Origin: a virus
Taxonomy: Duplodnaviria; Caudoviricetes
IMG/VR virus record: IMGVR_UViG_3300036824_000022
Span: 1-33,392 of that record
Length of the DNA: 33,392 nucleotides
Strand: one strand, 5' to 3'
Positions 1 through 33,392 of this stretch are shown one piece after another. Position 1 is the stretch's first letter; the number at the start of each line of letters is the position of its first letter. A program made the translations under genes and the position numbers. The notes under the pieces are model-generated. The model had not been told where the DNA came from. It was given only the letters and a program-made list of their open reading frames with translations, and searched no databases.

Positions 1-1401
1 TGCGTTTAACGTACAACCGGAACCGGCGCCACCTGTCGTGGCCATTGGATTTGCGGGGACAGAGCCGCCTAAGACAAGGCCAATATTAGTTACACCAATA
101 CTAGTCACTTGGCCACCAGCCCCAACGGTGCCAACGGTTACTTTTATTCCATTTGAAGCTGAGAGTATATCTCCACCACTATAGAAATTTCCACCATTAG
201 CAATAGTAACAGAAGTTGCCCCTAATTGAGCGTTGCCAGATGCTGTGACTCCACCCGCTGGAGCGGCAGTAAATGAGACACTTGGAACTGAAGTGTATGA
301 TCCATTAGTATTAACGCCTACGGTCTGAACCCCCGACCCAGCAAAGGGATTCTGTGTTATGGGTGGAGGCTGGCCAAAGTCGGGGACGACATTGGAATCC
401 TGGAAGGTTGTGCTTGTTACATTTCCACAGAAGCCATACGGAACGCCTGTGGCAACTGCGGCGCTATAAGATGGTAACGCTCGGTATACGTTGTAGCTGA
501 CAACATTACTACCAGTTGCGGCCACCCAAGTTAATGTATTAGTACCTGCGGTGCTGCGAATATCAGCAACAGGGCCACCACTACCTGCGGCTGGCACTGA
601 TTCTTGCCCATTAATGTCAACGGCAGTTACTAAATATCCGTAGAAAACTGTACCAGTGGTAAGGGTCGAGGATAAAGAAACTGACGTTGGAGGGTTTATA
701 GTTGAGCCAAAGGTAATTGGAGACAGGGTCCAACTAGCTGCTGTGTTAAGGACAAGTTTGGCTGGGGGATGATTTGGGTGGCAAAGAACTAGAATGTTAA
801 CATTCTGAGCATACTTGATGCCAAAGACTTCGGTGTCTAGATAAGTCGTGGTGATTGTATAAACTCGTTGGGTTGTTCCTCCCGGAGCGCCAAAGGCACC
901 AAAGCTAGTTGTGTTTATTGGATTGCCAACGAGATCGGTGAGGGTGAAGGTATTAGTGGTAACATTAGCAACGATATAGGTGTTGCCATTCAACTGGGTC
1001 ATTCCAGCAAAGCCATTGGTGAAAATCCAATCACCATTGGAATAGCCATGAGAGGCAAGAGTGACAATACCCGGGTTAGAATTAGTGATGTTAGTTGGAG
1101 CTTGTCCTGCTTCTAGAACTGGCGCGCCATTGTTATAGAAACGGATGTAGTTGAGACCAAACTCAAGTATATAGCTGACACCGAGTGAGGCTTGAAATGG
1201 GATCAGGCGGACGGTACCGCCTGATCGAGTTTGGCTTATGTATTTAGTGCCGGGTCGAGTGGTTGCACCACCGCGATAGTCGACGAAGAAGTTGCGGAGC
1301 AAAGCTGCGCCGCTGTGGTATTTGGAGAGATCAACACGGGCGTTAAGAGCAGGAGCCCATTCACCGGAGTTGAAGGAAGTTTGTATTACAGGCTGGCCCA
1401 T
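1..1401 (-). CDS. Tail tubular protein B / nozzle (runs off the window edge)
   Basis: Not in the ORF track. Translated by hand from ATG 1401: MGQPVIQTSFNSGEWAPALNARVDLSKYHSGAALLRNFFVDYRGGATTRPGT...RLIPFQ...YILEFGLNYIRFY. This is the typical N-terminus of BPP-1-like podovirus nozzle proteins. Confidence 0.85.
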   Translation of the reverse strand, partial: MGQPVIQTSFNSGEWAPALNARVDLSKYHSGAALLRNFFVDYRGGATTRPGTKYISQTRSGGTVRLIPFQASLGVSYILEFGLNYIRFYNNGAPVLEAGQAPTNITNSNPGIVTLASHGYSNGDWIFTNGFAGMTQLNGNTYIVANVTTNTFTLTDLVGNPINTTSFGAFGAPGGTTQRVYTITTTYLDTEVFGIKYAQNVNILVLCHPNHPPAKLVLNTAASWTLSPITFGSTINPPTSVSLSSTLTTGTVFYGYLVTAVDINGQESVPAAGSGGPVADIRSTAGTNTLTWVAATGSNVVSYNVYRALPSYSAAVATGVPYGFCGNVTSTTFQDSNVVPDFGQPPPITQNPFAGSGVQTVGVNTNGSYTSVPSVSFTAAPAGGVTASGNAQLGATSVTIANGGNFYSGGDILSASNGIKVTVGTVGAGGQVTSIGVTNIGLVLGGSVPANPMATTGGAGSGCTLNA

Positions 1402-1620
1402 TTACTGCACCGGTGCAAAGCAGACGATACCACCCCACCAGAAGTGGCAGGCGAGGAAACCAACTAAAACCCCTACGACCCATGGTAGGGGAGGGAAGGA
1501 TTTGGAGACAGTCCAGACATAGCGGGAGAGAGTTTGCTTGTTTGTGCAGAGGGCATAGGTTTCACCACCGATGAAGCCCAGGAGGATTAAGATGATAAAG
1601 ACAGTCCAGTAGATGTTCAT
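1402..1620 (-). CDS. Small two-TM membrane protein (holin-like candidate)
   Basis: 72 aa with two hydrophobic segments and an E-x-x-AL...TLSRYVW...HF pattern. ATGA-coupled to the upstream gene. Confidence 0.6.
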   Translation of the reverse strand: MNIYWTVFIILILLGFIGGETYALCTNKQTLSRYVWTVSKSFPPLPWVVGVLVGFLACHFWWGGIVCFAPVQ

Positions 1621-2729
1621 GTGTATCCTGGCCAGATGGCCCCCCAGTTAAAGCCAGTGTTGTAAGGTCCGCTGTAGTCCTCAACGTAGTCTATACCACG
1701 TATGCGGAGCCAATCAGGAGTCACGTCGTTGACACGAAGGCCTTCGTTTCCATCGTTGCCTCGAGCGACATTGATGATGCTGTTACCTTGAGTGATAACA
1801 AAGTTAGCTGCGGCTTTGTCTCCAGTGAGGGCTTTGCAAAGGGCTCCCCCGAGGATGAATGCGAAGGCCTCTTGAAAGTCGTCGTCGAAGATAGCTTCAT
1901 CAGTCACGTCACGGACGTAGTTGCCAATGGCAAACTCTTGGTTTGTTAAGATGATACGTTGATCACTGGAAGTAGTGTTTTGAGTCAGGGTGAAGGTTGC
2001 ACCTGTGCCTGCACCGGTCGTTGAGCCTTGTGCTTGTGTTGCCCCGACAAGGTTCGTGAAGTAGCTTCCTCCGATGATAACCGGGGAGGCGACCGAACCC
2101 TCCCCCCGGATGACATTAACAACGCTAACACCAGTAACGCTGCCACCACCACCAATGCTAGTAACCGAAAGAACAGCGGGAGCACCGAGTGGAGCCGAGC
2201 CTTGTGGAGCTTGAGCAAGCGTGATCTGATCGCCAATGGCATAGCCTGTACCTCCTGCTACTGGCGCAGCAGCGGTTACGCCAAAGAATTGATCAATCGC
2301 GGTTGTGTATTTAACCGGTGGCCCTTGCCAGAAGGTTGGGGCGCCACCGGTTACGGCTGTGGTGATTGGGATGCCTGAGGCAAAGCCTGTTGCGGTCTGT
2401 GGAGTGATCCAACACATGCGGATGCAATCCACAGGATACTGATATTCATAGGCCCAAGGTGGAACAGGTTGGCCTTTGGCCCAGAGCTGAGTGGCAGGGG
2501 ATGTGTTCTCAGGCGTGCCTGGGACTGAGGAGATGTAGGTAAGGTTGGCAGTTTGAAAAGCACATTGCCAAGGAGCCAACCTGAGCAACCTCCTTCTAAA
2601 AGGAACGTAGATCAGGTTGGCTTGGATTGCTTCGTTGGAGCCATTGGAGCCTAGCTCAGCCGCGGTCACGGTCGTGCGTGACCCAAAGGTTTGCAGGGCA
2701 CGATTAACCATGTCCACTTGAGCAGGCAT
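1617..2729 (-). CDS. Tail tubular protein A / head-tail adaptor with inserted Gly-rich beta module
   Basis: Start MPAQVDMVNRALQTFG (TAATG overlap, GGGAG SD). Motifs RRRLLRLAPW, WAYEYQYPVDC, ILTN..FDDDF..A and PDWLRIRG are typical of the adaptor family; position is just before the nozzle. Confidence 0.8.
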   Translation of the reverse strand: MPAQVDMVNRALQTFGSRTTVTAAELGSNGSNEAIQANLIYVPFRRRLLRLAPWQCAFQTANLTYISSVPGTPENTSPATQLWAKGQPVPPWAYEYQYPVDCIRMCWITPQTATGFASGIPITTAVTGGAPTFWQGPPVKYTTAIDQFFGVTAAAPVAGGTGYAIGDQITLAQAPQGSAPLGAPAVLSVTSIGGGGSVTGVSVVNVIRGEGSVASPVIIGGSYFTNLVGATQAQGSTTGAGTGATFTLTQNTTSSDQRIILTNQEFAIGNYVRDVTDEAIFDDDFQEAFAFILGGALCKALTGDKAAANFVITQGNSIINVARGNDGNEGLRVNDVTPDWLRIRGIDYVEDYSGPYNTGFNWGAIWPGYT

Positions 2730-2992
2730 TAGTATCTCCCTTGGCTTCCACAGCAACCGTGGTTGGTTCCGCCGATACCAGCGGAGCCACTCTCACTAGA
2801 GCTATCACAACCATTCTCAGTGCCATGGTTGGTGCCGTGCAGGCCTGGACTTTTAGAGTCCATGATATTCTTCGGCCCCTGCGGCATCGCGTAGCGGTTC
2901 ACGTCTCGGCCAGAAGTTACACCTCCTTTACCAGCCGACGCCTGCATGGGTTGGTTTGACTCAGGGCCGAAGCCACCAAGAATGTCTCTCAT
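2729..2992 (-). CDS. Hypothetical Gly-rich low-complexity protein
   Basis: 87 aa, TAATG-coupled on both sides, GTNHG twice, ends GSQGRY. Confidence 0.7.
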   Translation of the reverse strand: MRDILGGFGPESNQPMQASAGKGGVTSGRDVNRYAMPQGPKNIMDSKSPGLHGTNHGTENGCDSSSESGSAGIGGTNHGCCGSQGRY

Positions 2993-3231
2993 TAGAGTTT
3001 CCTTTCCAAAAGTGTAGGCTGGGTTGAAGGCTCAGGCTCAGACGGACCGTCATCAGTCGGTATAGGATAGACCGGATCGACCTTAGGCTCAACAGGCTTG
3101 ACCGTCATCTCATCATTGATAGTCTTGAGCCTTTTCAAAGCCCCATCAGCGATGTTCTTCAACATGTCACCATGAGCCGAGGCCTTCTCATGAATATGCA
3201 ACAGCGCAGCGATTTCTTCTTCGGTGTTCAT
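2992..3231 (-). CDS. Hypothetical protein
   Basis: 79 aa with a helical N-terminus and Pro-rich tail ending LERKL; coupled to both neighbours. Confidence 0.7.
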   Translation of the reverse strand: MNTEEEIAALLHIHEKASAHGDMLKNIADGALKRLKTINDEMTVKPVEPKVDPVYPIPTDDGPSEPEPSTQPTLLERKL

Positions 3232-3488
3232 TTGTGCTTTCCTTGTGATCCAGAGGAATGGATAGTCCTACCACCACCGACTCCTGGGGGAGCGGGCGTT
3301 GGGCCTGGAGGGGTGTAGCCACGACCAGCACCCCACGGGTCGATCTTAAGGGGAAAGTCCCCGTCGTCGGTGGTATGGTTACCGAGCTTGTTACCAAGGT
3401 ACGAGACCGCTCCTGGGTTCACGAACTCAGAATTAGGCTCAACCTTGCCATCGTAAGTGCCTTTGATATCCGCTCTGCCTTGCTTCAT
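3228..3488 (-). CDS. Hypothetical Gly/Pro-rich protein
   Basis: 86 aa, GGAGG SD, TAATG-coupled, ends GSQGKHK. Confidence 0.7.
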   Translation of the reverse strand: MKQGRADIKGTYDGKVEPNSEFVNPGAVSYLGNKLGNHTTDDGDFPLKIDPWGAGRGYTPPGPTPAPPGVGGGRTIHSSGSQGKHK

Positions 3489-3859
3489 TACACGCCTCCA
3501 TTTGGTTTACTCAATTGCCTTGTGTGATCCCAACGATTGTTTGGGTCCTTCGCCATGTCTCGACGAACCTTTTCGAACGTACCTCCATCCATGTGAAGCT
3601 CTGTAAGTAATTGACGATAGCGATCATCACAACGCTCCAATTCACGAAGAACGTGGGATGGGACTGGGTGTCCACGTTCTTCGTACATATAAGCGACATC
3701 ATGAACATCATGCATGTACATGATAAAGCGGCGCATCTTCTCGGGTACTTCACTTTCAGCGTCTCGCATGTAGTTGACGACTTCAACCAACAATTGACGT
3801 ACAATTGCCATGTCTTTACCGATGCGATCAAGACGATCGGAGTCTGTCATATCAGCCAT
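3488..3859 (-). CDS. Hypothetical helical protein
   Basis: 123 aa ORF with GAGGA SD, in operon orientation. Confidence 0.7.
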   Translation of the reverse strand: MADMTDSDRLDRIGKDMAIVRQLLVEVVNYMRDAESEVPEKMRRFIMYMHDVHDVAYMYEERGHPVPSHVLRELERCDDRYRQLLTELHMDGGTFEKVRRDMAKDPNNRWDHTRQLSKPNGGV

Positions 3860-3871
3860 AAGTTATATTCC

Positions 3872-5266
3872 TCAGTTGTATTGCCCACCATTGCTAGTTG
3901 TGCCAGCAGAGTTGCCTGGGAAGAATCCAGCCACTCCACCTGTACCAACAATAGCTCCATTTGTTCCCACGCCATATCGTGCTCCAGTTGCAGCTCCTGA
4001 ATATGTTATTGGACCTTGAATCGTTATAATCCCAGGATATTGCACACATGCAAATGCAGAGCTGAAATTGGGTGTGCCGGTTAAAGTAACAACAGGAGTT
4101 ATAGCGCCATTTGTTTCTATCTGACCTTGATTAGATGTTATCATATGGCAGCCAGCACCGCCACTAATAGTATAGTTACCAAATATAACTATATCAGCGC
4201 CGAATTCGGAGGTTATGTGATTAAAAGCTCCTATGGCTGGAAACACTATATTTTGCATTTGTATAACAGAATTAAAATGAGCAAAAAGAGAATTAGATGC
4301 TGAATTAACTATTTGAAATCCATTGAAGTTAGCAACAGCACCATACATAACTTGCACAGCACCAAAGGTAAGTGATGATGAGATAATAACACTAGAAGGA
4401 GAACCTGGATTTCCAACAAATAGAACTGGAAGCACGGTTCTGGTTAAATTAGTTGGGCTGCTTGTTCCAACCAATGGCCCACTAATAGTAGTTTGCGGAT
4501 ACGTACCATTAGCGACAGAAAAAGTAATGACCTTAGAATTTATATCAAAACTATTTTGGACTAATGAATAGGCAAATGTCATATCCACAAATGGAGTAGA
4601 AGAGGTTAGGCCGTCATTGGAATTACTACCGGTGCCTGCATTAATAAAGATCGAGGTGTTAGCTTGAAACTGACAACGGAACCAAGGAGATGTTTGACGA
4701 TAATTGGAGCCGTCACTATTGAAGACAATAGATTGTCCTGGGCACAAGTAGACAAAACCAGACGAGGCTTTGGCGGTTAAGATCGATGCGCCAGCACCAG
4801 TTTTGATAGATAAAATCCCGGTAGTATCGGCATTAACTATAGTAAGTGATGATCCATTAGGAAGAACCCCAGGGCCTGTGCCAGGAAGCAAATCCGACAT
4901 AGGCGCGCCAGCATTGCTGCGGTTCACAATATTTTGAGAAGAAGTGTAAGTTGTTGCTGCTCCAGTGACAGTAGTATTAGCTGGAGCTGTACAAGAGAAT
5001 GTATTAGAGCTTGAATTATACTGCAACGAACCAACAGTGCAGTTTGGAATCGTAACTCCGCCGAAGACACCGGAGTTATTAAATTGAAATTGTCCCGGCG
5101 AGCCTCCTGGGACACCTGTTAGTACAGAGTTAGGTACAGCTTGTGGAATTCCAGGCGCACCTGTAGGGTTGCCGCAAAGAGTCAGGGCAGGAAACACGCC
5201 ATTGCACTGGGCAAAGGCAGCGAAGGGGGTGAGCCACAGGACGAGGGCAAAGGCTAAGCGTTTCAT
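3872..5266 (-). CDS. Tail fibre/spike-like protein with N-terminal Sec signal peptide
   Basis: Start MKRLAFALVLWLTPFAAFA|Q (ATGA-coupled). Contains a GSNSNDGLTSSTPF..VANGTY beta-helix-type spike motif and C-terminal ATGARY...FFPGNSAG..GGQY; 8 Cys. Confidence 0.75.
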   Translation of the reverse strand: MKRLAFALVLWLTPFAAFAQCNGVFPALTLCGNPTGAPGIPQAVPNSVLTGVPGGSPGQFQFNNSGVFGGVTIPNCTVGSLQYNSSSNTFSCTAPANTTVTGAATTYTSSQNIVNRSNAGAPMSDLLPGTGPGVLPNGSSLTIVNADTTGILSIKTGAGASILTAKASSGFVYLCPGQSIVFNSDGSNYRQTSPWFRCQFQANTSIFINAGTGSNSNDGLTSSTPFVDMTFAYSLVQNSFDINSKVITFSVANGTYPQTTISGPLVGTSSPTNLTRTVLPVLFVGNPGSPSSVIISSSLTFGAVQVMYGAVANFNGFQIVNSASNSLFAHFNSVIQMQNIVFPAIGAFNHITSEFGADIVIFGNYTISGGAGCHMITSNQGQIETNGAITPVVTLTGTPNFSSAFACVQYPGIITIQGPITYSGAATGARYGVGTNGAIVGTGGVAGFFPGNSAGTTSNGGQYN

Positions 5267-5694
5267 TGGAGTAAGGTCCATCCGCCAGAGGAGAGATTTG
5301 GGCGCAGTACGTAGGCGCCATAGGGTTGTTGGATTGTGATTGAGGCAAGGCCGTCGATGGTTTCACCACCAAGTGGAAGGATGGTGATTAGATGTGTGGT
5401 GGCATTGGCATTGCCACCAGCATCTACTACAACCACAGGTGTTGCCACAGCAATACCTGGGATGACGTTGTCACCTGCTACTGAGGCTTTGGCTGAAGGC
5501 AGTTGGATCGTGACAGTAGCAACCACGTTTACCAATACCAGAGTAGTACTACGAAGAAGCGCTGTAGTACCTGTGGTTGTCACACTTAGCAGCGAAGTAT
5601 ATGGAGTTTCAATCCAACCAATAGAAGGACCAAGCCACACACGATGAAGCTGACGATTGGTGCCTCCTTGATCAAGGTCTAACTGAGATGGCAT
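5263..5694 (-). CDS. Fibre-type beta-sandwich protein (no signal peptide)
   Basis: Likely start MPSQLDLDQGG. Pattern TIQLPSA...VVDAGGNA...ITILPLGGETIDG...YG...W is common in phage fibre/baseplate modules. Confidence 0.65.
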   Translation of the reverse strand: MPSQLDLDQGGTNRQLHRVWLGPSIGWIETPYTSLLSVTTTGTTALLRSTTLVLVNVVATVTIQLPSAKASVAGDNVIPGIAVATPVVVVDAGGNANATTHLITILPLGGETIDGLASITIQQPYGAYVLRPNLSSGGWTLLQ

Positions 5695-5695
5695 C

Positions 5696-5851
5696 TCAAG
5701 AACCTTTCTTCTTCCGTAGGATGCCAGTTTTGGCATCCGCCTTGTTGAACTCCTTGGCTACGCCTTGAGGCACTCCAACCTTCTTAGCAAACGCAGGGTT
5801 ATGCGCTGCGCCTGCCATGAGACGGGCTTGAGGTTTGGATTTGCTTGGCAT
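5696..5851 (-). CDS. Small basic phage protein (51 aa)
   Basis: Hand-translated MPSKSKPQARLMAGAAHNPAFAKKVGVPQGVAKEFNKADAKTGILRKKKGS. TGATG-coupled; resembles a recurrent small podovirus structural-region protein. Confidence 0.75.
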   Translation of the reverse strand: MPSKSKPQARLMAGAAHNPAFAKKVGVPQGVAKEFNKADAKTGILRKKKGS

Positions 5852-6552
5852 CAGACTCTCCGACTCATCATCTTGTTTAGAGTCTTCTTTTGCTCTGCAA
5901 CTTCCTTAGCAGCTGCGATTGAGGCTGACTCAGTTAGTTCAGCCTCGGTCACCTCAGCTTCAGGAAGAGGCTCTTCCATATAGACCGGAGGTTTCTCACC
6001 AAGAGCCTTAGCCTGGCGCGTAAGTTCATCCTCATTTGAAGATACCTTTCCGGCAAGCAACGCCAACATCTGTTGGTTCTGAGCCATCATCATGGTCATA
6101 GCTTCGAGGAACTTCTCCATGCCGTGGGCTTGTGGGGCCGAAGCGGCATCGGCTTTCATGTCAGTGAGATGATTCACCAAGCGGTCCCCAAGCTTCGCAT
6201 AGAAGCTAGCTCGCTGAGATTCCTCATCCGTGCCTTTAGTTGGGGTCCAATCATACTTGGCGGATTCGGCTTTGGCTTCATCATCAAGAGGAAACATCCC
6301 AGGAGTGGGCTGACCTTCAAAGGTGATGTCACCATCTTTGCCTTTGCCGGGCCAGCAGATATGGATTTCGCCATCCATCTGATTATTGGCTGGGCGATGG
6401 TTCCAATCATCTTCGACTCGAGGGTCCAAGTGTTTTGGAACCTTGAATGTCTTACGGACTGGTTTGCCGGTGCGCGCGTCGATAGCGGTGTGCTCCCAAC
6501 GTTCGTCGGGGCAGTTTAGGTAGTGAGGTTCAGTTAGTTTCCATCTTGCCAT
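5851..6552 (-). CDS. Hypothetical protein
   Basis: 233 aa with strong AAGGAG SD; acidic C-terminal half; ends MSRRV. Confidence 0.75.
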   Translation of the reverse strand: MARWKLTEPHYLNCPDERWEHTAIDARTGKPVRKTFKVPKHLDPRVEDDWNHRPANNQMDGEIHICWPGKGKDGDITFEGQPTPGMFPLDDEAKAESAKYDWTPTKGTDEESQRASFYAKLGDRLVNHLTDMKADAASAPQAHGMEKFLEAMTMMMAQNQQMLALLAGKVSSNEDELTRQAKALGEKPPVYMEEPLPEAEVTEAELTESASIAAAKEVAEQKKTLNKMMSRRV

Positions 6553-6579
6553 TGTAGTTCTCCTTTGTGAATACGATTA

Positions 6580-9327
6580 TTAGAGGCTCAACGCGTTGTT
6601 CCGCGTTCCCAAGTTCGTCCACGTCACATCCAAAGCCCCAAACTCGTTAGTTCCCGAGTAGGTATCGAGGAAGTTTGATCCATTCGGCGGCAATGCATGG
6701 CCCCAACGCGAGCCAGCGCGGGTGAACTCTCCGGGGAATGCCGCATTCGCAATGTTGAACTGATTGACGAAGGCGATCCAGGCGTCACTCCATTGCTGAC
6801 TGTTGTGGACGGCATAGAGGAATGTGATCTCGTTGGCTGTCAGACCGCTTCCGGCTATTGCCGGATTCCATCCGCCCTCATAGCACATGATGTTTTTGGT
6901 CCGGCCATGGTGTCCCATCACTGAGGCATAGGTTTGCATGATGGTTGTATAGAATGACGTGCCGTTGGCACCCGAACCGTTGTCCGTCGTTAGACCAACC
7001 ATATAGGCATTGATATTGGCGGTTTGATGCGACGGGTTATTAACGTAATCGTCGGCCAATGCTGAAAGACCAGTTCCGCCCGAGGGTACAACTACCGTCG
7101 AATTCCAATTCGTCCCGACATCAATATAGGGAGCCATGTTGGCGAAATCGTACAGTGACATCGGCGCGAACGCGGATGTCATGGCCTGACTGCCAACGGC
7201 GCTCTGCGCCGAGGTGAGTTGGTAAGTTCCAGCGCCTCCAGCCGGACCCGTCAACTGAGATGTGACGAACTGGTACTTGATGCTGTCCGGGAGCGCGACG
7301 CTTGCGACGAGTTGGCCGACCTTGATCGTTCCAGTCACACCGGAAGTTGTTAGAACGCCAGCGGACGAGATAGCTCCCGTGAACGATGCAACCTGAGCCC
7401 ACGAGTTCGACGTATCTCCGTTGATAGAAGGACTGCCGTTGATTCGATCATAGTTCGGCGTGCCGGCAATGCCCATACCTTGCGCGCCCTGCAACCCGAT
7501 CACGAATTTGATCCGGCTATTGCCTGGGAAAACTCCCTTGACATCCTGCACCATCACGCCGGAACGGACTGAGGTGTAGGTAGACTGATTGTTGACACCA
7601 TTACGCAACTGACCAACGCGCGTGAGATAGTTTGCGGTCGAACCCTCACCGCTCGTGTTCCATGTTTCGTTGCTGTACTCCAAAAACAGATTGGCCTTCG
7701 AAGTCAGCCCCGCGTATCCGTTCGCGCCGTTCAAGATCGTGGTGACAGCATTAATTGCCCAATTCGAACCGGAGCTATAATCCTGATCCAACGATAGGAG
7801 GCCCATCATTGGGCAGCACATATACATGTGCGTCGGGCCTTGCGTCGTGTAGAGCGCATTGATCTCGTTGATCAGCGCCGTGCAAAGCTCGATCGGGACA
7901 CCGCATTTATGTGGGGCGGGGGAAATGGCAAAATGCCAGGTGCCATAAGTAGGCGCACCGCCAATCGTAGTACTCGACGCTGCGTTATTCTTATCGAAAT
8001 ATAGCGTGTAATAATTCCCGGTCTGGAAATTGCTGCCCGCCCCAAACGTGCCGCTAGCCTGCTGCCCATCAGGGCACATCGTCGGGAAATCGCCGCGCCC
8101 TCCAACATTCATGGTGATATATTGCGTGACGCTGCCGCTGCCATTGACCCATGCAGGCTGACCCGTGGTGTCGATTCCGATGTCAAATGTATTAGCGTCT
8201 ATGACCGTAATCGTGCCGCGTACATAATCCAGCCCGGTCATGCCAGATGACACACGCCAGATCAGAACGTCCCCCGTGATGAACCCGTGTGCTGTCCATG
8301 TCGCCCGGCCAGGATTGGCTACCGTAACAGCGGACGGCCCCGTGAAGGCTGGAGGCATCCGAACAGCGGAAGCATCTGCCCGGAATGAAACCACCTCGCC
8401 CTGCTGCATCGAGCCCGGCATTCCAGTTGCGCTTGCAAGCGAGAATTTGTTGCCGGTAGCAGTTGCCCCGAGATACGGGGGAGAGATCGTATTATTCATC
8501 GTGCCGATGATGTTCGGCGTTTGCCGGAATTCCCATCGGGTGGTGTGATCATCGAAATTGTTGAGGTTGCCGCCAACCCAATTCATGAACCTGATAGCGG
8601 AAGGGTTTAATGCAACAATGTTGTTCTTGTAGGCGGATCGAAAGATTTTTCCCGCCTGAAAATCAGATGCATCGGCCGAGCGGAAGAAGTTTAGAGCCCC
8701 GTTGTAACCGAGATATTTTCCATTCGCTGTGGGCAGATTGGCAGTAATCTGGAACGGCACGTTCTGCGGACCCGACGCAGACGCGCCCGATACCGAATTA
8801 ATTAGGATAGTCCAGCCGGTGCCAGCCGTATCGGTCACGGTGTAGGTGCCGTTCGATACAACAGTGACATTGGAGGTCGTGCCGGATGTCACCTTACCTG
8901 CTGCGCCGCCGGTGCCCGGACTTGCAACGGTGTAGGTGAGGCCACCACCAAGGTTGAACGTCCCCTCGCCCGTGCCCCATATGATGTAGGGACCGGAGAA
9001 GCTGGAAGTGTGCGGGATCAGAAATCCAAACCCGATTGAGTCGCTACCACTCAGCGCGCCCATGAACCAACCGTTTGCATCCAACAAGGTCTTATTGAAG
9101 TAGTCACTAACGCCTGTAAAACTGCTTCCAAATGGACCAAGACCCCCACTCTGGGGCATCCTAAAATGATCGATGAAGATGTATTCACCAGAGAGAATGA
9201 AATCCATGTTGAATATGGTACGCTGGGAGAACTGTACAGCGCCATGAGTCCAAGCGTGTAATGGTGCGACTTTGAGAATAGACATAGCACTTGCGCCAGC
9301 TAGTAGTTCCCGCCGAGAGATTTTCAT
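6580..9327 (-). CDS. Large Tat-signal protein with glycoside-hydrolase-like (clan GH-A-type) motifs
   Basis: Start MKISRRELLAGASAMSILKVAPLHA|W (twin-arginine). Motifs IRFMNW, LEYSNETWN and CYEGG, with inserted phage beta modules. Confidence 0.7.
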   Translation of the reverse strand: MKISRRELLAGASAMSILKVAPLHAWTHGAVQFSQRTIFNMDFILSGEYIFIDHFRMPQSGGLGPFGSSFTGVSDYFNKTLLDANGWFMGALSGSDSIGFGFLIPHTSSFSGPYIIWGTGEGTFNLGGGLTYTVASPGTGGAAGKVTSGTTSNVTVVSNGTYTVTDTAGTGWTILINSVSGASASGPQNVPFQITANLPTANGKYLGYNGALNFFRSADASDFQAGKIFRSAYKNNIVALNPSAIRFMNWVGGNLNNFDDHTTRWEFRQTPNIIGTMNNTISPPYLGATATGNKFSLASATGMPGSMQQGEVVSFRADASAVRMPPAFTGPSAVTVANPGRATWTAHGFITGDVLIWRVSSGMTGLDYVRGTITVIDANTFDIGIDTTGQPAWVNGSGSVTQYITMNVGGRGDFPTMCPDGQQASGTFGAGSNFQTGNYYTLYFDKNNAASSTTIGGAPTYGTWHFAISPAPHKCGVPIELCTALINEINALYTTQGPTHMYMCCPMMGLLSLDQDYSSGSNWAINAVTTILNGANGYAGLTSKANLFLEYSNETWNTSGEGSTANYLTRVGQLRNGVNNQSTYTSVRSGVMVQDVKGVFPGNSRIKFVIGLQGAQGMGIAGTPNYDRINGSPSINGDTSNSWAQVASFTGAISSAGVLTTSGVTGTIKVGQLVASVALPDSIKYQFVTSQLTGPAGGAGTYQLTSAQSAVGSQAMTSAFAPMSLYDFANMAPYIDVGTNWNSTVVVPSGGTGLSALADDYVNNPSHQTANINAYMVGLTTDNGSGANGTSFYTTIMQTYASVMGHHGRTKNIMCYEGGWNPAIAGSGLTANEITFLYAVHNSQQWSDAWIAFVNQFNIANAAFPGEFTRAGSRWGHALPPNGSNFLDTYSGTNEFGALDVTWTNLGTRNNALSL

Positions 9328-9341
9328 TCCAATGACCTGAT

Positions 9342-10244
9342 TCAACAATTTCCGGTGGCACAGGATATGATGACGATGCCGGAGCCACCATTTCCGCCCG
9401 GGCTGCCCACGCCCCCGCCCCCACCGCCGCCGGTGTTGGCCGTCCCGTTTGTTCCGATGGCTGATGCGCTGCCGGCTCCCCCACCTCCGCTGCCACCAGT
9501 GCCCGCAGTGCCTCCGGCGGAGAACAACGATGCGCCGCCACCACCAGCATAGGTGACTGCGGACCCCGTTATGGAATTACTGGTACCGTTTCCACCATTT
9601 CCTGCGGTTGAAGCTCCAGTAGCATTTCCGCCATTTCCACCCGCACCTCCGCCCCCGCCGGCAGGGAATGGAGAAGCTGAGAATCCTGCTGTGGTACCAC
9701 CATTTCCGCCTTGGCTTCCCGTGCCACCCACATCAGTGCCGCTACTAGCAGAGCCCGCTCCGCCGCCTGAGCCGCCATTGATGCCAGGAGTGGTATTTAT
9801 AACTTGGCCCCCACCGCCACCAGCAGCATCAATCGTTGAAAATATCGAGTCGGTACCGTTAGCGCCTGGAGACCCACCGTTCCCTCCGGCCCCAACAGTG
9901 ACCGTCGTTGTTCCAGATGATACCGCAAAAGTAGCTCCAAGACCGCAAGTCGGTGAACCTCCAACCGCACAATAGCCGCCAGCGCCCCCGCCAGCAGTTG
10001 ACCCACCGCCGCCGCCGGCGACAACCAGTAAGGCGTTTGCCGTGAACCCACCCGGACACACTAAAGACCCGCTCGTGGTAAATGTAATGATGGTATTACC
10101 GCCCGACGTAGTGCGCGTGCCGCCGGTACAAGTATTAGATACTGCCACAGCACTCTGCACACAAAACCCCGCGGAACAGCCGTTGAATTGTGCTGAAGCA
10201 GAAACAGGCAACAGCAGCAAAATTGCAAATAACAGTTTTTTCAT
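9342..10244 (-). CDS. Glycine-rich (polyglycine-II type) adhesin-like protein with Sec signal
   Basis: MKKLLFAILLLLPVSASA|Q; LVVAGGGGG..GGGAGG..VTVGAGG..ANTGGGGGG..GGSGIVII glycine-rich domain pattern; 8 Cys. Confidence 0.8.
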   Translation of the reverse strand: MKKLLFAILLLLPVSASAQFNGCSAGFCVQSAVAVSNTCTGGTRTTSGGNTIITFTTSGSLVCPGGFTANALLVVAGGGGGSTAGGGAGGYCAVGGSPTCGLGATFAVSSGTTTVTVGAGGNGGSPGANGTDSIFSTIDAAGGGGGQVINTTPGINGGSGGGAGSASSGTDVGGTGSQGGNGGTTAGFSASPFPAGGGGGAGGNGGNATGASTAGNGGNGTSNSITGSAVTYAGGGGASLFSAGGTAGTGGSGGGGAGSASAIGTNGTANTGGGGGGGVGSPGGNGGSGIVIISCATGNC

Positions 10245-10247
10245 TAC

Positions 10248-10958
10248 TCACCACCAAGTGCAGGAGAACTTATGTCCATTGGTGGCAGCAACAACAGATA
10301 CTGCGTGATTTGTGCCGAAGCCTGGAGGCGTCGTGAACGATCCAAATCCAGCAAAGGTTGTTGCTGTGGCAGGGGGTAATGGATAGCTATCTGTGCCACT
10401 CGCGGCCGCTGTAGTTGTAAACGACATCCACAGGACTTCTGTTGTATCGATGTTAGCAATGGTAAATCCGTGCAGGGTCGTTTGTGCAGTGATAGCGTTA
10501 ACAGCAGTGCCTCCTGTTACTACAGTAGCGGAGCAGGCTGTTGGCGTTACGTTTGGAGCGCCGTTTACGTTGCCGATTGTAGCAGTACCAGCTGGGATAG
10601 GACTAGCAACACCACCTGCAATATTCTTTAGAATTGCAACCACTGAGCCAGAGCCAGAGACCCATGCTGCATCCGCCTTGGTGCCTTGCGTCAAGTCCCA
10701 ACCATCAACGGCTGCGCTCGCAGCGGCGCTTATAGGGACTGTGCCGTTAACGTTAACCGTCAGCCGACCTGATGCATCTACAACCCAACATTGAGTCGTG
10801 GTGGTATTGTCGCAGCCAATGAACCGCGAAAACAATACAGCACTACCATTGTCCTTGGCGGCGAATGTTAAGCCAGAGCCAGCAGTTGCGGTATAGTTAT
10901 CGGCCGCAATCGCTGGGTTGGCCAGTAGAAGTGCTAAAACGAATAAAAGCCTTTTCAT
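10248..10958 (-). CDS. Secreted beta-rich structural-like protein
   Basis: MKRLLFVLALLLANPAIA|A; Thr/Ala/Gly-rich; IPAGTATIGNV fibre-like segment; 4 Cys. Confidence 0.75.
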   Translation of the reverse strand: MKRLLFVLALLLANPAIAADNYTATAGSGLTFAAKDNGSAVLFSRFIGCDNTTTTQCWVVDASGRLTVNVNGTVPISAAASAAVDGWDLTQGTKADAAWVSGSGSVVAILKNIAGGVASPIPAGTATIGNVNGAPNVTPTACSATVVTGGTAVNAITAQTTLHGFTIANIDTTEVLWMSFTTTAAASGTDSYPLPPATATTFAGFGSFTTPPGFGTNHAVSVVAATNGHKFSCTWW

Positions 10959-11134
10959 CCCACGCCTCCCAGCATTGGTAGGGCACAGCCCTTAGAGAGA
11001 TCAATAGCACCAACACAGGTTGGAGGAGCAACAGCGCCACCACCTGTGCTAGCGCGGATAATACCAGTAAGTAGCTGCGCGTCAGCCGCACCAGCAGAGC
11101 ATAGAAGAATGATAATTACGATGCGCCAAGTCAT
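10955..11134 (-). CDS. Small secreted peptide with one Cys pair
   Basis: MTWRIVIIILLCSAGAADA|QLL...TCVGAIDLSKGC; ATGA overlaps at both ends. Confidence 0.65.
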   Translation of the reverse strand: MTWRIVIIILLCSAGAADAQLLTGIIRASTGGGAVAPPTCVGAIDLSKGCALPMLGGVG

Positions 11135-11550
11135 CCGCGGTACCCCCATGCACTAACCGCTACGGTTGTACCTGTGCCACCACCAGGAACGGTCACTACT
11201 ATGTTGGTGTTTGCGGCTGAAGCGCTAATACAAGCTGGGAAGGCTACGCCTAAAGCACCTTGGCCAGAAGAGACAAAGGCATAGGTGAAATTCATCGTTG
11301 AAGCAATGCCTGTCACAGTGACATTGGCAGCGATCGCAGCAGTGGTACCTGCGGAGGTTACTGTGAAGCCACAGATGTAGGTCCACTGACCTGAGGTACC
11401 AGACAGGGTAGCTACAACTGAACCGGTGGTACCAGTAGCAGAATTCTGGATTTGGTTGATTGTGGTTTGTATCGGGATGATAGCTGTTTGGGCCAGCGCC
11501 GCACAGGCTAGCCCCAGGTAGAGTAAGAGTGCGGCGCTAAGCTTTTTCAT
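11131..11550 (-). CDS. Secreted beta-sandwich protein
   Basis: MKKLSAALLLYLGLACAALA|Q; Thr/Gly-rich beta pattern; 2 Cys in the mature chain. Confidence 0.75.
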   Translation of the reverse strand: MKKLSAALLLYLGLACAALAQTAIIPIQTTINQIQNSATGTTGSVVATLSGTSGQWTYICGFTVTSAGTTAAIAANVTVTGIASTMNFTYAFVSSGQGALGVAFPACISASAANTNIVVTVPGGGTGTTVAVSAWGYRG

Positions 11551-11554
11551 GACA

Positions 11555-12031
11555 TTACCTCATCTTATACCAAGAGGTGGTGGAGATAACATATCGCCAT
11601 TCAAAGCTTGCTCCCGCTAAAGTTGGACCTGCGGAACCATTGACGATAGTTGAGCCATCGGTTGAGGCTATAGTTGGCGCGGTGATAGTAGAGCCTGTGC
11701 CGTTGGTTAGCTCAAATATTTGACCGTCATATGGAAGTGGAGGTAGATTAACTGTCAGGGCAGTGACAGCACCTAGCATTATCACATTGCTAGTGGTGAT
11801 TGGCGTTGAAAACGTACCGGTGGTAAGGGCAGTAGTTTGCACGCCAGTAGTATTACGCATCTGAGCAACAGTGGTAAACATGGATGGGCCCTGAGGCCCA
11901 CCTACTGCAACCGTCCAAGTCTCGTTTCCGGTGAGGGTACGAGACGTAATCTGCTGTGCCCATACGGCACCAAGGCCGAAGGCAAGGGCGGCAATGACCA
12001 CCCCCGCCAGAAGCGATTTGAGTTTGGTCAT
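11555..12031 (-). CDS. Secreted fibre-type beta-sandwich protein
   Basis: MTKLKSLLAGVVIAALAFGLGAVWA|Q; ALTVNLPPLPYDGQ...WRY...WY module; second ATG fits the GGGAG SD better. Confidence 0.75.
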   Translation of the reverse strand: MTKLKSLLAGVVIAALAFGLGAVWAQQITSRTLTGNETWTVAVGGPQGPSMFTTVAQMRNTTGVQTTALTTGTFSTPITTSNVIMLGAVTALTVNLPPLPYDGQIFELTNGTGSTITAPTIASTDGSTIVNGSAGPTLAGASFEWRYVISTTSWYKMR

Positions 12032-12042
12032 TGCCATCTCCC

Positions 12043-12597
12043 TTAGTTCGCGACCGTGATGCCAACAGGGTAACCACCCAGCACGGCATTGGACTGTTCA
12101 GGGAGATCGTGGCGGTCGAGGACGAGGGTTGCTTGCAGAGCACCAGCAGAGTGAGTACCAACAGAGATGTACTGGAGCTGCAAGAAACGAGGTAGTGGCT
12201 GAGCCGGAACAGGTCGAGGCATGTCATCATCCATCAACCTGGCACCCTGGATCAACACAGCCTCGGCGAAGACTGCCGTGGAGAGCATGGTGGTGTAAGA
12301 GCCAGGAGCGCCAGAGCCGTTATCAGGGGCTCCCTGGAGATTGAGCTGAAGTGAAGTGCCACCGGTGATTGCTGTAGTGACGATCACTAGAAGCTTCATC
12401 GCCGGGTCGTCACCGATGCCAATGTCACGGGCACCGCCACCAGAGGCAGAGGTTGGAAGGCCGGTGATGCCAAGATCAAGGGCGTTGGATGAGACCTGAG
12501 TGCCTGTGGTGGGCAAATCAGTCTGTGCTCCCAAAGCAGGAACACCAGATGCACCTCTGGAGGTACCGGTGAAATACAGAAGACCATCGAGAATCAT
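12043..12597 (-). CDS. Capsid cement/decoration protein (Bbp16-like)
   Basis: MILDGLL..F...SSNALDLG...RDIGIGD...GTSLQ..LQG...RFLQLQY; immediately follows the major capsid gene. Confidence 0.8.
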   Translation of the reverse strand: MILDGLLYFTGTSRGASGVPALGAQTDLPTTGTQVSSNALDLGITGLPTSASGGGARDIGIGDDPAMKLLVIVTTAITGGTSLQLNLQGAPDNGSGAPGSYTTMLSTAVFAEAVLIQGARLMDDDMPRPVPAQPLPRFLQLQYISVGTHSAGALQATLVLDRHDLPEQSNAVLGGYPVGITVAN

Positions 12598-12608
12598 AGC
12601 TTTGCTCC

Positions 12609-13658
12609 TTAGACCACCTGGGCCTCGTTAGAGAGAACTGCATCAACCGTGCGGATCGGAATGCCGCGGAAGGTGGTGATGGGCTTGCCATTGAACTCTT
12701 CAATGCGGAGCAAGACGTTGGTCTTGTTCATCGCCTGAAGGTCAAGATAAGTGCGGATGATGCGGTTGGCGTAGATGACGGTACGACCCATATCAGCCCG
12801 AACCGCAGGCGTGTCTGACGTTTGGATCGTCGTTGCAGATACCGGCGCAGTCGGGAGTCGGTACAGCGCACGAACCAATAGGTTGATGAGGTTCGCCGCG
12901 CTAACGCCAGTGAGCTGCGTGACGTCGACGTTGGCGATCCGCGCCATGTAGCGCCAATCACGTTGGGCAAAGCCGATCTCCCATTTGAAGTGTTCGCGGT
13001 AGGCTTGGTAAGTGTTGCCTGCCGAGTCGGTGACTGGCCACTCACCCATGTCACGCTGCTGCAACCCTGCCAATTTCCCTTTGGGGAAGATGGCGTGGTT
13101 GGTGTCAGTGCCCCAGGTCATTACCCAGATTGAGGTATTCGTGCTTGCAGTGCCGCCACCATCAAGGACGTTATTGGCAGTCTGGCTGTTCGCCACGGTC
13201 TTGGTGGAGTAGCGAGGAGCAAAGCCAGTGAAGCGCTCCGGGTTGGAGAACTGGTTGCCGTAGACCATGGTGGAGGCAACCTGCTGAGACATGCCCTCGA
13301 GGAAGGCACGGGACTCACTTAGTCTAAAATCAGGGGTGTTGCCGTTTAGGTCAGCGATGTCTTTGTCGATCACGCTGTAGGTTTCCAAGTTACCACAGGC
13401 TTCGACGAGCTGGGCCGTAGTGGACTTGGCATTGGGAACACCAGTGTTGAGCAAGCGCCAAGTGGCTTGGGGCAAGCCGGTGCGGACGGTCGTCTTGTGA
13501 CCGGTCGGAAGGTTGCCTTCGACGACCATCATGTCGTCGAGGATTTCGTTTGTTTGAGACAAAAGCTCGATGATAGCGGCTACCTTATAGCCGTCATCCA
13601 TTCGCTTTGCCCAATCAGCATAGGTAAGGGCAGTGGTACCGATAATAGCTTGAGCCAT
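12609..13658 (-). CDS. Major capsid protein (BPP-1 Bbp17-like, HK97 fold)
   Basis: IIELLSQTNEILDDM..EGNLPTGHKTTVRTGLP..WR...F.GIPIR..DA.L..EA family signature; 349 aa. Confidence 0.93.
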   Translation of the reverse strand: MAQAIIGTTALTYADWAKRMDDGYKVAAIIELLSQTNEILDDMMVVEGNLPTGHKTTVRTGLPQATWRLLNTGVPNAKSTTAQLVEACGNLETYSVIDKDIADLNGNTPDFRLSESRAFLEGMSQQVASTMVYGNQFSNPERFTGFAPRYSTKTVANSQTANNVLDGGGTASTNTSIWVMTWGTDTNHAIFPKGKLAGLQQRDMGEWPVTDSAGNTYQAYREHFKWEIGFAQRDWRYMARIANVDVTQLTGVSAANLINLLVRALYRLPTAPVSATTIQTSDTPAVRADMGRTVIYANRIIRTYLDLQAMNKTNVLLRIEEFNGKPITTFRGIPIRTVDAVLSNEAQVV

Positions 13659-13748
13659 AGGGCTTCCCTATTGGGTTTGAGTTCGGGTCATTCTATCCTC
13701 GGTTCCTCTGAGCTACGCTGTTCTACCCCTCTGGGGTGGACACGTGGA

Positions 13749-14507
13749 TTACGTTCCGCGGTTGGCCGCGAGATGTGGATACATGGCCTCTGCGAGGCTA
13801 GGAGCTGCTGGGGCACCTGGGGCCTTGTTGGCTTCGCCCGAAGGCTTGCCTGCTGGCACGGACTTACCTTCGAGGTGAGGCTTGGCCAAGATTGAAAGGG
13901 CTTCGAAGATGTCAGGGTTTGAGCCTGCACCGGTTAGATCAATGGCAGTGCGGAAGGCTTTGGCAAGGGATGGGGGCAGGGCATTGGTTATGGCTGAGTT
14001 GATGTCCCGGCGAGTGGCATCGGCTTTGGAACCAAAGCGATCGTGGATTTCGTTAACCCATTCCTTCTGCATATCTGCCCACATCTTGTATGGGGCCTCG
14101 GCAGTTTGGAGAGAGTTCTTGGCGTAGTAGTCCACCAGTTTCTGGGCCTGGTCTTGGCTCAAATTAAGCTCTTTGAAGAGACCCGTCACTTCCTTTCCAG
14201 CCTCTGGATCGAGAGTATAGCCATCAGGCAATTTGAAGTCGGCGTATTTCTCTGGAGCGCCAGCCTCAGGCTTCGGCTCATCACCTTCCTTAGGTGCGCC
14301 TTCAGGCTTAGTTTCACCCTCAGGCTTCGCTTCCGGCTTCGTCTCTTGGGTGAGAAAGCTGCCGCCTTCAGGCTTCGTCTCCGTCGGCGGTGCTGAAGGG
14401 ATCGTATTCCCCTGATCCTTCAACGTTCCGTCCGGCGTCCGAGCTTCGCTCTGGTTCCCCTGCGGCTGAGGGATCGGTGCTACGTTGGTCACTGTCGTGT
14501 CGGTCAT
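13749..14507 (-). CDS. Capsid scaffolding protein
   Basis: Pro/Glu/Lys-rich N-terminus, APEKYADFKLPDG, LSQDQAQKLVD and C-terminal AEAMYP; lies between portal and capsid genes. Confidence 0.8.
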   Translation of the reverse strand: MTDTTVTNVAPIPQPQGNQSEARTPDGTLKDQGNTIPSAPPTETKPEGGSFLTQETKPEAKPEGETKPEGAPKEGDEPKPEAGAPEKYADFKLPDGYTLDPEAGKEVTGLFKELNLSQDQAQKLVDYYAKNSLQTAEAPYKMWADMQKEWVNEIHDRFGSKADATRRDINSAITNALPPSLAKAFRTAIDLTGAGSNPDIFEALSILAKPHLEGKSVPAGKPSGEANKAPGAPAAPSLAEAMYPHLAANRGT

Positions 14508-14814
14508 CGCTTAGCTCCTTTATGGCATGCTCTTGCATCATTAAGATATATTGATTGGGACAATGTGTGACAACGTCGGCAAAGACTTGCAGGCCGACGT
14601 TTTGGGAACCGCAGTTAAACGCTGTGCCGTCGATCGATCCTCGGACGAATGGAGTGTGGAAGACACTGCATCGAGAAAGTAGATTGTGCATCCATTCTCG
14701 TCCAAGAGTGTCAGACATAATGCGTTTGGTGTAGTCAACGCGCGAGCGCTCCGCTTGTTTTGCAGCCTTCTCAGCGCGGCGGATGTCTTTGCGGTTACTT
14801 GCGTCATAGGACAC
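14368..14814 (-). CDS. Bbp19-like protein
   Basis: IMSDTLGREW...L..C.VF..PF...TAFNCG.QNVGL...CP..Y..MMQE motif; follows the portal. Confidence 0.75.
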   Translation of the reverse strand: MSYDASNRKDIRRAEKAAKQAERSRVDYTKRIMSDTLGREWMHNLLSRCSVFHTPFVRGSIDGTAFNCGSQNVGLQVFADVVTHCPNQYILMMQEHAIKELSDDRHDSDQRSTDPSAAGEPERSSDAGRNVEGSGEYDPFSTADGDEA

Positions 14815-14818
14815 GGCC

Positions 14819-16576
14819 CTATCCTTGTAACATACGTTGGACTAGGTTCTGGCCACCACCCACGTCGATGTTGGAAGCGTTGGCTCCAGCCTTGGAGAGG
14901 GCTTCGACCTGTTGAGCCTGCTGCGCTTGCGCCTGTTGCTGGGCACGCTGCTGGCGGATGGCTGTGAGTTGGGCCGGGGCCCGGATGATGCGGGGGTCGG
15001 TCTCGAGGAGATTGGCGTAGATGTCGATAGCCATGTCGAAGTCGATGTTGTCGACGACGGCTGGGTCGATACCGGCCAGGGTCGAGCCCATCTGAAGCAT
15101 GCGTTCGATCGAGCCAGCCGCGGCGGCCTTTTGAGATGATTGAAGGATGGAAGAGAATTTGATGACGAGTTCTTGCCCGGCTATTTCAGAAGGCGGGGGA
15201 GGGAGGATGTTTGCTCGGCGCATGATGGCCCAGACACGTTCCACGATTGGCATGAGGACTTCGTGCTGGATGCGTTCGAGGACAGGGCCAAGCATCACGA
15301 GCGATTCGCTCTTCCGCATGTCCCACTCAACAGCGGTTATGTTGGAACGGGTTTCGAACTGCGAAGCGACTTGGAAGAGGTTGTTGTAGAAGGTGTCTTT
15401 GATCCGGGCTTGGACTTCTTTGATGTCTTCGGAAATGGCCGCGATGTCTGGCTTCCACGAGCCATAGGTTGGCTTCATGCCGTCGTTGCCGGTGGCCATC
15501 ATTCCTTGAAGGAAGGTTATGCCACCAGGGAGGAGCGAAGCTGGTTGGTTCTTGAGTTGGACGTCGGCGACTAGGGGCGGGTTGATCCCTTTGTCAATGC
15601 CCTGTGCCTTGCGGCGAGTCTCTTGCTGGAGCTGCTTGATGTCCGGGAGCGCATCCATTCCAACCGAGCGACCATACGGGTCATTGGCGACGAGGTCCCA
15701 TCTACCGATGATAGCGGCGCGCTCGTTGTAGCCACGCTTGCGGAGGAAGCCTTTAGCAACTGTGCCACCCTGCGGAGTAGCGGTTCCGCCCCACTCCCAA
15801 TAGGTTTCTCGGTATTTGAAGTGAGCCGGAATCCCATACTTCTCCGGATCGGTGTTCGGTTCGATGGCATGGGCAACGATTATCTCCCGGGTTGTGTAAG
15901 CGCCACTGGCGTTGTCAAAGGCTTGCTGGACGGCGGTGGAGCAGTTTTCCAAACCGAACTCGTCGACGGTTTGAGAGATAGTGTAGGTGAACTCACGGTA
16001 GAAGATGACGGGGCGGTACTTGCCGTCGATGTCGATGTAGTATTCGCCGAAGCAGGGGTTGATGCAGTTGATGACGTTGTCGTAGTCTTCATAAATGAGA
16101 AGGACGGCGGTGCCGAAAACGACCAAATCAAAAAGGAAGATTGCCATGGCGGTGTAGAAACCGCTTTCGGCAAAGACGCGGTAGGTGAGGTCTTCACAGG
16201 CCTTGAGCCAGATCGGCACAGGGCCGGTCATAGAGGAGTTTACTGCGCCCCATTCGTACTTGAGCCACGGACGATTCGGGGGGCAGATACCACTGAACAT
16301 ACCTGCGGCGAGATTACGTGCTGAGAGAGTACCGGTACTATCAAGAATATGTTGGTTGATCGGCGAACCTCGATTTTGTTGGTTTTGGGTAATGAGCCAT
16401 TTGTATCGTCTAGGGAGGATGTAGTCGGCGAGTTCTCTGGCATGGGTCCACCATGAATAGCGGTTGGTTCGGAGGCCGATGAGTTTGCCTACTTGATAGG
16501 AGCGGAGCCGTTCGTCCTGAGGCGTGGCTGTGTCGGTGTTGCGGCCAAAGGCGCGATGGTCTACAAGGGCGTTCAT
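14819..16576 (-). CDS. Portal (head-tail connector) protein
   Basis: 585 aa; WW.H.RELADYILPRR, ILDSTG, RW.....YGRS.GMDALPDIKQLQ, TAVE...R..E.L..LGPVLER and a Gln-rich C-terminus. Confidence 0.93.
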   Translation of the reverse strand: MNALVDHRAFGRNTDTATPQDERLRSYQVGKLIGLRTNRYSWWTHARELADYILPRRYKWLITQNQQNRGSPINQHILDSTGTLSARNLAAGMFSGICPPNRPWLKYEWGAVNSSMTGPVPIWLKACEDLTYRVFAESGFYTAMAIFLFDLVVFGTAVLLIYEDYDNVINCINPCFGEYYIDIDGKYRPVIFYREFTYTISQTVDEFGLENCSTAVQQAFDNASGAYTTREIIVAHAIEPNTDPEKYGIPAHFKYRETYWEWGGTATPQGGTVAKGFLRKRGYNERAAIIGRWDLVANDPYGRSVGMDALPDIKQLQQETRRKAQGIDKGINPPLVADVQLKNQPASLLPGGITFLQGMMATGNDGMKPTYGSWKPDIAAISEDIKEVQARIKDTFYNNLFQVASQFETRSNITAVEWDMRKSESLVMLGPVLERIQHEVLMPIVERVWAIMRRANILPPPPSEIAGQELVIKFSSILQSSQKAAAAGSIERMLQMGSTLAGIDPAVVDNIDFDMAIDIYANLLETDPRIIRAPAQLTAIRQQRAQQQAQAQQAQQVEALSKAGANASNIDVGGGQNLVQRMLQG

Positions 16577-16779
16577 TTGAGAATCTTCATTGTGCCTTTA
16601 GGTCGGCGCTGGCCTTTGCTGAAGGCGGGAAGGGACTTGCCCTTAGGGACTACGGAGGTTGGAGTCTGATCTGAGAGTTGACCTTGGTTGTGCAAGTCAG
16701 CAGCGGCAAGGAGGAAGTTCATTGGATCGGCTGCTTGCTGCTGAGCCATCTGTGGAGGGAGCATTGGGGCCTGAGGCAT
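16573..16779 (-). CDS. Hypothetical protein
   Basis: 68 aa, coupled by TGATG and ATGA overlaps. Confidence 0.6.
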   Translation of the reverse strand: MPQAPMLPPQMAQQQAADPMNFLLAAADLHNQGQLSDQTPTSVVPKGKSLPAFSKGQRRPKGTMKILK

Positions 16780-16949
16780 CACTCAATCTCTCGTTTGAGC
16801 CAGACATAGAACTCTAGTTTGATCTCCTCACTTTCACTGAGGAATTTCTTATCAACCATAAAAGCCTCCCAACCTTCCTGTCCCGTTTCATTCATACAAC
16901 GAAGAGGTTCAAGGCCTGCACTGACTACTTTGTATTCCCATTTCTTCAT
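16779..16949 (-). CDS. DUF4177-like small protein
   Basis: Hand-translated MKKWEYKVVSAGLEPLRCMNETGQEGWEAFMVDKKFLSESEEIKLEFYVWLKREIE; WEYKVV...G.EGWE...KR signature; TGATG on both sides. Confidence 0.7.
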   Translation of the reverse strand: MKKWEYKVVSAGLEPLRCMNETGQEGWEAFMVDKKFLSESEEIKLEFYVWLKREIE

Positions 16950-17143
16950 CACTGACCTACGAGTTGCTTCCCGCCGGTTGAGGCTGAAGGTGAGGGAAGG
17001 GCTGAGGAGTTGATGAATGAAGGTGTGGCGGACTTCTTCCCTGGCTTTTGCCCGGCTGGGGCTGAAGCAAAGACGGGCGGGGGTGGAGGTGTGTTGGGGA
17101 GTTGCGGCAAGGCCGCCTGTTGTGGTGCATCCATTTTGACCAT
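16949..17143 (-). CDS. Small Pro-rich pre-portal protein
   Basis: 64 aa with PPPPP and C-terminal GKQLVGQ, typical of small genes before the portal in this phage group. Confidence 0.7.
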   Translation of the reverse strand: MVKMDAPQQAALPQLPNTPPPPPVFASAPAGQKPGKKSATPSFINSSALPSPSASTGGKQLVGQ

Positions 17144-17352
17144 CAGAGTGTCCTAACGTTTCTAACTGAGGTGGCTTTGCCGTGGGGACCGAGGGAGCCG
17201 GCGGGTTCGCCAGGGCTGAGGACCACTACGTGAGCGGTGGCGTAAGCTTTGGTTATGTCATCGTCGAAGACAGTGCCGCTCTGAACGATTTGCCATTGAC
17301 CGTTTAGGGGCATGTAGACATCGGCTTTGAGTTGGTAACGGGCATTGGCCAT
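17143..17352 (-). CDS. Hypothetical protein
   Basis: 69 aa, TGATG-coupled to the terminase, GGAGG SD. Confidence 0.65.
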   Translation of the reverse strand: MANARYQLKADVYMPLNGQWQIVQSGTVFDDDITKAYATAHVVVLSPGEPAGSLGPHGKATSVRNVRTL

Positions 17353-18881
17353 CACGCGGCCTCCATGTGTTCTGGATCGAATGGGTTGTATTCACTAACG
17401 TGGATTACGGCTTGAGGACCTTCACGGCCAGCGGTGTCGTTCATAGCGAGGGGCCCGGCGAAGGTTAGGACAAGGGCATCGAGGTCGTCCAATACCAGAC
17501 CTGGGTGATCCTCCATAAGGTCCTCTTTGGAGAGGAGTTGGATTTCACCGGTGCGTTCGTTGAAGGTGTAGCGGATGGCAAGCATGGCCGTGCGCAGGTC
17601 AGGGTCGTTTGGAAGCGCACCTACCTTAAGCCACGCACGAAGGGCGCCATACATGGCCGCCCTCATGTTGAAGTACTTTTCTCCGGAGGTATTTGTAGAG
17701 ACACCTGTGATGATGTCTTTACCACCGAATTGAACTTCAGTTACGTAGAGTTGTTTGGCCCGGCAGTTGTCGACGACGCCGCCACCGACACCGCCTCCGT
17801 CAATGAAGATTCCGTCAGGGTGCCAAGCACTCCAGCAGTCGAAGACGTTATTAGAGAGCTCGACTGTAGATATTCCATTATAGATTTTGCGCGGGATAGA
17901 TCGTGCGTCTCGACCTTTTCGAGGAAAAATAACACTATTGTTGCGACCGTAGCGAGCCACGTCAACTCCAATCGCAAGAGGCGTTCGTAGGTCGACATAG
18001 ACATTTCGGTCCTCACTCATAGCTAGGTCGATTTCGATAGCGGAGAAGAACTCCATCAAGCCTTGCGAGGGGAACTGGCCTAGGATGCGGACCTTGACGT
18101 AGTCGTTCTGGACACCGCCATAGGCTTTGATCAGCTCGTCGATGCGTTTCTTGTTGGTGATGGGGACTTCGCGGCTGTCGATTTGTTGAGTGTGCCAGAA
18201 TTGATGGAAGCGGCCGCCTTCAAAGCATTCACGGAAACGACCAAAGTTGCGGGTTGGGTTGCCGAAGGCTAGCCAGATGAGCTGGGTGTCTTTGTCTGAG
18301 AAGGCGCCTTCGGCTGTTTCCCAAATGATGTCTTCGATCTCTGAGGCCTCATCGAAGATCAGGAGCAGCCGGTTGCCTTTGTTGTGCAGGCCGGCGAAGG
18401 CTTGGGGGTTAGTCTTGGACCATGGGATCATGTCGATGCGCCAGGTGCGCTCACGGGACGGGTCTTTGGAGAGAAGGGCTGTGGCCTTAAGCTCGAAGTG
18501 TTCGCGGATGATTGGGCGAAGGAGGTTGAACCATTTACCGAGTTCCGCCCAGGTCTTTGTCTTGAGCTGGGTTTCGGTATTGGCAGTGATGACGCCGCGG
18601 CAGTCAGGGAAGGTGGTAAAGGCCCAAAGGGTGATCTGAGCCACGGTTGTGGATTTGGCAATGCCGTGGCCGGAGGCGGTGGCTTCCATTATGGCGTCTT
18701 CGACCGAGACGAGTTTGAGCTTGATGCGTCGCATCAACTCTTTGGCCCAAGGCATTGGCCCATCAAAGGCTTCGAGCTGGGTACCAGCAATGCCCCAAGG
18801 AAAGGCCCCCATCACAAACGCAAGGGGATCGTCACGGACTGAGACCAGCCATTTAGCTAGTTCTGGTTCCACCCACCCCAT
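17352..18881 (-). CDS. terL: Terminase large subunit
   Basis: Walker A-like ASGHGIAKST, TANTETQL, Walker B LLIFDEAS, GNPTR, and nuclease motifs GVDVAR, IDGGGVG and DLDAL.LTF. Confidence 0.93.
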   Translation of the reverse strand: MGWVEPELAKWLVSVRDDPLAFVMGAFPWGIAGTQLEAFDGPMPWAKELMRRIKLKLVSVEDAIMEATASGHGIAKSTTVAQITLWAFTTFPDCRGVITANTETQLKTKTWAELGKWFNLLRPIIREHFELKATALLSKDPSRERTWRIDMIPWSKTNPQAFAGLHNKGNRLLLIFDEASEIEDIIWETAEGAFSDKDTQLIWLAFGNPTRNFGRFRECFEGGRFHQFWHTQQIDSREVPITNKKRIDELIKAYGGVQNDYVKVRILGQFPSQGLMEFFSAIEIDLAMSEDRNVYVDLRTPLAIGVDVARYGRNNSVIFPRKGRDARSIPRKIYNGISTVELSNNVFDCWSAWHPDGIFIDGGGVGGGVVDNCRAKQLYVTEVQFGGKDIITGVSTNTSGEKYFNMRAAMYGALRAWLKVGALPNDPDLRTAMLAIRYTFNERTGEIQLLSKEDLMEDHPGLVLDDLDALVLTFAGPLAMNDTAGREGPQAVIHVSEYNPFDPEHMEAA

Positions 18882-18959
18882 CCTTTGATTTTAGCCGAAC
18901 TTCTGCAAAGATCAATTGTCGAGGGAGACGGCGCCACAGGAGCCATGCCGGGAACTGCG

Positions 18960-19571
18960 TCAGCCATCTCCCCCTCCATCACCGCCAGGGACCAGCGGGA
19001 CCGGCGGTATCGGCTTTGCGTCTATGACGTTGGAGCGGCCAGAGGCACGAGCCATCTCTTCCATCACGGCGGCGAAGTCTAGGTTTTCGTTTCGCTGAGT
19101 TGACTTCTTGCCGTAGCCGAAGCGGTCGGCACGGTCACCCACAAGGGCCAGGAGGGTCTTGAGTGGGAGCAGTTCGTCAGACTCATCGGAACGATCAAGG
19201 TGCTCTTCGATTTGGCGTTCGGCCCTCCGCATGTTTGAGGTTGCGGTTTCCCAGAACTCATCCTGGGCTGAGACGAACGCCGAATCTATTTTTTCTTTAT
19301 ACATCGCCACCAACTCTTGAAAGGCGGGGTCGGAGCGGATTGTGTAGAAGCGAGTTCCGCTGTAGCCGGTTTGGGTGAGGATGTCTTCGGTGCGAAGCCC
19401 AGCCGCGACCATCCGGGCCAGGCGATGGTGAGACTCACGCATGGCCTTTGGCCTGCCTTGAGGCGGACGTGGGGCCTGGAGAGCCTGCATATCCTCACGC
19501 GTGAGCGGCCGCACACCCAAGACCTTTGGGGTGCGTGCCAACTTGCCACGATGAAGAACAGGTGCGTTCAT
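18960..19571 (-). CDS. Putative terminase small subunit
   Basis: HTH-like segment HHRLARMVAAGL..EDI...TGYS..R......DPAFQELV followed by helical region; directly upstream of terL. Confidence 0.55.
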   Translation of the reverse strand: MNAPVLHRGKLARTPKVLGVRPLTREDMQALQAPRPPQGRPKAMRESHHRLARMVAAGLRTEDILTQTGYSGTRFYTIRSDPAFQELVAMYKEKIDSAFVSAQDEFWETATSNMRRAERQIEEHLDRSDESDELLPLKTLLALVGDRADRFGYGKKSTQRNENLDFAAVMEEMARASGRSNVIDAKPIPPVPLVPGGDGGGDG

Positions 19572-19972
19572 AACCTTCTTACCATATAGGGGCCAACCGG
19601 CCCCCGGAACGTGTCTCGGTCTGGTGGAAGTTGTGGCGTGATCAACGCTAACAATCTCTTGATATCCTCAGGGATGACCAAAGCTCCTCGATCAGGATTG
19701 TGCACGATATTATACTTGGGCCGGTACTTCCGAATGTACATCTGCTCAAGGGTATCCAACTGCCCAAGCATACACCCAAGAATCCAAACGCTATCAAAAG
19801 ACATCTTAGGGACCTGCGCAATCCCTTTCATCACAAACCCTCGATGCTCAAGCAAGCGCCGCAACGGCTTCTTACTCTTCCCGATATAAACCACTTCCCC
19901 TCTTTTCACAAGCGCATACACCGCACAGTGCAGCACCTGCGAAATCTCCAAAAACCCATCATCCTTAAGCAC
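19568..19972 (-). CDS. GIY-YIG family nuclease (catalytic domain only)
   Basis: AVYAL...VVYIGKS...RRLLEH...LEQMYIRKYRPKYN contains all core GIY-YIG motifs. Confidence 0.8.
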   Translation of the reverse strand: MLKDDGFLEISQVLHCAVYALVKRGEVVYIGKSKKPLRRLLEHRGFVMKGIAQVPKMSFDSVWILGCMLGQLDTLEQMYIRKYRPKYNIVHNPDRGALVIPEDIKRLLALITPQLPPDRDTFRGPVGPYMVRRL

Positions 19973-20006
19973 GGCACTGCCTCAGAATTTTCCATTCTCC
20001 CGGTCC

Positions 20007-20035
20007 ATTATAAATGGAACTTTCAAAAAGTCAAG
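20007..20035 (-). promoter_or_regulatory. Leftward sigma70-type promoter for the packaging/structural operon
   Basis: Minus strand cTTGACT-N16-TATAAT. Palindrome TCCATT-ata-AATGGA overlaps the -10. Confidence 0.75.
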
Positions 20036-20116
20036 AACTAATTATTTTTGCAATAGGCAGGAAACTGGAAATATATATATTTTGCGCGGGGCACTACTGC
20101 GGCCGCAGCGGGAGAC

Positions 20117-20153
20117 AAAATTTTGGCCCCCACCCCCGAAGAGGTGAGAGGCC
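20117..20153 (-). terminator. Probable terminator hairpin with UUCG loop
   Basis: Minus strand GGCCTCTCACCTC-TTCG-GGGGTGGGGGCC followed by AAAATTTT, just after two small leftward genes; U-tract is not adjacent. Confidence 0.5.
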
Positions 20154-20166
20154 ATGGTATGCCAGC

Positions 20167-20268
20167 CTAACGGCGCGGGATGATAGCGATCAAGTATTCG
20201 CCGCGATAGACATAGATATGGGTACGGCCGTAGTGATAGGTGATCTTGTCGTCGGTTTCATCGCACAT
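20167..20268 (-). CDS. Micro-ORF (33 aa)
   Basis: MCDETDDKITYHYGRTHIYVYRGEYLIAIIPRR starts 1 nt after the upstream stop. Confidence 0.4.
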   Translation of the reverse strand: MCDETDDKITYHYGRTHIYVYRGEYLIAIIPRR

Positions 20269-20269
20269 G

Positions 20270-20533
20270 TCAGTCAGCCTTGACCGCGAGGAGGGTAGCG
20301 TTGGCCTCGATGAATGAGCGGATAGCGTCGCTCTGTCCGAGCAGGCGTTCCCACTGGCTGCGGTAGAGAGTGACAGGCCAGCGGCCAAGGCCATAGATGC
20401 TAAGTGCGCCCTTGTCTGAGACTTTGAGGGTTATTGCCTTGGGCTTCTGGGCGGCGGCTAGCTGGGCCTGAGCTTGCGCCAACATTGCCTTAAGGGTTTC
20501 GTTCTCAGCAGCGAGGTTAGGAAGGATAGCCAT
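20270..20533 (-). CDS. Conserved small protein, coiled coil plus compact domain
   Basis: ITLKVSDKGALSIYGLGRWPVTLYRSQWERLL resembles a recurrent hypothetical family; GGAG SD. Confidence 0.75.
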   Translation of the reverse strand: MAILPNLAAENETLKAMLAQAQAQLAAAQKPKAITLKVSDKGALSIYGLGRWPVTLYRSQWERLLGQSDAIRSFIEANATLLAVKAD

Positions 20534-20621
20534 GGGCATGTGCTCCAAATGTGCGGCTTGATTGCCGACTCGACGGTTGTCTCATGGATCGAGGCCAGGT
20601 GCAAATCACGAAATCGTGATC

Positions 20622-20636
20622 GAACATATCAGGAAC
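20622..20636. promoter_or_regulatory. Alphaproteobacterial LexA (SOS) box candidate
   Basis: GAAC-ATATCAG-GAAC (GTTC-N7-GTTC on minus) in intergenic DNA upstream of the 20533 gene; adjacent palindrome ATCACGA-aa-TCGTGAT at 20605-20620. Confidence 0.6.
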
Positions 20637-20718
20637 AGACAGGGTGTGCAGTGCACAAGAGGCCATCGCAGATGACTCAATCTCTCTCCCCCTGCACACC
20701 TGCGTAAGCCTAGTGCTA

Positions 20719-20896
20719 CCCTTGTAGAGCCCTCATTAGCCCCTCATGGCCTTGTCACAGGTGGGGGTGCCCGTGGTAGGTATAGTCTGTCTCTCGTCAT
20801 CTCTCTCTCTCTAGACATAGTACAGGCCCACGGCCCCCCTCCACTGCCACTAGGCGATCAGGGGATAATGAGGGAGGTACTAGGGGACTACAAGGG
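20719..20896. repeat. Long imperfect inverted repeat with CT-rich centre
   Basis: 20730-20744 vs 20860-20874 (14/15), 20771-20776 vs 20828-20833 (6/6) and 20719-20727 vs 20888-20896 (9/9). Confidence 0.75.
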
Positions 20897-20926
20897 GATA
20901 ATGGATTTGATTAGGGAATTAAAGGG

Positions 20927-20955
20927 CTTGACTTTTGTGAAAAAAAGAGTATAAT
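20927..20955 (+). promoter_or_regulatory. Rightward early promoter P1
   Basis: cTTGACT-tttgtgaaaaaaagag-TATAAT. Confidence 0.85.
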
Positions 20956-21069
20956 GGACTCATCATCAGAAGTCATTCCGCCTCACGGGATCGTGAATTG
21001 ACGGCGGGGCGGTTGGGGCGCAAGATGGACGGGCCAAGGGAATAGGCCTAAGGCTTAGGAGGCTATGCC

Positions 21070-21228
21070 ATGCACAGCGATACTTATCAACTCTCATATG
21101 TGAATACTAGTCTTGAAACGCACTATCTTGAGACTGAGTTTAACACACTCACGGCACTGATTGCTTTTGTGAGTGAGAACTACCCGGACTATTGTTCGTA
21201 TCAGATCATTGTAGCGAGGCGGCCATGA
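21070..21228 (+). CDS. Early micro-protein (52 aa)
   Basis: AGGAGG SD; MHSDTYQLSYVNTSLETHY...IIVARRP; ATGA-coupled to the next ORF. Confidence 0.6.
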   Translation: MHSDTYQLSYVNTSLETHYLETEFNTLTALIAFVSENYPDYCSYQIIVARRP

Positions 21229-21308
21229 GCTATCGTAAGGTTGGTGGGTTGCACTTCTTCACCATAGGCAGGCTTGGGATTACTTGGTATTGGAGGGCAA
21301 GGCCATGA
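21225..21308 (+). CDS. Early micro-protein (27 aa)
   Basis: MSYRKVGGLHFFTIGRLGITWYWRARP; ATGA overlaps at both ends. Confidence 0.55.
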   Translation: MSYRKVGGLHFFTIGRLGITWYWRARP

Positions 21309-21469
21309 ATCAGACAATCCAAGACTTGATTGCTAATGCCACTACGCTTGAGTTGGCAAAGGCGTTGGAAGGGCGGTTGCAGATGAGTGTGAGGACAGCT
21401 GAGGAGAGTTATGTCCTTGGGCATCTCAGTGCGTACATCTGGCATGTTGAGAGGGAGGGACGGAAATGA
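21305..21469 (+). CDS. Early small protein
   Basis: MNQTIQDLIANA...; GGAGG SD; ATGA coupling. Confidence 0.6.
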   Translation: MNQTIQDLIANATTLELAKALEGRLQMSVRTAEESYVLGHLSAYIWHVEREGRK

Positions 21470-21654
21470 AAGGGCTCTATCATATCACAAGGCATGAGTT
21501 GAACCAAGGCAATGGCTATAGGTTTGAGCTGAGGAACACCCTGACCTTAGCAGTTGTCTTGACTGCCTTTAGCGCCAGCAGGGTGCCGCCACGGTGGTTG
21601 CGGAATAGGCAGGCACGCCTCAATACAATCTATGTGCTGGAGGGCGTAGCATGA
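21466..21654 (+). CDS. Early small protein
   Basis: 62 aa; GGAGG SD; ATGA coupling. Confidence 0.6.
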   Translation: MKGLYHITRHELNQGNGYRFELRNTLTLAVVLTAFSASRVPPRWLRNRQARLNTIYVLEGVA

Positions 21655-21734
21655 CAGACACACGCAAGCTTTCAATCGCCTACACGATCATTGGCTTGAG
21701 CCTGATCGTGGCTATGTGGGGAGCAGCGCTATGA
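21651..21734 (+). CDS. Single-TM micro-protein (27 aa)
   Basis: MTDTRKLSIAYTIIGLSLIVAMWGAAL; GGAGG SD; ATGA coupling. Confidence 0.55.
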   Translation: MTDTRKLSIAYTIIGLSLIVAMWGAAL

Positions 21735-21844
21735 ATGATCGTAACAGGGCTATTGGCCCTACCTCTACTCCACTACCGCCTCACGAAAATGTGATTTGAT
21801 TGTGCGGCGCAACATGTGCTAAGCTTAGCCAGAGGAAAGGAGTC

Positions 21845-22048
21845 ATGCCTATGTATGTTTCAGATGGTGTAAAGCGTATCGAGGCAATGAATGAGTCTGA
21901 TCGAGCGTATGTGAGTGAATGGCATATGCTTTGTAATGACTTCGTGTTCGGCCACATCAACGCCGAACAATTCAGGCTTGGCATGAGATTGGTATTGGCA
22001 ATGGCCAGTGACACTGTGATAATGCACATAGCCAAATCCAACTGCTGA
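21845..22048 (+). CDS. Hypothetical protein
   Basis: AAGGAG SD before MPMYVSDG. Confidence 0.55.
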   Translation: MPMYVSDGVKRIEAMNESDRAYVSEWHMLCNDFVFGHINAEQFRLGMRLVLAMASDTVIMHIAKSNC

Positions 22049-22211
22049 GTCCGAGTCCCATCTCACTATCACTCTACGGCGGGCAGCGCAAGCTTACCCG
22101 CCTTAGGGCGTTGAGAGAGGCCATAGATTGCGGCACCATATGCCCCCGGCATCGTGCGACGGTGATAGCGCCAACTCTCTAACCTAGACGTCAGTGAAAG
22201 GACGTACGCAA

Positions 22212-22877
22212 ATGACTGATGTATCAGAAACCGCGAATGGCGTGATCTTGAAGATCATGGTCAAGGGCGGTGTTGAAGTCGAAGTGGACTCCAGCAAGAT
22301 CACGGATATGGATGTCTATCAGGCCATCTTCGTGGAAGGGCTGAAGGCCATCTTGTCCAAGGGAGCCGTAGCGAAGCTCTCTACGGGCATCACCAAGAAG
22401 TCTGAGAAAGAGCAGGGAGAGCTGAAAAAGGCCATTCATGAGGAAGCACTGAAGATGGTGCATGGCCTCTATGAAGGCCAGCTTAAGACCCGTGGCGCAA
22501 CGAAGCGCAGCGGTGCGGTGCAGACCGAAGCCATGCGCCTTGCGAAGGCATTGGTTAAGGATACCCTGCGCAGCAACGGGTATAAGATCAGCGCATTCGA
22601 TGCAAAGACCCTCACGGCCTATGCAAAGGATGTCCTTGCTGCCAACTCGGAACTCTACAAAAAGGCTGAGGAGAACCTCGCTCAGCGTGCGGCCATGCCG
22701 GTCAAGGGCCTCGACGTAAAGGCCATGCTCGGTGAAAAGGCCGGCGATGAAACCTTTAAGGCCAAGCCGAAGGTGCCGCCGACCCCTCGCAAGAAGGGTG
22801 AAGGCAAGCCGATTTCGGCAGCGGAGGCCGCTAAGGTTGCCCCGAGGGCAAAGCCTCAGCACACTACCGCGCACTAA
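22212..22877 (+). CDS. Lys/Ala-rich basic protein (possible DNA-binding)
   Basis: AAAGGA SD, strong codon bias and histone-like K/A/P C-terminal tail; 221 aa. Confidence 0.75.
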   Translation: MTDVSETANGVILKIMVKGGVEVEVDSSKITDMDVYQAIFVEGLKAILSKGAVAKLSTGITKKSEKEQGELKKAIHEEALKMVHGLYEGQLKTRGATKRSGAVQTEAMRLAKALVKDTLRSNGYKISAFDAKTLTAYAKDVLAANSELYKKAEENLAQRAAMPVKGLDVKAMLGEKAGDETFKAKPKVPPTPRKKGEGKPISAAEAAKVAPRAKPQHTTAH

Positions 22878-23090
22878 TACCAGCATTAGTGCAGCTTGAA
22901 TGAGCAATGATTGAGTCTGAGGACACGTCGCAGCGTAACCTCAAACGGAGATTGTCAGGATCACTCAAGTACTTTAGTTTCGGCGCCAGCAGTGCCAACC
23001 CCTGAGCTTCCCTACGGGTACATCCCGCAAGGTCTCAGGGGTCTTCTATAGACGCAGGGAATGAGCCCTGCGTAACGGAGACCATGCCAA

Positions 23091-23927
23091 ATGACCAACC
23101 CAAACGATATCTCTGCTGTGCTACTTAGCATCAGCGAAGCCAAGCGAGCCTTAGATGCTGAACCTCAATATCGCAGGCACATTCATGAGCTTGAGCAAAA
23201 GCTCATCATCGATGGCCAAACCATCGCCAGTCGTGAACAACGCATCCATGAGCTGAAGCAAAGCGAGGAGGCACTCCAAGCCAAGCTGCGTTCGGTGGAG
23301 GCCGAACGCGATGAGGCTGGCTTTCGTGCTTTGGAAGAGAGCGACAAAGTGTCGGCTTTGTCTACACTTGTGCGTAGCTACGTCGGAGACTGTCTCAAGA
23401 CTCTTGCGGCGGTTGAGGGTAAAGCCCCACCACTCCTGATTGCCAAGGATGAGTATGATAGTCTCATTCAGGCCAATAAGGATTTGGACAAGCGCATCAG
23501 CGAGGTTGAGTATGAGCGTGACTCTGCCAGAGCTAACGATGAGCTGGCTCAAGCTGCACTCAAGGCGGCAAGGGAACAGCTTGAACGAAAGCCTGATCCA
23601 AGCCCTTTAGGCGTCACCATAGATACTCCCCACAGCGAGCCCACGGCTTCTTCACTTGGAGAGACCACATCTTCGGGGAGTGGTGAGAGTGCAACGGACC
23701 CTACTCCTGCCGAAACCTATGGTGCCCCAGCCCATGGTTCTGTAACCTCGCAGGACGCTGTTCCTTCAAATGAGGTTCAGAGTGCCATCCCCCCTTCCCA
23801 GCCCGCTACCACAACTACATCAAGCGATATCACAACGGTCAGTGGTGGTACCGGGCAGGGCCAGACTGGAGAGCCTGTGAAGCAGACTGACAAGGAATGG
23901 TGGGAAGAAGTTGTAAGGCAGAGCTAA
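23091..23927 (+). CDS. Coiled-coil protein with disordered Ser/Thr-rich tail
   Basis: Heptad-rich first ~165 aa, low-complexity tail ending EWWEEVVRQS. Confidence 0.75.
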   Translation: MTNPNDISAVLLSISEAKRALDAEPQYRRHIHELEQKLIIDGQTIASREQRIHELKQSEEALQAKLRSVEAERDEAGFRALEESDKVSALSTLVRSYVGDCLKTLAAVEGKAPPLLIAKDEYDSLIQANKDLDKRISEVEYERDSARANDELAQAALKAAREQLERKPDPSPLGVTIDTPHSEPTASSLGETTSSGSGESATDPTPAETYGAPAHGSVTSQDAVPSNEVQSAIPPSQPATTTTSSDITTVSGGTGQGQTGEPVKQTDKEWWEEVVRQS

Positions 23928-23942
23928 CCCTACCTCCCCAAC

Positions 23943-23971
23943 TGGCCAGCGCAAATGCTGGCCATTTTTTT
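23943..23971 (+). terminator. Rho-independent terminator
   Basis: TGGCCAGC-gcaaat-GCTGGCCA followed by T7. Confidence 0.9.
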
Positions 23972-24010
23972 GTCCATTGTTTACTAGGTATACCAGGGAA
24001 TTATTTTATT

Positions 24011-24039
24011 CTTGACTTTTCAAAAAAAAAGAGTATAAT
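24011..24039 (+). promoter_or_regulatory. Rightward promoter P2
   Basis: cTTGACT-tttcaaaaaaaaagag-TATAAT, near copy of P1, with AT-rich upstream element. Confidence 0.85.
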
Positions 24040-24064
24040 AGTACCTATAATCGAGAGCCATGCC

Positions 24065-24436
24065 ATGAAATATGAATGCCTGTACTGCGGAAGGCCTTTT
24101 ACTAAAGAAGGTAAGTATACATGTGACTGCGCTCGGCATGTATACAATCCAAAGGCAGCCGCGAAATCGTACGATAGTCAGAACTACAACAAAACCCATG
24201 GTGCTAGGCGCGGCTATGGCACTCGCTTATGCGATTACTGTGGTAGCGAATTTAAACCACCACGATCAAATGCATATTGCTGTTCACCTCAATGTGTAAC
24301 ACTTAAAAACAATCCAACATTAACATTTCACGAATGCAAATGGTGTGGCAGCGAGTTTTTAGCTCCGAGAATTACAAGGATATACTTTTGTTCTCCACAG
24401 TGTCAGATTTTAAAACAGTATAATGGAAAATTCTAA
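24065..24436 (+). CDS. Tandem Cys zinc-finger protein
   Basis: CxxCG.[PE]F three times, two followed by CSPQC; AT-rich gene directly after P2. Confidence 0.7.
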   Translation: MKYECLYCGRPFTKEGKYTCDCARHVYNPKAAAKSYDSQNYNKTHGARRGYGTRLCDYCGSEFKPPRSNAYCCSPQCVTLKNNPTLTFHECKWCGSEFLAPRITRIYFCSPQCQILKQYNGKF

Positions 24437-24636
24437 TGCTTTCCAAGCGAGCGACAGAGCTACAGCCCGGAGATAGGCTCTATTACACTGACGAAGTGGT
24501 CATCCGCACATTTAAAGACAAGATGACAAAGCCTTATTACATTTGTGTATTGCTTCGCAAGGGCCAGCGGGAGCGCTTGGCACACTATCGTATCTATGCC
24601 TTCATTCTAATCGTGAGAGGGAGCCATGCAGTTTGA
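24436..24636 (+). CDS. Hypothetical protein
   Basis: 66 aa, TAATG-coupled; RATELQPGD start. Confidence 0.55.
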   Translation: MLSKRATELQPGDRLYYTDEVVIRTFKDKMTKPYYICVLLRKGQRERLAHYRIYAFILIVRGSHAV

Positions 24637-24796
24637 TGCCTATACAGTTTATTGTGAATGGTGCAAAGAGCACCACTACGCTGTACCTACCCGCGCGTGG
24701 TGGGACGCCGCTTGCGCCAAGGCAAGGACCATTCACTATACAGATGAGTCTGAAATGGACATCAGGCGTGAACGTAGAGAGGGATGGGCAAAATGA
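24626..24796 (+). CDS. Small CxxC/His protein (56 aa)
   Basis: Hand-translated MQFDAYTVYCEWCKEHHYAVPTRAWW...; GAGGGAG SD; ATGA-coupled to the next ORF. Confidence 0.55.
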   Translation: MQFDAYTVYCEWCKEHHYAVPTRAWWDAACAKARTIHYTDESEMDIRRERREGWAK

Positions 24797-25296
24797 CCCT
24801 ATACAACTGCCGACACTCTGGGGACCAGTATCGCATCTCTAAGTTCGACGATGATATGAATGTTGAGTCATCCTATCTATGCACCCTCGCAGAGTGTGAT
24901 TGTCCTGCAGGGGTACGACCAACCTGCCGACACAGGCAAATGCTCCCACGCTTTATAGACAGGGAACATGTTGGGGATGAGTGGTTCTTTGACTTTGACA
25001 GGGGCGGATGGGTGCAGATGGGGCAGGAGTGGATTGAGTCTGAGGAACCCTTAGTTGATGTAATGGAGAGTAGCTCAGTGGTAGAGCAAGGGAATCATAA
25101 TCCTTTGGTCGCAGGTTCAATCCCTGCCTCTCCAACCATCACCTTCGTTGAAGTACCACAGTTGCCAGAAGGCGTGACCATGATTGTGATGGATCATCCT
25201 GACAAGGTGGTTGAGGTTCACAATGCTATTGCAGATGCAGTGGGTGAGCCAGAAGCGAAGCTACCTGCAAAACGCTACATGCAAAGGAGGCTCTAA
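24793..25296 (+). CDS. SWIM zinc-finger protein containing an in-frame tRNA sequence
   Basis: Y.C...ECDCPAG..PTCRH matches the SWIM CxCx(n)CxH motif; ends YMQRRL with TAATG coupling. Confidence 0.7.
   Translation: MTLYNCRHSGDQYRISKFDDDMNVESSYLCTLAECDCPAGVRPTCRHRQMLPRFIDREHVGDEWFFDFDRGGWVQMGQEWIESEEPLVDVMESSSVVEQGNHNPLVAGSIPASPTITFVEVPQLPEGVTMIVMDHPDKVVEVHNAIADAVGEPEAKLPAKRYMQRRL
25064..25138 (+). tRNA. tRNA with CAU anticodon (elongator Met or Ile2), CCA encoded
   Basis: Acceptor TGGAGAG/CTCTCCA (7/7), D arm GCTC-AGTGGTA-GAGC, anticodon stem AGGGA/TCCTT with loop ATCATAA, T arm GCAGG-TTCAATC-CCTGC, then A-CCA. Position 32 is A, which is non-canonical. Confidence 0.85.
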
Positions 25297-25430
25297 TGCC
25301 GATACCTAAGGATGGTGGTGAAGCCCATGCCAAAGGCTTCAAGCTTGAGGATAATCCATTCCCTAAGCACACACCCGACCATTCAATGTGGCGTGATGAT
25401 TGGCTCTTTGCAGCTGGGAGGTTTCGATGA
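25296..25430 (+). CDS. Rmf/CrpP-like micro-protein (44 aa)
   Basis: MPIPKDGGEAHAKGFKLEDNPFPKHTPDHSMWRDDWLFAAGRFR fits G..A...G.....NP[FY].......W...W; AGGAGG SD. Confidence 0.55.
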   Translation: MPIPKDGGEAHAKGFKLEDNPFPKHTPDHSMWRDDWLFAAGRFR

Positions 25431-25723
25431 ATGCCACCGTTGCTAAAAGCGCCGCGCCACCACACGCAGTGATGGTCTGGGCGGATGAGCGAAACATCTA
25501 CGCTCAGCTACCTTCGATCAACGGCCCATACGTAGCCTGCTTCCCACGCTCCGAAGGAGGCCTCTCACAATGCCTGCATCACCTTGGCGCGATGCATGTG
25601 GAACACTCCGGCGAAGTCTACACTCGACCCAACTATCCTTCCAAGGAACTTGTGAAACAAGGCCTTACCCAAAACGACCGCGACGTGGCGCATATGGTTC
25701 TGAAGAAGATGGGAGTTATATGA
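25427..25723 (+). CDS. Hypothetical protein
   Basis: MNATVAKS...; GGAGG SD; ATGA coupling. Confidence 0.65.
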   Translation: MNATVAKSAAPPHAVMVWADERNIYAQLPSINGPYVACFPRSEGGLSQCLHHLGAMHVEHSGEVYTRPNYPSKELVKQGLTQNDRDVAHMVLKKMGVI

Positions 25724-25899
25724 TGCCAAGAGTGGCTGAGATAAAGGAAATTAACGGTCAGATTTGGGCAAGGCTTGAGACGGAAAGTGATGAGGGTGTA
25801 GTCACGTTATGGACTCCTACTGAGATCGAGGAACACAGAATAACCAGCGTCAGGGACTTTCTAATAGATCAATTCAACGCATGGAAGGACCGACAATGA
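25720..25899 (+). CDS. Hypothetical protein
   Basis: MMPRVAEIKEING...; coupled at both ends. Confidence 0.6.
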   Translation: MMPRVAEIKEINGQIWARLETESDEGVVTLWTPTEIEEHRITSVRDFLIDQFNAWKDRQ

Positions 25900-26144
25900 C
25901 CCAACGCAGTGATATTATCTCCGACGAACGCCTTCAAGAGCTAATCTACCTTCACAAAGGCCTCTACGGAACTATACGAGGCCTCACCAACAACCCGCAG
26001 GAGTTCATAACCGTCTTATCCATGCTACACCTCACGGTGTGGCTCAATGAAGGTGATGGCTCCGCAGATGAAATGCTTACGATATACTGCGATAACTTCC
26101 GAAAGAACTGTGCTTTGAATGCCGGGATGGAGACGCAGCAATGA
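25896..26144 (+). CDS. Hypothetical protein
   Basis: MTQRSDII...; ATGA coupling. Confidence 0.6.
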   Translation: MTQRSDIISDERLQELIYLHKGLYGTIRGLTNNPQEFITVLSMLHLTVWLNEGDGSADEMLTIYCDNFRKNCALNAGMETQQ

Positions 26145-26605
26145 GTGATCCATACTATGGCGTGTGGCCACAGTTTAACATCTCCGCAGAGGATATTGCT
26201 ATGGCACCTGAGCCAGAACAGAAACCTGAGTGTAACATGAATGAACCTTATCTAATCGCCCACAAGGTCTGTGGCTGCGCCGCGTTTGATATTGCGATAC
26301 AGATGGAGTGTCCTGAGTGCATTGACAAGTCTGATGATTTTAATTGCACCGAATGCGACAATCACTGGGTATGGTGGATCATTCCAACCTCTGGGCACAG
26401 GGCTTATCCTTATTGGTCTATTGAATTAGACGCAATCTACTATGATCATCCATTATATGATCACATAAGATTGCTTGGCGAAAAAAACGTGCCGCCTATG
26501 CCCGAAGTTTGGCCCGATCACTACGCCCACGGCCCAGCCCCGAAGCTTGATATCAAATCCCTCTTCAAGGCTTTGCCTAAGCCAACCATACCAAGGAGAT
26601 TGTGA
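26141..26605 (+). CDS. Hypothetical protein with CxxC...CxxC zinc ribbon
   Basis: CPEC...CTEC; ends IPRRL. Confidence 0.65.
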   Translation: MSDPYYGVWPQFNISAEDIAMAPEPEQKPECNMNEPYLIAHKVCGCAAFDIAIQMECPECIDKSDDFNCTECDNHWVWWIIPTSGHRAYPYWSIELDAIYYDHPLYDHIRLLGEKNVPPMPEVWPDHYAHGPAPKLDIKSLFKALPKPTIPRRL

Positions 26606-26841
26606 TGGTAACTAATTTCTCAACCAAAGGCGGGGTCGTGACCCGCTCTGAAACCTTCGTGAAGCTACTGCATCACCTTGACGAAGCTCGAGACTGCTGC
26701 GCCGTCACAGCCCACCTGCACAAAACCGAAGGCACAAAACAAGACGACGTAATGGCCCTTGGCTGGCTTGCTGTGGCCGAGCTAATGAAACGAATGCGCG
26801 AGAAGGTCGTAGAGCTTGCACAAGGGAAACTGATCAGCTGA
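26605..26841 (+). CDS. Hypothetical helical protein
   Basis: AGGAG SD, TGATG coupling. Confidence 0.65.
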   Translation: MVTNFSTKGGVVTRSETFVKLLHHLDEARDCCAVTAHLHKTEGTKQDDVMALGWLAVAELMKRMREKVVELAQGKLIS

Positions 26842-26852
26842 AAGTGAGAGTC

Positions 26853-28340
26853 ATGCCCAATACGGAAGAACAAGACGCCATCCTAACCTTGGCCAAATCC
26901 TCCAAATCCAACCTCATGATCTCTGCCCTCGCAGGCACAGGCAAAAGCACCACTCTTCTGGCTACAGAACGAGCGACAAAGAAGGAATACAAGACGGCGC
27001 TCTACTTAGTCTTCAACGCCGAGAACGCTGCGAAGATAATGTCCCTTGACCAGCTGAAGAAAGAGAAGAAGCCAATTGACCCGAGGCATTCAGATGACCC
27101 AGCTACACGAGTCTTATCTACAACTACTGCTCGCACGTTTAATAGTTGCGGCCACAGAATATGGGCAGCATCCCAATCCAGAAACCTTTCGGTTGATGGA
27201 AGAAAGACAAACACAATTCTTAAACAAATTATCGACGATGCTCCATGGAACTACCGAGAAACCCTTTGGGGGGTCTACCACGAAGTCATCGCTGGAGTCG
27301 GCCTTGCAAAAGCACTCGGCTACGTTCCAGAAGGTATCTACCCTACCGCCAAGCGATTACTTAATCGATCTCAATTCCACCAAGCCCTAGACGAGCAACC
27401 AGATGACCTCACCGCCGATCTCATCGACACCGTCCTTCAACGTTCAATCAAGCAGGCATACGAAGGACACATCGATTTTAACGATCAGGTATACATGCCC
27501 GCACTGTTCGGTGGATCATACCCTCAGTTTCCGTTGGTCCTTGTTGACGAATACCAAGACCTCTCCCCCGTCAATCACGCCTTACTCTCCAAACTCGTGC
27601 GTGGACGGCTCATTGGCGTCGGCGATCCTTGGCAGAATATTTACGGATTCCGAGGGGCTAAAGCTGGAGGGATTAAGGAAGCGACGGAGACTTACCAATG
27701 CGAGGGATTGCCTCTGAGCATCAGCTTCCGCTGTCCCTCCGCTATCGTTAAGAATGTCCATTGGCGTGTGCCACACTTCCGCTGGTTCACCGAAGGAGGC
27801 CACGTTGAGAAGCCCAATCGTTTTGCAGTTGATGACTTTGCTGACGATAGCACTATCATCTGCCGTAATAATGCTCCTCTCATATCATGTGGATTTCGTC
27901 TGCTTGCTTCTGGCAGGAGTATCTCTATTGCTGGGAGTGATATTGGTCCTAGGCTTATCGGAATAATGAAGAAGCTAGGGCCTGAAACGCTCGGCCAAGC
28001 TGGGGTCCTAGACTCAATCGCCGAATGGGAAGCGGATAAGCTTGAGAAGGAATCAACCACTGCCTCAGACATGGCCGAGTGCATGCGCATTTTTGCGAAG
28101 CAAGGGAAGAACCTTAGCGGCGCTATGGCTTACGCAAAGCATATCTTTGAGCAGCAAGGCTCGATCCTTCTTACCACCGGACATAAGGCCAAAGGCCTGG
28201 AGTGGCCCAACGTGGTCCACTTGGACCCTTACCTTGTCCGCAAGCAACCTTCGGAACAAAACCAAAACCTTGATTATGTCATATCAACCCGAAGCAGCGA
28301 TAGGCTGACTGAAATAGACTCCGAGCAAATTGAATGGTAA
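26853..28340 (+). CDS. UvrD/Rep-like superfamily 1 DNA helicase
   Basis: ALAGTGKST, LVDEYQD, GDPWQNIYGFRGA, SFRCP, CRNNAPL, TGHKAKGLEW and YVISTR motifs. Confidence 0.92.
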   Translation: MPNTEEQDAILTLAKSSKSNLMISALAGTGKSTTLLATERATKKEYKTALYLVFNAENAAKIMSLDQLKKEKKPIDPRHSDDPATRVLSTTTARTFNSCGHRIWAASQSRNLSVDGRKTNTILKQIIDDAPWNYRETLWGVYHEVIAGVGLAKALGYVPEGIYPTAKRLLNRSQFHQALDEQPDDLTADLIDTVLQRSIKQAYEGHIDFNDQVYMPALFGGSYPQFPLVLVDEYQDLSPVNHALLSKLVRGRLIGVGDPWQNIYGFRGAKAGGIKEATETYQCEGLPLSISFRCPSAIVKNVHWRVPHFRWFTEGGHVEKPNRFAVDDFADDSTIICRNNAPLISCGFRLLASGRSISIAGSDIGPRLIGIMKKLGPETLGQAGVLDSIAEWEADKLEKESTTASDMAECMRIFAKQGKNLSGAMAYAKHIFEQQGSILLTTGHKAKGLEWPNVVHLDPYLVRKQPSEQNQNLDYVISTRSSDRLTEIDSEQIEW

Positions 28341-28352
28341 AGGAACGCTAAA

Positions 28353-28691
28353 ATGCCAATGCCAACGTCACTACAGTCCTACGGTGACTGTCTAGATTTC
28401 GTCGAAAAGGTCGTTGATGACCCTTTGGGAGGGAGGGTTTGTCTCGGCACCTTTGCAGACGCAAGCTACTTCCGGTTGCGGTGTAACCGAGCCCGGCAAC
28501 TCCATCGTGAGGAGAATAAAAAAATTCACGAGAAAGACATGCCTCTCTACGGTGCGAGTGAATACGACCCTATGCAGCTGAAGCTCAAAGAAGATACCGA
28601 GGGCAGGTGGTGGGTTTACGCCATTCGCACCCAGCTGAACCCGAGTGATGTAGAACTCTTGAGTGAGATGGAAAATGGCGACGAAGGCTGA
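28353..28691 (+). CDS. Hypothetical protein
   Basis: 112 aa with AAGGA SD. Confidence 0.65.
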   Translation: MPMPTSLQSYGDCLDFVEKVVDDPLGGRVCLGTFADASYFRLRCNRARQLHREENKKIHEKDMPLYGASEYDPMQLKLKEDTEGRWWVYAIRTQLNPSDVELLSEMENGDEG

Positions 28692-28905
28692 TCCACTCTC
28701 ATATCGAAACTTCTGGGAAGAGGCTCAAGACCAAGAGTTCGGCATCCGGGTTGAGTGTGCAAGCGAGGATGATAAACGGTTGCTTGTTAACGCTCTCTAT
28801 GAGTGCCGCAAGGTCCTTGGCATGTATGAAGAGCTGAGTATCTTCCAGCCCCACCCCTCCAACACCTTCTACATCTGCAAACGAGCACTAAAGGAAATGC
28901 CATGA
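28675..28905 (+). CDS. Hypothetical protein
   Basis: MATKADPLSY..., overlapping the upstream stop; ATGA-coupled to the next ORF. Confidence 0.6.
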   Translation: MATKADPLSYRNFWEEAQDQEFGIRVECASEDDKRLLVNALYECRKVLGMYEELSIFQPHPSNTFYICKRALKEMP

Positions 28906-29075
28906 CAGATCGATTAATCGACATCGCTGCCAAGATCAGAGTCGAGACCGACAAAGCTTGGAAGATATACGACGGAAGCAAAACTGAATGGGTGCCCAAG
29001 TCTCAAGTCGAGCGTAACGACGACGGCACCTTCACCATGCCTGAATGGCTTGCTTTGGAAAAGGGGTTTATTTGA
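28902..29075 (+). CDS. Conserved small phage protein (57 aa)
   Basis: Hand-translated MTDRLIDIAAKIRVETDKAWKIYDGSKTEWVPKSQVERNDDGTFTMPEWLALEKGFI; ETxKA...W.PKSQ...MPEWLA.EKG is a recurrent phage family pattern. Confidence 0.75.
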   Translation: MTDRLIDIAAKIRVETDKAWKIYDGSKTEWVPKSQVERNDDGTFTMPEWLALEKGFI

Positions 29076-29356
29076 TGAGCGATACCGATCCAGCATTCGA
29101 CTTGAACGAACTCATGAGCCGTTCTAGGGAAGAGTTATTGATCTTGCCTAGAGAGGACTTGGACAGAATAATTGCCCACCAGCGTAAGTATCGTATGCAG
29201 CGTGAAGCTGGCGGGAAGGCTAAGAAGGTCACAGGCGAAGCCCCAGCGGTGGATATCAAGGCGCTCATGTCACAGATACAGAAGCCTTCAGCAGTGAAGT
29301 TGCCTGAGAATAAACCAAAGCCACTTGCAAAGGGTGGATTCGTAAGGAGGTTTTGA
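29075..29356 (+). CDS. Hypothetical protein
   Basis: MSDTDPAFDL...; TGATG coupling; K/P-rich tail ending FVRRF. Confidence 0.65.
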   Translation: MSDTDPAFDLNELMSRSREELLILPREDLDRIIAHQRKYRMQREAGGKAKKVTGEAPAVDIKALMSQIQKPSAVKLPENKPKPLAKGGFVRRF

Positions 29357-29529
29357 TGCCAAGACTTCATATAATCTATGACCCCAAGGACATGATCGTG
29401 CCTCCACCAAACGACTTGTTCGAACGCACAGGCATGAAAATTGCGGTGTTATCGGTCGCAGATATGGACAAACAAGATATCTACAACCTCGCCCGTAAGC
29501 TTGCCGAGATGTTATTGGAGCAACTATGA
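29356..29529 (+). CDS. Hypothetical protein (57 aa)
   Basis: MPRLHIIYDPKD...LLEQL; AGGAGG SD; fills the gap exactly with overlaps at both ends. Confidence 0.65.
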   Translation: MPRLHIIYDPKDMIVPPPNDLFERTGMKIAVLSVADMDKQDIYNLARKLAEMLLEQL

Positions 29530-30485
29530 TCGAAGAGAGCCATGCCCCATCTCCGTTCATCCCAGGAACCTTCATCCAATTCGCTTGGGACTCCACATCC
29601 CTTGGCTATCTCAAAACCTGCCCCCGCCTCTACTACTACCACATGATCTGCGGCTACATCGCCAAGGACGAGTCCGTTCACCTTCGTTTCGGCGGAGAAT
29701 ACCATGCCGCGATCCAAGACTTCGAGAACCTCCGCGCCGATGGTCTTACGTTCGAAGATGCTTTGCGGGAAACTATCCGGCAGCTACTTATCCGTATCAA
29801 GGATTGGGACCCTGACGTCACGACTAAGGCTGGTTCGTATAAGAACCCGACTACGCTCCTTCAACTCGTGGTGGATTATTTCGATAACTATCGTACAGAC
29901 GCCGCGAAAACCGTCATCTTGGAGAATGGGCGTCCCGCCGTTGAAATGACCTTTAAGTTTCAGCTGGACTTCAGTCCGGTGGGGCATCCTGAGCAGCAAT
30001 ATCTTCTATGTGGCCATCTCGATCGAGTCGTGGACATAAATGATAATATTTTTGTCATCGACCACAAAACCACAACCTCCACCCTCGGTGATTACTGGTT
30101 CAAAGGCTTTGCCCCAAACAATCAAATGACCCTCTACACCTTCGCCGGGAAGGTGGTGATGGATATGGAGATCAAAGGGGTTTGTATTGAAGGGGCACAG
30201 ATTGGGTTGGAAAAGTTCACCACCAAGTTTGCACGGGGGTTTACCTATCGTAGTGATGATCTGATCGATGAGTGGCTCAACGATCTCGAATACCATCTTA
30301 ACGCCGCCGAGGCCTTCGCTGAAGCTCAGCATTGGCCCATGAACGACACAGCTTGTGATAAGTTCGGTGGGTGTCGGTTTAGGGACGTGTGTGCCAAGAA
30401 CCCAAGTGTGAGAGAGCACTATCTGAAGAGTGATTTCACTCAACTCCCAGCCGAAGAACGCTGGAACCCCTTAAGGAGCCGTTGA
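29526..30485 (+). CDS. PD-(D/E)XK exonuclease (Cas4/AddB-like, four-Cys)
   Basis: CPRLYY, FGGEYH, AVE, GHLDRV, VIDHKTT, QMTLY and C-terminal C..FGGC.F..VC. Confidence 0.88.
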   Translation: MIEESHAPSPFIPGTFIQFAWDSTSLGYLKTCPRLYYYHMICGYIAKDESVHLRFGGEYHAAIQDFENLRADGLTFEDALRETIRQLLIRIKDWDPDVTTKAGSYKNPTTLLQLVVDYFDNYRTDAAKTVILENGRPAVEMTFKFQLDFSPVGHPEQQYLLCGHLDRVVDINDNIFVIDHKTTTSTLGDYWFKGFAPNNQMTLYTFAGKVVMDMEIKGVCIEGAQIGLEKFTTKFARGFTYRSDDLIDEWLNDLEYHLNAAEAFAEAQHWPMNDTACDKFGGCRFRDVCAKNPSVREHYLKSDFTQLPAEERWNPLRSR

Positions 30486-30697
30486 TGCCAAAACAAACCA
30501 GAGTAATCTTCCCTCTTCTCAAGGCCCCAATCACAGAGATCATGCCGCACTATGTGAAGATACATATCGGGGCGCAATATGGAGCGCCAACCACTATCAC
30601 TATCAAGTGCCAAACAGATATGTACGACCTGCGTGATGGAGACATGCTTACTATCTACACGGAAGTGCTGTTGAAAGAACCAAAAGGAGCCAGCTGA
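30485..30697 (+). CDS. Hypothetical protein
   Basis: AGGAG SD; TGATG on both sides. Confidence 0.6.
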   Translation: MPKQTRVIFPLLKAPITEIMPHYVKIHIGAQYGAPTTITIKCQTDMYDLRDGDMLTIYTEVLLKEPKGAS

Positions 30698-31116
30698 TGC
30701 CCAAGCCAACGATCTGTATCGACTTCGACGGAGTCATCCATTCTTACGAAAAAGGTTGGTGCAATGGAAACATCTATGGCACAGTAACGCCTGGATTCTT
30801 TGAGTGGGCCAGCGTGATGAGAAAGCACTTCCTGCTGGTGATCTATTCTTCCCGCAGCAAGGATGTGGATATGAAAGCAGCCATGTGGCATTGGCTCAAG
30901 AATCAATGGGGCCAGTGGGCTCATGGAAGTGGGCGCCCCTTCAATCATGAAGTGGACGTGAGCTATGCCGACTTCGAGTTCGCTTCTGAAAAGCCCCCCG
31001 CGTTCATGACCATCGACGACCGTGCTATCTGCTTCGACGGCGACTGGTCCAAGATCACACCAGAGTCGATCTTTAACTTCAAGCCATGGAACATCAAAAA
31101 TGCCAAGTCTAGCTGA
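30697..31116 (+). CDS. HAD-superfamily phosphatase/nucleotidase
   Basis: ICIDFDGVIH (motif I), IYSSR (II), KPPA (III) and IDDRA (IV). Confidence 0.85.
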   Translation: MPKPTICIDFDGVIHSYEKGWCNGNIYGTVTPGFFEWASVMRKHFLLVIYSSRSKDVDMKAAMWHWLKNQWGQWAHGSGRPFNHEVDVSYADFEFASEKPPAFMTIDDRAICFDGDWSKITPESIFNFKPWNIKNAKSS

Positions 31117-31981
31117 CCACAAATCCAACTCTTTGGTTAAGGTCCTCTATTTAGGAGACGCAAAAAGTGGCAAGACAACCTCACTGGTATCGCTTGTCCG
31201 TGCTGGCTATCAGCTTCGCATTTTGGATATGGATAATCTACTTGATTCTCTAAAGTATGCTGTCCAGCAGGAATGCCCTGACAAGCTTGGCAACGTAGAG
31301 TTTCGTACCCTACGGGATAAATACAAAGCCGGACCTTTGGGCCCAGCCATTGATGGTACCGCCATGGCCTTCATCAATGCCATGAAGATGATGGATAACT
31401 GGAAGTACCAAGACGGCGACGCCTTAGTTGAGTTTGGGCCACCTAAGTCTTGGGGCCCAGATTGTATCCTAGTTTTAGACTCACTCTCACGTCTCTGCGA
31501 CGCTGCCTATGACTACCACGCACAGATGATAAAACCAGGAAAAAGTGGTGAAGTGGATGGGCGAGCCATCTATGGTCAATCACAAGACGCTATAGAGATG
31601 GTCCTTGCCAACCTTACTTCATCTACCTTCGAGACAAACGTTATAGTCATCTGTCATGGCATGTATATGGAATTGCCTGACGGGCAGAAGATATTTCCGC
31701 AGGGAGTAGGGCAGAAGCTCTCACCAAAGATACCTCAATACTTCCCTGTCTATATCCGCTTACGCAACATGGCTGGGAAGCGAACGCTACAGCTTGAAAG
31801 CGACTCCATGATCGACTTGGCAATGCCTAAGATGAAGGCCTTTGAGACAAAGACCCTTCCTGCTGAAACGGGCCTTGCCACGATCTTTGAAACACTACGG
31901 GCCCAACCCGTGGTTAAGCCACAGCCAGCCGCACCTGTGGTAGCACGACCCAAAGCGGTAGTTTTGCAAAGGAGAGTTTGA
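31100..31981 (+). CDS. AAA-type ATPase (Sak4/RecA-like recombinase candidate)
   Basis: GDAKSGKTT, ILDMDN, LVLDSLS and VIVICH; sits between an exonuclease and an SSB-like gene. Confidence 0.8.
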   Translation: MPSLADHKSNSLVKVLYLGDAKSGKTTSLVSLVRAGYQLRILDMDNLLDSLKYAVQQECPDKLGNVEFRTLRDKYKAGPLGPAIDGTAMAFINAMKMMDNWKYQDGDALVEFGPPKSWGPDCILVLDSLSRLCDAAYDYHAQMIKPGKSGEVDGRAIYGQSQDAIEMVLANLTSSTFETNVIVICHGMYMELPDGQKIFPQGVGQKLSPKIPQYFPVYIRLRNMAGKRTLQLESDSMIDLAMPKMKAFETKTLPAETGLATIFETLRAQPVVKPQPAAPVVARPKAVVLQRRV

Positions 31982-32226
31982 TGCCTGAAGAGAGACCTCA
32001 GACGTTTGGTGAAAAAGCCGTAGGATTGTCTTTCAACCCATCCGGCATGGGTGATGTCCATACCTTGAAAATGCTCTATGCCCAAATCATCGACCACATG
32101 GATGACTTCCGCAAAGGCTATATCAAGAGAGGTGATAATCCTGAGATGGTTCGGCTCTGTTCCATTGCTATAACCGAAGCTCAAACTGCTCAAATGTGGG
32201 CTGTGAAAGCGGTTACTTGGCGATGA
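31981..32226 (+). CDS. Acb2/Tad1-like helical-hairpin protein (candidate anti-defence sponge)
   Basis: TFGEKAVGLSFNPSG...K...A.IID...RL.SIAITEAQTAQMWAVKAVTW pattern. Confidence 0.6.
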   Translation: MPEERPQTFGEKAVGLSFNPSGMGDVHTLKMLYAQIIDHMDDFRKGYIKRGDNPEMVRLCSIAITEAQTAQMWAVKAVTWR

Positions 32227-32450
32227 GTGATGCCACACTCAGAATCAAAAACCTATCCATCGCTCTTGAGGCGCTATCTCGCGTCAATCGTGGATATGCC
32301 TCAACAGACCTTGCCACACGGCTTGAGGAACTCCTCAACCGTGAAATCAAAGAAGAGGAGAAACACCAAGGCCAACAAGCCTGGCCAGCTAAGTCTATTC
32401 GAGACATGCTCGACGACAACACCTCCTTCTCACCTCATACGAAAGCGTGA
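32223..32450 (+). CDS. Hypothetical protein
   Basis: MSDATLRIKNL...; ATGA-coupled. Confidence 0.5.
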   Translation: MSDATLRIKNLSIALEALSRVNRGYASTDLATRLEELLNREIKEEEKHQGQQAWPAKSIRDMLDDNTSFSPHTKA

Positions 32451-32457
32451 TCAAACC

Positions 32458-32904
32458 ATGACCAAATTCGAAGACATCCTGAACATGAACTCTGACGACA
32501 TCAAGCCCCCGGCAGTCTTGCCGATGGGCTCTTACCATACCGTCATCATTGGCCTTCCTGAACAGGGACAGTCCAGCAAGAAGAAAACCGACTTCCTCAA
32601 ATTCCAGCACAAGATCGTAGCGCCGATGGATGATGTCGATCCTGACGCCCTCACGGAATTTCAGGCTGATGGTGAAAGCATCTCCGGTCAGATGATCGAC
32701 AACACCTTCTACATCACGCCTAAGTCGGCGAACATGTTGAAGGAGTTTATGGTCAACTGTGGAGTGGACATGGCTGGCAAGAGCATGGCCGAGGCTCTCG
32801 AAGAACTACCGAACCGTGAGGTAGGTATTAACATCAAACACGAAGCCAGCGAAGACGGCAAGCGTGTGTTCTCGAGGGTAGGGTCCACCTTCCGCATAGA
32901 CTAA
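32458..32904 (+). CDS. SSB-like OB-fold protein (DUF669-like)
   Basis: PAVLPMGSY..VI...SKKK...F...I...TFYIT...LKEF..CG...IKHE pattern and context next to the ATPase. Confidence 0.6.
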   Translation: MTKFEDILNMNSDDIKPPAVLPMGSYHTVIIGLPEQGQSSKKKTDFLKFQHKIVAPMDDVDPDALTEFQADGESISGQMIDNTFYITPKSANMLKEFMVNCGVDMAGKSMAEALEELPNREVGINIKHEASEDGKRVFSRVGSTFRID

Positions 32905-32943
32905 TCCCCGCTCACCCCCGTTGTGTTATCCTCGGGGGCAACT

Positions 32944-32978
32944 ACCGAGGGCGCCGCAAATGGGCCCTCGGTTTCTTT
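32944..32978 (+). terminator. Rho-independent terminator
   Basis: ACCGAGGGC-gccgcaaatgg-GCCCTCGGT followed by TTCTTT. Confidence 0.75.
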
Positions 32979-32995
32979 CCCAAAGGAGAAAGCAG

Positions 32996-33340
32996 ATGCA
33001 GATGAAACCATTTGTCGTACCAGAAGAGTTGAAGGCACTTGCAGATGACTCTATCGAGAAAGGGGTCATTGATACCTATGCATCGAAACCTGTCCGAGAT
33101 AAAATCCTCACCACGCGACAGGCCACCCATGGAGATTTTGTCAAGGTCGCGGAGTATGCTCAACACCTTAAGACAGTGTTCCGGCACCACGACGGCTTTG
33201 GGAACCTCACTGCGGTACAGCGCGAGAGCATTGATCTTATGTGTACGAAGTTCGCCCGCATTCTCTGCGGCAACCCCGACCACAAAGATCACTGGGATGA
33301 CCTTGCTGGGTATGCAAAGCTGGTGGCGGAGACTTTGTGA
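32996..33340 (+). CDS. DUF6378-like phage protein
   Basis: IL..R...HGDF...ESIDL...KFARILCGNPDHKDHWDDLAGYA.L; AAGGAG SD. Confidence 0.75.
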   Translation: MQMKPFVVPEELKALADDSIEKGVIDTYASKPVRDKILTTRQATHGDFVKVAEYAQHLKTVFRHHDGFGNLTAVQRESIDLMCTKFARILCGNPDHKDHWDDLAGYAKLVAETL

Positions 33341-33392
33341 TGGAACGATATAGGGGAGCGCAACCTGGAAATACCAACGCTGTGACGTACGG
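33340..33392 (+). CDS. Start of next gene (truncated)
   Basis: MERYRGAQPGNTNAVTY, TGATG-coupled and open to the window end. Confidence 0.5.
   Translation, partial: MERYRGAQPGNTNAVTY

What the first reader, a model, noticed from the sequence alone, without database searches (positions are those of the whole stretch)
25064..25138. Complete tRNA(CAU) embedded in frame, same strand, inside a protein-coding gene
Seen: a full cloverleaf with encoded CCA lies within the SWIM-finger ORF and translates without stops (MESSSVVEQGNHNPLVAGSIPASPT). It is exactly 75 nt, so precise removal keeps the frame (GTA A|TC ACC). The ORF continues to a coupled stop ending YMQRRL. All stems are intact, but base 32 is A instead of a pyrimidine. 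Inference: dual-use DNA in which tRNA processing would cut the mRNA, a tRNA variant evading anticodon nucleases, or a tRNA recently absorbed as a protein linker.
Basis: partly seen in the sequence, partly recalled or inferred. Interest (0 to 1): 0.78.

Follow-up and report, generated by a model that had tools for sequence, protein, structure and literature searches.

The report
Swappable tRNAs inside a phage gene
A complete tRNA gene sits in frame inside the flexible linker of a small soil-phage protein gene, and relatives carry different tRNAs in the same linker, so this DNA likely makes both a protein and a working tRNA that is probably cut out of the messenger RNA.

Summary
Confirmed, and family-wide. 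An intact tRNA(CAU) at 25064-25138 lies in frame, same strand, inside a 167-aa SWIM-type phage gene. The protein module after it is under purifying selection (pN/pS about 0.12). In the window plus 127 related loci, 21 of 22 tRNAs lie inside this gene; DNA shows Gln, Met, Tyr and Leu. Peptides suggest Cys, two more CAU types and a tandem pair. In 9 of 10 phage records with a tRNA, the nested one is the only tRNA. Sixteen nested tRNA-Gln variants keep 99.4% of pairs, with compensation at 13 of 20, while their peptide is unconstrained (pN/pS 1.13). Near-identical proteins differ in carrying one, so it behaves as an exchangeable linker cassette. A32 is normal for the alphaproteobacterial elongator tRNA-Met class, the 75-nt length is incidental, and no integrase was found. 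Likely mechanism: host RNases excise the tRNA from an early polycistronic mRNA whose frame stays open; expression is untested. Closest precedent: selC nested in selB (Mukai 2021). This scan has already noted nested tRNAs in other phage genes, but not in this family.

The parts
24012..24039 (+). sigma-70-type promoter-like site (TTGACT-16-TATAAT, 11 of 12 matches), likely start of the early operon transcript carrying the tRNA; follows a terminator-like hairpin at 23943-23964
   Evidence: consensus match only; two more sites with the same hexamers at +20928 and -20034
24793..25296 (+). host gene: 167-aa SWIM-type zinc-finger protein with hypervariable linker; start overlaps the upstream stop (ATGA), stop overlaps the downstream start (TAATG)
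24793..25032 (+). folded N-terminal domain (about residues 1-80) with C35-x-C37...C45-x-H47
   Evidence: conserved columns; model pLDDT 93-98 for residues 1-80; Foldseek match to a SWIM-type protein of Rhizobium phage RHph_Y65, E 2.4e-3, TMq 0.68
25064..25138 (+). complete tRNA(CAU) gene with encoded CCA, alphaproteobacterial elongator-Met class by exclusion; read in frame as residues M91-I116, predicted coil
25165..25251 (+). conserved protein module after the tRNA (P125-P153, predicted helix 138-150), under purifying selection
   Evidence: pN/pS 0.12, window against 7 other loci; its core motif occurs in 107 of 372 proteins
25285..25298 (+). AGGAGG Shine-Dalgarno read as the terminal Arg-Arg, stop codon TAA and coupled ATG of the next gene

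Best explanation
The 75 bases lie in frame in the low-complexity linker of a small phage zinc-finger gene and fold as an intact tRNA, and they likely serve both as linker codons and as a working tRNA-Met gene. The tRNA has no promoter-like site of its own, so it is probably transcribed in the early operon. Ribosomes would read through it to the conserved module and the coupled stop. On transcripts where the cloverleaf folds, host RNase P and 3' trimming would release the tRNA, with its CCA encoded, and split that mRNA. The linker is an indel-tolerant place in an operon whose genes overlap, and it behaves as a cassette site: short peptide cassettes and tRNA genes of several isotypes come and go between conserved flanks, likely by recombination. 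The likely benefit is early supply of a tRNA that the host lacks or destroys during infection. SHOWN: sequence, frame, recurrence, selection on the fold, selection on the protein after the tRNA, patchy presence. INFERRED: transcription, excision, charging, benefit.
For: 21 of 22 default-threshold tRNAs in 106 distinct-protein loci lie inside this ORF, which is 6.3% of the 669,950 bases scanned. Of 47 whole viral records, 10 have one tRNA each, and 9 of these are in this gene. All 19 distinct nested tRNAs encode CCA, and none straddles or follows the stop. In 16 Gln variants, 99.4% of 320 cells pair and 13 of 20 pairs have two-sided changes; 0 of 500 shuffles reach this. The window copy differs from the commonest host-type copy at 14 places, 12 in stems, and keeps all 21 pairs (5 two-sided changes). 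pN/pS is 1.13 in tRNA codons, 0.25 in the SWIM core and 0.12 in the module after the window's tRNA. The tRNA peptide models as low-confidence coil. Carriers and non-carriers share 95-99% domain identity, and linker blocks are exchanged between shared flanks. Gaps between 11 successive early genes are -11 to +2 nt. Phage tRNAs are reported to counter tRNA-cutting defences (PMC11555353, abstract).
Against: No RNA or peptide data were obtained. The window's anticodon loop equals the host-type loop, so loop-mutation escape does not apply to it. Its acceptor stem differs from the host class (U1-A72, G3-C70), which could lower charging (identity elements recalled, not tested). The compensations may predate capture. 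Most family members have no tRNA (81 of 101 complete loci). A non-nested site exists: one relative has tRNA-Pro in an upstream region (L044), so lack of space alone does not explain the preference. Many Gln copies are close kin, so the counts are not independent events.
Confidence: 0.62

Rival explanations
1. The nesting is mainly a switch. tRNA folding and processing compete with translation, so excision would shut off the full-length protein (non-stop mRNA) and uncouple downstream genes, or stalled translation would trigger tRNA release.
For: The same model was proposed, untested, for selC in selB (PMC8124441). Several unrelated tRNA bodies ended up in this one gene rather than elsewhere. 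79 of 101 complete ORFs overlap a downstream ATG.
Against: Close relatives work without any tRNA. Isotype and position vary: before the module in the window, after it in all 7 database proteins that have both. The downstream gene has its own Shine-Dalgarno. No functional link between the protein and tRNA is known.
Confidence: 0.2
2. The cloverleaf acts without becoming a charged tRNA, as an mRNA processing signal or as a decoy for tRNA-cutting enzymes.
For: Acceptor stems of the nested tRNAs are atypical or variable: Gln first pairs G-U 9, A-U 5, U-G 1, unpaired 1 of 16, and the window acceptor differs from the host class.
Against: Anticodon, CCA (19 of 19) and the invariant D- and T-loop bases are kept. 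ARAGORN scores of 110-124 match host tRNAs at 111-119.
Confidence: 0.08
3. A tRNA gene was recently captured and is now a neutral passenger serving only as linker codons.
For: The window's Met-type copy has no DNA-level sister among the loci fetched, and a degenerate pattern found none in viral contigs. One protein (P0221) carries what looks like a partial tRNA peptide.
Against: Family-wide compensation, and synonymous change suppressed to pS 0.19 against 0.61 in the SWIM core. A second Met-type peptide occurs in a distant homologue, P0190.
Confidence: 0.06
4. The tRNA is an attP site or a compensating tRNA of a temperate phage.
For: Phage attP sites often overlap tRNA genes (PMC10865867, passages).
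Against: No tyrosine integrase in 30 of 30 records searched, 18 of them at least 90% complete. No serine recombinase over cut-off in 18 (one weak hit below it). The tRNA is whole and at most 61 of 75 identical to 120 host copies, with a different 3' half.
Confidence: 0.02
5. The protein really ends before the tRNA, and the ORF through it is an assembly or annotation artefact.
For: This tRNA class is stop-free in one frame by itself (109 of 109).
Against: The conserved module follows in frame with pN/pS 0.12. All 18 complete representative carriers listed end in the family's RR tail. The assembly is uniform.
Confidence: 0.02

Closest known systems
selC (tRNA-Sec) nested in the selB ORF of Alphaproteobacteria (Mukai 2021, PMC8124441; abstract through methods read, parts 1-2 of 3)
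   Same: Whole tRNA on the same strand, in frame, in the C-terminal part of an ORF whose stop overlaps the next start. The trait is lost in relatives. The evidence is bioinformatic only, with a proposed processing-versus-translation conflict.
   Different: Here it is a phage gene with no known link to the tRNA, and canonical tRNAs of at least 4 isotypes (DNA-verified) are exchanged in one linker. A conserved protein module follows the window's tRNA. Gain and loss occur between near-identical proteins, and tRNA length need not be a multiple of three.
tRNA-Lys inside cox1 of Armadillidium vulgare mitochondria (seen only as cited in PMC8124441)
   Same: A tRNA fully inside a coding region in direct orientation in a compact genome.
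   Different: Fixed organellar arrangement, not an exchangeable phage cassette.
Phage-encoded anti-defence tRNAs (T5 tRNA-Tyr against retron-Eco7, tRNA-Lys against PrrC: PMC11555353 abstract; anticodon-loop escape: PMC10264068 passages)
   Same: Phage-borne tRNAs of variable isotype; the nested Gln tRNA resembles T5-like and Vibrio phage tRNA-Gln at 78-84% over 55-59 nt.
   Different: T5's lie in a tRNA-rich region; the one resembling phage locus inspected (Vibrio phage K172) is a free-standing cluster. The window tRNA has an unchanged host-type anticodon loop.
SWIM zinc finger (PF04434), as in the Rhizobium phage RHph_Y65 protein A0A7S5RGS1
   Same: CxC...CxH motif and a similar predicted fold (TMq 0.68); an Atlas cluster with 19% PF04434 members is among the look-alikes.
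   Different: No Pfam hit for 32 members; long mosaic linker; function unknown.

Membership tests
canonical tRNA gene | cloverleaf with all four stems | tested here: met
   21 of 21 pairs; Rfam 68.3 bits
canonical tRNA gene | conserved U8, A14, G18G19, U33, T-loop, 3' CCA | tested here: met
   sequence, Rfam alignment, ARAGORN 116.4 against host median 117.2
canonical tRNA gene | transcribed, processed, aminoacylated | not testable with these tools
   needs RNA data or bench work
initiator tRNA-fMet | unpaired 1:72 and three G-C pairs ending the anticodon stem (recalled) | tested here: not met
   U1-A72 paired and A31-U39; 44-47 of 75 identity to that class
tRNA-Ile2 (CAU) | body like the host Ile2 class | tested here: not met
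   46-53 of 75 to the second CAU class against 58-61 to the A32 class; class names rest on recalled features
alphaproteobacterial elongator tRNA-Met | D arm, A32 anticodon loop and variable loop of the third CAU class | tested here: met
   loop differences only at two T-loop positions; class named by exclusion in 4 genomes
alphaproteobacterial elongator tRNA-Met | acceptor stem of the host class and charging by MetRS | tested here: inconclusive
   acceptor stem differs at three pairs; charging untested
nested tRNA gene (selC-in-selB kind) | whole tRNA, same strand, inside an open frame that continues to a coupled stop | tested here: met
nested tRNA gene (selC-in-selB kind) | host protein functionally tied to the tRNA | tested here: inconclusive
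   protein function unknown; isotype varies
attP / tRNA-dependent lysogeny | integrase in the genome and a core shared with the host tRNA | tested here: not met
   0 of 30 PF00589, 0 of 18 PF07508 over cut-off; no integrase among 34 window proteins scanned (partial genome); 3' half differs from the host copies sampled
anticodon-loop escape variant | loop differs from the host tRNA | tested here: not met
   window loop identical to the host class; the nested Gln loop differs from the single host Gln(UUG) retrieved (1 of 5 genomes matched, weak)
SWIM zinc finger PF04434 | CxC-xn-CxH motif | tested here: met
   C35, C37, C45, H47 invariant in 32 sequences
SWIM zinc finger PF04434 | profile match above cut-off | tested here: inconclusive
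   no Pfam hit; structural and language-model leads only

The most novel reading that the evidence does not exclude
This linker is a phage cassette site for hot-swapping tRNA genes to match whichever tRNA the host's defence destroys, and nesting makes it a translation-gated reserve: ribosome traffic keeps the cloverleaf unfolded, and when host tRNA cleavage stalls translation the naked mRNA is processed into the missing tRNA.
Probability: 0.2. Interest if true: 0.86.

Novelty: new variant of a known kind. Interest (0 to 1): 0.66.

Why it matters
Annotation tends to treat a tRNA and a CDS as mutually exclusive, so nested phage tRNAs would be missed or would truncate genes. Here the nested tRNA is the genome's only tRNA in 9 of 10 tRNA-bearing records. 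The family gives natural matched pairs (95-99% identical domain, with and without tRNA, different isotypes). These make two open questions testable in a 500-bp construct: why phages carry particular tRNAs, and whether a tRNA can be excised from a translated ORF and be gated by its translation. The published bacterial precedent (selC in selB) is untested and confined to one specialised tRNA.

Tried and rejected
A32 as a phage escape mutation: rejected. Exact 75-nt excision with rejoining: not supported; other nested tRNAs are 74 or 79 nt, and no joined form was listed in the one run laid. C-terminal RR-hydrophobic tail as a pure peptide motif: mostly explained by Shine-Dalgarno plus stop/start overlap, since six window genes end this way; 14 of 26 ATGA-class ends use a CGN arginine outside the Shine-Dalgarno, so some peptide selection is possible. 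Codon compensation: CAA fraction 0.606 in 9 Gln-bearing loci against 0.635 in 43 without, no support. Cultured example: Vibrio phage K172 'hypothetical protein' over a similar tRNA-Gln is a mislabelled free-standing tRNA cluster, and no cultured phage matched the protein. Expression: no RNA holder listed, which is no evidence either way. Protein function: nothing in PHROGs, Pfam, NCBIfam or PDB sequences; no clear PDB fold match (best Z 4.5). Folding the tRNA with flanks gave z -0.99 against shuffles, uninformative. A promoter-like site upstream was found in only some relatives and did not track tRNA presence. Single-origin test for the Gln cassette did not finish; only a quick 77-column tree exists. 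DNA for the Cys, further CAU and tandem carriers was not obtained. Host tRNA-Gln patterns matched 1 of 5 genomes each (only the first was read and is a tRNA). The binomial P is not quoted as evidence because carriers are related. A mistyped structure string was discarded. Ten literature searches listed no paper on tRNAs nested in phage ORFs; subscription journals are mostly not covered and no supplements were read.

Full report
OBSERVATION. ARAGORN reports one tRNA in the window, anticodon CAT at 25064-25138 +, and Rfam agrees (68.3 bits, E 4.8e-13). It lies within the ORF 24793-25296 (167 aa from the ATG overlapping the upstream stop), covering codons M91-I116. All 21 stem pairs form and CCA is encoded. 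One assembled contig of a soil run, probably the source and so not independent, covers 23900-26300 without differences. The window is a partial phage genome: head, tail and terminase genes on the minus strand, helicase, exonuclease, Sak4-like and SSB-like genes on the plus strand (34 proteins scanned). The capsid is 51-55% identical to phiV10/Tyrion-type phages; complete relatives are about 50 kb.

WHAT IS NOT SPECIAL. The A32 arm occurs in an estimated 1,400 stored genome stretches; most of the 80 listed are Alphaproteobacteria. Four such genomes each hold three CAU classes: an initiator-like class, an Ile2-like class (both named from recalled features) and the A32 class. By exclusion the A32 class is elongator tRNA-Met. 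The window tRNA matches it at 58-61 of 75 positions, against 44-53 for the other two. This class has a stop-free frame in 109 of 109 host copies, so translating without stops is expected; only 19 of 109 stay open with 90-nt flanks. An alphaproteobacterial host is inferred from this class and from a structural match to a Rhizobium phage protein.

THE PROTEIN IS REAL ON BOTH SIDES. There are 451 homologues by phmmer and 852 cluster representatives by profile. They share an 80-residue domain with C35, C37, C45 and H47 invariant in 32 aligned sequences, a tail of 19-143 residues rich in P/E/S/T/A/D/Q/G, and often a helical module whose core motif occurs in 107 of 372 proteins. In the window this module lies after the tRNA and has pN/pS 0.12 against the 7 other loci that matched a strict pattern (uncorrected, pS near saturation). 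The model has pLDDT 93-98 for residues 1-80, 49-67 across 81-120 including the tRNA peptide, and a helix at 138-150. No Pfam, PHROG, NCBIfam or PDB sequence match was found. SWIM-type is a motif-plus-fold lead.

NESTING IS A FAMILY TRAIT. I scanned the window and all 127 loci (106 distinct proteins, 101 complete). ARAGORN at default threshold found 22 tRNAs; 21 lie wholly inside this ORF on the same strand, although the ORF is 6.3% of the bases. They are 19 distinct sequences (16 Gln-UUG, 1 Met, 1 Tyr-GUA, 1 Leu-CAA), all with CCA, 74-79 nt long, in all three codon phases; none straddles or follows the stop. In whole records, 10 of 47 have an Rfam tRNA, one each; 9 coincide with the nested positions (two of these encode the same protein) and one is a tRNA-Pro upstream (L044). 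Peptide patterns flag 61 of 367 distinct proteins. That set is enriched, because one search used carriers as query; the less biased shares are 9 of 120 and 20 of 150. The patterns were written from these sequences, so their agreement with ARAGORN (27 of 27) is circular. Without DNA, peptides suggest Cys (4 proteins), two further CAU types, an unassigned type (2) and one protein, P0190, with Gln and Met tRNAs in tandem.

SELECTION ON THE RNA. Sixteen distinct nested Gln tRNAs keep a standard pair in 99.4% of 320 cells, and 13 of 20 pairs show two-sided changes; 0 of 500 shuffles and no slid control come near. In 15 same-phase loci (the 74-nt and the incomplete one left out) the tRNA codons have pN/pS 1.13 and pS 0.19, against 0.25 and 0.61 for the SWIM core. 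So the constraint is on the RNA, not the peptide. The window copy differs from the commonest host-type copy at 14 places, 12 in stems, with 5 two-sided and 2 one-sided changes and no broken pair. These changes could predate capture. Its acceptor (U1-A72, G2-C71, G3-C70) departs from the host class, so charging efficiency is open (identity rules recalled).

A CASSETTE SITE. Carriers often have tRNA-less nearest neighbours: 99% (L125/L135), 97% (L069/L063), 95% (L014/L098), 88% for the window. DNA alignments show blocks exchanged between shared flanks; in L062 against L098 the tRNA replaces a peptide block. Other recurring linker blocks vary largely at third codon positions, so they look peptide-selected. 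A quick tree needs 5 changes for 16 Gln rows, at least 2 forced by strong branches; it has 77 columns and the one-clade test did not finish. The different tRNA bodies imply several captures regardless. The tRNA precedes the module in the window and follows it in all 7 database proteins with both.

MECHANISM. Shown: the points above, a promoter-like site at 24012-24039 after a terminator-like hairpin with no comparably strong site before the tRNA, and gaps of -11 to +2 nt between 11 successive early genes. 97 of 101 complete ORFs end RR plus one or two residues and 79 overlap a downstream ATG. That tail largely reflects the next gene's Shine-Dalgarno, as six window genes end alike. Inferred from general knowledge: the tRNA is made as part of the early mRNA and released by RNase P and 3' trimming, leaving a non-stop 5' fragment and a 3' fragment with its own ribosome-binding site. 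The frame stays open to keep the module and coupling. Exchange probably uses phage recombination proteins. The benefit is most likely early tRNA supply against tRNA loss, as reported for other phages (PMC11555353, abstract). The window loop is host-like, so simple supplementation fits better than loop escape (PMC10264068, passages). Against: no expression data, 81 of 101 complete loci lack a tRNA, codon use does not differ, and L044 shows that a non-nested site is usable. The strong preference for this gene is therefore only partly explained, which leaves room for a regulatory role.

RIVALS. No tyrosine integrase in 30 records (18 near-complete) and no serine recombinase over cut-off in 18, so an att site or tRNA-dependent lysogeny (PMC10865867, passages) is unlikely. 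Artefact and neutral remnant are contradicted by the selection results. A switch (0.2) or an uncharged decoy (0.08) remain open.

KNOWN SYSTEMS AND NOVELTY. Mukai 2021 (PMC8124441, parts 1-2 of 3 read) described selC nested in selB as the first nested tRNA in a bacterial ORF, proposed a processing-versus-translation conflict, and cited a mitochondrial case. Ten searches (listings only) showed no paper on phage cases. This scan's own notes list 58 findings for these words; 8 were shown, with nested tRNAs in exonuclease, nrdJ, rtcB, ATPase and other genes, and a marine-phage zinc-finger gene appeared. None matched this family by sequence. These notes are unchecked leads and I did not test them. 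The kind is known. The variant (canonical tRNAs of many isotypes exchanged as cassettes in one phage linker, usually the genome's only tRNA) was not found in the papers I could search. Verdict: new variant of a known kind, interest 0.66.

Noticed in passing
window 22957-23085 (+), between two early genes: A conserved non-coding block, likely a structured RNA. In 8 aligned loci a 5-bp hairpin (22982-22996) with a conserved CAGYA loop is 100% paired with 3 of 5 pairs compensated; RNAalifold finds 12 of 18 pairs with two-sided changes. A possible alternative 4-bp pairing with an upstream GGAT is 81% paired without compensation. No Rfam match up to E 10.
   Followed up: partly
L044 3726-3804: The only non-nested tRNA (Pro-UGG) lies directly after what looks like that same conserved element, inside a doubtful 94-codon ORF.
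   Followed up: partly
linker of the protein family (e.g. L013, L018, L050, L084): Recurring short peptide cassettes (GLQEE-, YTTDEPP-, WGEI-, ATEVDER-type and others, 4-18 proteins each) are shuffled in different orders, vary largely at third codon positions, and were seen almost only in this gene.
   Followed up: partly
window ORFs 5851-6552, 19568-19972, 24793-25296, 26141-26605, 29045-29356, 31022-31981: Six genes end in Arg-Arg-hydrophobic, each over an AGGAG-like Shine-Dalgarno with stop/start overlap.
   Followed up: partly
window +20928, +24012, -20034: Three promoter-like sites share TTGACT-16-TATAAT; the two on the plus strand share a nearly identical A-rich spacer; a divergent pair flanks the early/late switch region.
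   Followed up: no
P0190, P0221, P0169, P0263: P0190 seems to carry two tRNAs in tandem; P0221 a truncated Gln-like one; P0169 and P0263 an unassigned tRNA-like peptide. No DNA obtained.
   Followed up: no
window 24065-24436: First gene after the promoter is a multi-zinc-finger protein with weak HNH/NinG-type PHROG matches.
   Followed up: no
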